Below are positions 1-45,470 of a stretch of DNA of 45,470 nucleotides, piece by piece (the stretch's first letter is position 1; the number at the start of each line of letters is the position of its first letter). The DNA comes from Candidatus Methylomirabilales bacterium. GTDB lineage: Bacteria > Methylomirabilota > Methylomirabilia > Methylomirabilales > CSP1-5. The notes under the pieces were generated by a model. It saw only the letters and a list, made by a program, of their open reading frames with translations, did no database searches and was not told where the DNA came from. A program made the translations under genes and the position numbers. Location of the stretch: NCBI GenBank assembly GCA_046758505.1, contig JBHIAH010000016.1, positions 1 through 45,470 of the forward strand, written 5' to 3'.

Positions 1-721
1 CCACCATCACCGGGTCATCCTTTCCGACGTATTTGCCGGCGATCAGGCTGAGCTTTTGGGTGGAGGCTGCTGCGGCGATCTCTCCATCGCTCCGGCGCCG
101 CACTTCGGTGATCATGAACTGGTTGGAAGCCCCCAGAAAGACGAGGAGATCGTACAATTCCTCCGGACAGCTCAGGACGATGGTGGCATCCTTCTTGGCG
201 TCCAAGACCGTGAACTGAAATCCCTCGTGCATCTTCGGGTCGATGATGAGCCCGGCGGTCGTGAAGGGGTCGGCGAATATCCGGTACAGGGGAAAATTCC
301 AGGCCCCCGGAGAGCATTTATCCCCCATGAAGACCACGACCGGCTCGCTGGTCCGCTCCACGAACTCCATCTCTGCCACTCCCGGGCCCATCCCCTTGAC
401 GTTCCCGGAAAAGGCGTCGGCGAGGAGATCCTGGCCGGCCCCGTACAGGTGAAGCCGCTTGGCCACGGTTGTGCAGGCCATGAAGGTATCCCACGACAGG
501 CGATGGATCACCTCGGCGTCCACCCCGTGCCGGTGGGTGATGACGAGGTCAATGTCATCCCCACACCGGGCCACATGATAATCGATGATCGTCTTCTTGT
601 TCTTGGCGGCCTCGAGCGATTCGCCGGCCTTCTGGAGGAGCTCGGGGTGGACCCGGTTGTGGCCGGTGTAGCTCCCCACGTCGGCCTTGATGACGCTTAG
701 GGTGAGCTTTTGGCTGGGCAT
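1..721 (-). CDS. fbp: Fructose-1,6-bisphosphate aldolase/phosphatase (class V FBPase), 3' end runs off the window
   Basis: Not in the ORF track. Manual translation from ATG 721 gives MPSQKLTLSVIKADVGSYTGH...CGDD...LYGAGQDLLADAFSGNVKGMGPG...DKCSPGAWN...FADPF...KYVGKDDP, the signature motifs of FBP aldolase/phosphatase. AAAGGAGG RBS upstream. Confidence 0.95.
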   Translation of the reverse strand, partial: MPSQKLTLSVIKADVGSYTGHNRVHPELLQKAGESLEAAKNKKTIIDYHVARCGDDIDLVITHRHGVDAEVIHRLSWDTFMACTTVAKRLHLYGAGQDLLADAFSGNVKGMGPGVAEMEFVERTSEPVVVFMGDKCSPGAWNFPLYRIFADPFTTAGLIIDPKMHEGFQFTVLDAKKDATIVLSCPEELYDLLVFLGASNQFMITEVRRRSDGEIAAAASTQKLSLIAGKYVGKDDPVMV

Positions 722-829
722 GATCGGCATCCCTCCTTTCCAAAGCCGCGCATCTGCCTGGATCACGTGATGAGCAAGGACGATAACAATGTGCGGGATG
801 GGACTCCTGCCTTACGTCCGAAGGCCTAT

Positions 830-858
830 ACTATACGTCAAAACGATTGGCAGGTAAA
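830..858 (-). promoter_or_regulatory. Possible sigma-70 promoter of fbp
   Basis: TTTACC-17 nt-TATAGT on the minus strand, about 110 nt upstream of the ATG. Confidence 0.45.
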
Positions 859-963
859 GGAAAAAAGAACTTGCCAGCACAGGTCCGCGGGTGGGTTGTG
901 AGCGAAATGGCCTCGGTTTCGGGAGGTCGAGGCGGATGAGGAGCGCTCGTGAGACGGGGCGAC

Positions 964-1665
964 CTACGGAGTATCCACCGTGGAGGCCTCCGCCGAGAGG
1001 CGATCCACGAGGGTGCGGATCGCGGTAGCCTCTGATGGGTTGAGGTCGAGGAAACATACTCCCATCCCGGTGATGGCAGGCGGGTCCGTCTCCTGACCGG
1101 ACACCCATGCGACCTGCCCGCGAACCGAGAGAGGATCGGACAGGCCCGGGAGCGTGAAGTGGAGTGCGAGCTCTGTCCCGGCCGCCGCTGGGCGGTCGGT
1201 CACGATAAACATCCCCCCCTCACTCAGGTTGAGACACGTCCCATGCGCCGTCGTCCCCGCCTGCCTGTATTCGACGTCGATTTGAACGGGGGTCCGGGTA
1301 TGGACCCGCCTTTTGGGCTGAGAGACCCATTGCCGGACCAGGGACGGGTCGACCGACTCCTCGAAGGCGACTCCGTGTGGAAACCTGGTCCCCAGGCCGG
1401 TCGGCGTCCCGTCGCCAACCGAAACAACGTGGCCGCGCAGCGGATTACTCCCATTGACCTCGAGCGATACCGGCGTCTCGACCGGCAGGGCCTCGGGCAG
1501 CAGGATCTCGAGTCCACCGGCGTTCACGTTCCGAGTCACCCCGTCAAGGAGCTGCGGCTGCGCCTGCTCCGGACTCAGGACGGTGCACTGGACGGGCAGG
1601 TAGCGGGCAAATCGGAGGTGGCGGCGGTAGTGGAGAGTCGGTGTTTTTGGGTCGGCAGCCATCAT
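964..1665 (-). CDS. Tandem PilZ-domain protein (c-di-GMP receptor)
   Basis: Two RxxxR plus (D/N)xSxxG-type motif sets: RRHLR/NVNAGG and RRVHTR/NLSEGG. CCGGAGG RBS. Confidence 0.9.
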   Translation of the reverse strand: MMAADPKTPTLHYRRHLRFARYLPVQCTVLSPEQAQPQLLDGVTRNVNAGGLEILLPEALPVETPVSLEVNGSNPLRGHVVSVGDGTPTGLGTRFPHGVAFEESVDPSLVRQWVSQPKRRVHTRTPVQIDVEYRQAGTTAHGTCLNLSEGGMFIVTDRPAAAGTELALHFTLPGLSDPLSVRGQVAWVSGQETDPPAITGMGVCFLDLNPSEATAIRTLVDRLSAEASTVDTP

Positions 1666-1700
1666 TCGCCTCCGGTACGAAACGCATCAGGCAGGATTTT

Positions 1701-1716
1701 AGCAAGATCCATGCCA
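1701..1716 (-). promoter_or_regulatory. Sigma-54 promoter
   Basis: TGGCATGGATCTTGCT, GG-N10-GC spacing, 35 nt upstream of the PilZ gene. Confidence 0.85.
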
Positions 1717-1899
1717 CCATGGGCCATGGAGAGGAATGCTGGGAAAAGAGGATCACGTCACCGGACGGGAGGGGTCCCATCTTGCGGGGGGGGAGGCGGC
1801 AGAGGCCCCCGTAAGGGTGCTTAAAACTTGGCTTTTTGGCGACGTCAGGGGATGGAGTTACCCGCTATGGGGGGAGGGAGTGCCGTGACAATCCTCCCC

Positions 1900-2490
1900 C
1901 TACCGGGAGGCCACGACGAAGTGACCCCGGCGGTTCCATTTCCAGGTGGACTCGTCGTGTCCAAGGAGAAAGGGCCGCTCCTCCCCATAGCTGATCGTCG
2001 AGATCCGCTTGATATCAATGCCGCCGGCGACCAGGTAGTCCCGGACCGCCCTGGCCCGCTGTTCCCCCAGCGCAAGGTTGTACTCGTTCGCCCCGCGCTC
2101 ATCGCAGTGGCCCTCGATCACGATACGAATTCGGGGATTGGCCTTGAGCCACCGGATGTTGCCGTTCAGGGTTCTCTTTGCAGCCTCGGTGAGGACGGCC
2201 TTGTCGAAGTCGAAGAAGACATCCTTTAAGGGAGACGCCTTTGTGAGCGCCCCCCCCGGGCCGGTTCTCGGCCGTGCTCCGGGCCCAGGCGTCACCGGGA
2301 TCTCCCGGATCGGTGTCGGCTGGCCGATTTTCTCCTCGACCACTTTCCCTTCCGGCTGCGGTGCCCCCCCCGGGCCCGTCGCCCCCGGCTTTCCCGCCTG
2401 CCCTCCCGGCTTTTTCGGGCAGCCGACCAGGATCAGTGATGTCCCCAAGAGGATGGCTGCAGCCCTCAGATGGACACACCGGTGCTTCAT
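1900..2490 (-). CDS. pal: Peptidoglycan-associated lipoprotein Pal (OmpA C-like domain)
   Basis: Lipobox LVGC; FFDFD, EGHCDERG, YNLALGEQRA, ISYGEERP and NRR motifs. Confidence 0.92.
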   Translation of the reverse strand: MKHRCVHLRAAAILLGTSLILVGCPKKPGGQAGKPGATGPGGAPQPEGKVVEEKIGQPTPIREIPVTPGPGARPRTGPGGALTKASPLKDVFFDFDKAVLTEAAKRTLNGNIRWLKANPRIRIVIEGHCDERGANEYNLALGEQRARAVRDYLVAGGIDIKRISTISYGEERPFLLGHDESTWKWNRRGHFVVASR

Positions 2491-2677
2491 GGGATTTCCC
2501 CCCCCTTCCCGTCAACCCACGGGTCCGTGATTTAGCGACCCCTTCCGCCACTATCTCGCTTTCGACGTACGAGTCAAGTCAATTTTCCCTGCGGCGGGTG
2601 GCGTTGTTTTTCTCTATCTCCATCCATTGCCATGCCTCCGTTGCTCTAATTCGAGGGGGCCTCGCATAACTCATCGC

Positions 2678-2706
2678 TTGACTTCTTCGAGGGCCTCTTC
2701 TATACT
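2678..2706 (+). promoter_or_regulatory. Near-consensus sigma-70 promoter of glpX-hisS-aspS
   Basis: TTGACT-17 nt-TATACT. Confidence 0.8.
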
Positions 2707-2764
2707 TTTTCCCCGCTTTAACTGCAGAAGGAATCACGCTTTTACGGCGCTCGGGAGGTTCTGG

Positions 2765-3721
2765 ATGGAGCGGAATCTGGCCCTCGAGGTGGTTCGGGTG
2801 GCTGAAGCCGCCGCGCTCTCGTCCGCACGATGGATGGGGCGGGGTAATGACGCGCTGGCGGAGCAGACCGCCCTGGATGCCATGCGCCGGGCCATTGATA
2901 CGGTAAATTTCTCTGGAACCGTGGTGATCGGGCGGGGAGAGAAAGGGGAGACCTCCACCCTGTATGTGGGTGAGCAGGTCGGTTCCGGCTCCGGGCCCGA
3001 ACTGGATGTGGCGGTGGAACCGCTCGAAGGGCCGTCCATCGTGGCCGAGGGGCGGGCGAACGCGGTCGCCGCGGTCGCCCTGGCGGAGAAGGGGTGTCTC
3101 TTTCCTGCCCCGGACGTGTACATGGAGAAGATCGCGGTCGGGCCCAGGGCGCTGGGGGCCATTGAAATCACCGCCGGGCCGGAGGCGAACCTCCGCTCCA
3201 TCGCGGAGACGATGAAGTGTTACGTGGAAGATCTCACCGTGGTCATCCTCGACCGACCCCGTCACGGTGAGCTCATCCGGGCGGTCCGCGAGTTGGGGGC
3301 GCGGATCAAGCTGATTCAGGATGGCGACCTCTCGGCGGCCATTGCCGCCGCGCTCGAGGGTTCGGGTGTGGATGTCCTCATGGGGATCGGGCGGGCACCG
3401 GAAGGGGTCCTGGCGGCGGCGGCCCTGAGATGCCTGGGTGGCGACATGCAGGCCCAATTTCGACCGGCGAATGTGGATGATGTCGAGCGTATCCGTCGGA
3501 CCGGCCTGAAGGAGATCGACCGCGTCCTCACCATTACTGATCTCGCCCGGGGGGGAGGGGTCACGTTCACCGCGACCGGCGTCACCGATGGCGATTTCCT
3601 GAAAGGGGTCCGGTTTTTCGGCGGTGGAGCAAAGACCCACTCCCTGGTGATGCGTTTCAGGTCGGGAACGGTCCGGTTCATCGAGGCCATCCACCGCTTT
3701 GACCGTAATCCCATCTATTAA
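2765..3721 (+). CDS. glpX: Class II fructose-1,6-bisphosphatase (GlpX) homologue with a degenerate active site
   Basis: MERNLALEVVRVAEAAAL start after GGAGG; PDVYM, DRPRH, DGD, APEG and TGVTDG motifs retained; catalytic motifs altered (see findings). Confidence 0.92.
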   Translation: MERNLALEVVRVAEAAALSSARWMGRGNDALAEQTALDAMRRAIDTVNFSGTVVIGRGEKGETSTLYVGEQVGSGSGPELDVAVEPLEGPSIVAEGRANAVAAVALAEKGCLFPAPDVYMEKIAVGPRALGAIEITAGPEANLRSIAETMKCYVEDLTVVILDRPRHGELIRAVRELGARIKLIQDGDLSAAIAAALEGSGVDVLMGIGRAPEGVLAAAALRCLGGDMQAQFRPANVDDVERIRRTGLKEIDRVLTITDLARGGGVTFTATGVTDGDFLKGVRFFGGGAKTHSLVMRFRSGTVRFIEAIHRFDRNPIY

Positions 3722-3817
3722 GCCTTCCCCGTTTACCTCGTCCCCGGCGTGTGCGGATCCCTTCCCGTTCCAGCGTGGTGGAATACGGGGAGCGTGCAGA
3801 CGGCCCGAGGAGAGTGG

Positions 3818-5092
3818 ATGCAGGAGAGCCAATCCGTGATCAGGGGGGTCCGGGGCGCCGCCGACATTCTGCCCGACGAGGTCGGTCGCTGGCAACGTGT
3901 GGAGGCCCAGGCCCGGCGGATCTTGGAGAACTATGCGTACCAGGAAATCCGGACGCCCATCTTCGAGCGGACCGAACTTTTTGTCCGGGGGATCGGGGAG
4001 GGGACCGACATCGTGGACAAACAGATGTACACCTTCCAGGACAGGGGGCACGAGAGCCTCACCCTGCGCCCGGAGGGCACTGCTCCCGTGATCCGCTCGT
4101 ACCTCGAACACCGACTGTTCACCGGAGGGGGGCTCTGCAAGGTGTATTACATTGGCCCGATGTTCCGCCATGAACGGCCTCAGGCGGGCCGGTTCCGGCA
4201 ATTTCACCAGATCGGGGCCGAGGCCCTCGGAGTGGGGGACCCGGCCCTCGACGCCGAGGTGCTCGACGTCCTCGCGCATCTGTTCGATACCGTGGGCGTC
4301 GAGGGGTGGCAACTCCACCTCAACAGTATCGGCGATGAGGCATGCCGCCCGGCTTTCCGCGAACGGTTCGCCCTCTATATGCGGGGCAGGAAAGAGCACC
4401 TGTGTCCGGATTGTCTCGGGCGTCTCGAGCGGAATCCCCTTCGGATCCTGGATTGCAAAGTGGAGGGATGCCGGAACCTTGTCGCCGAAGCCCCCCACCC
4501 CCTCGAATCGCTGTGTCGGGATTGCGAAGCGCATTTCCAGCGACTGCAGGACCTATTGCGGCTCCTCACGATCGACTATAGCATCAATATACACCTGGTT
4601 CGCGGCCTCGATTATTACACCCGGACCACCTTTGAATTCGTAAACCCGTCCCTGGGAGCGCAAAATGCCATCGCCGGCGGGGGGAGGTATGACCTCTTGG
4701 TGAAAGAGATGGGGGGGCCCCCGACGCCCGGGATCGGCTTTGCCGTCGGCATGGAGCGTCTGCTGATCTCCCTCCCGCCGGCGTCTCCGGAGGAGGCGAG
4801 GGAGGGTGTCTTCGCGGCGACCTTGGGGGAGGAGGCGTTTCAACTGGGCCTTCGGATCGTCCGTGAGTTCCGCCGGCAGGGGGTCCGGGCCTCCGTGGAT
4901 CTGGAAGGGCGCTCCCTGAAGGGCCAGATGCGTCTCGCCCACAAGGAACGATACCGCTACACGCTTATCCTCGGTGATGAGGAGCTCAAGGCGGAGATGG
5001 CCACGGTCAAAGACATGGCCCAGGGAGGACAGGAGCAGGTTCCCCTGCGGGAAGTGGTGGATCGGTTGAGGGGGTTGATGAAGGACGCATGA
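3818..5092 (+). CDS. hisS: Histidine--tRNA ligase
   Basis: LRPEGTA, FRHERPQAGRFRQFHQ, LVRGLDYY and GGGRYD motifs. Confidence 0.98.
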   Translation: MQESQSVIRGVRGAADILPDEVGRWQRVEAQARRILENYAYQEIRTPIFERTELFVRGIGEGTDIVDKQMYTFQDRGHESLTLRPEGTAPVIRSYLEHRLFTGGGLCKVYYIGPMFRHERPQAGRFRQFHQIGAEALGVGDPALDAEVLDVLAHLFDTVGVEGWQLHLNSIGDEACRPAFRERFALYMRGRKEHLCPDCLGRLERNPLRILDCKVEGCRNLVAEAPHPLESLCRDCEAHFQRLQDLLRLLTIDYSINIHLVRGLDYYTRTTFEFVNPSLGAQNAIAGGGRYDLLVKEMGGPPTPGIGFAVGMERLLISLPPASPEEAREGVFAATLGEEAFQLGLRIVREFRRQGVRASVDLEGRSLKGQMRLAHKERYRYTLILGDEELKAEMATVKDMAQGGQEQVPLREVVDRLRGLMKDA

Positions 5093-6852
5093 CACGAAGC
5101 TGCTACTGCGGAGAGGTGACGGCGGAATGGGTGGGGGAGACCGTCACGGTGATGGGCTGGGTCCACCGGAGGCGGGACCACGGGGGTCTCATCTTTGTGG
5201 ATCTTCGGGACCGGGAGGGGATTGTCCAGATCCTTTTCGGCCCGGAGCATGGGCGTGACGCCTATGAGACCGCCAAACGGATTCGGTCGGAGTATGTGGT
5301 CGCCGTAACGGGCAAGGTCCGCCGGCGTCCCCCCGGGACCGAAAACGTCGACCTGAAGACCGGGGAGGTGGAGGTTCGGGCTGTCGACACGGCGATCCTG
5401 AATGAGGCCAGGACCCCGGTTTTCCCGCTGGACGAGGATCGGCCGATCAGCGAGGAGCTTCGCCTCACCTATCGGTATCTGGACCTGCGCCGTCCGCCGG
5501 TCCAGGGAAACCTCCGGGTCCGGCACCAGATGTACCAGGTGGTCCGGGCCTTCTTCGACCGGCACGGCTTCATCGAGGTGGAGACCCCGGTCCTCACCCG
5601 GAGCACCCCGGAGGGGGCTAGGGACTACCTGGTCCCGGCCCGGCTCTACCCCGGCCAGTTCTTTGCGCTCCCCCAGTCTCCCCAGCTCTTCAAACAGCTC
5701 CTGATGGTGGCGGGCCTCGACCGGTATTTCCAGATCGTCAAGTGTTTCCGCGATGAAGACCTGCGGGCCGACCGGCAGCCAGAGTTTACCCAGATTGACG
5801 TGGAGATGTCTTTTGTGGACCGGGACGACGTCTTGGTCCTCATGGAAGAGCTCATTGTCGCTCTCTTTCGCGAAGTGAAGGGGGTGGAGCTCGACCGGCC
5901 CTTTCCCCGCTTGCCCTACCAGGAGGCGGTGGCAACCTACGGTCTCGATAACCCGGATAGCCGATTCGAGATGTTCCTCGTGGATATTAGCGACCTGTGC
6001 CGGGGGACAACCTTCCGCCCTTTTGCGGAAGCCCTCGCCGGGGGGGGACAGGTCAAGGGGGTCAAGGCGAAGGGGAAGGCCGAGGCGTTCTCCCGGAAGG
6101 TGATCGACGACCTCACCGAATTTGTGAAGGGCCTCGGTGCCAAGGGTCTCACCCCTTTTCGAATGACGAAAGAGGGGGTCCAGTCTCCGGTGGCGAAGTT
6201 TCTTGATCCTGACGCCGTCCGGGGGATTGCCCGCCGCTTCGAACTCGAGGACGGGGACGTGGTTCTCGTGATCGCCGACAGCCCGATGGCGGTGGCGGAG
6301 ATCCTCGGTCGCCTTCGGGTGAAGATGGGACAGGAGCTGGGCCTGATCGAGGAGACCCTCATCCGCCCGCTCTGGGTCGTCGATTTTCCCCTCTTGGAGT
6401 ATAGCGAGGAGGAGCAGCGGCACGTGGCGGTTCACCACCCCTTCACCGCCCCCCTCGATGAGGACCTGTCCCTCTTAGAGCACGCCCCCGAGAAGATGCG
6501 GGCCAAGGCGTACGACCTCGTCATCAACGGGCAGGAGGTAGCGGGGGGGAGCATCCGAATCCATCACCGAGCGGTGCAGTCCAGAATGTTTGGCATCCTG
6601 GGCCTTTCCGAGGCCGAGGCAAAGGAGAAATTCGGCTTCCTCCTCGAGGCCCTCGAGTTCGGCACACCACCGCACGGCGGGATTGCATTTGGGTTCGACC
6701 GCCTCGTCATGCTGCTCACGGGGGCCGAGTCGATTCGCGAGGTGATCGCCTTTCCCAAGACGCAGCGGGCCCAGTGTCTCATGACCAGCGCCCCGGCGGT
6801 CGTGGACCCCGGACAGCTCAAGGACCTCCATCTCAAACTGGATGTTCGCTAA
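5089..6852 (+). CDS. aspS: Aspartate--tRNA ligase, probably non-discriminating
   Basis: RRRDHGG, STPEGARDY, LPQSPQLFKQ, DRQPEFTQID and PPHGG motifs; ATGA overlap with hisS. Confidence 0.98.
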   Translation: MTRSCYCGEVTAEWVGETVTVMGWVHRRRDHGGLIFVDLRDREGIVQILFGPEHGRDAYETAKRIRSEYVVAVTGKVRRRPPGTENVDLKTGEVEVRAVDTAILNEARTPVFPLDEDRPISEELRLTYRYLDLRRPPVQGNLRVRHQMYQVVRAFFDRHGFIEVETPVLTRSTPEGARDYLVPARLYPGQFFALPQSPQLFKQLLMVAGLDRYFQIVKCFRDEDLRADRQPEFTQIDVEMSFVDRDDVLVLMEELIVALFREVKGVELDRPFPRLPYQEAVATYGLDNPDSRFEMFLVDISDLCRGTTFRPFAEALAGGGQVKGVKAKGKAEAFSRKVIDDLTEFVKGLGAKGLTPFRMTKEGVQSPVAKFLDPDAVRGIARRFELEDGDVVLVIADSPMAVAEILGRLRVKMGQELGLIEETLIRPLWVVDFPLLEYSEEEQRHVAVHHPFTAPLDEDLSLLEHAPEKMRAKAYDLVINGQEVAGGSIRIHHRAVQSRMFGILGLSEAEAKEKFGFLLEALEFGTPPHGGIAFGFDRLVMLLTGAESIREVIAFPKTQRAQCLMTSAPAVVDPGQLKDLHLKLDVR

Positions 6853-6890
6853 CTTCTTGAAATTTCTGCCCAAACGTAGCGCTTTTTCAG

Positions 6891-6920
6891 TTGACAGTGG
6901 GAGGAGGGGGGAAGTAGCAT
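6891..6920 (+). promoter_or_regulatory. Possible sigma-70 promoter of the phoH operon, followed by a GC hairpin at 6932-6955
   Basis: TTGACA-18 nt-TAGCAT; hairpin AGGGGACGG-tacggg-CCGTCCCCT. Confidence 0.55.
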
Positions 6921-6990
6921 TTGACACAGGCAGGGGACGGTACGGGCCGTCCCCTCATTTCTCTCAGGAGGGGGAAGCATTCGAGAACAC

Positions 6991-8022
6991 ATGAAAGGCG
7001 ACCGTGCACCGGTGCGAAGGCAGATCCCGCTCCCGTCCGGATCGAAGATCCAGGCCCTGTTCGGTCTGAACGACGAGCACATACGGATGGTGGAGGATTG
7101 TCTCCACATCCGGTTGGTCGCCCGGAATGGGCTCTTGACGATTAGTGGGGACACGGAACAGGTCGACATCGCCGAGCGGGTGATTGCCGAACTGACCACG
7201 CTCCTGGAAGGGGGACGGACCATCGGAAGCCGCGACGTAAAGTTGGCTCTTCGGCACGTCTCCCGGGAGGAGGACGCAACCTTCCGGAAGATCCAGAAGG
7301 AGGTGATCGAGGTCTCTTCCAAGAAGAGGCCGATCCGGCCCAAGAGCCTCGGGCAGCAGCATTACATCGACGCCATCCGGACCTTCGACATCGTGTTTGG
7401 CATTGGACCGGCGGGAACCGGGAAGACCTACCTGGCGATGGCGATGGCGGTCTCGGCGCATCTGAGGCGACAGGTGAGTCGGATCATCCTGACCCGTCCG
7501 GCGGTCGAGGCGGGGGAGCGGCTCGGATTTCTTCCCGGGACCCTCTACGAGAAGATCCATCCGTACCTCCGTCCCCTCTATGATGCGCTGTACGACATGC
7601 TCGAGACGGAGCGAGCGAACCGGCTGATCGAAATGGGCGTCATCGAAATTGCGCCCCTCGCATTCATGAGGGGACGGACCCTCAATGATGCCTTCATCAT
7701 CCTCGACGAGGCGCAGAACACCACATCCGAGCAGATGAAGATGTTTCTCACCCGGCTCGGGTTCAGCTCGAAAGCGGTGATCACCGGCGATATCACCCAG
7801 GTGGACCTTCCCCCCGGAAAGATTTCGGGACTCATCGAGGTGCGTTCGGTTTTGAAGGATGTCCAGGGGATCGATTTCGTCTACCTTGGCGAGGAGGATG
7901 TTGTTCGTCACGAGTTGGTCCAGCAGATCATTCGTGCCTATGAGCAGCGCCAGACCTCACCTCCCTCTTCGGAAGACCCCAAGTGGCACGAGGAGACCCT
8001 GGGGACGGCCCGGGGGGACTGA
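6991..8022 (+). CDS. phoH: PhoH-family ATPase (YbeZ-like)
   Basis: GPAGTGKT, RPAVEAGERLGFLPG, RGRTL and DEAQN motifs. Confidence 0.95.
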   Translation: MKGDRAPVRRQIPLPSGSKIQALFGLNDEHIRMVEDCLHIRLVARNGLLTISGDTEQVDIAERVIAELTTLLEGGRTIGSRDVKLALRHVSREEDATFRKIQKEVIEVSSKKRPIRPKSLGQQHYIDAIRTFDIVFGIGPAGTGKTYLAMAMAVSAHLRRQVSRIILTRPAVEAGERLGFLPGTLYEKIHPYLRPLYDALYDMLETERANRLIEMGVIEIAPLAFMRGRTLNDAFIILDEAQNTTSEQMKMFLTRLGFSSKAVITGDITQVDLPPGKISGLIEVRSVLKDVQGIDFVYLGEEDVVRHELVQQIIRAYEQRQTSPPSSEDPKWHEETLGTARGD

Positions 8023-8114
8023 GGCGTCGGTTGCGAGTCCACCCTGTGATCTTCCATCCGGTGATGTGTCCTCGCGCTTCATCTCGTGCGGCTGTTGTTG
8101 GCAGTGAGGAATGG

Positions 8115-9791
8115 ATGAAGATTTCCCTCTGGCCCGTATCCGGGGCGAAGAAGGGCAACGACACCAAGGCGCGGAGCAAGCCGACGAGCCTCCCCCCCTA
8201 CCGGTATCGCCTTTCCCCGATGGGGCAACTCTTTCGAGTCTCGGAGGGGCGCCCGCTCATTCTCCAGGTCTCGGGCGTCCTGCTGGTGTTGGCTGTCGGC
8301 GCGATCGTCGCCTCTTATCGCCCCCTCCTCGTGGATCTCGTTTCGGCCCTCGCGATCCTCCTCTTTGTCCTTTTCGTGCTCGGCACCCTCTACTATTATC
8401 TCCAGTTCCTCGAGACGCGGCCGGTGATGTCGCCGAAGCACCTCTACCTCTTGGGGACGGTGATCCTCCTGGCCATCGTGATCAACCGCTTCCTCCTCGT
8501 CATCCTCCAGTCCTTAAGCCAGAGTTTTCCCTCCATTCCCATCCACTCTTTTTACTATACCATTCCGGTGGCGCTCGGCAGTGTACTACTCACCGTCCTC
8601 TTCAATGCCCGGACGGCCTTTGGAGGAGCCGTCGCCCTGGCCATTCTCACGACGGTGCTGGTGACGGATGAGGTAACCTTCCTCCTCTTTGGGCTGGTCG
8701 GGGCCATCGTCGGTGCCTTCACCATCTGGCGGACCCAGGACCGAACCACCTTCTTCAAGGCGGGCTTCTGGGTGGCCGCGGCCAGTGTGTCGACCATTAT
8801 TGTCTTTGTCCCGATCTACGGGTGGTCGGCACGAGCGCTCCCGTATGATCTGGGAGCCTGTGTCGTGAACGGCGTGTTGGTCGCCCTCTTTGCCTCGACA
8901 CTCCTCCCCGTGCTGGAGTATCTCTTTGAGACCACCACCGATCTGAAACTCCTCGAGCTCTCGAACCTGAACCGGCCCCTCTTGAAGCAGCTCATGAAGA
9001 CGGCTCCCGGGACCTATCACCATAGCCTGATGATGGGGGAGCTGGCGGAGGCGGCATCCGAGGCCGTCGGCGCCAATCCTCTCTTGTGTCGGGTGGGCGC
9101 GTACTATCACGACATCGGCAAGGTGAAGAAGCCAGCCTACTTCATCGAAAATCAGATGGACGCCATGAACAGGCACGACAAGCTTTCCCCAAGTTTGAGC
9201 AGTCTCATCGTCATCTCCCACGTCAAGGATGGAATCGAGATGGCCCTGGAGCACCGGCTGCCGCCTGCCATCGTGGACCTGATCCCCCAGCACCACGGCA
9301 CGCGCCTGGTCACCTATTTCTATGAAAAAGCCAAAGAGTCGCAGGATCCCGACCTCGGTGAGGTGAAGGAAGAGGATTACCGGTACCCGGGCCCCAAGCC
9401 TCAAACCAGGGAGGCGGCGATCCTGATGCTGGCCGATGCGGTTGACGCGGCCGCACGGACGCTCACCGACCCGACGCCGGCCCGGGTCCAGGGACTGGTC
9501 CAGCGGATCGTGAACAGCGTCTTTACCGAGGGGCAACTGTCCGAGTGCGACCTCACCTTGAAAGACCTGCACCAGATTGCGAGGGCCTTTGTCCGTGTCC
9601 TCACCGCTGTCCACCACCACCGTGTGGACTATCCGGGATATCGATTCGAAGAAGACAAGAAGAAGGAGGGAGAGAAGAAGGGGGATGGGGATACAGGTCC
9701 GAAACCGGCAAAGGAGGAGGCGGGTCGGCCTGTCACGGCTCACAAGGGTGGGGGAGAGGGCATTATCCGCCTTGGGCAGACCGAAGAGTGA
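8115..9791 (+). CDS. Membrane HDIG phosphohydrolase (7TM-HD, PgpH/YqfF-like putative c-di-AMP phosphodiesterase)
   Basis: Several TM helices followed by APGTYHHS, YYHDIGK, QHHGT, YPGPKP and MLADAVDAA; typical phoH-HD-ybeY gene order. Start codon inferred. Confidence 0.88.
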   Translation: MKISLWPVSGAKKGNDTKARSKPTSLPPYRYRLSPMGQLFRVSEGRPLILQVSGVLLVLAVGAIVASYRPLLVDLVSALAILLFVLFVLGTLYYYLQFLETRPVMSPKHLYLLGTVILLAIVINRFLLVILQSLSQSFPSIPIHSFYYTIPVALGSVLLTVLFNARTAFGGAVALAILTTVLVTDEVTFLLFGLVGAIVGAFTIWRTQDRTTFFKAGFWVAAASVSTIIVFVPIYGWSARALPYDLGACVVNGVLVALFASTLLPVLEYLFETTTDLKLLELSNLNRPLLKQLMKTAPGTYHHSLMMGELAEAASEAVGANPLLCRVGAYYHDIGKVKKPAYFIENQMDAMNRHDKLSPSLSSLIVISHVKDGIEMALEHRLPPAIVDLIPQHHGTRLVTYFYEKAKESQDPDLGEVKEEDYRYPGPKPQTREAAILMLADAVDAAARTLTDPTPARVQGLVQRIVNSVFTEGQLSECDLTLKDLHQIARAFVRVLTAVHHHRVDYPGYRFEEDKKKEGEKKGDGDTGPKPAKEEAGRPVTAHKGGGEGIIRLGQTEE

Positions 9792-10125
9792 GGTCTCGGT
9801 ACTCCTCGTCGGTGATCGGGCCATCCGGCGTCTCAATCGGACGTACCTCAGCCGCGACCATCCCACCGATGTCCTGGCGTTTCCACAACAGCAGGGTTTC
9901 CCATCGCCGCACCCACATCTCCTCGGCGATGTGGTCATTTCGGTGGAGACCGCGCTGCGCCAGGCCAAAGCGCACGGCCATTCCCTCGCTCAGGAAATCA
10001 CCCTCCTGCTGATCCATGGCATCCTCCATCTCCTCGGCTACAACGACAGGACCCCCGCGGCCCGTCGTCGGATGTGGGCCGAACAGGCTCGGCTTCTTGC
10101 GATTGCCGGGAGGGGACGATCCTGA
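9685..10125 (+). CDS. ybeY: rRNA maturation endoribonuclease YbeY
   Basis: LNRTY, DHPTDVLAF, LLGDVVIS and HGILHLLGY motifs; overlaps the HDIG gene by 107 nt. Confidence 0.92.
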   Translation: MGIQVRNRQRRRRVGLSRLTRVGERALSALGRPKSEVSVLLVGDRAIRRLNRTYLSRDHPTDVLAFPQQQGFPSPHPHLLGDVVISVETALRQAKAHGHSLAQEITLLLIHGILHLLGYNDRTPAARRRMWAEQARLLAIAGRGRS

Positions 10126-10133
10126 GCACAGCC

Positions 10134-10566
10134 TCAACATGTCTTGTCCGCCTGATCGTAGTTCACGCCCGTATTGATTGACCAACTTCTCTCCTCTCCC
10201 GGGGCTTCCGAGGGATGAGGCGGATACCCTGCGGCGTCGGCAGCCGCGTGAAACTCAGGAGCGGCCGCCATCCACGAAACAGGAGGCCGGCGAGCGCCGA
10301 CTCGTATCGGGTTCCGAGGAGCCTCAGGGAGAGCAGCGCCAACCGCTTGCCCAGTCCGGTCTGCAGGACCCCTTCGCCGAGCAAGAGACTGGCGAAAACC
10401 AGCCAAAAGGCGCCACTCGTCAGCCCCGACAGCGCCGTGGTGGGGCCTGCCGCCCCCATCCCCGCTGCCCTTGAGGCAGAAGTCCGGCGATCGGGATGAA
10501 CCGGAGGAGGAGGGGGATGGCGACCCCGATAATTCCGCGGGTCAGTTTGTGTGTGGAAATGGCCAT
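10134..10566 (-). pseudogene. Fragmented DASS/SLC13-family anion transporter remnant
   Basis: MAISTHKLTRGIIGVAIPLLLRFIP, then a frame change to ALSGLTSGAFWLVFASLLLGEGVLQTGLGKRLAL (DASS TM motif); truncated. Confidence 0.65.
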
Positions 10567-10893
10567 CCTCGTACGTCCCCGTGAATGTGGCGGAGGGCAG
10601 GAATCACGGCACGGCACCGCATCTGAGCTGCGTTATCAAGGCCCGTAGGGGCTCCCACGCCTGCCCAACCCGTTGGGCAACAGTGGAGGGACGTGGGGAT
10701 GAGCGCCTGTGAAGGGACACGTCCATTGTCATGCTCGTGTCGCTCGGGTACGCTCTGCCGTCTCCGGGGCGAGAAAAGCCCCTTGATCCGGGCCCCGGCA
10801 AGGAGACGGGCCTCTCTTCGACCCCAGCGTGGAAGGCCGGTATCGCCCGGTCGGGGCGTGGCAGGAATGACCCCGGGGGACCGCCTCGGGCGC

Positions 10894-10922
10894 TTGACAC
10901 CCATAGGCGCGTGGGGGATACT
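10894..10922 (+). promoter_or_regulatory. Possible sigma-70 promoter of the two-component operon
   Basis: TTGACA-17 nt-GATACT. Confidence 0.6.
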
Positions 10923-11015
10923 TTAGGCCCCCACAGGGGAAAGCGCGGGTTCCCGGCGAGGTCCAGGGGGAACGAACGCAGCACAGAGGAATCTTGCCGA
11001 GATCGGGGAGGGGCG

Positions 11016-12368
11016 ATGCGACATCGGATCTTGGTTGCCGACGATGAGGGATCTTCCCGGAAGGGGTTGAAGGCGCTCCTGACAAACTGGGGCTACGAGG
11101 TCGAAGAGGCTTCAGACGGGGAGGAAGCCTTACAGCGGGCCGTCGCCTTCCTCCCCGCCGTCGTGGTGGCCGATCTCGTCATGCCGCGCCTCGACGGGCT
11201 CGGTCTCCTGAAGGCCATTCAGGAAGAGTTGCCCTTCGCCGCGGTCATGATTCTCACGGGCCATGGCACCATCGAAACAGCCGTCGCCGCCATGAAGCAG
11301 GGGGCCTACGATTACCTGACAAAGCCGGTGGACGTTCCACGGCTCAAGGTTCTGATCCAGAAGGCTCTGGAGAAGGGAGACGCGCTCCGCGAGGTCACCC
11401 TTCTTCGGCGGCGACTGAAAGAGGTCTGGGGATACGGGAAGCTGGTGGGGAAGGGAAAAGCCATGCAGGAGGTGTACCGACTCATCGACCTCGCGGCCCC
11501 GACGTCTGCCCCTGTTTTGGTCTCAGGAGAGAGCGGGACGGGCAAGGAGCTGGTTGCGCACATCCTCCACGAGCTCTCGCCCCGAAGCCAGAGAGCCTTC
11601 GTTGCCGTGAACTGCTCGGCCATTCCGGAGACGCTCTTGGAGAGCGAGATCTTCGGTCATGAAAGAGGGGCATTCACCGGTGCGATGGAGCGGAGGGTTG
11701 GCTGTTTTGAGCTGGCCCATGAAGGAACGATCTTCCTGGATGAGATTGCCGAGATGAGCCCTTCGACCCAAGCGAAGTTTCTGAGGATCCTTGAGGACGG
11801 GACAGTGAGGCGTCTCGGGGGGAAGGCGGAGATCAAGGTGGATGCGCGGGTCCTGGCTGCGACCAACAAAGATCCGGTAAAGGCGATGAAAGACGGGGCC
11901 TTGAGGGAGGATCTGTACTACCGCTTGAACGTCTTTAGCCTGTCCCTCCCCCCTCTGAGGGAGCGGAAGGAGGACATTCCCTTGCTCCTCCAGGCGTTCA
12001 TCGAGGAGATGAACACCAAGTACGAGAAACGGATCAGATCGGTCGATGAAGCCGGTCTGCGCACCCTGGTACGGTATCCGTGGCCGGGGAACGTCAGAGA
12101 GTTACGGAATACGATCGAACGGGCGATCATCGCCTGCGAATCTGATCTCATTACCTCGAAACACCTCCCTCCAGGCCTCGCGAGCAAGGCGCGGGAGGAG
12201 AGCCACGAGTCCGTCACCATCGCCCTCGGGATCACCCTGGAGAAAGCGGAGAAGGATCTCATCCTCAGAACCCTCGCCTCGGTGAACAATAACAAGACGA
12301 AAACTGCCGAGATCTTGGGGATCAGCCTGAAGACACTCCACAACAAGCTGCGTCGATACGGTGTATAG
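11016..12368 (+). CDS. Sigma-54-dependent response regulator (NtrC/AtoC family: REC-AAA+-HTH)
   Basis: ILVADDE receiver, GESGTGKE, GAFTGA, FLDEI, WPGNVREL and C-terminal Fis-type HTH. Confidence 0.96.
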   Translation: MRHRILVADDEGSSRKGLKALLTNWGYEVEEASDGEEALQRAVAFLPAVVVADLVMPRLDGLGLLKAIQEELPFAAVMILTGHGTIETAVAAMKQGAYDYLTKPVDVPRLKVLIQKALEKGDALREVTLLRRRLKEVWGYGKLVGKGKAMQEVYRLIDLAAPTSAPVLVSGESGTGKELVAHILHELSPRSQRAFVAVNCSAIPETLLESEIFGHERGAFTGAMERRVGCFELAHEGTIFLDEIAEMSPSTQAKFLRILEDGTVRRLGGKAEIKVDARVLAATNKDPVKAMKDGALREDLYYRLNVFSLSLPPLRERKEDIPLLLQAFIEEMNTKYEKRIRSVDEAGLRTLVRYPWPGNVRELRNTIERAIIACESDLITSKHLPPGLASKAREESHESVTIALGITLEKAEKDLILRTLASVNNNKTKTAEILGISLKTLHNKLRRYGV

Positions 12369-12369
12369 G

Positions 12370-14172
12370 ATGCGGTTCGGCATCAAAGGAAAAGAGGCGG
12401 TGGCCATCACTCTCTTGACCCTCCTGGTGGTGGCCACCACCACGTTCATCCACCTGTCCCAGTTGAGCAGGGTCGTCGTCCAGGAGGCGTTGCGGCAGGC
12501 TGAGCTGATTGCCAAGCAGATCTACGCGCAAAGTAGCCGCTCCCTTGCCCAAGCCCGGGGCGCAACTCCCTCGGCGGTCCTGAGGAACGATCGAGAGCTG
12601 CGGAGCCTCCTCGATGCCAGTGTCGGCTACTCGCCCCACCTCCTCTACGCGTTGATCGCCGACCAGAAGGGAAGGATGATCTTCCACAGTCAGCGAGAAA
12701 AGGAGGGTCTGCGCGCGCCCGAGAGGCCGAGCCTCCGACGGATCCTTTCCCTGGACCCCATCGGCCGCTTCCAGGCCCTGTACCAAGAGGGAAAAATTTA
12801 CGAGGCCACGCTCCCCCTGAACCTCAACAACAAGCCCTTTGGAAGCATCCGGCTTGGGATCGCCACGAGCCTGTTACGAAGAGAGCTGAACGCCTCGGTG
12901 CGAAAAAGCCTCGCCCTTGCTGGGCTTGCCTTGCCCGTGGCCTGGCTCGTTGCAATGGGTCTCGGCACCCTGATCTTGAAGCCGATTCGCAAGCTCACCC
13001 AGGAAATGGACCGCCTCGGGCGCGGTGACTTCGAGATTGCGAGCCACCGGGGCCGGGGGGACGAGATTGGCGAATTGACCTCCCAGCTCCAGTTCCTCGG
13101 CCAGCAGCTTCAGGCGGACCGCCTGAGGATGCTGAGCGAGAAGGCTCAACTGCAGCAAGTCGTCGATCACCTGGAGGACGGGATCATCCTCTTTACCCAG
13201 GACCGGCGTGTCCTCTTCTTCAACAAGGCTGCCGAGGGCGTTGTGGGGAAACCCTTGGAGGTTGTCGTGGGATGGCCGTGGGAAGACATGCTGGAGGGAT
13301 CACATCCCCTCCGCCCGTTGCTGGAACACGCCTTCGAGCAGCAGGCCGGCTTTCGCAATGCCGCCTTCGCACTCCCCCGCGATGGAGGCCTGAAGGAGTT
13401 TCTCGTCTCGGTTTTCCTCGTGACGGATGCCCGCCAGGCGATGGGAGCCATGGTGGTGGTAAAGGACCTCGAGTCGATCAAGACCCTCCAGTCCCTGATC
13501 AGCTACTCCGCCAAACTGACTGCGCTTGGCAGGCTCACGTCCGGGGTCGCCCACGAAGTGAAGAATCCGCTCAACGCCATGATGATCCACCTTGAACTGT
13601 TGAAGGAGAAGCTTGACGTTCCTGCCGAGGAGGTGCAGCAGAGCCTGGAGGTCATCGGGAGCGAAATCCGGCGGTTGGATCGGGTGGTTCAGGGGTTTTT
13701 GCGATTTATCCGGCCTGAGGAGCTCAGCCTGAAGCTGCTGGACCTGAACGCCATTCTGAAGGACGTGGTAGCCCTCCTCGAGACCGAGTGGCAGAAAGAG
13801 GGCATCCGCTTTGTCTTCCGGTTCGATCCCACGCTTCCCCTGATGGCTGCCGATGAGGAGCTGCTCCGGCAGGCCTTCCTGAACATCCTGCTGAATGCCT
13901 GTCAGGCCATGCCGACCGCAGGGACTGTCAGCATTGTGACGGAACGGGGAGAGGGGGACTTCATCAAGGTAAGCATCGCCGACACCGGGGTCGGAATCCC
14001 GCCTGAGGACCTGGACAAAATCTTTCAACTCTATTACACGACGAAGCCCGGAGGAAGCGGTATCGGCCTGTCCTTGGTGTACCGTGTCGTTCAGATGCAC
14101 GATGGCTTCATCGAGGCCTCGTCTGAGGTCGGCCAGGGGACAACGATGATCGTCCGCCTTCCCGTCAGCTAG
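12370..14172 (+). CDS. Sensor histidine kinase (2 TM, HAMP, PAS, HisKA, HATPase)
   Basis: AHEVKNPL H-box, NILLNACQA N-box, DTGVGI and GSGIGL boxes. Confidence 0.95.
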   Translation: MRFGIKGKEAVAITLLTLLVVATTTFIHLSQLSRVVVQEALRQAELIAKQIYAQSSRSLAQARGATPSAVLRNDRELRSLLDASVGYSPHLLYALIADQKGRMIFHSQREKEGLRAPERPSLRRILSLDPIGRFQALYQEGKIYEATLPLNLNNKPFGSIRLGIATSLLRRELNASVRKSLALAGLALPVAWLVAMGLGTLILKPIRKLTQEMDRLGRGDFEIASHRGRGDEIGELTSQLQFLGQQLQADRLRMLSEKAQLQQVVDHLEDGIILFTQDRRVLFFNKAAEGVVGKPLEVVVGWPWEDMLEGSHPLRPLLEHAFEQQAGFRNAAFALPRDGGLKEFLVSVFLVTDARQAMGAMVVVKDLESIKTLQSLISYSAKLTALGRLTSGVAHEVKNPLNAMMIHLELLKEKLDVPAEEVQQSLEVIGSEIRRLDRVVQGFLRFIRPEELSLKLLDLNAILKDVVALLETEWQKEGIRFVFRFDPTLPLMAADEELLRQAFLNILLNACQAMPTAGTVSIVTERGEGDFIKVSIADTGVGIPPEDLDKIFQLYYTTKPGGSGIGLSLVYRVVQMHDGFIEASSEVGQGTTMIVRLPVS

Positions 14173-14240
14173 TTCCGTTCTCCGCGTGGCAGAGAAGGTT
14201 GCCTTGGGGCAAGCCGAGAGACGCTAGAGAGCCGGCCGGG

Positions 14241-14639
14241 ATGAGACCGCTTTGCTATCTGATCCTCGTTACAGCCATCATGGCAGGCTGTGCCAAGCCG
14301 AAGGCCGTGGTGGTCCCGCCTCGGCCGGCTCCCTCTCGGCCGCACCGCATGAAGGAGAAACCGCCTTCCCCTCCTCGCAAGCTCTCGCCACGGGTGGGGC
14401 GCGAGGAAGAGCATCAGCTGAAGCAGAAGGCCGAGACCAGAATCGAAGAGGCCGAAAACCTGTTTGAACGCATCGATCAGAAAAAGTTAGACAAGGATCA
14501 GCGGGAGATCTTTTCGACCGTTCGGAGCTTCCTGTCAAAGGCGAAAGCGGCTCTTTCGATCAGGGACTTCTTACGGGCCTTGAATCTCGCAGATAAGGCT
14601 CGCATCCTGGCCGAGGAACTGTCACACACCGTGAGATGA
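14241..14639 (+). CDS. Hypothetical lipoprotein (Pro-rich linker plus helical bundle)
   Basis: Signal peptide with lipobox MAGC; directly follows the kinase. Confidence 0.75.
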   Translation: MRPLCYLILVTAIMAGCAKPKAVVVPPRPAPSRPHRMKEKPPSPPRKLSPRVGREEEHQLKQKAETRIEEAENLFERIDQKKLDKDQREIFSTVRSFLSKAKAALSIRDFLRALNLADKARILAEELSHTVR

Positions 14640-14720
14640 CACACGCGCATCCTCCACCCGCTCCAGTGGTGCCTTGGGGTCGCTCCCCGCGTATCAGATC
14701 TTCGGTATTGCCCCTTTCGT

Positions 14721-14760
14721 CCCATGTAATCCTTACATCGCCCATGTAGTTCTTACATGT
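14721..14760. promoter_or_regulatory. Tandem palindromic upstream activator sequence
   Basis: ATGTAAtccTTACAT (14724-14738) and ATGTAgttcTTACAT (14744-14758), 20-nt period. Confidence 0.7.
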
Positions 14761-14870
14761 ATCCTTCCTCAGGGACGCCCCGCTTCTCCTCAGCCCGGTG
14801 AGGGGGGGGTCTGATCACAACCGGAGGAAAACAGAAAGATTCCCCGCCCCGACGGTACACCTCCCCCCAC

Positions 14871-14886
14871 TTGGCATGGACCCTGC
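14871..14886 (+). promoter_or_regulatory. Sigma-54 promoter
   Basis: TTGGCATGGACCCTGC, GG-N10-GC. Confidence 0.75.
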
Positions 14887-15223
14887 CTTGTCCCTTTCGA
14901 GAGGATTGTGCCTGGGAGTCTGGTCCGGAGGGGTTGCGTTATGGCGGCAGACCCAGGGGGGCTGGCGCGTGGATCCATCTCTCGGTCGTACGCTGGACTC
15001 TCATGCTCCATGAGTCAGGGTGTACGGCCGGATCGCTCGAGGGAGTGAAGGGTTCCACCGGCACGCCGACCTGCGAGTATACGCATGTGGGGTTGCCTCC
15101 AATGGGCTCCAGAAGATCACTGGGGCAATCGCTGTGGCCATGGGTGGGGAAATCGGCGCCACCCGGTTCTACCATGGCGTCGGCAGGCGGTATCGGCCTG
15201 AAGGCATCGTTCGGAAAGGGGAA

Positions 15224-15724
15224 ATGAGGAAAAGGCGGTTAGCCCCCGTACAGCCTGGTGGAGCGAAACGAATCCTTCCGCGCAGGCTGCATGCTGGAGA
15301 CACACCGCAGCACGGGAAGCAGCATCCCGAGGCAGCAACCGTCCAGAAGAAAATTCTTGTGGTGGATGATGAGCGGCACAGCCGGGAGGGGCTCAGGGTT
15401 TCGCTCCTCGGTGCAGGGCATATTGTCGAGACGGCCGCAGATAGCTGGCAGGCCATCAAGAAGATCAAGGAGTATCCTTTCGAGGTCGCCATCATCGACC
15501 TCGACCTTCCTCCGGTTCACGGCGTGGCCCTGAGTGGGTGGGATCTCGTGCGCATCGTCCGGGCGTTCAATCCAGCAAGTGCCATCGTCGTGGTGGGCGC
15601 GGAAGAAACGAGAGATATGAAGGCTTACGCAGAGCAACTGGAGGTGTCGGCGTTTCTCGAGAAGCCGATTAGTCCCGCGCGGTTAAAGGCGATCGTGCGC
15701 GTGCTGAGGCCAGATGCAGGGTAG
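15224..15724 (+). CDS. Single-domain response regulator with an N-terminal extension
   Basis: KILVVDDE, AIIDLDLP and LEKP motifs; start uncertain (ORF open from 15020). Confidence 0.85.
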   Translation: MRKRRLAPVQPGGAKRILPRRLHAGDTPQHGKQHPEAATVQKKILVVDDERHSREGLRVSLLGAGHIVETAADSWQAIKKIKEYPFEVAIIDLDLPPVHGVALSGWDLVRIVRAFNPASAIVVVGAEETRDMKAYAEQLEVSAFLEKPISPARLKAIVRVLRPDAG

Positions 15725-15786
15725 GGTGCCGTGGAGATCCGCGTGAGCAGGGGGGGTCAGCGCGCTCCTGGTCCTCCTGGGCTCGC

Positions 15787-16611
15787 GTGATGCCAGGCTG
15801 GCCGGGGTGGCCCCGACGAGTCGGGGCATGGGACGGCGGCGCGGGGGACCGGCGGACCTGGTCGGGGGTGAATGGTGAGAAAGCGGGAACGACCGTGCAT
15901 CAACGCGTAGACCATGCCGCAACCCGCCAACACCCCCGGTTCCCGCTTCGGATGCCGGTCCTCTGCGAGAGCCCGGCGATCCCCGGCTACCGGGCCCTCG
16001 GCCTCACGTGGAATGTGAGCCGGGGTGGGCTGCTGCTCGAGGTCCCGCAGCCGCTGTCCCCGGGCACTCCCGCGGATCTCCTGTTGCTTACCTGGAGCCA
16101 GAACGCCCGGGCCGAGGCGGCGGCGGTCTGGGCTGCTGAGAGTCCCCCCTCCCGGATGGGTCTGCGGTTCACGAAGCTGACCGGGACCGACCGCGTCGCC
16201 TGGGAGCGGCTCCTGGCTTTCCAGGCGGGCCCGACGCCGCGAACGTCGATCCGCATTCCGATCGCCCTGGAGGTCACCTGCCGGATCCCCCCGGGTACGT
16301 GGCTGCCGGGTCAGGCTGAGAATCTCAGTGACGGCGGCTTGCTGCTCGTCCTCCCCCGGGTTATCGCCGGGCGGACGCGGGTCACGGTGCGGGTTCCGCC
16401 GTTGCTCGCGTTCCCCTCGGTGGAGGCGGAGATGGATGTGGTGTGGACCCGGAGCGCTCCCAGGGGGCACGGCGTGCTCCACGGCCTCCGCTTCTGCTGG
16501 GACGACATCAGCAAGGAGCTCTTCCTCATTGGCGTTCTCCTTCGGCAGTTCGTCGACTCGGATGCCACGACACCGGGCAGGAAAGGGGAAGGTGCCCATC
16601 CGGTGGTCTAG
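15787..16611 (+). CDS. Tandem PilZ-domain protein
   Basis: RQHPR/NVSRGG and RTSIR/NLSDGG motif sets; true start probably downstream of 15787. Confidence 0.85.
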   Translation: MMPGWPGWPRRVGAWDGGAGDRRTWSGVNGEKAGTTVHQRVDHAATRQHPRFPLRMPVLCESPAIPGYRALGLTWNVSRGGLLLEVPQPLSPGTPADLLLLTWSQNARAEAAAVWAAESPPSRMGLRFTKLTGTDRVAWERLLAFQAGPTPRTSIRIPIALEVTCRIPPGTWLPGQAENLSDGGLLLVLPRVIAGRTRVTVRVPPLLAFPSVEAEMDVVWTRSAPRGHGVLHGLRFCWDDISKELFLIGVLLRQFVDSDATTPGRKGEGAHPVV

Positions 16612-16612
16612 G

Positions 16613-17812
16613 ATGGGCACCAAGTCTCAATCCGGAGGGGCCGTGCGACCCTTCCTGGTCTTGGGTATGTGTATTCTTCTCGTGTATGGGTGTCCGAAGA
16701 AAGCGCCCGAACGCGCGGACCTTGGAGACCCACTGGTAGGTCTTTCACCGGAACACGTGGAGCGGTTTGAGGCGGGGAAGATTGCCTTTGAACGCACCGT
16801 TGCGCCAGAAGAGGGTCTGGGTCCGTTATTCAATGCCGAAGGATGCGCCGCGTGTCACGCCGAGCCGCTGTCGGGCGGCAGCAGTGTCATGGCAGAGGTG
16901 CATGCGACGAGATTCGCCGCTCCGGACACGTGCGACCCCCTCTTTCAAGAAGGGGGACCTGTGATTCAACAGCGGGCGACGCCGTTGTTGGAGGCACGGG
17001 GCATTGGGAAAGAACAGATTCCCGTCAGTGCCACGAGCCGGGCCCTCCGAACGACCCCCCCACTCTTTGGTTTTGGGTTGGTCAACGGGATTCCAGAAGA
17101 AAGCATTCTTGCTCACGCAGACCCCGACGATACGAATCGAGACGGAATAGCGGGCCGTGCCAACCGCTTTATCGATGGTCGGCTGGGCCGGTTTGGCCGC
17201 AAGGCATTTATTCCAACCCTCTTTGAATTTAACGCCGGTGCCTTTCCCATCGAGCAGGGCATGACCACTCCATTACAACCGGTCGAAGAGACCATCAATG
17301 GTCAACCCGTTCCCCCGGAGACGGACCCGATCCCTGAGCCTGAAGTCCCATTGAGCGAAATTGAAGCCGTCACGAATTTTACACGATTCCTTGCCCCGCC
17401 ACCGCGAGCGCGGGTTGAAGATGCCGCGGAGAAGGCCATGGTGAAACGGGGCGAAGGGGTCTTCAAGACAATTGGGTGTGCCGCCTGCCATATCCCGTCC
17501 TTGCAAACGGGCCCGAGCAACATTCCAGCACTCAACAGGCAGACCGTTTTCTTGTATTCGGATTTGCTGCTGCACGATATGGGGCCTGGTCTCGCGGATA
17601 TCTGCCTAGGGCTTGCCACCCCTGCTGAGTTTCGCACGGAATTATTAATGGGTTTGCGCTTTCGGCGGCAGTTTTTGCACGATGGGAGCGCACGGACCGT
17701 TCGAGAGGCGATTGAACGCCACAGTGGAGAGGGAGACGCATCTCGACGGGCCTTCGAACACTTGAAACAAGAGGAGAGGAAAGCCCTCCTCAGGTTCTTG
17801 GACACCATTTAG
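16613..17812 (+). CDS. Di-heme oxidoreductase (DHOR-like) c-type cytochrome lipoprotein
   Basis: Lipobox-like VYGC; GLGPLFN, two CAACH heme motifs, GRFGRKA, SDLLLHDMG and FLHDG. Confidence 0.88.
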   Translation: MGTKSQSGGAVRPFLVLGMCILLVYGCPKKAPERADLGDPLVGLSPEHVERFEAGKIAFERTVAPEEGLGPLFNAEGCAACHAEPLSGGSSVMAEVHATRFAAPDTCDPLFQEGGPVIQQRATPLLEARGIGKEQIPVSATSRALRTTPPLFGFGLVNGIPEESILAHADPDDTNRDGIAGRANRFIDGRLGRFGRKAFIPTLFEFNAGAFPIEQGMTTPLQPVEETINGQPVPPETDPIPEPEVPLSEIEAVTNFTRFLAPPPRARVEDAAEKAMVKRGEGVFKTIGCAACHIPSLQTGPSNIPALNRQTVFLYSDLLLHDMGPGLADICLGLATPAEFRTELLMGLRFRRQFLHDGSARTVREAIERHSGEGDASRRAFEHLKQEERKALLRFLDTI

Positions 17813-17875
17813 GGTGAGAAGCGCTCTCGCCTGGTAAGGCCGGGCAGTACGCCGCACTATCTTTCGAAGGAGCGA

Positions 17876-18226
17876 GTGATGGAGAGCTTGATGAAAGCCG
17901 TCATCGTGATGTTGTCCTTGGCCATCATCGTCGGATCTGCCGTTCAGGGATCAGAAATCGATCGGCTGAAGTCTGATCTGATCGGGAGAACCATGGGGGG
18001 GAGAGAGAAGGGATGGAAATTTCAATCCCCGTCCCAGATCAGGACGCTGATTATAAATGATACATGGCGAGATGTGCACCGACGGGTCTACGTGATCACC
18101 GTAACCTTACAGGATCCGGCTGTCCCCGGAGCCTACAGGGCGGAGGCCGAGGTGACCTATGAAAGAGTAGATTCACGGTGGGACCTCAGGGGTGTCGGTT
18201 TGAGGTCCCTCGTGAAGATCGAGTAG
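17876..18226 (+). CDS. Small secreted hypothetical protein
   Basis: AAGGAG RBS and N-terminal signal peptide. Confidence 0.7.
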   Translation: MMESLMKAVIVMLSLAIIVGSAVQGSEIDRLKSDLIGRTMGGREKGWKFQSPSQIRTLIINDTWRDVHRRVYVITVTLQDPAVPGAYRAEAEVTYERVDSRWDLRGVGLRSLVKIE

Positions 18227-18555
18227 TCCCCCCCCTCCCACGGATTGTACGGTACGTCGACTCTCTTCAGGAGAATGCGGTCCGCCGCCGGGTGGTGAAT
18301 CCCTGGGCCCGGTAATGCCTTCGCCGACGCCCATTGACGCCCTGCCTCTCGCCACGCCCTTCTCCGGGGTGGCGATCCTTGGACCCCCCTGAAAAGCCTT
18401 ACCGCCTTGGTCTGCGCCGAGATCCTGAGGCCCAGAGCTCACACCCGATCGCTGACAGCTTCAAAATGGCTGGCCGTGGGCCGCCCACCATCTCCCCAGA
18501 GCCATGGATTGCCGGATCGCCCGGACCCTGCTATCTTTCCCCCACGGGGGGGAAC

Positions 18556-19473
18556 ATGGTTGAGGTTCCATCGGGCCATAGGGCTGGGTTTATTGCCGTG
18601 GTGGGACGGCCGAACGTGGGCAAGTCCACGCTGATCAACCGCCTGGTGGGTCAGAAGGTCGCTGTAGTCTCCGCGAAGCCCCAAACGACGCGCAACCGGA
18701 TTGCCGGTGTGAGGACGACCGGACCGCACCAGATGATCTTCTTGGACACCCCGGGTATTCACCACGCCGAAACCCTCTTCAATCGTGAAATGGTCAGGCT
18801 CGCGCTGAAGACCTTGGAGGGGGTAGACCTCATTCTGTGGATGATTGATGCCTCCGATCCCCTCTCCGACGAAGATCGGCTGATTGAGAGACATCTGAGG
18901 GAGGCCCACGGCCCAGTTATCGTTACCCTAAATAAAGTAGACCTGGTCAGGCCGAAGCACGACCTGCTCCCCCTGATGGAGCAATGTCAAAAGCTGATGC
19001 CGGCCAGCGAGGTGATCCCCATCTCGGCGACGGAGGGGATCAATCTGGACCGGTTGGGGCAGGTGCTCCTCAGATATCTTCCGGAGGCCCCTCCGTATTT
19101 TCCTCCCGAGCAGGCGACGGATCAGCCTCAGTATCTGTTAGTGGCTGAGATTATCCGGGAAAAGGTCTTCCAGCTGGTCCATCAGGAGGTCCCCTACGCG
19201 GTGGCGGTCCAGGTAGACGAGATGGAGGAACGGGAGGAGGAGGGGCTGGTGGATATCCAGGCCACCATCTACGTGGAAAAGGATTCCCAAAGGGGGATCA
19301 TGATTGGAGCGGGCGGCCAGATGCTTAAAAAGATTGGGCAACAGGCTCGCCACGACATCGAGGCGCTCCTCGGGAAGCGGATCTACCTTGGCCTCTGGGT
19401 TAAGGTCCGGAAGGACTGGCGGAAGGATAGGGAGGCCCTCCGTCGCTTCGGCTTCCTGCAAGGGCCCGGATGA
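18556..19473 (+). CDS. era: GTPase Era
   Basis: GRPNVGKS, QTTR, DTPG, NKVD, EVPY and KH-domain IGAGG motifs. Confidence 0.97.
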   Translation: MVEVPSGHRAGFIAVVGRPNVGKSTLINRLVGQKVAVVSAKPQTTRNRIAGVRTTGPHQMIFLDTPGIHHAETLFNREMVRLALKTLEGVDLILWMIDASDPLSDEDRLIERHLREAHGPVIVTLNKVDLVRPKHDLLPLMEQCQKLMPASEVIPISATEGINLDRLGQVLLRYLPEAPPYFPPEQATDQPQYLLVAEIIREKVFQLVHQEVPYAVAVQVDEMEEREEEGLVDIQATIYVEKDSQRGIMIGAGGQMLKKIGQQARHDIEALLGKRIYLGLWVKVRKDWRKDREALRRFGFLQGPG

Positions 19474-19743
19474 GGCGCGATCGAGGGGTCGATGAGCAAG
19501 CGTGAGTGGCACAAGTACCGCCACGCCGGAGCCCGATCGGGGGCCACGCGACCCGCGCGCGCGGGACCGGCCCCGCGACGGACCGCGTCCCGGACCGCGA
19601 GGAGGAGGAAAGTGTCGAAAATGTAAGGCAGAGAGCGCCGAGCTTTTCCTTTTGCCCTATGAGGCCTTGTGGTAGGATATGGGCCACTCCATGGGGGAGA
19701 GGAGCGTGTGCTCGGTGAAGTTTGGGTGGTCGAGGAGGCGGAA

Positions 19744-21156
19744 ATGCAAGACGTCTGCGCCGTGATCTTAGCCGCTGGCGAGGGGACCCGAATGCGATCC
19801 CGGAGCGCGAAGGTTCTCCACCCCCTCCTGGGCCAGCCCCTTGTGCACTATCCGGTGGATCTCTGCCTGCGCCTGGGGGTGAAAAGGGTGCTGGTGGTTG
19901 TGGCTGCGCAAGCAGAGGCCGTGAAGCAGGCCCTGGACGGGCGGCCGGTTGAGTTTGTTCACCAGGGCGAACCCAAGGGGACGGCCCACGCCCTTCGGCG
20001 GACGGAAGAGGGACTGCGGGGGTTTCGGGGGTGCGTCCTGGTCCTGGCCGGCGATGTGCCCCTCCTTCGGGACGAGACCGTCCGGCAGCTGGTGGAGGCG
20101 CACGAATCGGCGGCCGCGGCCGCAACGCTCCTGACCGCCCGGATGGATAACCCGGCCGGTTATGGCCGGATTGTCCGCGACCGCCAGGGGCGGCTCCGCC
20201 GCATCGTGGAGGAGGTCGAGGCCAAAGAAAAAGAACAACGCATTCCCGAGATCAATGCGGGGCTATACTGCTTCGCCGCTCCGGCCATCTTCCGGGCCCT
20301 GGAGCAGGTCAAGGCTTCTCCGGTCAAGGGTGAGTACTTCCTCCCAGAGGTCGTGCAGGTCTTCCTCCGGGCGGGGCGGCCGGTTCACACTCTCCTGGCC
20401 GCCGATCCCACGGAGGTGCTCGGGATCAACACGCGGGTGGAGCTGGCGCAGGCGGCGACGGTCCTCCGGCGGCGGGTCCACGAACGCCTCATGGTGGAAG
20501 GCGTGACACTCCTCGACCCCCAGGCCACGTACATCGATGACACGGTCCACATCGGGCCGGATACGGTCATCTACCCGGGGGTCTGTCTTGAGGGGGCGAC
20601 GACGATCGGGGAGGGGTGCGTCGTTTATGGGAACTGCCGGATCCACAACTCACATCTGGGCGACCACGTCGCGGTGCTGGACGGCTCCGTCATCTTGGAG
20701 AGCGAGGTGGCGGAGGGGTGCGTGGTCGGCCCCTATGCCCATCTGCGCCCGCAGAGCCGGCTCAGGCGCAAGGCCAAGGTGGGCAATTTCTGCGAGGTGA
20801 AAAAGGCGGTGATCGGCGAGGGGTCCAAGGTCCCGCACCTGGCATATGTCGGGGACGCGACGCTGGGGGAAAAGGTCAATATCGGGGCGGGGACGATTAC
20901 CTGTAATTACGACGGCTTCGCCAAACATCAGACCGTTATTGAAGATGAGGTCTTTGTCGGGAGCAACACGAACCTGGTGGCCCCGGTGACGGTCGGGCAG
21001 GGGGCGATCATTGCGGCGGGTTCCACCATCACCGAGGCGGTGCCCCCGGATGCAGTGGCCTTCGGGCGGGCCCCCCAGGTCACCAAGGAGGGGCGGGCGG
21101 CCGCGACCCGCAAGAAGCGGCAGGCCATGGCGCCCCCCAAAGATGACGATGACTGA
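19744..21156 (+). CDS. glmU: Bifunctional UDP-GlcNAc pyrophosphorylase / GlcN-1-P acetyltransferase
   Basis: ILAAGEGTRM, GYGRI, hexapeptide repeats, GNFCEVK and TCNYDG. Confidence 0.97.
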   Translation: MQDVCAVILAAGEGTRMRSRSAKVLHPLLGQPLVHYPVDLCLRLGVKRVLVVVAAQAEAVKQALDGRPVEFVHQGEPKGTAHALRRTEEGLRGFRGCVLVLAGDVPLLRDETVRQLVEAHESAAAAATLLTARMDNPAGYGRIVRDRQGRLRRIVEEVEAKEKEQRIPEINAGLYCFAAPAIFRALEQVKASPVKGEYFLPEVVQVFLRAGRPVHTLLAADPTEVLGINTRVELAQAATVLRRRVHERLMVEGVTLLDPQATYIDDTVHIGPDTVIYPGVCLEGATTIGEGCVVYGNCRIHNSHLGDHVAVLDGSVILESEVAEGCVVGPYAHLRPQSRLRRKAKVGNFCEVKKAVIGEGSKVPHLAYVGDATLGEKVNIGAGTITCNYDGFAKHQTVIEDEVFVGSNTNLVAPVTVGQGAIIAAGSTITEAVPPDAVAFGRAPQVTKEGRAAATRKKRQAMAPPKDDDD

Positions 21157-21170
21157 TGACTGAGGGCTGA
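21150..21170 (+). repeat. Degenerate heptamer array at the glmU-glmS junction
   Basis: TGACTGA TGACTGA GGGCTGA. Confidence 0.5.
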
Positions 21171-21190
21171 TCGCGAGAGGTCGAGCGGGC

Positions 21191-23020
21191 ATGTGCGGGA
21201 TTATCGGATATGTGGGTCCGAAGAACGTAGTGCCGGTCCTCCTGGATGGATTGAAGCGGCTCGAGTACCGGGGCTACGATTCGGCAGGCGTGGCCTTCCT
21301 GCAGCAGGGGGTGCTCCAGATCTACCGGAGTGTGGGGAAGATCAAGGAGCTGGAAAATAACCTGTGGGGTCGACAACTCGGGGGGGAGATCGGCATCGGC
21401 CATACCCGCTGGGCGACCCATGGTCGCCCTTCCGAGCAAAACGCCCATCCGCATGTGGACTGCACCGGCGAGATCGTGCTGGTACACAACGGCATCATTG
21501 AGAACTACGTGCCCCTGAAAGAGAAACTGGTTGCCGAGGGGCATCGATTCACGTCGGATACCGACACCGAGGTGATTGTGCATCTCATCGAGAAATACCT
21601 CGAAGGCGACCTGGAGGAGGCGGTGCGGAGCGCCCTCCGAGAGGTGTCGGGGGCGTATGCCATCGCGGTCATGTGGAAGGGGGACGCGGACCGAATCGTG
21701 GGGGCCAAAAGTTCCAGCCCGCTGGTGGTGGGGTTGGGAGAGGGGGAGTTCCTCGTGGCGTCGGATATCCCTGCGCTGATCGCCCACACGCGGAATGTCC
21801 TGTTTCTCGAGGATCAGGAGATCGCGGTGATCAGCCGGGAGGGGGTGACGCTCAGCACGGTGGAGGGGGAGGCGGTCCATCGCCCGGTTGAGCGGGTGCC
21901 CTGGAGCCCCATCCTCGTGGAAAAGGGGGGCTATAAGCATTTCATGCTGAAAGAGATCTATGAACAGCCGCGGGCCATTCGCGATACGATCCTGGGGCGC
22001 TACTCCTTGGAGGCGGGTGAGATTTATCTCGACGGGATGGAGGCGGTGGAGGACATCCTCCCCCGCATTCAGCGAGTGGTGTTGGTGGCATGTGGCACGT
22101 CCTGGCATGCAGCACTCGTGGCGAAGTATCTCCTGGAAGAGCTCGGCCGAATCCCGGTAGAGGTGGATTATGGCTCCGAGTTTCGCTATCGGGATCTCAT
22201 CCTCGGTCCGGAAACCCTGGTCCTCACCATCAGCCAGTCCGGGGAGACCTTAGACACCCTGGTTGCGCTTCGGGAGGCCAAGAGGCGTGGGTGCCAGGTG
22301 GTCTCGATCGTCAATGTAGTGGGAAGCTCCATCGCCCGGGAGAGTGATGGCGTGTTCTATACCCATGCCGGACCGGAGATCGGGGTGGCCTCGACCAAAG
22401 CCTTCACCGCCCAGCTCGCCGCCCTGTATCTCTTTGCGCTGTATCTCGGGCGACGCCGGGGATGCCTGGACGCGGCGCGCGTGCAGGAGCTGCTGGGCGC
22501 GCTCTTGCGTTTGCCTCAGTTGGCGGAAGAGGTCATGCGCTGCGATGACGTGATCGAGCGACTCAGCCAGTTGAGCTCTTCGTATACCGACTTCCTCTTC
22601 CTCGGGCGGGGGATCAATTACCCCATTGCGCTGGAGGGGGCCTTGAAGCTCAAGGAGATCTCGTACATCCACGCCGAGGGATATCCGGCGGGGGAGATGA
22701 AGCATGGGCCCATCGCCCTGATTGACGCCAGAATGCCGGTGGTCATGCTTGCCCCGCAAGATCGGACCCACGCCAAGATTCTTGCGAATATCCAGGAGGT
22801 CAAGGCGAGAGGGGGAATTGTCATCGCCGTGGGGACCCAGGACGATACCGATCTTCCCCCCCGGGTCGATCACTACGTGGCCATCCCGTCAGCCAGTCCG
22901 CATCTGACCCCGATCCTAATGGTGATCCCCCTACAGCTGCTCGCCTACCACATCGCCGTACACAAGGGCTGTGATGTCGACCAACCGCGGAATCTGGCCA
23001 AGAGTGTAACCGTGGAGTAA
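21191..23020 (+). CDS. glmS: Glutamine--fructose-6-phosphate transaminase
   Basis: MCGI, GHTRWATHG, SQSGET, EMKHGP and PRNLAKSVTVE. Confidence 0.99.
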   Translation: MCGIIGYVGPKNVVPVLLDGLKRLEYRGYDSAGVAFLQQGVLQIYRSVGKIKELENNLWGRQLGGEIGIGHTRWATHGRPSEQNAHPHVDCTGEIVLVHNGIIENYVPLKEKLVAEGHRFTSDTDTEVIVHLIEKYLEGDLEEAVRSALREVSGAYAIAVMWKGDADRIVGAKSSSPLVVGLGEGEFLVASDIPALIAHTRNVLFLEDQEIAVISREGVTLSTVEGEAVHRPVERVPWSPILVEKGGYKHFMLKEIYEQPRAIRDTILGRYSLEAGEIYLDGMEAVEDILPRIQRVVLVACGTSWHAALVAKYLLEELGRIPVEVDYGSEFRYRDLILGPETLVLTISQSGETLDTLVALREAKRRGCQVVSIVNVVGSSIARESDGVFYTHAGPEIGVASTKAFTAQLAALYLFALYLGRRRGCLDAARVQELLGALLRLPQLAEEVMRCDDVIERLSQLSSSYTDFLFLGRGINYPIALEGALKLKEISYIHAEGYPAGEMKHGPIALIDARMPVVMLAPQDRTHAKILANIQEVKARGGIVIAVGTQDDTDLPPRVDHYVAIPSASPHLTPILMVIPLQLLAYHIAVHKGCDVDQPRNLAKSVTVE

Positions 23021-23101
23021 GCAGGGGAAGCAACCGGGCCGGCTTCGCGGTGGCACGGAATTGGGTTGGACTCTCCGAAGGCTGGGAGGCCGATATCGCG
23101 C

Positions 23102-24868
23102 ATGGCCGAGGAGAAGGAAGAGCAAAGAGAATCGCCTGGGAGTCTCCGGCGCGCGCTTCTCGATCTCGCCTACCATCCCCGCATCCCGGAAGGGGCTTAT
23201 CTGACCGTGGTGTCTGTCCTTGTGGGACTGACGACCGGTCTGGGGTGCGTGGTCTTTTTTAAGCTGCTCGCGCACACCCATTACCTTTTCTTCGAGGTCG
23301 GCCGCGAGGTGTTCACCCCTGCGGGGAGCTACTACGTCATTCTCCTTCCGGCGATCGGGGGCCTCATCGTCGGTCCAGTCATCTATCGCATCGCCCAGGA
23401 GGTCAAGGGAGGCGGCGTCCCCGAGGTCATGGCCGCCATGGCGGTGAAGGGGGGGCGGATGCGGAGGCGGGTGGCCTTTGTCAAGATCCTGGCCTCTGCC
23501 GTCACCATCGGCTCGGGCGGCTCGGCCGGGCGAGAGGGACCCAGTGTGCAGATCGGGGGCGGGATCGGCTCCATGGTGGGGCAATTTCTGAAGATGTCCG
23601 ACGACCGGATCAAGACGCTGGTCGCGGCGGGAGCCGCGGCGGGGATCGCCGCGGCCTTTAACGCCCCGATCGCCGGCGCCATGTTTTCCTTGGAGATTCT
23701 CATGGGGCATGTGGGACTCGACTTCAGTCTCGTGGTCCTCGCCTCGGTATCCTCGGCCATCGTCTCTCGTGCCATGCTGGGCAATTTTCCGGCTTTCACT
23801 GTTCCACCGTACCGCCTCCTGAGCGTGACCGAGATGCCGTTGTCTCTCCTGCTCGGCATTCTCGCCGGCTTAACCGCGGTGGCCTCGGTGCGGCTTCTCT
23901 ACCGGGTCGAGCGCCTCTTCGACGACTGGCGTTTTCCCTCGCACTGGAAGCCTGCGGTGGGGGGCCTCATCGTGGGGGTGATTGGGTTCTTCCTCCCCCA
24001 GATCTTGGGGACAAGTTTCTCGGCGATGGAAGACACGCTGAATGGAAGGATCCCCTTCCTGCTCATGGCGGTCCTCATCTTCGGCAAGATGGTGGGCACC
24101 TCATTGACTTTGGGCTCGGGCGGGTCCGGCGGGGACCTGGCTCCCCTCCTCTTCATTGGGGCGGTACTGGGAGGGGCCTACGGTCACATCGTGCACGGGA
24201 TCTTTCCGAGCTTTACGCCGGACGTGGGGGCCTATGCCCTGGTCGGGATGGGGGCGGTTTTCGGCGGGGCGGCCCTGGCCCCGATCACTGCCATCATGCT
24301 GATCTTCGAGATGACCGGTGACTACCACATCATCCTCCCCGTCATGGCCAGTACGGTGATCAGTACGCTCATTTACAGTGTGTGGCACAAAGAGACCATC
24401 TACACATTGAAGGTGGTGAGCCAAGGCATTCGGTTCTGGGCGGGGCGGGACGTGGACGTCATGGCTGCCACGGCAGTGCGGGAGGCCATGACCCATCGAC
24501 TCCTCTGGGTGCCTGAGGAGATGACCGTGGAGGGCTTCCTACGGCAGTCCGCCGAGGAACACCATGAGTGGTTCCCGGTGTTAAACCAGTCCGGCGAACT
24601 CGCGGGGGTGATCACGGCCCAGGACGTGCAGAAAGCCTTGGGCAATGGAGACCTGGACGCCACGGTGGGGGAGCTGGCCACCCGGGATGTGGTGACCGTG
24701 ACCCCGAACAACACCCTCCATGATGTCCTCGTCCGCTTCCACGTGCGGGACCTGGGACATTTGCCGGTGGTGGACCCGGACAACTCCAGGAAGTTGTTGG
24801 GAATCATCTCGCGCGCACACATCGTCCGTGCCTATAATCGAGCCCTGATCAGCAAGCATCTTCTCTGA
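23102..24868 (+). CDS. CLC-family anion channel/transporter with a CBS pair
   Basis: GREGP, FNAPIAG, multiple TMs and C-terminal CBS domains. Confidence 0.93.
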   Translation: MAEEKEEQRESPGSLRRALLDLAYHPRIPEGAYLTVVSVLVGLTTGLGCVVFFKLLAHTHYLFFEVGREVFTPAGSYYVILLPAIGGLIVGPVIYRIAQEVKGGGVPEVMAAMAVKGGRMRRRVAFVKILASAVTIGSGGSAGREGPSVQIGGGIGSMVGQFLKMSDDRIKTLVAAGAAAGIAAAFNAPIAGAMFSLEILMGHVGLDFSLVVLASVSSAIVSRAMLGNFPAFTVPPYRLLSVTEMPLSLLLGILAGLTAVASVRLLYRVERLFDDWRFPSHWKPAVGGLIVGVIGFFLPQILGTSFSAMEDTLNGRIPFLLMAVLIFGKMVGTSLTLGSGGSGGDLAPLLFIGAVLGGAYGHIVHGIFPSFTPDVGAYALVGMGAVFGGAALAPITAIMLIFEMTGDYHIILPVMASTVISTLIYSVWHKETIYTLKVVSQGIRFWAGRDVDVMAATAVREAMTHRLLWVPEEMTVEGFLRQSAEEHHEWFPVLNQSGELAGVITAQDVQKALGNGDLDATVGELATRDVVTVTPNNTLHDVLVRFHVRDLGHLPVVDPDNSRKLLGIISRAHIVRAYNRALISKHLL

Positions 24869-24880
24869 TCTTTCCCGAGA

Positions 24881-27073
24881 GTGCCGGTGAATGCTGAAGC
24901 GTCCCTGACCGAGCTGAACCCGCCGCAGCGGGAGGCGGTCCTCCATACCGAGGGCCCCCTCCTCATCCTGGCCGGGGCCGGGTCGGGGAAGACGCGTGTT
25001 ATCACGCACCGGATCGCCTACCTCATCGGCAGGCTGCACATTCGCCCTTCGAATGTCCTGGCAGTCACCTTCACCAACAAGGCGGCCGAGGAGATGCGTG
25101 AGCGGGTGGCCGCGCTCCTGGGGCCCGAGGGACTGCACGTCTGGGTGGGGACTTTCCATGCCACCTGTGTGAAGATCCTGAGGAAGAATGCCCAACACCT
25201 GGGTGTCCGTTCGTCTTTCCTCATCTACGACGAGGGCGATCAGCTTGCCCTCCTCCGGGAGTGCCTCAAGGAGTTAGATCTGAGCGAGCGGGTGATCCAT
25301 CCGAAGGTGATCCGGGCGAGGATCAGTCGGGCCAAGAATGATCTCCTGACCCCGGCGGAGTTTGCCGCCCAGGCGGCCGACTACCTTGAAGAACGCGTCG
25401 CCAGGGTGTATTACCGATACCAGGCAGCGCTCCAGAGAAATGGGGCTCTCGATTTTGACGATCTCTTGATGGAGACCGTCCGGCTGTTCGTGGAGCGGCC
25501 GCTGATCCTCAGCGCCTACCGGGAGCTGTGGCGTTACATCATGGTCGATGAGTATCAGGATACCAATCATGCCCAGTACCGGTTAGTCCGCCTGCTGGCC
25601 GAGCAGCACCAGAACCTGGCCGTGGTGGGGGATGACGATCAGTCGATTTACCGGTGGCGCGGGGCCGACCTTACGAATATTTTGGATTTTGAGCGGGACT
25701 ACCCGGTGTGCAGGGTGATCCGGCTCGAGCAAAACTATCGCTCGACCAAGCGCATCCTGGATGCGGCGTCTTCCATCATTGCTCAGAACCGGGGCCGGAA
25801 GGAAAAAAGGCTTTGGACCGAAAACGAGGAGGGAGCGCCGGTCGGTTTCTGCCACGCGAGGGATGAGGGGGATGAGGCGACCTTCATCGGTGAGACCATT
25901 CGGCACCTCGCGGCGCAGGAGGGATACAGCCTGGACGACTTCGCCGTCTTCTATCGCGTCAATGCCCAGTCCCGGGTTCTGGAAGATGCCCTGAGGCGGC
26001 TGGTCATGCCGTACGCCATCGTGGGGGGTCTGCGCTTCTACGAGCGCAAGGAGATTCGGGACCTCTTGGCGTATCTGCGGGTGATTGCCAACCCGGCCGA
26101 CTCGGTGAGTCTTCTCCGGGTGATGAACGTTCCCGCGAGAGGGATCGGCCGTGCGACATTGGACCGGCTCTCCGAATGTGCGGCGGGGAGGCAGATATCG
26201 CTGTGGGAGACCTGTCGGGAGATCGCAAAGGAAAGTCTGCTGCCACCGCGACAGCTGAAGGCTGTTGAGGAATTTCAGGCCCTCATCGGGCGGTTCATCG
26301 TTCGGCTGCGCGAGACCCCGGTGCCGGATTTGGTGTCTGCCCTCCTCCACGAAACCGGGTACTTGGCGCAATTGGAGCAGGAGGGAACGCCAGAAGCCTT
26401 GAGTCGAATCGAGAATCTGCGGGAGCTCGTCTCGGCTGCTCAAGACTTCGTCCAGCGGAGTGAAGACAGCTCCCTGCAAGCATTCCTGGATATGGTCGCG
26501 CTGCTCACCGACATGGACGAGGGGATGCGGGACACGCGGGGGAAGGTAACCCTGATGACGCTGCACATGGCCAAGGGATTGGAGTTTCCCGTGGTCTTTA
26601 TCGCAGGGATGGAAGAGGGAGTCTTTCCCCACGGTCGGGCTTACACGGACCCGGAAGAGCTCGAGGAGGAGCGACGCCTCTGCTACGTGGGGGTGACCCG
26701 GGCCAAGGAGCGCCTTTTCCTCACCGCGGCCGTGCAGCGACGACTATACGGTACAGAGAGCTTTAACATTCCCTCCCGGTTCTTGGAAGAAATTACGCCT
26801 CACCTTCTTCAGAGAATCGAGGCCCCCGCCGTCTCCTATGCGTCGCCTCTCGAGGGTGCTGATACGTCTCCCCTGCGGTACGAGGTGGAGGTGGACGCCA
26901 TGCCCTTCGTGGACTTCTACCAGGCGGGGATAAAGGTCAGGCATCCCGAATGGGGGGTGGGTCGGATCCGCGAGCGCATTGGCAATGGAGAGGACATGAA
27001 AGTCGTGGTGACGTTTCCTGGCATCGGGACGAAGAAGCTCCTGGTGAAGTACGCCCAGCTCACCCGGGTCTGA
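24881..27073 (+). CDS. pcrA: ATP-dependent DNA helicase PcrA/UvrD
   Basis: AGAGSGKT, DEYQDTN, GDDDQSIY, EQNYRS, AKGLEF, EEERRL and C-terminal Tudor-like domain. Confidence 0.97.
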   Translation: MPVNAEASLTELNPPQREAVLHTEGPLLILAGAGSGKTRVITHRIAYLIGRLHIRPSNVLAVTFTNKAAEEMRERVAALLGPEGLHVWVGTFHATCVKILRKNAQHLGVRSSFLIYDEGDQLALLRECLKELDLSERVIHPKVIRARISRAKNDLLTPAEFAAQAADYLEERVARVYYRYQAALQRNGALDFDDLLMETVRLFVERPLILSAYRELWRYIMVDEYQDTNHAQYRLVRLLAEQHQNLAVVGDDDQSIYRWRGADLTNILDFERDYPVCRVIRLEQNYRSTKRILDAASSIIAQNRGRKEKRLWTENEEGAPVGFCHARDEGDEATFIGETIRHLAAQEGYSLDDFAVFYRVNAQSRVLEDALRRLVMPYAIVGGLRFYERKEIRDLLAYLRVIANPADSVSLLRVMNVPARGIGRATLDRLSECAAGRQISLWETCREIAKESLLPPRQLKAVEEFQALIGRFIVRLRETPVPDLVSALLHETGYLAQLEQEGTPEALSRIENLRELVSAAQDFVQRSEDSSLQAFLDMVALLTDMDEGMRDTRGKVTLMTLHMAKGLEFPVVFIAGMEEGVFPHGRAYTDPEELEEERRLCYVGVTRAKERLFLTAAVQRRLYGTESFNIPSRFLEEITPHLLQRIEAPAVSYASPLEGADTSPLRYEVEVDAMPFVDFYQAGIKVRHPEWGVGRIRERIGNGEDMKVVVTFPGIGTKKLLVKYAQLTRV

Positions 27074-27192
27074 AGTGAGAACGGTTTGGGACAACATCCT
27101 TCGTCGGAAGCAAGACCTGCGACCCTTCACACCGGCCCTCTCATGACAGCCGAGCTCGGAAGTGCTCGGGGAATGGGGTTGGGAACACGTTC

Positions 27193-27329
27193 GGCCCCTC
27201 GCTCCGGGCCTCCCGCGGCGACCCTGAGCGGCGGCTTACGGCCTGGGTCCCTCCGTGTTCACGCTCCGTGCAAAGACCATGAGCACGGATCGCGCCTCGG
27301 TTTCCCAGGCCGTCGCCTGCCGAGGGGCC
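27193..27329. repeat. Long imperfect palindrome (REP/MITE-like element or ncRNA)
   Basis: Nested complementary arms GGCCCCTCG/CGAGGGGCC, ACGGCCTGGG/CCCAGGCCGT and TCCGTGC/GCACGGA. Confidence 0.55.
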
Positions 27330-27410
27330 CCGCCGCTCCCGGCATGTCGCTCGGGGCCTCCACGTGCTGCCTAAGAAGAAAATAAATTCCCGAGGAGAAT
27401 GGGCGTCTTC

Positions 27411-27613
27411 GGGAGGGCGAGGGGAGGTGGTCCCGGACCCGGGGGAACCTGGTTTGCGGGCGGCCAGGGGGAGCCTCCCATCGGAACGCAGTGCAGGTGG
27501 GGGATGGCCGTCCTGCTGCAAGAACGAACCGCCCGGCGCGGAAGTACGGGGTTTCGCCACACAGACCCGTGGAATTGTTCCGCCGGGGAAGCCACACTCC
27601 CCGAAGCCCTCCT
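27411..27613. ncRNA. Candidate structured non-coding RNA of about 200 nt
   Basis: Closing stem GGAGGGC..GGGGAG.GTGG.TCCCGG pairing with CCGGGG..CCAC.CTCCCC..GCCCTCC, plus two internal hairpins. Confidence 0.35.
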
Positions 27614-27670
27614 GGGTGCGGGGTGCAGATGCTGACCTGGTACGGGGGAGAAGCGTCCATCGGAAACTCT

Positions 27671-27698
27671 TTGCGGCGCCATCGTGAAATGCTATCAT
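27671..27698 (+). promoter_or_regulatory. Possible extended -10 sigma-70 promoter of the gat operon
   Basis: TTGCGG-16 nt (ending TGc)-TATCAT. Confidence 0.5.
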
Positions 27699-27727
27699 TT
27701 CCATAGCTTCCGTGGGGGGATACGGTG

Positions 27728-28018
27728 ATGAAGATCACGCGCGAAGAAGTAGACCATGTGGCGAGGCTCGCCCGGCTGGGTCTTTCCGACGAGGAGAGTG
27801 AAAGGATGCGGGCCCAGCTGGATGCCATCCTGTCGTACATTGACAAACTCAACGAGCTGGATACGGGCAATGTTACACCGACGTCCCACGTCATTCCCAT
27901 GACGAACGTCTTTCGCCAGGATGTCGTCTGCCCGTCCCTCTCTCAGGCACAAGCCTTGGCGAATGCGCCTGATAGCCAGGAGGCTTTCTTCCGTGTCCCC
28001 CGCATCCTCGAAGAGTGA
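27728..28018 (+). CDS. gatC: Asp/Glu-tRNA amidotransferase subunit C
   Basis: ITREEVDHVARLARL...FFRVPRIL. Confidence 0.97.
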   Translation: MKITREEVDHVARLARLGLSDEESERMRAQLDAILSYIDKLNELDTGNVTPTSHVIPMTNVFRQDVVCPSLSQAQALANAPDSQEAFFRVPRILEE

Positions 28019-28121
28019 GTTGAGAGTTGAGGGTCGAGGGTTGAGATCTCACGGAATTAAGCAGTGGTGCCTTGAGGTAATACGTCTTGTCCGTGAACTC
28101 TGAACTGTGAACCGTGAACGA
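28014..28121. repeat. Opposed heptamer arrays between gatC and gatA
   Basis: TGAGAGT TGAGGGT CGAGGGT ... TGAACTC TGAACTG TGAACCG TGAACGA. Confidence 0.75.
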
Positions 28122-28129
28122 TTACTGCT

Positions 28130-29590
28130 ATGGAACTGTACGAGCTCACCATTCATGACTTGCAGGAGCGGCTCCACCGCCGGGAAGTGACGGCTGGCCA
28201 GGTCCTGAGGTCCTTTCTCAAGCGCATTGCGCAAGAGGAGGGAAAAGTCCGGGCGTACATGGCCGTCACGGGCCGGGAGGCGTTGGGGAGGGCGGCTCGG
28301 CTGGATCGCCGCCGTGTGCGGGGGGAGGACGTCGGTCCATTGGCCGGGATTCCCCTCGCCATCAAGGATGTCATCTGTAGCCGGGGGATCCCGACCACCT
28401 GTTCCTCCAAGATCTTGGAGGGGTTTATTCCGCCCTACGATGCGACAGTGATGAGGCGCCTGTACGACGCCGGTGCGCTTCTGATCGGGAAGACCAACAT
28501 GGACGAGTTTGCCATGGGTTCGTCCACCGAAAATTCGGGTTACCAGGTCACCCGAAATCCCTGGGATCTGAGCCGGGTTCCAGGGGGGTCCAGTGGGGGG
28601 TCGGGGGCAGCGGTGGCAGCGAATCTCTGTGCTGGGGGCCTCGGCTCGGATACCGGGGGCTCGATCCGGCAGCCGGCAGCCTTCTGCGGGATCGTCGGAC
28701 TGAAGCCCACGTACGGGCGCGTCTCCCGATACGGGCTCATCGCCTTCGCATCGTCTTTGGATCAGATCGGGCCCATGACCAAAGATGTCCGCGATGCGGC
28801 GATTCTCTTAGGCGTCGTTGCCGGCCATGATCCCTGCGACACCACCTCGGTGGACGTGCCGGTTCCAGATTACACGGCTCAGTTGGGGCGGGAGATCGCA
28901 GGGCTGAGGATCGGCATTCCGGATGAGTACTTTATCGAGGGGATGGACGCGGAAGTCGAGGCAGCCGTCCGGGACGCGATCAGCGTTTTAGAGTCCCTAG
29001 GGGCCAAGGCGGAGCGCATCTCTCTTCCCCACACCGGGTATGCTGTGGCGACCTACTATCTCGTCGCCACGGCTGAGGCGAGCTCGAACCTGGCGCGGTA
29101 TGATGGAGTGAAGTATGGCGTCCGCGCCCGGGGGGCGAAAGACCTTCTCACCATGTACATGAAGAGCCGGGAGGACGGATTCGGGGCCGAGGTGAAGCGA
29201 CGGATCATGCTGGGAACCTATGCGCTGAGTGCGGGGTACTATGACGCGTACTATCTGAAGGCCCTGAAGGTGCGGACCCTGATCCGGAAAGACTTCGACG
29301 ACGCCTTCAAGCGGTGCGAGGTCATCCTGACCCCGACCGCACCCACGCCGGCCTTCCATCTCGGTGAGAAGACTGGCGATCCCTTAACCATGTATCTTTC
29401 GGACATCTTCACCATCTCCGCCAATCTGGCAGGCATTCCGGGGATCTCGCTGCCCTGTGGTTTTACCCGAGACGGACTACCCATCGGCCTCCAACTTCTC
29501 GGGAGGCCCTTTGATGAGGCGACGGTGCTTCAGGTGGCTTTTGCCTACGAACAGGCCACGGAGTGGCACAGGCGCAACCCCCCGTTGTAA
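28130..29590 (+). CDS. gatA: Asp/Glu-tRNA amidotransferase subunit A
   Basis: [32 protein letters not shown] and EVKRRIMLG. Confidence 0.98.
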
Positions 29591-29684
29591 GGGTTCAGGG
29601 TTCATAGTTCAGGGCCTATAAGGAGATGTGGACTGAGGAGAGTGAGGGGTGGTCCCTCAACCATGAACTATGAACCATGAACCA
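29591..29684. repeat. Opposed heptamer arrays after gatA
   Basis: GGGTTCA GGGTTCA TAGTTCA ... TCAACCA TGAACTA TGAACCA TGAACCA. Confidence 0.8.
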
Positions 29685-29693
29685 GGGTAGAGA

Positions 29694-30137
29694 ATGCTGT
29701 ACTTCGCGTATGGCGCCAATATGGAGAGGTTCTGGTTCAAGAAGCGTTGCCCGGGGGCGAAGTTCGTCTCGACGGCCGCGCTTCGGGACTACGACATTAC
29801 CTTTGTCGGACGTTCCCCGATGTGGGGTAGCGGGACGGCTGATCTGAAGCCTACGCCAGGGGGCGTCGTGGAGGGCGTCCTCTGGGAGGTCGGCGAGCAG
29901 GACCTGAAAGCCCTGGACCGGTATGAGGGGGTCCCCAAGGACTATATCCGGAAGACAGTGACGGTGGAGTCCAAGGGGAAGAACAGCGTACAGGCGTCCG
30001 TTTATTTCGTGGCCCAACCTGGGAGCTATCGGCCGCCTTCGAGGCGCTATATGCGCCTCCTCCTCCAGGGTGCCGAAGAGCACGGTCTTTCGGATGAGTA
30101 TGTCATGCGGCTCGAAGCAATCAAGACGTCTGGTTGA
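29694..30137 (+). CDS. Gamma-glutamylcyclotransferase (AIG2-like) family protein
   Basis: YFAYGAN, VEGVLW, LDRYEG (catalytic Glu), PSRRY and GAEEHGL. Confidence 0.88.
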   Translation: MLYFAYGANMERFWFKKRCPGAKFVSTAALRDYDITFVGRSPMWGSGTADLKPTPGGVVEGVLWEVGEQDLKALDRYEGVPKDYIRKTVTVESKGKNSVQASVYFVAQPGSYRPPSRRYMRLLLQGAEEHGLSDEYVMRLEAIKTSG

Positions 30138-30140
30138 ATG

Positions 30141-30368
30141 CCGATGACCGACGACCGTGGATAGCAGCAGTCAGCGATCAGCCGTCAGCAAAGTCAAAGC
30201 TATCACGGGTCAGTGGTCCGCAGTCACCCCCAGATCCTGAAGCTGACAGGCGATTGCGGACAGCAGACTGCTGACGGCTGGCTGCCGATCATTGGCTGTA
30301 AGCCCTGAACTATGAACTATGAACTATGAACTATGAACCGTGAACCATCAACCGTGAACCCTGAACCG
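30141..30368. repeat. Heptamer arrays before and within the gatB start
   Basis: TCAGCnn array 30164-30191; complementary GCTGAnn array 30242-30290; nine T(G/C)AACYn units 30306-30368. Confidence 0.85.
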
Positions 30369-31808
30369 GCATACGAGGCGGTGATCGGGCTGGAGGTCCA
30401 TGCCCAACTGTTCACCGAATCGAAGATCTTCTGCGGGTGTAGCACCCGGTTCGGGGAAGCACCCAACTCGCAGACCTGCCCCGTCTGTCTGGGCATGCCG
30501 GGGGTCTTGCCGGTTCTCAATCAGAAGGTGGTGGAGTACGCGATTCGGACTGCACTCGCGGTTCACGGCACAATCGCCCCCCACTGCCGCTTCGCCCGGA
30601 AGAACTATTTTTACCCCGATCTGCCCAAGGCCTATCAAATCTCGCAGTACGAACTCCCCCTGGCCACTGGTGGCTTTGTGGAGATCAGTGACCATGGGGG
30701 GGGCAGACGGGTCAGGATCCGGCGGGTCCATCTGGAGGAGGACGCGGGAAAGCTTCTCCACGCCGGAACCATGGACCAGGCGGACTACAGCCTGGTCGAT
30801 TTCAACCGGTGTGGAGTACCGTTGATCGAGATGGTGACGGAACCGGATCTGCGCACGCCGGAGGACGCGGCGGAATTTCTGAAACTGTTCCGGACGACCC
30901 TTCAGTATCTCGGCGTCTCCCAAGGGAACATGGAAGAGGGGAATCTTCGCTGCGACGCCAATGTCTCGGTCCGTCCGGTGGGGACCTCGGACTTCGGGGT
31001 CAAGACCGAGGTCAAGAACATGAACTCCTTCAGGAACGTCCAGCGGGCGTTGGAGCATGAGATCCAGCGGCAGATCGCGCTGCTGCAATCCGGTCAGCCG
31101 ATCGTCCAGGAAACACGCCTCTGGGATGCCGAGCAGGGGGTCACCCTCCCCATGCGGGGGAAAGAGGAGGCCCACGACTATCGCTATTTCCCCGAACCGG
31201 ATTTGGTCCCGCTGGAGGTTTCTCCTGCCTGGGTTGAAGAGATTGCCGGGGCTCTCCCAGAGCTTCCCGCGGAGCGGCGGCAGCGCTTCGTGCAGGCGTA
31301 TGGGCTGCCGGAGTATGATGCGGCCGTGCTCACCGCCAGCAAAGCCCTGGCCGAGTATTTTGAAGAATGTACCCAGCTTCACCGGGACACCAAGATGGTG
31401 AGCAACTGGGTCATGTCCGAGCTCTTGGGATATCTCAATCGGGAGGGGAAACAGATCACCGAAAGTCCCGTCACGCCAGCCCAATTAGCCGCATTGCTGA
31501 AGCTGATCCAAGAGGGGGTCATCAGCGGAAAGATCGCCAAGACGGTCTTCGAGGAGATGTGTCGGACCGGAAAGGACCCTGAAAAGATCGTCCAAGAGAA
31601 GGGGCTGGTTCAGATTTCCGACCGGGAAGAGCTCGGTCGGATCGTGGATCAGGTGCTGGCCCAGAATCCCGGCCCCGTCTCCGACTTCAGGGGGGGAAAA
31701 GAAAAGGCCCTGACGGCACTGGTCGGAGCGGTCATGCGTGTGACCAAAGGGAAGGCCAATCCGCAACTCATCAACGATCTGCTTCGAGAGAGGCTCGCGG
31801 GGGAGTAA
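30333..31808 (+). CDS. gatB: Asp/Glu-tRNA amidotransferase subunit B
   Basis: [35 protein letters not shown] and [10 protein letters not shown]. Confidence 0.98.
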
Positions 31809-31911
31809 CCACCCTCAGGGGAGACGTGCAAAGGGTTCTGGCAGTCTTAAGCGCCGCCGATGCTGTCGGGCACCGGCATTGGCGTTGCCCTGAGAAATAG
31901 AGGAACATACG

Positions 31912-32961
31912 ATGCGCATTGCCTTGATTACCCCTGCCTATTACCCCTCTGTCCGCGGCAACGCAATCACGGTGCAGCGGATCGCGTCGGGGCTCCGGGA
32001 GCACGGGCATCAGCTAGAAATCTACTCGCTGGAGGCGTATCAGGACCGGCGGGAAATCCCCGCGGCCATCCGAGCCTTTGGCCCCGATCTCCTCCACGGC
32101 TTTCACGCCTTCGTGACCGGGGACCTTGTCGTGTCGGAGGGGAGGCAGGCCGGTGTCCCGGCCTTGGTGACCATCACCGGTACAGATGTCAACATCGATC
32201 TGTTTCACCCCAAGCGGCGCGGGAGCGTGGTAGAGATCCTGAAGCGGATGCAGGGCGTTGTGGCGTTTCACCAGAGCATTCGTGACAAGCTCGTCGCGGA
32301 GGTCCCTGAGCTGGATGGGAAGATCCGAGTCATCCGGCAGACCGTTACCTGCGAGGAGAGGTCCGGCGATTATCGGGCCCAATGGGGGTTCGGTCCTCGC
32401 CATATCCTCTTCTTCTTTGCGGCCGGGATCCGGAAGGTCAAGAATCTCCCCTTCTCGTTCCCCGCCCTCGTGCGCCTTCACGCTCGCCACCCGGAGCTTC
32501 GTGTCCTCTATGCGGGCCCCATTTTGGAAGAAGAGGAGGGAAGGCACTTTCTCAGTCTCCTTGCCGGTAACGCATGGGCCCGTTATCTCGGTGAGGTTCC
32601 CCATGAAGAAATCTGCGGCATGCTGCAGGAGGTGGACGTGGTGGTGAACTCCTCCCTGTCAGAGGGGGGGATGTCCAATGCCCTCCTCGAGGCCATGAGC
32701 CGCGGCGTGGTGGTCCTCGCCTCGGATATCGAGGGGAACCGATCCATCATCGTAAACGAAGTGGATGGTCTCCTCTTCACCGCGGAAGAGGACTTTGAAC
32801 GGAAGGCGGAACGGCTGATTCTCGATTCCGACCTGCGTCACCGCCTGGGCGGTAAGGCAAAAGCCAAGATCGAAAAAGAGTACTCCGGGGTGCAGGAGAT
32901 TGAGGCCTACGAGGGGTTCTACCGAGACCTGCTCGGGGCGGGGATGACCGGTGACAGGTGA
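31912..32961 (+). CDS. GT-B/GT4 glycosyltransferase, SenB (selenosugar synthase)/GLT1D1-like
   Basis: GNxxTxxR, FHA, TGTD, IRKVK, SEGG...EAM and ASDIEGN motifs. Confidence 0.8.
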   Translation: MRIALITPAYYPSVRGNAITVQRIASGLREHGHQLEIYSLEAYQDRREIPAAIRAFGPDLLHGFHAFVTGDLVVSEGRQAGVPALVTITGTDVNIDLFHPKRRGSVVEILKRMQGVVAFHQSIRDKLVAEVPELDGKIRVIRQTVTCEERSGDYRAQWGFGPRHILFFFAAGIRKVKNLPFSFPALVRLHARHPELRVLYAGPILEEEEGRHFLSLLAGNAWARYLGEVPHEEICGMLQEVDVVVNSSLSEGGMSNALLEAMSRGVVVLASDIEGNRSIIVNEVDGLLFTAEEDFERKAERLILDSDLRHRLGGKAKAKIEKEYSGVQEIEAYEGFYRDLLGAGMTGDR

Positions 32962-33018
32962 CGGGTTTCTGGAAGAAGACTATCCCTTCGGCTGCGGACC
33001 GCGAGCCGGGATGATCCC

Positions 33019-33933
33019 ATGGATATTCGCGCCCTAGAGGTCTTTTGCTGGATCGTGGAGCTGAAAAGCTTCTCCAAGGCGGCCGAGGCGGTCTATCTGA
33101 CCCAACCAACGGTCAGCGGCCACATCAAGGGTCTCGAAGAGTTTGTGGGCCTGAAGCTCCTGGACCGGCTCGGCCGGGAGGTGGTCCCGACGAAGGCGGG
33201 CGAGCTCTTGTATGGGTACGCAAGGCAGGTGCTTGCCCTGAGGAGCCAGGCCATCCAAGCCCTGGAGGAGTACAAGGGGTCCCTGAAAGGACAGCTGGTC
33301 ATTGGTGGCAGTAATATTCCCGGTGAGTACGTCCTGCCGGCGCTGCTGGCCCGGTTCAAAACCCGGTACCCGGATGTTTCCATCTCCCTTAAGATCGCCG
33401 ACTCGCGGCAGGTCGCCCGGGGGGTCCTGGAGGGGGCGTATGAGCTCGGGGCGGTGGGGGCCAAGTTCGACGATGGTCAGTTGGTCTACTTGAAGCTCTG
33501 GGAAGATGAACTTGTTCTCGCCCTGCCGGCCGACCACGCGTGGGCCAACAGGCGTGCCGTTGCCATCGGGGATCTGTCCGGCCAGCCGCTTATCTTGCGG
33601 GAGGTGGGATCCGGTTCGAGAAAGGTCCTCGAGGACGCCCTCCGCGTCGCCGGCATAAGCGCTGGAGCCCTCACGGTGGTAGCAGAGCTGGGGAGCACCG
33701 AGGCAATCCGTCAAGCGCTAAAGAGCGGAGCCGGAATATCCGTGATATCCCTCCGAGCGATCCAGGAGGACCTGGACCGGGGAACGCTCCGCACGGTACC
33801 CCTCGAGGGCGTGAGGCTCACCAGGGACTTCTATCTCATCTATCACAAGAACCGCTCCAGGTCTCCCCTCTCCGAGACGTTCGTCACCTTCCTGCTCCAA
33901 TCGGTAGGAACCGAGCCTCACGTGGGCTCCTAA
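33019..33933 (+). CDS. LysR-family regulator (CysL-like, selenium-metabolism-associated type)
   Basis: HTH SFSKAAEAVYLTQPTVSGHI; GSNIPGEYVLP, REVGSGSR and GSTEAI. Confidence 0.9.
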   Translation: MDIRALEVFCWIVELKSFSKAAEAVYLTQPTVSGHIKGLEEFVGLKLLDRLGREVVPTKAGELLYGYARQVLALRSQAIQALEEYKGSLKGQLVIGGSNIPGEYVLPALLARFKTRYPDVSISLKIADSRQVARGVLEGAYELGAVGAKFDDGQLVYLKLWEDELVLALPADHAWANRRAVAIGDLSGQPLILREVGSGSRKVLEDALRVAGISAGALTVVAELGSTEAIRQALKSGAGISVISLRAIQEDLDRGTLRTVPLEGVRLTRDFYLIYHKNRSRSPLSETFVTFLLQSVGTEPHVGS

Positions 33934-34036
33934 GGCTCGTCACGGATGTCCCCCTCCCTTCTTATGGCCTGACTCTATATCGTAAATCCCGATTAACAAC
34001 ATAGGTATTTCATTGTCGATGTGCCCAAATGTATTG

Positions 34037-34077
34037 CTATTACCAATTTGACTTATTCTAATTAGTAATAGGATAAT
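34037..34077 (+). promoter_or_regulatory. AT-rich promoter with an overlapping palindromic operator
   Basis: CTATTACCAATT-11 nt-AATTAGTAATAG (11/12 complementary) overlapping TTGACT-18 nt-GATAAT. Confidence 0.7.
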
Positions 34078-34138
34078 CCCGTCATTACTTCGTCCGTAGG
34101 GCATTCACTGCGGTTGCGTATAACCGGAGGTCCGGCAG

Positions 34139-35008
34139 ATGTGGGTGGTACGGAAATCGCTGGTGGCAGGGTTTCTGGTCGGGGTGGGGTTGCTTGCGCG
34201 GGCGCACGCCGAGGTGCCGGAGGTCTTGCGGGTCTCGGCCATCCCCGATGAAAACCCCCAGGAGCTCCTGCGCATCTACGAGCCCTTCGCCGCTTATCTA
34301 AGCAAGGAGTTGGGCATGCCGGTAAGGTTTGTTCCCGTCATCGATTACGCGGCGACGGTAGAGGGGCTGGCCGCCAAGCGGCTGGACCTGGTCTGGTACG
34401 GTGGCTTCACCTCGGTCCAGGCGGTGCGCCGGACGGGGGGCCATGCGACCCGCCTCGTGATGCGGAAAGAAGATGCGGCGTTCAAGAGCGTCTTCATCAC
34501 CCGCCGCGATAGCGGCATCACCACGCTGGGCGATCTCAAGGGAAAGACCTTCTCCTTCGGCAGCGTCTCGTCGACCTCGGGTCACCTCATGCCCCGATAT
34601 TTCTTGCTGAGGCACGGGATCAACCCGGACCGGGACTTCGCCCAGAAGCCTGCCTTCAGCGGGGCTCATGATGCGACGGCCCTGTGGGTGGAGGGGGGGA
34701 AGGTGGACGCGGGTGCATTGAACTTCCTGGTCTGGGAAAAGCTCGTCCAGAATCGCAAGGTGGACACCGGCAAGGTGAAGGTCTTTTGGACCACGCCGCC
34801 CTACGTCGACTACGTCTGGACCGCTCGGAGCGAGCTCGACCCCGATCTCCGGGATCGCATCACGGCTGCCTTCTTGCAGCTCGACTACAACAATCCGAAG
34901 GATCGGGCGCTCCTGGATCTCCACCGGACGAAGGGCTACGTTCCCGCCAAGGACGAGGACTGGAAGGGGATCGAGCGGGCTGCCAGGGCCGCGGGTCTCC
35001 TCGAGTAG
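34139..35008 (+). CDS. PhnD-family ABC substrate-binding protein (putative selenate-type clade)
   Basis: Signal peptide; SAIPDE, DLVWYGGFT, SSTSGHLMPR, SGAHDAT and TPPYVDYVW. Confidence 0.88.
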   Translation: MWVVRKSLVAGFLVGVGLLARAHAEVPEVLRVSAIPDENPQELLRIYEPFAAYLSKELGMPVRFVPVIDYAATVEGLAAKRLDLVWYGGFTSVQAVRRTGGHATRLVMRKEDAAFKSVFITRRDSGITTLGDLKGKTFSFGSVSSTSGHLMPRYFLLRHGINPDRDFAQKPAFSGAHDATALWVEGGKVDAGALNFLVWEKLVQNRKVDTGKVKVFWTTPPYVDYVWTARSELDPDLRDRITAAFLQLDYNNPKDRALLDLHRTKGYVPAKDEDWKGIERAARAAGLLE

Positions 35009-35051
35009 TTTCATTCCGGGAGAGGGACGCCGGGAAAGATCACCACGCGCT

Positions 35052-35873
35052 ATGTATCGTTTGGAGCACATTCGCAAAACATTCAACGGCCACCTGGTTG
35101 CGGTCGATGGTGTGTCGTTAAAGGTGGCGCCCGGCGAGCAGGTTGCCATCATCGGCCCGTCGGGCGCGGGGAAGACGACGTTGTTCCGGCTCTTGAACCT
35201 GACCCTGCGGCCGGACGGGGGTCGGCTCTTCTTGGGGGACCTCGACGTGGGCGGACTCACCGGACCCCCCCTGCGGGCGGCCCGACGGCGTATTGGGACG
35301 ATCTATCAACAGCACAACCTGGTACCGCGCCTGTCGGTCGTGCATAACGTGCTGGCCGGCCGGCTCGGCACCTGGTCTGGATGGCAGGCGGTCTGGTCGC
35401 TGTTCCGCCCCCAGGAACTTAACGCCGCCCACGAGGCCCTCACCCAGGTCGGCATTCCCGAAAAGCTCTATGCGAGGACGGATGAGCTCTCCGGCGGGCA
35501 GCAACAGCGGGTGGCGATTGCGCGGGTGCTGGTCCAAAAGCCGGAGGTCATCCTCGCCGACGAGCCAGTCGCCTCGGTAGATCCTGGTTTGGCCCATTCG
35601 ATTGTGAAGCTCCTGGTGCACATCAGCCAGGCCTCCGGGAAGACCCTGCTCATGAACCTGCACAGCGTCGAGCTGGCCCTGACGTATTTCTCGCGGGTCG
35701 TCGGATTTCGGGAAGGACGCGTCCAGTTTGACCGGCCTCCCGTCGAGCTGACCGAAGACCTGTTGGCACGGCTCTACGCCGGAATCACCCCCCCCGATGC
35801 TCCAGAGGTAGGATCGGATCCGCATCATGACTCCCCCCTCACATCCTGCGGCCCCCTCCCTCCGGGAACGTAA
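35052..35873 (+). CDS. PhnC-like ABC ATPase
   Basis: GPSGAGKT, LSGGQQQRVAIAR and ADEPVASVDP. Confidence 0.93.
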   Translation: MYRLEHIRKTFNGHLVAVDGVSLKVAPGEQVAIIGPSGAGKTTLFRLLNLTLRPDGGRLFLGDLDVGGLTGPPLRAARRRIGTIYQQHNLVPRLSVVHNVLAGRLGTWSGWQAVWSLFRPQELNAAHEALTQVGIPEKLYARTDELSGGQQQRVAIARVLVQKPEVILADEPVASVDPGLAHSIVKLLVHISQASGKTLLMNLHSVELALTYFSRVVGFREGRVQFDRPPVELTEDLLARLYAGITPPDAPEVGSDPHHDSPLTSCGPLPPGT

Positions 35874-36696
35874 GCGCGTCCACTCCTGGCTGTTTGTGGC
35901 CGGGCTGGTCGTGGTGTTCCTGGGGAGCGCCCGGGTGGCACAGGTGGATCTGGGCACCCTCCTGGGCCGCGAGGCGCGGGCGAATTTTTTCCGGTTCTTT
36001 GCCGGGGCCTTTCCTCCGGACGTCAGCCCTGCTTTCCTTCGGTTCTTGATCAAGCCGACCCTGGAGACGATTCAGATTTCCATCATCGGCACCGTGATCG
36101 CCGTGTGTATCGGATTCCCTCTCGGCCTGCTGGGGACCGCGACGCTGGCCTACCGCGGTATCCTCCACGACCGGGAAGTGGCCGGCATACCGTCCCGCTG
36201 GGTCGTTCGATTTCTCCCCTATGCCACCGCCCGGGCCCTGCTGAGCCTGTTCCGGAGCATTCCGGAGTTTGTCTGGGCGCTCATGTTCGTGAAGGCAGTG
36301 GGACTGGGTCCCTTCCCCGGAGTCTTGGCGATCGGCTTCGCGTATGGGGGGATGATCGGCAAGGTCTACTCGGAAATCTTGGAGGTCGTGGACCCACAGC
36401 CGATCGAGGCACTCCAGGCGACGGGGGCCGGCCGCTGGCAGATCCTCGCGTACGGCTTCCTCCCGCAGGCCTATCCCAACTTCGTCTCCTACACCCTCTA
36501 CCGCTGGGAGTGTGCCATCCGCGCTTCGGCCGTCCTGGGCCTGGTAGGGGCCGGCGGGCTGGGCCAGCAGATCGAGATCTCCATGCGGATGTTCGATTTT
36601 CACCAGGTCTTCACCCTGGTCGTCATCCTGTTTGCGCTGGTCGCGAGCGTCGACTGGTTGAGCGCGCGCGTCCGGCAGCGTGTGTTCGCGAGGTAG
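35827..36696 (+). CDS. PhnE-like ABC permease 1
   Basis: RSIPEFVWA, GLGPFPG, EALQATGA and LGLVGAGGLG. Confidence 0.93.
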   Translation: MTPPSHPAAPSLRERKRVHSWLFVAGLVVVFLGSARVAQVDLGTLLGREARANFFRFFAGAFPPDVSPAFLRFLIKPTLETIQISIIGTVIAVCIGFPLGLLGTATLAYRGILHDREVAGIPSRWVVRFLPYATARALLSLFRSIPEFVWALMFVKAVGLGPFPGVLAIGFAYGGMIGKVYSEILEVVDPQPIEALQATGAGRWQILAYGFLPQAYPNFVSYTLYRWECAIRASAVLGLVGAGGLGQQIEISMRMFDFHQVFTLVVILFALVASVDWLSARVRQRVFAR

Positions 36697-36703
36697 GTGG
36701 GGC

Positions 36704-37570
36704 ATGGCTCCGGTGCACTTCCCCCCAGCAGACCAGCACCCCGTCGTGGTGACGCCGTCGCGCCGATGGCTTTCGTTGGCGATCGCGGCCGCCGTCGCGA
36801 TGGTTGTCTGGTGGAGCGCCCGGGGAGCCGAGGTCGACCTGATGCTCCTCCTCTGGGAGGGCCCCCGAGCGATCCTGGACTACAGCCTCAGGCTCTTCCC
36901 CCCGGATCTGAGCGGTGGCTTCCTCACGGAAACGGTCATGGGGACACTGGAAACGCTGGCGATCTCCATCATGGGCAGCCTGCTTTCCATGGTGGTGGCG
37001 GCCAGTCTCGTCTTCTTCGCCAGCGCAAATCTGATGTTCGCCGGCGTCCTGTTCGAGCGCGAGGAAACCGGCCGCCTCCGGCGTGGAGTCCGACGTTCGA
37101 TCTTCCTTGCGGCACGAAGCCTCTTGAACCTTCTCCGAACCATCCCGGAGATCGTATGGGCGACGGTCTTCGTGTTCGCGGTGGGGCTTGGCCCCTTCCC
37201 AGGGGTGTTGGCGTTGGGGGTCCACAATGGCGGGGTTCTCGGGAAGCTGTTCGGCGAGGTCTTGGAGAATGTGGACAGGCGTCCCGTCGAGGCCCTGCAG
37301 GCGACCGGAGCCAACCGGTTCCAAATCCTCCTCTATGGGATACTTCCCCAAGCGCTTCCCCAGTTCCTGTCCTACTCGCTCTACCGGTGGGAGGTAAACG
37401 TTAGGGCGGCGGCGATCCTCGGCCTGGTAGGGGCCGGCGGGCTGGGCCAGCAGATCCACATCGCGATCAGCCTCTTCCTCGAGCATCAGCTCCTCACGCT
37501 CCTCCTGGCCATCTATCTCCTCGTGACGCTGGTCGATTATCTCAGCGCGTACCTCCGAAGCCTTCTTTGA
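36704..37570 (+). CDS. PhnE-like ABC permease 2
   Basis: RTIPEIVWA, EALQATGA and LGLVGAGGLG. Confidence 0.93.
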   Translation: MAPVHFPPADQHPVVVTPSRRWLSLAIAAAVAMVVWWSARGAEVDLMLLLWEGPRAILDYSLRLFPPDLSGGFLTETVMGTLETLAISIMGSLLSMVVAASLVFFASANLMFAGVLFEREETGRLRRGVRRSIFLAARSLLNLLRTIPEIVWATVFVFAVGLGPFPGVLALGVHNGGVLGKLFGEVLENVDRRPVEALQATGANRFQILLYGILPQALPQFLSYSLYRWEVNVRAAAILGLVGAGGLGQQIHIAISLFLEHQLLTLLLAIYLLVTLVDYLSAYLRSLL

Positions 37571-37595
37571 TAATCCAGGTAGGCATGGCTGTCCT

Positions 37596-37612
37596 CTGGC
37601 ATACTCTGTGCA
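37596..37612 (+). promoter_or_regulatory. Sigma-54 promoter
   Basis: CTGGCATACTCTGTGCA, GG-N10-GC. Confidence 0.65.
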
Positions 37613-37951
37613 CCCGCTGACCGATGCGGACGGCGACCGGCTGGACGAGAGGGTAGCCGAGGGGTAGGGGGGTGTGCTACCCTATGCCGTCGGCATACCG
37701 AAGCGCGACGGGGACGGAAGCTTCGGCGGCCTCAGGGCTGTCCCTCCCTCCGAACCCTCCGGACGGTCTGTGGGCTCGATCAGTGCAGGGGTGGAAAGGT
37801 GTCCCGCGGGTGTGTCAGCACCAAGGGTCGGGGATCAAATGTCTCGACCATCGGGTGTTGAACGCCGAGCCCGCAGGGGAAGAGGGGTCGGGGAGGACGT
37901 GAACCCGGGCCGCGACTGCCCCCATGAGCGTGGAAGGAGCGGAGAAATCTC

Positions 37952-38740
37952 ATGCCACTGGCACTTCTCGTTGACGCCGATCCAGACAGCGGTGTTCGGC
38001 TTCAAAGGGCCCTGGAAGCCGTGGGCTACGAGGTCGCGGTGGCTCCCAGCGGTACGGATGCCCTTGCGCGGGTAAAGCAGCAGCGTCCGGACCTGATCAT
38101 CAGCCAGGTCATGTTCGAGGACATGTATGGCTCCGAGCTGTGCTCGATGGTCCGGGCGGACCCCACCACCAAAGAAATTATGTTTATCCTCCTGGTCGAT
38201 CGGGGCTCGCAGATGGCACTCGCTGCGAGCCAGACCGAGGCGGACATGATCCTCCCCGAAAACTCACCCCCCTCAACGATCGTGACGCGCGTGGACACGC
38301 ATTTGCGGCTCCGCGGCGTTACAACCGCGTCGCCCCCGCGAGGCAGAGTTCAGGACGCGGCCCGGAAGACGCCAACGGAGGAAGGGGCAGCCACGCTTCA
38401 GGGTTCGTTGGCGGTTATGGACCTGACGGAGGTGACCCAGGCTGTCTCGATCGGCAGGAAGACGGGGCGGCTCATGCTCTCCTTACCGGCCGGCGAGGGG
38501 GTCATCCTGTTTGAGTCTGGTCGGGTTGTGCACGCCGAGTTCGGAGGACAGGCGGGAGAGGGGGCGTTTGGCGCGCTCGTGATGGCTTCACATCGGGAGC
38601 GGGGGGGGACCTTCTCGTTCAATCCCGTCGAGGCTGGGGAAGCATCAAAGCTCTCGAAGAGCATTGACAAGGACTTGGAGACTCTCCTCCTCAATATCGC
38701 CGTAGAGATCGACGAGAGCGAGAAGGGAACGGGGAACTGA
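37952..38740 (+). CDS. Atypical receiver domain plus DUF4388 (PatA-N-like) protein
   Basis: Receiver fold with PDLIISQ; C-terminal LQGSL..DL....Q......KTGRL...G.I.F..G.VVHA pattern. Confidence 0.8.
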   Translation: MPLALLVDADPDSGVRLQRALEAVGYEVAVAPSGTDALARVKQQRPDLIISQVMFEDMYGSELCSMVRADPTTKEIMFILLVDRGSQMALAASQTEADMILPENSPPSTIVTRVDTHLRLRGVTTASPPRGRVQDAARKTPTEEGAATLQGSLAVMDLTEVTQAVSIGRKTGRLMLSLPAGEGVILFESGRVVHAEFGGQAGEGAFGALVMASHRERGGTFSFNPVEAGEASKLSKSIDKDLETLLLNIAVEIDESEKGTGN

Positions 38741-39036
38741 AGGAAAGGCTTGGAGAGGGGGGTCGCACAGGTCCTTCGTTCGTGCCTTGGCAGAGCGAGG
38801 GCGCCCCTTTATAATTTTTTCTGTCGATGTTCACCTTGACGACCTCGTGCTCCCCGGGTACCATCCGTCGCGTACCTCGGTATTGTAAGACCTGCGCTGG
38901 CCCCGTTGGCTCCGTCCGGGGCCCTGCTGACGGGGGGCGGGTCGTGAGATGACCCCGGTCCTGCCTGCGGCGTCAGTCGTGCCGACTGATGCCTGTGCCC
39001 ACGCGCACAACAGACCGCAGATTTACGGAGGAAGAC

Positions 39037-40212
39037 ATGCGGGTACCTTTGGCGTTCCTGTTCGCGTGGGCGCTCGCCCTCGCAGGTTGCGTCGGCCCTG
39101 TGGCGCTCCACGAGGCGGTACTGGGGTATGACGAAACCATCAGCCGCTTGGAAAGTGAGCTGCTGCTCCTCAACATCGCCCGCGCCCACCACAACCTGCC
39201 GGACCATTTCACCGTGACATCGGCCATCGCGGCGACCTTTGACTACCGGGCCAACGTCGGCTTCGTGGGAAACTTCGTTAATGCGGGCGGCGACTCCTAT
39301 AGTTTCACGCTCGGGGCAAGCGTTGCGGAGAACCCTACGCTCAGCATCGTCCCCGTCCAAGGGGAGGAGTTCACCAAGCGCATCTTGAGTCCGATGGATG
39401 AGGGGAAGTTCGAGTTCCTGGTTTTCCAGGGTGCGCCCCTCGACATGGTCCTCCGCCTCATGGCGGATGGGATCGAGTTGCAGAATCGCAACGGGGCCTT
39501 TGAGCGGTTCATCCTGAACTGGCCAACGGCCCCCAAGGAATACGAAGAGTTTCGCCGGCGGGCTCTCCATCTCCGTTGGCTCAATCGCACCCGAAACCTT
39601 TTCGTCGGACCGGTCACCTTCGAGGAGGCGATCCGGGCGAAACTCCCGGTGCCACCCTCGGCCGGCGAGCTGGTCCAGGCCCTCGAGCGGGGGTATCGCT
39701 GGCGACGGCTCGGTGCGGAGACCGAGTACGAGCTCAGCAAGACCGTGACGGGCCGCGTCGCCGTGACCAACTATGACCCGCGCATGCTCAGCAACGCTGA
39801 GCGTCGGGCACTGAACGCTCGCGCCGCCGCAAACCCACCGAATTTCGTCCTCGTGGATATTCGCCCGGGCTACCCGGGCGGGGACTTTCCCTTATCCGGG
39901 GCGATCAAGCTCCGAAGCCTCAACGTCATCCTCGCCTTTGTGGCCGGCGGAATTGGGCGGAGTCGGGAGTATGATGTGGGGAAAGATCCACGCACCGAGA
40001 CAGTTGGCCGGAATCCAGCGCGGGCCCTGGCGGTCGAGGTGAGCGACATCCCGCCGGCGGACACGATGCTGCGCACCGCGTACGCGGGACAATACTACTG
40101 GGTCCCGAATACCCCGTGGGACCGTGAGGCTTTCGTCCTGCTCTCCAAGCTTTTCCAGATGACCGTGACGGATGTCTCCAGGGTCGGGGTTCCCGTCACG
40201 ATCAGCAAGTAG
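39037..40212 (+). CDS. Hypothetical lipoprotein
   Basis: GGAGG RBS, lipobox LAGC, long open frame with LLLNIARA motif. Confidence 0.8.
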   Translation: MRVPLAFLFAWALALAGCVGPVALHEAVLGYDETISRLESELLLLNIARAHHNLPDHFTVTSAIAATFDYRANVGFVGNFVNAGGDSYSFTLGASVAENPTLSIVPVQGEEFTKRILSPMDEGKFEFLVFQGAPLDMVLRLMADGIELQNRNGAFERFILNWPTAPKEYEEFRRRALHLRWLNRTRNLFVGPVTFEEAIRAKLPVPPSAGELVQALERGYRWRRLGAETEYELSKTVTGRVAVTNYDPRMLSNAERRALNARAAANPPNFVLVDIRPGYPGGDFPLSGAIKLRSLNVILAFVAGGIGRSREYDVGKDPRTETVGRNPARALAVEVSDIPPADTMLRTAYAGQYYWVPNTPWDREAFVLLSKLFQMTVTDVSRVGVPVTISK

Positions 40213-40374
40213 GCGTCGGCGACTTTATCTCCCCCCTGACTCGGACTCGGGCAGAGGTTTCGAGCCCCGGCAGGTGTATAGGTGGCGAGATATCTCGGGC
40301 TGCCCGGCGGTGGCTGCCCTCTTCAGGATCTGGCCCGTGGCCGGCAATGTGCATCAAAGGCAATCCCTCTGGGG

Positions 40375-41181
40375 TTAGTCTTCCCGCAGAAGGTTCTCGA
40401 CCGCCTGGCGGAAGACCGGGAAGGGATGGGCGCCACTGATCAAGACCCCTTGAATCGTATTGTCCGATCTCGTTTTTCCCAGGAAAAAACCGGGAGTTCC
40501 TCGGATCCCAGCGGCTAACCCCTCCTCGAGGTTCTGTTGGACCTCGGCAGCGTGTGTGCCGTTCTTCAGGCAGGCATCAAAGGCTGTCGAATCCAAATCG
40601 AGCCTGCGCGCATATGCCTTGAGGTGCTCGACTTGCAGGGCCCGCTGATTTTGGAAGAGCAGGTCATGCATGTCCCAGTATCTGCCCTGATCTCCAGCAC
40701 AATGGGCCGCTTCGGCCGCTTTGCGCGCATGCGGGTGAATCCGATCGAGGGGGAAGTCCCGAAAGACGTAGCGGACCTTCCCCGTGTTGATGTATTCCGC
40801 CTTGAGGGCGGGGAGTGTGTCCCGGAAAAACCTCCCGCAGAAGGGACACTGATAATCCGAAAACTCGATCATGGTGATCGGCGCGTCCTTTTTCCCCGCG
40901 GTGGGATGGTCGGAGGTCCTCACCGTGGCCACGACGCGGGACGGTTGGTTTGGCCGGCGGCCGCGCTGTGAGAGGAGTTGCCGAATGAGCGTGAGCTCTT
41001 TTCGAACCACCCTCAGCTCGCTCTTGATTTTTTCAAGGTCAGCCTTGAGGGTTTCCAGCTCCGATGGGGGTGCTGGCTCTGACTGCGCGAAGGCTGTTGC
41101 CACCCCCTGCCGCATGTTGCCGGCCGCAATCATGGCCGGCAACAGAACTGCGATGAAAAAGACCCGGCGTATCGGCTTCAT
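40375..41181 (-). CDS. DsbA/thioredoxin-fold periplasmic oxidoreductase with a coiled-coil N-terminus
   Basis: EFSDYQCPFC, RDFPL, AAHCA and GTP cis-Pro loop. Confidence 0.92.
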   Translation of the reverse strand: MKPIRRVFFIAVLLPAMIAAGNMRQGVATAFAQSEPAPPSELETLKADLEKIKSELRVVRKELTLIRQLLSQRGRRPNQPSRVVATVRTSDHPTAGKKDAPITMIEFSDYQCPFCGRFFRDTLPALKAEYINTGKVRYVFRDFPLDRIHPHARKAAEAAHCAGDQGRYWDMHDLLFQNQRALQVEHLKAYARRLDLDSTAFDACLKNGTHAAEVQQNLEEGLAAGIRGTPGFFLGKTRSDNTIQGVLISGAHPFPVFRQAVENLLRED

Positions 41182-41637
41182 CCACACCCCCTTTCTCGCG
41201 GTTGGCTGCTCGGAGGTCCCGCATGCATGGGGGAACCCGTTACGGTCAAGGCCTTAGCCTGAAGGGAATGGCGACGGATTCGGAGAGGCCGGCGGAAGTC
41301 CAGGGCCGTCCCTCCCAATACATGCTCCATCCGGGCGGAGGACGAAGCGGGGAAGCCTCCCTGTGCAGGGAGCATCCCCACCTCACCGGGCTTCCCCGGA
41401 GGAGCCGGCTCCTTTTCGGTGTGCCGTTGCGTGTCCCGGAGGCGGGCGAGGGGCGCCCGCGGTCCTCTTTCCATTCCTGCCTCCCCTGAGTGGGGGTTCA
41501 GTATGCCCCGATGCCCAACCGGTGTCAAGGGACCCTGCGCTGTCGCTGGTGAACTTCCGTGGGATGATCCATACGCGGATGTCAGGGATGACGCACTGGT
41601 GACGTTTTTGGAGGTGCGCGGAAGCGGGACGCCGCGA

Positions 41638-41654
41638 CTGGCAGCATATTTGCA
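41638..41654 (+). promoter_or_regulatory. Sigma-54 promoter
   Basis: CTGGCAGCATATTTGCA, GG-N10-GC. Confidence 0.8.
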
Positions 41655-41769
41655 TAGAGTCCCACCCGTTCACGGGCAGTCGGCGTGCCGGGAGAAACCC
41701 AAAATCCAAGGCAGGGAGGCCTTCTGTCTCTCCTGCCCATGCCCTTCGGGGGCCAGGCGTGGTCGGGCT

Positions 41770-42141
41770 ATGATGAGGGCACATCGCAAACGAGGTGTGG
41801 ATAGGAACCTCCAGGACCGGAAGCCTCCGCGCTTTCGCATTTCCGGTGTCACAGCGGCCGTTACAACGCTCCAGGAGGCGGAGGTGCTGGATCTGAGCCT
41901 GGAGGGGGCGCTCGTGGAGCACCAAGGCGTGCTCCCATTGGGGAGTCCGTGCTTCCTCCAGCTGGGGACAGGCGGGGAAAGGTTGACCCTCCGGTGTCAA
42001 GTGGTACACAGCCGGGTGAGCCGGAGCGAGGTTGGCGGTGCCCTCTTCTATCAGACGGGGCTGGAATTCCTGGAGCTCTCCCGCCGGGCGGAAGAATCCC
42101 TCGGGGCTTTCATTCGCTCGTACGGGGCTGCTGAGGGGTAG
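41770..42141 (+). CDS. Single PilZ-domain protein
   Basis: RKPPR, DLSLEG and GLEF motifs; start inferred. Confidence 0.82.
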   Translation: MMRAHRKRGVDRNLQDRKPPRFRISGVTAAVTTLQEAEVLDLSLEGALVEHQGVLPLGSPCFLQLGTGGERLTLRCQVVHSRVSRSEVGGALFYQTGLEFLELSRRAEESLGAFIRSYGAAEG

Positions 42142-42168
42142 GGCGGCTTTCCAGGCATTTTTGGTGAC

Positions 42169-42185
42169 TTGGCATGTTTCATGCT
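42169..42185 (+). promoter_or_regulatory. Sigma-54 promoter
   Basis: TTGGCATGTTTCATGCT, GG-N10-GC. Confidence 0.8.
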
Positions 42186-42211
42186 CATTTGTTTAGGTTG
42201 GCCAACTCACA

Positions 42212-42847
42212 ATGCCGGTTTCCGGCTCTACGGGCGGTGCGCCCACATTAATCCTGGGCCGAACCGGTCTGGTGGATCCGCGTGCAACCGGCACGCATGA
42301 CCGGGGCGTTCTCGTGAGAAGAAAGAGAAAACGGCGGAAAAGGCGGTCAGAACCGCGGGCTGTTCCGCGAGAGGAGACCCCCGTGCGGCTCAGCGCCGAG
42401 CAGGAGGCGTCCCTCTTGGACGGTGAAGTTGCAACCCGGCGGCAATACGCCCGATTCGCCGTGGAGGGAAGAACCAAGGGACGGGTCATTGCCGTCTGCG
42501 ACGCGCTGATCCTCGACATCAGCATTGGGGGTTCTCTGATTGAGCATTCCCACGTGGTCCGGCCAGGTACCATCTCTTCCCTGGACCTTGACCTGCTGGG
42601 GAAGCGGGTGAGCGTCAGGTGCCGCGTGGCCCGTTCGATCGTCCACCGGTCGGAGGTGCAGCCCGATGGAGAGCGGGAGTTAATTTTCCACACCGGGCTC
42701 GAATTTCTCGAAACCTCTGATGAGACGCGCGGCCTGATCGGCGAGTACATTCAATCGATTGTCTGTGACGGGAGGAAACCTCAACAGGTACTTCCCGCGG
42801 CGTCCGATGAGCCCGATGCCCACGGTATCTCTGAGGATGCAAGGTAG
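42212..42847 (+). CDS. Single PilZ-domain protein with a basic N-terminal extension
   Basis: RQYAR, DISIGG and GLEF motifs; paralogue of the upstream PilZ; start uncertain. Confidence 0.85.
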   Translation: MPVSGSTGGAPTLILGRTGLVDPRATGTHDRGVLVRRKRKRRKRRSEPRAVPREETPVRLSAEQEASLLDGEVATRRQYARFAVEGRTKGRVIAVCDALILDISIGGSLIEHSHVVRPGTISSLDLDLLGKRVSVRCRVARSIVHRSEVQPDGERELIFHTGLEFLETSDETRGLIGEYIQSIVCDGRKPQQVLPAASDEPDAHGISEDAR

Positions 42848-43131
42848 GCAATCCCGATAAGGACCCCAGGGCTCACGCCATACTGTTCACCTCCCACCTT
42901 CTCGATAACCCGTGACACGGCCACGCAGCCGGCAATGCTGTCGATCGGATGGGTGATTCGGGCCGTGTAACGCATTGAAAGAAAATTAGTTTACCAGCGT
43001 GTTGGGTGTGGAAAAACGCTTCGCCATGCCGGCCCCCCCCGAACGCGCCGTAAGGCAGGCGACCACGATTTCAATAACGGTTGCAGGGAGAACTGACCAC
43101 CCTCCGTCGTTCTACGGGAAAGCGCGTACCA

Positions 43132-43166
43132 CGCAAAAATCCCTTGTAAAAGCGGGGGTTTGTGCG
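43132..43166 (-). terminator. Hairpin downstream of selC
   Basis: CGCAAAAATCCC...GGGGTTTGTGCG imperfect inverted repeat about 25 nt past the tRNA 3' end. Confidence 0.35.
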
Positions 43167-43190
43167 TTATACAGGGGGACGGGGGATAGC

Positions 43191-43285
43191 TGGCGGAGGC
43201 GTGTGGGAATCGAACCCACCGGCCCGCTTTTGGCGGGCCCACCGGTTTTGAAGACCGGGAGAGCCACCAGGCCCAATCCGCCTCC
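43191..43285 (-). tRNA. selC: tRNA-Sec (anticodon UCA)
   Basis: GGAGGCGG-AT-TGGGCC TGGT GGCTCT-C-CCGGT CTTCAAA ACCGG, long variable arm GGCCCGC/GCGGGCC, GTGGG TTCGATT CCCAC, ACGCCTCC-G-CCA; 95 nt, extended acceptor and D stems. Confidence 0.95.
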
Positions 43286-43306
43286 GTGTCAGCTCAAGAC
43301 ACCTTC

Positions 43307-43336
43307 AGTGTAGCAATCGCCGCCCCGCCTCCGCAA
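43307..43336 (-). promoter_or_regulatory. Possible selC promoter
   Basis: TTGCGG-18 nt (ending TGc)-TACACT. Confidence 0.45.
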
Positions 43337-43406
43337 GCCTCTTCGGGGTAGAGGAGTACCGGACAGGGGTGGCGACTGCAATTTCTGGCAGCCGGAGAGG
43401 GCACCA

Positions 43407-44414
43407 ATGGCGGGTCTGCGCGAGGAACGACGGCCGCGCGTCTTGGTGGTGGATGATCAAGAGGAAAACTTGGACCTCCTGGAGGCTTTTCTCGGTGTCC
43501 ACGACTTCGAGGTCGTCCGGGCCAGAGACGGTCAGGAGGCCCTGGCGGAAGTGGGCCACGACGCGCCTGACCTGATCCTCCTCGATACGCACATGCCCTC
43601 ACCCGACGGCTTTCAAGTCTGCAGGCAGCTCAAGCAAGATGAGGCGACCCGCCTGATCCCGATCATCATCCTGACGACCGCCGGAGAACTGGAGAGCCGG
43701 GTCCGCGGGATCGAGGCCGGGGCCGATGATTTCCTGACGAAACCCGTGCATCGGGTGGAGCTGGATGCCCGGGTTCGATCCCTCCTCCGACTCAAGCAGT
43801 TCACCGACGAACTCGAAAACGTCGAGACGGTTCTGGTCAGTTTAGCCCTGGCCGTCGAGGCCAAGGATCCTTCAACCCATGGGCACTGCGAACGGCTGGC
43901 GGATTACGCCGTACAGCTCGGGCAGCGGCTCAGCCTCCCCTCAGAGCTTCTGACGGCCCTCCGTCGCGCGGGGTATATGCATGATCTCGGCAAAATCTCT
44001 GTCCCCGAGGCCATCCTCCTCAAGTCCGGTCCCCTCACGCCCGAGGAGTGGCAGGTCATGCGGCTCCACCCGGTGGTCGGCGAGCGGATCTGCCAGCCCC
44101 TGCGATCGTTACGGCTGGTCCTCCCCATCATTCGCCACCACCACGAGCGGTGGGATGGCAGTGGGTATCCGGACGGTCTTGCAAGAGAGGCGATCCCTCT
44201 CACCGCCAGGATCCTGCAGATCGTGGACGTGTTCGATGCCCTGGTCGTGGACCGACCCTACCGGCGCGGCCTCTCCCCAGCCGCGGCCACCAAGATTCTC
44301 CAGGAGGAAGCCGGTCGTGGGTGGTACGACCCCAAGGTAGTGGCCGAATTTCTCGCGCTGCTCACGAGCGGGGGGGGGTCTTTCAAGACGGGGTCAACGG
44401 CCCTGGTGCGGTAG
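43407..44414 (+). CDS. Response regulator with HD-GYP c-di-GMP phosphodiesterase domain (RpfG-like)
   Basis: Receiver (VLVVDD, LILLD, TKP) plus [16 protein letters not shown] and DVFDAL..DRPYR. Confidence 0.95.
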
Positions 44415-45470
44415 CAGGGCCTCCTCAGGGAGGAGGGCGATCTCCGGTATTTCGTCTACGCTGCTGATAAACTTGAATTCGAGGCCCTGCCGGACCTCTT
44501 CCGGCGTATCTTCCAGATCTTTTGCATTCCGTTGGGGGAGAAGGACCCCCCTGAGGCCAGCCCGCTTGGCCGCCAGCGTCTTTTCCTTGATTCCGCCCAC
44601 CTGCAGGATCTGCCCCCGGAGAGTGATCTCCCCCGTCATTGCAATCCCACCCTGGACAGGCCGTCCCGTCACCAGGGAGAGGAGGGCCGTATACATGGTG
44701 ATCCCGGCGGACGGCCCGTCCTTGGGGATGGCTGCTGCGGGGACATGGATGTGGATGTCCTGTTTGAGGAAGAAATCTTCGGGGAGGCCCAGCTCCCGCG
44801 ACCGACTCCGGACGGCGCTCAAGGCCGCCTCTGCAGACTCTTTCATCACCGCCCCCAAATGCCCGGTCAGGATGAGATTCCCCTTTCCGGGCATCTTCGT
44901 GGCCTCCACGAAGATGATCTCGCCTCCGGTGGGCGTCCAGGCAAGCCCGATGGCTACCCCCGGTTGAGAGGTCCGTTCGGCCACCTCCGAGAAGAACTTG
45001 ACAGGGCCGAGAAGGGCGTGCAGGTCCTTCGGCGTGACGGTGGTGGGTTCGGTCCGCCCCTCGGACACCGCTTTGGCCACTGCCCGACAGATGGTGGCAA
45101 TCTCCCGCTCCAGGTTTCTAACCCCGGCCTCGCGGGTGTAGGAACTGATGATCTCTCGGAGGGTGTCGTCGGTAATAACGAGCTGCGCCGCCGTGAGGCC
45201 GTGCGCCTCGATTTCCTTTGGAATCAGATAGCGCTTGGCGATCTGGAGCTTCTCTGATTCGGTGTACCCCGGGAGCTCGAGGACCTCCATCCGGTCCCGC
45301 AGGGCCGGAGGGACGGGGTCCAGAATGTTGGCCGTGGTGATGAACATCACCCGGGACAGGTCGAAGGGGATCTCCAGGTAGTGGTCCGAAAAGCTCGTGT
45401 TCTGTTCTGGGTCCAACACCTCGAGCAACGCGGCGGACGGGTCCCCCCGGAAGTCGGCCCCGATCTTGTC
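44394..45470 (-). CDS. lon: Lon protease, C-terminal part (5' end outside the window)
   Basis: [32 protein letters not shown] and TGEITLRG...GGIKEK; convergent 21-nt overlap with the HD-GYP gene. Confidence 0.97.

Follow-up and report, generated by a model that had tools for sequence, protein, structure and literature searches.

Our analysis of the glpX gene that precedes hisS and aspS in the window (the whole 45,470-nt stretch of Methylomirabilales DNA analysed here) suggests, with moderate confidence, that its product is a pseudo-FBPase that is maintained by selection and in which the metal site has been replaced by arginines. The loss of both Thr90 and the metal-binding Glu57 under strong selection suggests, as judged from sequence, that this protein (P0001) probably binds a sugar phosphate and is not the FBPase as which it is listed in databases. 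In a literature search for GlpX pseudoenzymes and catalytically inactive paralogs, no published description of an inactive GlpX was found.

The protein clearly belongs to the GlpX family. Its residues 3-310 are spanned by positions 1-307 of the profile PF03320 (FBPase_glpX; 425.8 bits, cut-off 27), and the alignment to M. tuberculosis GlpX (6ayy/6ayu/6ayv), with which it shares about 50% identity, has an E value of 3e-94 in HMMER and contains no gaps over query residues 3-113. It is equal in length to the class II FBPases of E. coli (3d1r/2r8t), M. tuberculosis (6ayy/7txb) and F. tularensis (7js3/7txa) and, like these, consists of a single domain. The GlpX fold is preserved in the predicted AF2 model of P0001 (pLDDT 95.6, pTM 0.93), which was matched by Foldseek to 6ayv, 7txb and 2r8t with TM scores of 0.93-0.95 and an rmsd of 1.3-1.4 A. 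P0001 also scores well above the cut-off of the equivalog model TIGR00330 (348 versus 259.3 bits), an observation that argues against a pseudo-FBPase. The features of the gene and its surroundings are collected in Table 1.

Table 1. Features of the glpX-hisS-aspS region and of the neighbouring FBPA/P gene (positions in the window; residues in E. coli GlpX numbering)
Feature	Position	Strand	Remarks
Class V FBP aldolase/phosphatase (FBPA/P), N-terminal 255 aa	2..766	-	Truncated at contig end; NF041126 positions 1-236
Sigma-70-like promoter TTGACT-17 nt-TATACT, 5' of glpX	2678..2706	+	10/12 matches; consensus match only
Shine-Dalgarno-like GGGAGG	2753..2758	+	6 nt 5' of ATG, read from sequence
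GlpX-family CDS (P0001), degenerate-site variant	2765..3721	+	318 aa plus stop, uninterrupted
Codon 33, Glu replacing Asp33	2861..2863	+	
Remodelled metal loop, residues 57-65: R57 (was Glu), G61 (was Asp), T63, S64, T65 (was Met)	2933..2959	+	
Residues 85-90, E-P-L-E-G-P replacing D-P-x-(D/E)-G-T (metal and nucleophile motif)	3017..3034	+	
Tyr119, kept 6-phosphate ligand	3119..3121	+	Role: PMC5892879
R164-P-R166-H167, kept 6-phosphate-binding motif	3254..3265	+	Role: PMC10289334
D186-G-D188, kept furanose-hydroxyl-binding motif	3320..3328	+	Role: PMC10289334
R210 (was Gly) through E213 (kept metal ligand)	3392..3403	+	
hisS (histidyl-tRNA synthetase), next gene, glpX strand	3818..5092	+	tRNA-synt_His and anticodon-binding domain
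aspS (aspartyl-tRNA synthetase)	5089..6852	+	Overlaps hisS stop
Terminator-like hairpin after aspS	6932..6955	+	10 pairs; pattern match only

The initial annotation had described the gene as an intact reading frame with a near-consensus promoter and a ribosome-binding site that leads hisS-aspS, and all of these elements were recovered. The promoter was the best of four sites found in a scan of positions 2400-7000, compared to 0.8 +/- 0.9 in shuffled sequences. The number of terminator-like hairpins in a corresponding scan (4) was close to that expected (3.8); three of them lie upstream of glpX or within aspS, and only the hairpin listed in Table 1 is located downstream of glpX-hisS-aspS. Known RNA elements were not detected at gathering score around the operon (positions 1-9000 scanned).

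When numbered according to E. coli GlpX by means of the residue equivalences given in PMC5892879, P0001 carries the substitutions K29D, D33E, E57R, D61G, D85E, T90P and G210R in the alignment to the M. tuberculosis protein, while Y119, R164-P-R166-H167, D186-G-D188, E88 and E213 are kept, in agreement with the changes and retained motifs enumerated in the initial annotation. Canonical GlpX thus shares with P0001 the 6-phosphate triad Y119/R164/R166, the furanose-binding DGD motif, E88 and E213, but has Thr90 and Glu57 where P0001 has Pro and Arg, in addition to the differences at positions 33, 61, 85 and 210. The acidic metal-ligand positions 33, 85, 88 and 213 are all occupied by carboxylates (E33, E85, E88, E213), two of which arose by Asp-to-Glu replacement. 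D33E and D85E are conservative changes. Although K29D, which had been named as a key change, is indeed present, K29 is no family-wide residue, being Lys in just 64 of 134 representatives with a residue at this position and already Glu in the canonical-like sister clade, and the substitution is uninformative.

The published work on GlpX gives these positions a functional meaning. PMC5892879 assigns Asp33, Glu57, Asp85, Glu88, Thr90, Tyr119, Lys164, Arg166, Asp188 and Glu213 to the catalytic site and describes Asp33 of the E. coli enzyme as both a metal ligand and the partner of Thr90. According to PMC10289334, E57 is the apical ligand of M1, the single required metal. The T84A mutant of M. tuberculosis GlpX is reported to be inactive (PMC5892879) while retaining substrate binding affinity (PMC5485559; PMC5892879), and the T89A mutant of F. 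tularensis GlpX is described as completely inactive (PMC10289334); replacement of the catalytic Thr by Ser is reported to leave partial activity (PMC5892879; PMC10289334; PMC5485559). By analogy, the inactivity of T84A and T89A (PMC5892879, PMC10289334) strongly implies that catalysis would be lost in the variant. Like P0001, both mutants have no hydroxyl at the equivalent of position 90, and the T84A structure, 6ayv_A, is the best Foldseek match of the P0001 model. However, the mutants are single laboratory changes in an otherwise canonical metal site, whereas the change in P0001 is natural and selected, and its metal site has also been rebuilt with arginines.

The substitutions define a conserved clade, a point that had been raised for checking in the initial annotation. 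The full set was found in 12 of 12 full-length genes of the genus, and every site shows its derived residues in 58 to 64 of the 64 closest metagenome proteins (R57 63/64, G61 61/64, T63 62/64, T65 63/64, E85 61/64). Position 210 is R in 58, K in 3 and G in 3 of these proteins, and position 90 is Pro in 30 and Ala in 34, but never Thr or Ser; in the 12 genus genes it is likewise either Pro or Ala. The ligand residues are kept in the same 64 proteins (Y119, R164, R166 and D188 in all, D186 in 63), and R164 and R166 are present in 120 of 120 homologues listed.

The reading frame is intact in all 12 genus genomes with a full-length copy, and the dN/dS ratio, which had also been proposed as a check, was about 0.09 and far from 1 (NG86, 66 pairs of genus genes; median 0.093, maximum 0.13, median dS 0.69). 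This value was unchanged when an unpublished genome was left out, and it compares to 0.085 for the bona fide GlpX encoded in the Calvin cluster of this genus and to approximately 0.10 for the canonical-like orthologues. Two genomes encode identical proteins, with a dN/dS of 0 at a dS above 0.05 for the pair. Synonymous codon turnover was observed at the derived sites R57 (CGG/CGC/CGA), G61 (GGA/GGG/GGC) and E85 (GAA/GAG) as well as at residue 63, and the codons at position 210 in the 12 genus genes were AGG, CGG and AAG. The variant glpX is under purifying selection equal in strength to that on its canonical relatives. That the gene is decaying, or that the unusual residues stem from errors of sequencing or assembly confined to this contig, has almost no probability: beyond the unusual residues themselves, nothing but S64, which is private to P0001 (Pro in 118 of 120 homologues listed), speaks for it, and it is refuted by the clade-wide residues and the dN/dS, to which the intact reading frames and the conserved hisS-aspS synteny can be added.

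The variant is the order-wide orthologue of glpX-hisS-aspS in NC10/Methylomirabilales; at 29 of the 30 group A loci inspected, the gene is followed by hisS. When the catalytic columns were removed before the tree was calculated, the family (13 rows), the genus (12 rows) and the whole orthologue (30 rows) each formed a starred clade. At the nine sites labelled on this tree, the canonical state is seen in 6 of 6 outgroup representatives and in the basal orthologues; the canonical residues are ancestral and the degenerate state is derived. The canonical-like orthologues of sister genera (e.g. L004, L006, L002) are 70-72% identical to the variant and share its hisS neighbour, but unlike the variant they keep D33, E57, D61, D85, T90 and G210. 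Moreover, in another genus this orthologue includes a degenerate subclade with Q57, A/S90 and A/V166. The orthologues at this one syntenic locus range from canonical through partly degenerate to fully rebuilt, all under equal constraint, and offer a natural series for the study of how an enzyme turns into a pseudoenzyme.

The genome from which the window derives (G000, 96.8% complete) contains a single glpX; a second, canonical glpX, the presence of which had been suggested for checking, was not found in it, and neither a class I FBPase nor RuBisCO was detected at this completeness. A class V FBPA/P is present, as two contig-end pieces, the second of which (NF041126 positions 219-356) lies on another contig (G000:C85), and all 14 of the family's other genomes have the gene as well; it is likely the real FBPase of G000. 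The earlier proposal that gluconeogenic activity is supplied by this nearby enzyme therefore holds with regard to the presence of the gene. However, several canonical glpX genes of the sister genera also adjoin a class V FBPA/P, which indicates that redundancy preceded degeneration and is insufficient as an explanation on its own. Conversely, in the genomes of the Q57 subclade (up to 100% complete) there was no class I match above cut-off and no class V FBPase. As a general rule, the idea that a redundant FBPase permits degeneration is not borne out on either count, with sister genera canonical despite FBPA/P and the Q57 subclade degenerate without a class I or V match. In the Q57 subclade either FBPase is dispensable or the degenerate forms still function, and this ambiguity counts against a pseudo-FBPase.

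A GlpX paralogue of the same family as the variant is found in a Calvin cluster in 4 of 14 genomes of the genus, but this protein is only about 48% identical to the variant, canonical at all sites, unlinked to hisS and was not found in G000. In L041 the cluster comprises a class I aldolase, transketolase, glpX, the RuBisCO large subunit, a CbbX-like AAA protein and PRK. A role of the variant as the Calvin-cycle FBP/SBPase was rejected, given that there is no RuBisCO match in G000 and that the Calvin cluster of the congeners has its own canonical GlpX. Likewise, a need for an SBPase arising from a missing transaldolase was rejected on the basis of two TAL_FSA matches in G000.

The preferred reading of the variant as a pseudo-FBPase leads to the following model. 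In the pocket, the half for the 6-phosphate and the furanose hydroxyls is intact, while the half that in canonical GlpX binds the metal and attacks the 1-phosphate has been rebuilt. Compared to the canonical sister orthologues, the variant carries four additional positive charges, as many as the two divalent cations contribute in the canonical site. R57 and R210, which are placed in the metal site on the basis of their position in the sequence and the literature, may pair with E33, E85, E88, E213 and the 1-phosphate of the ligand, so that a sugar bisphosphate (FBP or SBP) could be bound metal-free and unhydrolysed, and the protein might serve as a receptor, as a buffer or as a regulatory subunit. 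The conversion of FBP to F6P in G000 would be left to the class V FBPA/P 2 kb upstream, and in congeners with a Calvin-cycle cluster the canonical GlpX inside this cluster would also be at hand. One argument against a receptor role is that a binding protein with just one domain depends on a partner for its output. The prediction of a complex between the FBPA/P of a congener and its variant GlpX gave a score of 0.00, which counts neither way.

A less probable alternative is that the variant is still an enzyme with a relocated nucleophile or general base (e.g. T63 or T65), a remodelled one-metal or metal-free site, or a different phosphorylated substrate. The chemical retention of E85, E88 and E213 means that a metal site may persist, since these positions correspond to Asp79, Asp82 and Glu208, which are reported to hold one Mg2+ in M. 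tuberculosis GlpX (PMC5892879). T63 and T65 are new, conserved and located in the loop closing on the metal site, and either could in principle replace Thr90. This alternative is further in line with the fixation of the derived residues, as in a functioning site, with purifying selection that matches that on true GlpX enzymes, and with the Q57-subclade orthologues, which are the sole recognizable class I/II/V FBPase-family genes in near-complete genomes. On the other hand, replacement of the catalytic Thr by Ala is reported to abolish activity in two orthologues in which Ser remains partly active, and the alternation of Pro and Ala at position 90 within the clade suggests that no functional group is selected there. 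In addition, an Arg in place of the apical metal ligand would be expected to repel a cation, and the independent cationic solutions found in different lineages (R57/R210 here, K90/K85 in Spirochaetota) are more easily reconciled with charge compensation than with a single new chemistry.

It is improbable that the protein has a role independent of its pocket, for instance as an oligomeric scaffold or protein partner, with the arginines merely plugging and stabilizing an empty metal site. Such a role would be consistent with the fully preserved fold and with the existence of non-catalytic members in the wider fold, such as SuhB, which occurs in an rrn antitermination complex among the distant Foldseek matches (6tqn). 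GlpX enzymes are described as 222 homotetramers (PMC5892879), which makes an interface-based role possible. However, the conservation of Y119, R164, R166, D186 and D188 in the 64 closest proteins is hard to square with an unused pocket, and a partner protein is not indicated.

If the variant is inactive, the automatic labels that designate this orthologue as a class II fructose-bisphosphatase are wrong, despite the TIGR00330 pass, and reconstructions of gluconeogenesis in NC10/Methylomirabilales that rely on it need revision. In bacteria, fructose-1,6-bisphosphate serves as a central signal of flux, and a dedicated FBP receptor derived from an FBPase would be a novel type of sensor.

A similar trend was found in other phyla, and its recurrence in Spirochaetota adds to the case for a pseudo-FBPase. 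Degenerate GlpX-like proteins from Spirochaetota, Krumholzibacteria and Deltaproteobacteria MAGs keep the RPR and DGD motifs, as does the variant, and are without Thr90 and metal ligands; Lys or Arg frequently takes the place of these residues. In distinction from R57/R210 of the NC10 variant, the replacements in Spirochaetota are K90/K85, and the lineages are distinct. The GlpX fold might have been turned repeatedly into metal-free sugar-bisphosphate receptors, at least in NC10/Methylomirabilales and Spirochaetota, with further forms in Krumholzibacteria and deltaproteobacterial MAGs, a generalization that we put forward only tentatively. In each lineage, the catalytic Thr and the metal carboxylates would have been exchanged, frequently for Lys or Arg, under continued strong purifying selection and with the 6-phosphate and furanose motifs kept. 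If true, this generalization would point to an unrecognized and widespread class of FBP/SBP-sensing or -buffering proteins that equivalog-level models mislabel as active class II FBPases; the degenerate proteins of the other phyla are all annotated as class II FBPase. In the Spirochaetota clade (P0122 and relatives), position 90 is Lys or Arg in 93 of 118 proteins and position 85 is Lys in 37, while R164, D186 and D188 are kept.

Sequence and predicted fold identify P0001, the product of the glpX gene in the window, as a GlpX-family protein that is well folded. It matched Pfam family PF03320 (FBPase_glpX) from end to end with 425.8 bits and the NCBIfam equivalog TIGR00330 with 348 bits (cut-off 259.3), and its closest solved relatives were the GlpX proteins of M. 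tuberculosis (E 3e-94), F. tularensis, two cyanobacteria and E. coli. Its AlphaFold2 model, based on an 89-row alignment, had a mean pLDDT of 95.6 and a pTM of 0.93 and was placed on the GlpX structures 6ayv_A, 7txb_A and 2r8t with TM scores of 0.93-0.95 and an rmsd of 1.3-1.4 Å. PMC5892879 lists Asp33, Glu57, Asp85, Glu88, Thr90, Tyr119, Lys164, Arg166, Asp188 and Glu213 as the active site of E. coli GlpX together with the M. tuberculosis equivalents, and thereby fixes the numbering of P0001. When P0001 was aligned to M. tuberculosis GlpX (gapless over query 3-113), D29, E33, R57, G61, E85 and P90 replaced K, D, E, D, D and T, respectively, and, beyond the gapless stretch, R210 replaced G, while Y119, R164-P-R166-H, D186-G-D188, E88 and E213 were retained. 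Both the substitutions and the retained motifs listed in the initial annotation are therefore real, although the change at position 29 is uninformative (Lys in 64 of the 134 representatives having a residue there, and Glu already in the canonical-like sister clade). Six of the ten active-site residues are thus unchanged, D33E and D85E are conservative replacements, and E57R and T90P are radical ones. E57 is described as the lower apical ligand of the single required metal (PMC10289334), a T84A GlpX mutant is reported to be inactive (PMC5892879), and a T89A mutant completely inactive and T89S slower (PMC10289334).

The substitutions are not private to P0001 and define a clade. The best 120 of 8000 scored homologues were all of about 318 residues and, where a source was named, belonged to candidate division NC10 or Candidatus Methylomirabilales. 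Of these, the 64 closest to P0001 (83-100% identity, query counted) carried R57 (63/64), G61 (61/64), T65 (63/64), E85 (61/64), Arg or Lys at 210 (61/64) and, at position 90, either Pro (30) or Ala (34); E33 was present in all 62 proteins reaching that position. Y119, R164, R166 and D188 were retained in 64/64 of these proteins, D186 in 63/64 and E213 in 59/64. In contrast, a second group of 52 proteins with about 70% identity had E57, D61, M65, D85 and G210 in 52/52 and T90 in 51/52; P0065, P0082, P0087 and P0092 were assigned to neither group because they are intermediate. The two groups were separated by 37 columns at a consensus of at least 85%, and among these the known pocket positions with a change of charge were 57, 61 and 210. 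Within the phylum, glpX was matched in 59 of 201 genomes (the glpX and FBPA/P tallies take in the unpublished G151, G046, G028, G057 and G100, on which no conclusion rests), including 12 of the 13 other genomes of the window's genus, one match being a contig-end fragment of 56 residues. E33, R57, G61, T65, E85, P or A90 and R or K210 are encoded by every full-length gene of the genus (12 in total, the window's counted and one, L045, supplied by G151). The remaining genome, G059 (96% complete), had no glpX match, yet the class V FBP aldolase/phosphatase (FBPA/P) was present, reflecting either an assembly gap or dispensability of the variant gene.

The 12 genus genes had a median pairwise Nei-Gojobori dN/dS of 0.093, far from 1 (maximum 0.13, median dS 0.69, 66 pairs); the estimates were rerun without G151 and G046, the latter supplying the canonical-like orthologue L003, and the genus median was unchanged without G151 (55 pairs). 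Similar values were found for the canonical-like orthologues (0.099, 21 pairs) and for the canonical Calvin-cluster paralogue from this genus (0.085, 6 pairs), and one pair of identical GlpX proteins from two genomes had a dN/dS of 0 with dS above 0.05. Derived residues showed synonymous turnover, with CGG, CGC and CGA for R57, GGA, GGG and GGC for G61, ACC, ACG and ACA for T63, and GAA and GAG for E85; position 210 was encoded by AGG, CGG or, for Lys, AAG. Gene decay and sequencing error as the source of the substitutions are excluded. The window gene is a conserved, selected GlpX orthologue without residues essential for GlpX catalysis.

A quick tree computed for 84 GlpX proteins placed the variant inside a starred 30-row clade (group A), in which seven genera of the order are each represented by one gene. 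The hisS gene lies directly 3' of glpX at 29 of the 30 group A loci, the exception being L005, and at no paralogue locus. A careful tree of 36 rows, from which 11 catalytic columns were left out, had group A (98/97), the family clade (13 rows, 100/100) and the genus clade (12 rows, 100/98) as starred clades. The nine labelled sites are canonical in the six outgroup representatives without exception and in the basal members of group A, so the variant state is derived. On this tree, at least four changes are required to account for where Thr or Ser is present at position 90, and at least two for Glu57. Degenerate lineages occur elsewhere in group A too: K57, E90, H186 and R210 are found in the family's second genus, E33, T65 and G90 in another genus, and a third-genus subclade (L013, L015, L017, L020, L024) has Q57 throughout; four of its five genes carry Ala or Ser at position 90 together with Ala or Val at position 166, one of them also with G85, and the fifth, L024, retains T90 and R166. 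The two other degenerate lineages with enough genes likewise had dN/dS values of 0.086 (10 pairs) and 0.079 (1 pair), the Q57 subclade having 0.086.

Sequences matching the promoter and ribosome-binding site described in the initial annotation, and the downstream hisS-aspS pair, were all recovered (see table), and no Rfam family reached its gathering score in window 1-9000. The genes for a PilZ-domain and an OmpA-family protein separate FBPA/P from glpX in the window; this insert differs among congeners, and in sister genera FBPA/P and glpX are directly adjacent without it. A long antisense open frame running over glpX into hisS is probably a side effect of G+C-rich coding sequence on the opposite strand.

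Features of the glpX region of the window
Feature	Position	Strand	Remark
FBPA/P, first 255 residues	2-766	-	truncated by contig end
Two-stretch PilZ-domain protein gene	964-1665	-	upstream of glpX
OmpA-family (Pal-like) lipoprotein gene	1900-2490	-	upstream of glpX
Antisense open frame	2579-4534	-	651 codons
Promoter-like TTGACT-17-TATACT	2678-2706		upstream of glpX; sequence-pattern scan
GGGAGG	6 nt before glpX ATG		read from sequence
glpX (P0001)	2765-3721	+	GlpX-family CDS; 318-residue translation
hisS	3818-5092	+	Pfam-confirmed; after glpX
aspS	5089-6852	+	Pfam-confirmed; after hisS
Terminator-like hit	6932-6955		sole scan hit 3' of glpX-hisS-aspS; pattern match only

The window's genome (96.8% complete, 149 contigs) contains this one glpX only, and no class I FBPase or RuBisCO large-subunit match was found in it; it has two transaldolase-family matches, one ATP-dependent phosphofructokinase over the equivalog cut-off and a second, partial one under the cut-offs. 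In 4 of the 14 genomes of the genus there is an additional glpX that has about 48% identity and the canonical residue at each site; in the one genome annotated, its locus has the gene order class I aldolase, transketolase, glpX, RuBisCO large subunit, AAA protein, phosphoribulokinase. FBPA/P is represented by two contig-end pieces, that of the window covering model positions 1-236 and another (G000:C85:10512-10940, on a further contig of the same genome) covering 219-356; since they overlap at 219-236, they most likely stem from one assembly-broken gene. The enzyme is present in 14/14 other genomes of the family. The proposal that FBPA/P supplies the activity is plausible, but redundancy alone does not explain the change, because a canonical glpX of group A lies next to FBPA/P in divergent orientation in two sister genera, and because neither a class V match nor a class I match above the cut-off was found in genomes of the Q57 subclade, including ones 95-100% complete.

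Relative to the canonical-like orthologues, the pocket of P0001 has gained four positive charges (E57R +2, D61G +1, G210R +1), matching the combined charge of the two divalent cations that the GlpX mechanism proposed in PMC5892879 positions close to the scissile phosphate. The nucleophile-bearing Thr is absent, and the switching between Pro and Ala at position 90 means that no functional group is under selection at this site. Residues contacting the 6-phosphate and the furanose hydroxyls show little or no variation in the clade. In the simplest reading, the arginines would take over the electrostatic role of the metals, and P0001 would bind a sugar bisphosphate metal-free, without cleaving it. 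The main rival is that P0001 is still an active enzyme with a relocated catalytic residue: the newly conserved T63 and T65 sit in the loop that becomes ordered around the metal (PMC10289334), and one cation could still be held by E85, E88 and E213. P0001 is most likely a pseudoenzyme, its inactivity, ligand binding and cellular role all being putative. The dismantled site reported initially is confirmed, and the initial interpretation, a protein without phosphatase activity kept for binding, regulation or scaffolding, is partly supported. Within the rebuilt loop (residues 57-65), residue 64 (window 2954-2956) is Ser in P0001 versus Pro in 118 of the 120 homologues listed, a private change.

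P0001 is probably one instance of a recurrent, unannotated phenomenon in the GlpX family. In a wider set made up of the 150 best representatives of 50%-identity clusters, biased because it was ranked by likeness to a degenerate query, only 76 of the 127 representatives spanning all ten active-site positions were canonical at all ten, and position 90 was neither Thr nor Ser in 25 of 150 and gapped in three more. Some degenerate clusters were source-named as Krumholzibacteria or Deltaproteobacteria MAG proteins, and all were annotated as class II fructose-bisphosphatase. A search from one representative, P0122 (K57, G61, R210), yielded a large set (P0122 and P0298-P0414), the named members mostly from Spirochaetota and every member carrying this same annotation, with Lys (76/118) or Arg (17/118) at position 90 (93/118 together), Lys85 in 37/118 and Asp33 in only 16/118 (non-Asp 102/118), and with R164 (117/118), D186 (117/118) and D188 (118/118) retained. 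The group A orthologue L011:1495-2448 has K57, G61 and Q213 but retains T90; a basic residue 57 combined with D61G thus arose more than once, and the pair also occurs in P0122. A literature search for inactive GlpX homologues or a GlpX pseudoenzyme found no paper. In another genus of the order, tandem glpX paralogues occur at L021:1612-2436 and 2630-3514, and at the same coordinates in L022; the first copy has Val90 and Glu186, three of its relatives also have Asn61, and the second copy is fully canonical, so the tandem may be a pair of a dead and a live GlpX.

Follow-up and report, generated by a model that had tools for sequence, protein, structure and literature searches.

A glycosyltransferase related to SenB in a putative selenium module of Methylomirabilota

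SenB (TIGR04348; Variovorax paradoxus, PDB 8jjn, 8fbx and 8rz3; RsSenB, 8k5u), the only known selenium-sugar synthase, makes the selenosugar of the selenoneine and ovoselenol pathways. Residues reported as functional by mutagenesis or structure are N20, T23, H58, R61, T83, T85, D86, R155, V157, K158, E231 and E239 (PMC10891094), and published sen clusters are described as often including a putative selenate transporter and egtD (bioRxiv 10.1101/2022.04.13.486033).

Other glycosyltransferases come close to SenB in family or fold. The GPMC system comprises a family 4 glycosyltransferase (NF038229), an MBL hydrolase (NF038231), a TIGR04442 protein and a sigma-54 regulator (NF038230); our literature search found no paper on the meaning of GPMC or on the function of this system. 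BshA and MshA, the GT4 enzymes of bacillithiol and mycothiol synthesis, are UDP-GlcNAc-dependent and use small anionic acceptors. With regard to uptake, the "selenate" label of the binding-protein model TIGR04553 (model type hypoth_equivalog) is a context-based NCBIfam prediction, and the literature search yielded no paper showing a ligand for its members. Here, we compare with these systems a locus from Candidatus Methylomirabilales bacterium (GCA_046758505.1), located in a stretch of 45,470 nucleotides analyzed as a whole (hereafter, the window).

Gene content of the locus and its regulatory region

A preliminary description of this DNA had claimed a co-oriented set of six genes at 31912–37570. 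All six ORFs were found there on the + strand, and their family assignments were confirmed with NCBIfam and Pfam. The features are as follows:

31912–32961, + strand: GT4/GT-B glycosyltransferase (GT), 349 aa (NCBIfam, hhalign, AlphaFold model, synteny)
33019–33933, + strand: selenium-metabolism-associated LysR-family regulator, 304 aa (NF040786; Pfam HTH_1 and LysR_substrate)
34033–34047, no strand assigned: imperfect dyad ATTGCTATTACCAAT with a T-N11-A pattern, a candidate LysR box immediately next to the -35 hexamer (read from the sequence)
34048–34077, + strand: promoter-like site, TTGACT, 18-nt spacer, GATAAT, upstream of the transporter operon (sigma-70-like match)
34139–35008, + strand: putative-selenate-type periplasmic substrate-binding protein, PhnD/PtxB superfamily (TIGR04553)
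35052–35873, + strand: PhnC-like ABC transporter ATPase (TIGR02315; Pfam ABC_tran)
35827–36696, + strand: PhnE-like ABC permease, first copy (TIGR01097, 246.3 bits, cut-off 216.7)
36680–37570, + strand: PhnE-like ABC permease, second copy (TIGR01097, 249.8 bits, cut-off 216.7)
43191–43285, - strand: tRNA-Sec, anticodon tca (ARAGORN; Rfam RF01852, 80 bits, gathering threshold 47)

The tRNA-Sec, which had been noted 5.6 kb further on, was recovered by both ARAGORN and Rfam and begins 5621 bases past 37570. It serves here as context only, showing that the organism uses selenocysteine. Also in line with the preliminary description, the window contains no C-P lyase genes, and a search of the 96.8%-complete genome for PhnJ gave no match, while the E. 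coli control was matched.

The regulator scored 311.1 bits against NF040786 (LysR_Sec_metab; cut-off 250), with residues 1–294 aligned to profile positions 1–296 of 298, and is thus of the selenium-metabolism-associated type proposed for it. Three orthologues scanned in relatives gave 304–320 bits on the same model. On the phn_lysR model, the score was 180.6 bits, below the cut-off of that equivalog. In the spacer between the LysR and binding-protein genes, the only strongly conserved block (5/5 aligned genomes) contains the dyad, and ATTTGACTTATT (34046–34057) is unchanged in 5/5 relatives. The T-N11-A arrangement is a mark of LysR sites, which makes the dyad a candidate LysR box. The promoter-like site is the sole sigma-70-like match in 31700–38100, where one was found against 0.9 expected by chance.

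The binding protein passed TIGR04553 over the entire profile (339.4 bits, cut-off 250; positions 1–266 of 266), in agreement with its proposed position in the SelD-linked putative selenate clade, within which selenate binding itself is a prediction. Its Pfam match (Phosphonate-bd, 257 bits) places it in the PBP fold family; the general phosphate/phosphite/phosphonate model gave 232 bits, and the PhnD score was below threshold (181 bits, cut-off 261). The nearest solved chains, from picocyanobacteria and Pseudomonas, are phosphorus oxyanion binders (7s6g at E 1.6e-60), one of them described as a likely phosphate transporter (PMC10284923). The ATPase fell just short of the PhnC cut-off (TIGR02315, 265.3 vs. 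266.1 bits).

Relationship of the glycosyltransferase to SenB and GPMC enzymes

GT passed the Pfam Glycos_transf_1 model (PF00534; 73.5 bits, cut-off 26.4). Its best NCBIfam model was NF038229, with an end-to-end alignment at 330 bits (cut-off 400), and the second-best family was SenB (TIGR04348; 88.2 bits, E 4.9e-25, cut-off 300), where the alignment spanned profile positions 1–258 of 310 and covered the acceptor domain; the next family reached 60 bits, and the BshA model gave 56 bits (cut-off 273.7). In the converse search, true SenB proteins matched NF038229 at 109 and 81 bits, and hhalign paired GT with SenB at a probability of 99.4 (E 1.2e-21, 319 columns). All 77 scanned representatives matched NF038229 at 217–397 bits. 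In a quick tree, whose root rests on two usable outgroup proteins, the 14 SenB rows formed a single clade (SH-aLRT 100, branch length 3.56). The window GT lay apart from them in a 64-row group (support 90), inside an 18-row clade of 17 Methylomirabilota rows and one representative (support 99).

Membership in the SenB family was consequently rejected on the score (88 vs. 300 bits) and on the position outside the SenB clade across a long branch. That position had been named beforehand as counting against the proposal, and it does so as regards membership only. Membership in the GPMC system was likewise rejected: the score is below the cut-off (330 vs. 400 bits), the clade is distinct and the partner genes were not found in the genome. 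TIGR04442 had no match in the 96.8%-complete genome, nor in the control genomes; the best genome match to the MBL hydrolase NF038231 was 41 bits (cut-off 360), and the best window match to the NF038230-type regulator was 143 bits (cut-off 1200). By comparison, a true GPMC member (locus L104) scored 470.1 bits on NF038229, and in two GPMC loci scanned, a PhnP-like MBL hydrolase, TIGR04442 and a sigma-54 regulator adjoin the glycosyltransferase. LysR, SelD or the binding protein were found in 0/31 GPMC-type loci, 10 of which have 8 kb on both sides. To judge from sequence, GT is a member of an uncharacterised sister family of SenB and is SenB's nearest relative outside SenB.

GT keeps 11 of the 12 SenB residues (N17, T20, H65, T89, T91, D92, R174, V176, K177, E251 and E260), all of them invariant across the 17 Methylomirabilota rows, while R61 of the SenB selenophosphate pocket is replaced by Val68, and mostly by Ala or Val across the phylum. 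The motifs quoted in the preliminary description are present and align as expected with SenB: GNAIT with N20/T23, FHA with H58, TGTD with D86, RKVK with R155/K158 and SEGG with E231. The contrast with generic GT4 enzymes rests on the two outgroup proteins, both encoded in this genome, which throughout keep only the donor-side K and the two E; they also show single N, H and V matches to SenB residues. TGTD is absent from both, and an Asn occupies the GN position in just one of them. However, GPMC-type relatives without selenium context retain the same pocket residues (representative set), and the pocket alone is therefore no proof of selenophosphate use.

The AlphaFold model of GT (pLDDT 90.1) shows a two-Rossmann GT-B fold. 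The fold search returned BshA (3mbo; Z 38.0, rmsd 2.0 over 332 residues), MshA (Z 36.1) and SenB (Z 34.1, rmsd 2.3 over 310 of 320 residues, 22% identity), with GlgM and sucrose-phosphate synthase among the other top matches. Since SenB is equalled or outranked by BshA, MshA and GlgM, the fold cannot tell these enzymes apart.

Selenium genes in the genome, in relatives and across the phylum

Outside the window, selD, selA, selB, senA and egtD are located on other contigs, so that the description "without senA or selD" is correct for the window but not for the genome. The single SelD, which contains Sec, is encoded on contig C6. SenA, adjoined by EgtD on contig C19, scored 539.9 bits against NF041186 (cut-off 420) and 101.2 bits on the EgtB-related signature TIGR04373 (cut-off 71). 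It also just reached the EgtB cut-off (360.0 vs. 360), and its substrate is for this reason a prediction. A second SenA-like fragment lies on contig C45. No protein exceeded the TIGR04348 cut-off in a whole-genome search for canonical senB, the window GT being the best SenB-like match.

With a bona fide SenA, EgtD and SelD in the genome, the non-selenoneine product that had been deduced from the absence of senA loses its basis here, although such a fate may apply in the 73 of 151 phylum genomes that have GT and no SenA. A split selenoneine pathway is likelier for this genome, because these three proteins are present and senA follows the module in relatives. The preliminary description had held that a senA elsewhere would make this an ordinary split pathway; such a senA exists, yet the pathway would not be ordinary, because a different family occupies the place of SenB.

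The expected conservation of synteny was borne out, as the association of GT with selenium genes is kept in two different gene orders, gatB-(AsmA)-GT-LysR-[ABC] and LysR-SelD-[ABC]-x-GT. The selenium-type LysR is present in 52 of 80 species-level GT loci, within 300 bp downstream of GT in 26 and upstream in 25, and SelD lies within 24 of these loci. In the subset flanked by at least 6 kb upstream and at least 2 kb downstream (37 loci), 31 have LysR and 6 have no selenium-linked gene. In metagenome contigs, LysR and/or SelD accompany 26/49 Methylomirabilota-type GT loci. In the Rokubacteria order, GT keeps selD too, and the transporter sits between selD and GT. SenA is linked to GT in three loci only: G055 (GT-LysR, 3.3 kb, then SenA, 512 bits, and EgtD), L150 (GT-LysR-[ABC]-SenA, with SenA directly after the module) and L099 (GT, two genes, then EgtD-SenA, 485.6 bits). 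We infer that the window contains a module for acquiring and activating selenium that is typical of Methylomirabilota.

With regard to the wider neighbourhood, GT in NC10 has LysR on one side and, on the other, the housekeeping gene gatB or an envelope gene of the AsmA-like type, and the Rokubacteria neighbours are of periplasmic redox (seleno)protein types, namely ExtKL-like cytochromes and ResA-like oxidoreductases.

We also surveyed 151 Methylomirabilota genomes, which are related, so that the following counts are not independent observations. SenA was over the cut-off in 56 genomes and canonical SenB in 2, while GT was present in 122 and SelD in 139; being near-universal, GT and SelD have a co-occurrence of little power. 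In the SenA-positive, SenB-negative genomes (n = 54), GT was found in 49, and the five misses are 81–90% complete. GT was modestly commoner with SenA (49/54) than without it (73/95), and 73 of the 151 genomes have GT without SenA over the cut-off. Of the 49 genomes carrying GT as well as SenA, just one has them on the same contig. The genome search gave no GT match in either SenB genome (G014 and G104). In G014, the GT slot is empty (AsmA, 80-bp gap, then LysR-SBP-PhnC), while a congener, G046, has GT-LysR-SBP-PhnC; in G104, the readable part, 1.5 kb upstream of LysR, contains no GT.

Possible roles of the glycosyltransferase and comparison with known systems

The explanation that we favour, to which the comparative data give about an even chance of being correct, is that GT represents a second type of sugar transferase dependent on selenophosphate, which in this genome completes a split selenoneine pathway, with LysR as regulator and the importer bringing in selenium. 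The PhnDCE-like importer would take up a selenium oxyanion and would be controlled by LysR, probably co-transcribed with GT, via the conserved dyad and promoter at 34033–34077. Selenophosphate made by SelD would be used by GT together with a UDP-sugar, as in SenB: it would attack C1, and the conserved Lys177 would then promote Se–P cleavage to give a 1-seleno-sugar. SenA would join this selenosugar to the hercynine made by EgtD to form selenoneine, and the GT family would thereby replace canonical SenB in a split sen pathway. If true, selenosugar formation, a step of selenoneine synthesis otherwise missing from the phylum, would be provided by GT.

GT might instead have no connection with selenium and glycosylate some other acceptor, either small and anionic or part of the envelope, as its GPMC cousins presumably do, its adjacency to LysR reflecting shared regulation or inherited order. 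We consider this unlikely, albeit a serious contender: the best family match is the GPMC-system GT4 and not SenB, GPMC-type loci combine the same pocket with an absence of selenium genes, the top structures are BshA, MshA, GlgM and sucrose-phosphate synthase, the NC10 gene adjoins gatB or an AsmA-like envelope gene, and 6/37 well-flanked loci have no selenium-linked gene. Nonetheless, the LysR_Sec/SelD association persists in both main lineages despite a completely rearranged gene order, GT is below the GPMC cut-off in a genome where the GPMC partners were not found, the BshA score is far from its cut-off, and the SenB genomes show an empty GT slot in G014 and, in the part read, no GT in G104. 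The reading of the preliminary description, in which the selenosugar is an end product or feeds another pathway (selenium storage, redox buffering or detoxification) independently of SenA and selenoneine, appears rather improbable to us. It would account for the 73 genomes with GT and no SenA over the cut-off, for the constant partners of GT being LysR_Sec and SelD and not SenA, for the single shared contig and for the redox neighbours in Rokubacteria. Nevertheless, this genome has SenA and EgtD and no other candidate source of selenosugar, GT and canonical SenB are mutually exclusive within one genus, and SenA follows the module in L150 and G055. Selenoneine and other fates of the selenosugar are compatible with each other.

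A phosphorus oxyanion module, importing phosphite, phosphate or phosphonate under a Phn-type LysR, with GT acting on a phosphate-type acceptor, is very improbable in our judgement. The PhnE cut-off is passed and that of PhnC nearly so, the binding protein and LysR have sizeable scores on phosphorus-related models, and the nearest solved structures bind phosphorus oxyanions; yet the binding protein passes the narrower TIGR04553 and LysR the selenium model, both fail the Phn equivalogs, the Rokubacteria transporter sits between selD and GT, and PhnJ was not found in the genome.

Compared with SenB, GT shares the compact GT-B/GT4 fold, the GN..T loop, the His, the TGTD motif, R.VK and EGG...E, and is likewise accompanied in genomes by selD, egtD, a putative selenate transporter and, in some cases, senA; the two families are mutually nearest among the glycosyltransferase families of NCBIfam. 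It differs in sequence (about 25% identity), in the Val/Ala in place of R61, in one extra residue between the two Glu of the EX7E-like motif and in its constant pairing with LysR_Sec, usually away from senA. GPMC enzymes belong to the same wider family and conserve the same pocket residues. BshA and MshA are top structural matches, with 18–21% identity and different acceptor-loop motifs. The binding protein resembles the TIGR04553 "putative selenate" clade, whose model it passes, and shares the PBP fold family with PhnD/PtxB-type binders, its nearest solved relatives taking phosphorus oxyanions. Like the known selenoneine sen system, this genome has SenA, EgtD, SelD, a putative selenate-type transporter and a SenB-like glycosyltransferase, contiguous in some relatives. 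In contrast with that system, the genes here lie on at least three contigs, with a LysR_Sec regulator in addition; a dedicated SenC is replaced by one housekeeping SelD, which contains Sec, and SenB by another glycosyltransferase family.

The glycosyltransferase module and its protein family

The window comprises the whole of contig C16 (45,470 bases), from an assembly of 2.99 Mb in 149 contigs (62.7% G+C, 96.8% complete) whose relatives are Methylomirabilota (NC10) genomes. The six co-oriented ORFs reported in the preliminary description were all recovered between positions 31912 and 37570, and are given here together with two neighboring sites and the tRNA-Sec gene.

31912-32961, + strand: glycosyltransferase (GT), ORF
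33019-33933, + strand: LysR, ORF
34033-34047: T-N11-A-type dyad ATTGCTATTACCAAT, abutting the promoter-like site
34048: start of promoter-like site (TTGACT, 18-nt spacer, GATAAT), in the 205-bp spacer ahead of the binding-protein gene
34139-35008, + strand: binding protein, ORF
35052-35873, + strand: ATPase, ORF
35827-36696, + strand: permease 1, ORF
36680-37570, + strand: permease 2, ORF
43191-43285, - strand: tRNA-Sec, within the window, downstream of the module

Upstream of the module lie housekeeping genes (aspS, phoH, era, glmU, glmS, a ClC channel gene, pcrA, gatA and gatB), and response regulators, a DsbA/thioredoxin-like lipoprotein gene and tRNA-Sec follow downstream. An ORF for an AIG2-like gamma-glutamyl cyclotransferase (29694-30137, + strand; Pfam AIG2_2 71 bits, GGACT 57 bits) separates gatA from gatB, a placement kept in the NC10 loci. 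The lipoprotein (40375-41187, - strand), encoded 2 kb from tRNA-Sec, resembles the Rcas_1661 family (seleno)lipoprotein; it scored 130.7 bits, under the cut-off of 190, and, since the alignment is near full length, it looks like the Cys rather than the Sec form. PilZ-domain or TIGR02266-type ORFs are scattered in the window (41419-42141, 42212-42847 and 15787-16611 on the + strand; 964-1665 on the - strand).

GT is a Pfam Glycos_transf_1 protein. Among NCBIfam models, ‘GPMC system family 4 glycosyltransferase’ scored highest (330 bits against a cut-off of 400), followed by the selenosugar synthase SenB (88.2 bits, cut-off 300), with other GT4 families at 60 bits or less; since GT lies under both cut-offs, it belongs to neither family by curated thresholds. 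Reciprocally, the GPMC model recognised true SenB proteins encoded in two genomes of this phylum (109 and 81 bits), and a profile-profile comparison of 17 GT-family members with 14 SenB proteins gave a probability of 99.4 (E 1.2e-21) over 319 aligned columns. In an 81-row tree, obtained by a quick search in which one of three outgroups misbehaved, the SenB proteins grouped together (support 100) at the end of a long branch, and GT was placed apart from them in another family group (support 90), within an 18-row clade (support 99) of 17 Methylomirabilota rows and one representative. The outgroup concerned, OUT_L006, aligned poorly and was placed inside the family with a terminal branch length of 10; it was left out of the residue table, which thereby retains a thin set of two outgroups. 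The GT family comprises 259 clusters at 50% identity with E <= 1e-30. All 77 representatives scanned, from 150 listed, matched the GPMC model (217-397 bits), none reaching a cut-off, and 17 of them matched SenB at E <= 1e-30.

The AlphaFold model of GT (pLDDT 90.1) has a compact GT-B fold, with Z scores of 38.0 to BshA and 34.1 to SenB. Fold was rejected as a discriminator, as both Foldseek and VIA-align gave a generic GT4 ranking in which SenB did no better than BshA, MshA, GlgM and sucrose-phosphate synthase. Among the open-access papers searched, none describes an enzyme resembling SenB other than in sen and ovs clusters, and none deals with a sister family of SenB.

Excerpts of the SenB study (PMC10891094) describe a selenophosphate pocket (N20, H58, R61, T83, T85 and R155), sugar contacts (N20, T23 and E231) and further functional residues (V157, the catalytic K158, D86 and E239), and present SenB as the only known Se-glycosyltransferase. 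By alignment, 11 of these 12 residues have counterparts in GT (N17, T20, H65, T89, T91, D92, R174, V176, K177, E251 and E260), which bears out the preliminary motif reading; R61 is replaced by Val68. The same 11 were unchanged in 17 of 17 Methylomirabilota rows, and two generic GT4 proteins of the window genome retained only K158, E231 and E239 throughout.

Regulator, transporter and gene order in relatives

At 311.1 bits, the LysR protein exceeded the cut-off (250) of the NCBIfam model for LysR regulators associated with selenium metabolism (NF040786), and at 339.4 bits the binding protein exceeded that of the putative selenate model TIGR04553 (also 250). Both permeases were over the PhnE model and the ATPase fell one bit short of the PhnC cut-off (NCBIfam). 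A literature search found no experimental support for TIGR04553 transporters or selenium-type LysR regulators, and the open-access papers searched contained nothing on a ‘selenate ABC transporter’ with selD. The TTGACT/GATAAT pair is the sole promoter-like site in 31700-38100, and the block ATTTGACTTATT was invariant in all five aligned relatives. No terminator-like site was found in the 57-bp gap between GT and LysR, and these two genes may be co-transcribed. The spacers gave no match to a riboswitch or any further known RNA in Rfam at gathering thresholds, tRNA-Sec being the only hit in the window.

Gene order was compared in 80 loci from species-representative genomes, 37 of them with good flanks. 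A selenium-type LysR gene was present in 52 loci (31 of the 37 well-flanked ones), lying no more than 300 bp downstream of GT in 26 and upstream of it in 25; the three scanned all exceeded NF040786 (304-320 bits). SelD occurred in 24 and the binding protein in 14 of the 80 loci. The order in NC10 is gatB-(AsmA-like)-GT-LysR-[binding protein-PhnC-PhnE-PhnE], and that in Rokubacteria is LysR-SelD-[same transporter]-(ExtKL-like cytochrome or ResA-like oxidoreductase)-GT. That the association survives this rearrangement speaks for GT being functionally linked to the regulator and to selenium activation.

Even in close relatives the transporter cassette is not a fixed part of the locus, being present in four loci (L026, L030, L038 and L044) and absent from four others (L024, L025, L027 and L029); the variable slot is bounded by LysR and the downstream response regulator. 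In locus L021 a permease remnant (PhnE fragment) is all that is left, which suggests recent loss of the cassette. Two of the Rokubacteria loci read carry, just ahead of GT on the opposite strand and between selD and GT, a small zinc-finger ORF of 88-91 aa (L085:9599-9865 and L072:9627-9902, both - strand) whose H-x3-C-x2-C motif we take to be of the zinc-binding anti-sigma type.

Selenoneine genes in the window genome and across the phylum

The window genome encodes selA (607.5 bits), selB (333.2 bits) and a single selD with a canonical in-frame TGA. On its contig C19, genes for EgtD (368.5 bits) and a bona fide SenA (539.9 bits against a cut-off of 420, with 101 bits for the signature domain) flank a MetE-like gene. 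A profile search found no SenB over the cut-off in this genome, GT being the best SenB-like sequence there.

The MetE-like gene between egtD and senA (C19 ~1909-3012, - strand; locus L018) is cobalamin-independent methionine-synthase-like (Pfam Meth_synt_2) and is interrupted by an in-frame TGA (C19:2287-2289). The surrounding motif is FGFHL*RGN, and the TGA presumably takes the place of the zinc-binding Cys of Meth_synt_2 family members. With TGA read as Sec, the Pfam match covers profile positions 15-323 of 324, making the gene a candidate selenoprotein methyltransferase inside the selenoneine locus. Contig C45 begins within another SenA-like gene (C45:3-527, + strand; locus L010/L020), which shares 70% identity with the copy on C19 and is followed by a PhsA/ArrA-like molybdopterin oxidoreductase gene; the region upstream of it, beyond the assembly, possibly held a senB.

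Our survey of the phylum covered 151 genomes, including the window genome and four unpublished ones (G046, G028, G100 and G057). GT was present in 122, SelD in 139, SenA over the cut-off in 56 and canonical SenB in two. Of the 54 genomes with SenA but without SenB, 49 carried GT, and the five without it are 81-90% complete. Co-occurrence of GT with SelD was discarded as a test, for at 122 and 139 of 151 genomes it has no discriminating power.

In the two SenB genomes (G014 and G104), SenA adjoins a SenB::EgtD fusion, and a genome search found no GT match in either. Canonical SenB and EgtD form one reading frame there (loci L101/L102; 658 aa in L102), directly after SenA. The GT slot of G014 is empty: an AsmA-like gene (E 7e-58 to that of locus L033) stands 80 bp ahead of LysR-binding protein-PhnC, and the congener G046, on which this comparison rests, has GT-LysR-binding protein-PhnC. 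In G104, no GT was found in the 1.5 kb upstream of LysR, the only stretch checkable.

Linkage of GT with SenA is exceptional, the two sharing a contig only in G055 among the 49 surveyed genomes with both; there, GT-LysR is followed after 3.3 kb by SenA (512 bits)-EgtD. Locus L099 has GT, two genes, then EgtD-SenA (485.6 bits), and metagenome locus L150 has GT-LysR-(ArsM-like, opposite strand)-transporter-SenA, the last truncated where the contig ends (385 bits). The ArsM-like methyltransferase gene of this Methylomirabilis-type contig (L150:10547-11173, - strand) best matches selenoprotein ArsM fusion families in NCBIfam and may serve to methylate selenium or arsenic. An FGE-sulfatase-domain ORF in L134 (2498-3316, + strand; Pfam 132.7 bits, no DinB domain) ends 61 bases before a GT-family member; this domain type also occurs at the C-terminus of EgtB and SenA. 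By tblastn it resembled a SenA relative (29% identity), but, being an FGE-domain protein without NCBIfam assignment, it was rejected as a SenA linkage. Putative selenate transporters and egtD are already on record as parts of sen clusters, according to excerpts of an earlier report (bioRxiv 10.1101/2022.04.13.486033); none of the open-access papers searched links selenoneine with Methylomirabilis.

Proposed function, alternatives and comparison with the GPMC system

We give an even chance to the proposal that GT, from a family distinct from SenB, acts as a SenB-like, selenophosphate-dependent Se-glycosyltransferase. It would replace SenB across Methylomirabilota and complete a split selenoneine pathway in the window genome, with LysR providing selenium-responsive control and the PhnDCE-like importer taking up selenium. 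If so, GT would be a second, independently diverged example for how enzymes select selenophosphate, and would account for possible selenoneine synthesis without SenB in 54 of the 56 SenA-bearing genomes sampled; it would also suggest that selenosugars are widely made in soil, groundwater and methane-oxidising bacteria, many without a selenoneine synthase. The set of regulator, candidate operator and transporter offers a testable system for bacterial selenium uptake. More tentatively, and with the balance against it, this second, evolutionarily distinct family of selenophosphate-dependent glycosyltransferases would be near-core in Methylomirabilota (NC10 and Rokubacteria) and controlled by a LysR that senses selenium, with free selenosugars as a primary selenium metabolite (carrier, store or redox buffer) and selenoneine as only one downstream fate, confined to SenA-bearing genomes (56 of 151), with the wider family, including GPMC enzymes, acting on chalcogeno-phosphate or phosphate-like anions.

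A non-selenoneine fate of the selenosugar that GT would make, as the preliminary description had it, appears improbable; the 73 of 151 genomes with GT but without SenA speak for it, the SenA and EgtD of the window genome against it. Less probable still is a module handling phosphorus oxyanions. The closest solved relatives of the binding protein are phosphorus-oxyanion binders (7s6g, E 1.6e-60; 5lq5; PtxB), and picocyanobacterial PhnD1 is a likely phosphate transporter according to excerpts of a paper citing 7S6G (PMC10284923); against this reading, the binding protein scores above the cut-off of the selenate model, and PhnJ was not found in the 96.8% complete window genome.

A role of GT unrelated to selenium is unlikely, albeit the likeliest of these alternatives, and the GPMC enzymes bear on it. 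Of 80 metagenome loci fetched with a GPMC-like query, 31 were closest to true GPMC enzymes and 49 were Methylomirabilota-type. Selenium-linked neighbors were found in 26 of the 49, and LysR, SelD, the binding protein or SenA in none of the 31, ten of which have 8 kb on both sides; selenium linkage was thus rejected as a trait of the entire wider family. Because GPMC relatives share the pocket residues without the selenium context, the pocket may recognise a phosphate-like anion in general. Were GT unrelated to selenium, it would caution that SenB pocket residues and NCBIfam ‘selenium’ labels are insufficient to predict function.

In the two GPMC loci scanned (L104 and L117), the GT4 gene lies beside, and divergent from, those for a PhnP-like MBL hydrolase (NF038231), a TIGR04442 protein (614 aa) and a sigma-54 regulator (NF038230; 935 aa); the L104 enzyme scores 470 bits, and in L117 only the partner genes were scanned. 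None of the open-access papers searched deals with the ‘GPMC system’. Membership of GT in that system was rejected because its score is too low and because searches of the window genome did not recover the partner genes. The pocket residues are common to GPMC enzymes and the Methylomirabilota GT, whereas a selenium context is a feature of the Methylomirabilota clade rather than of the family at large.
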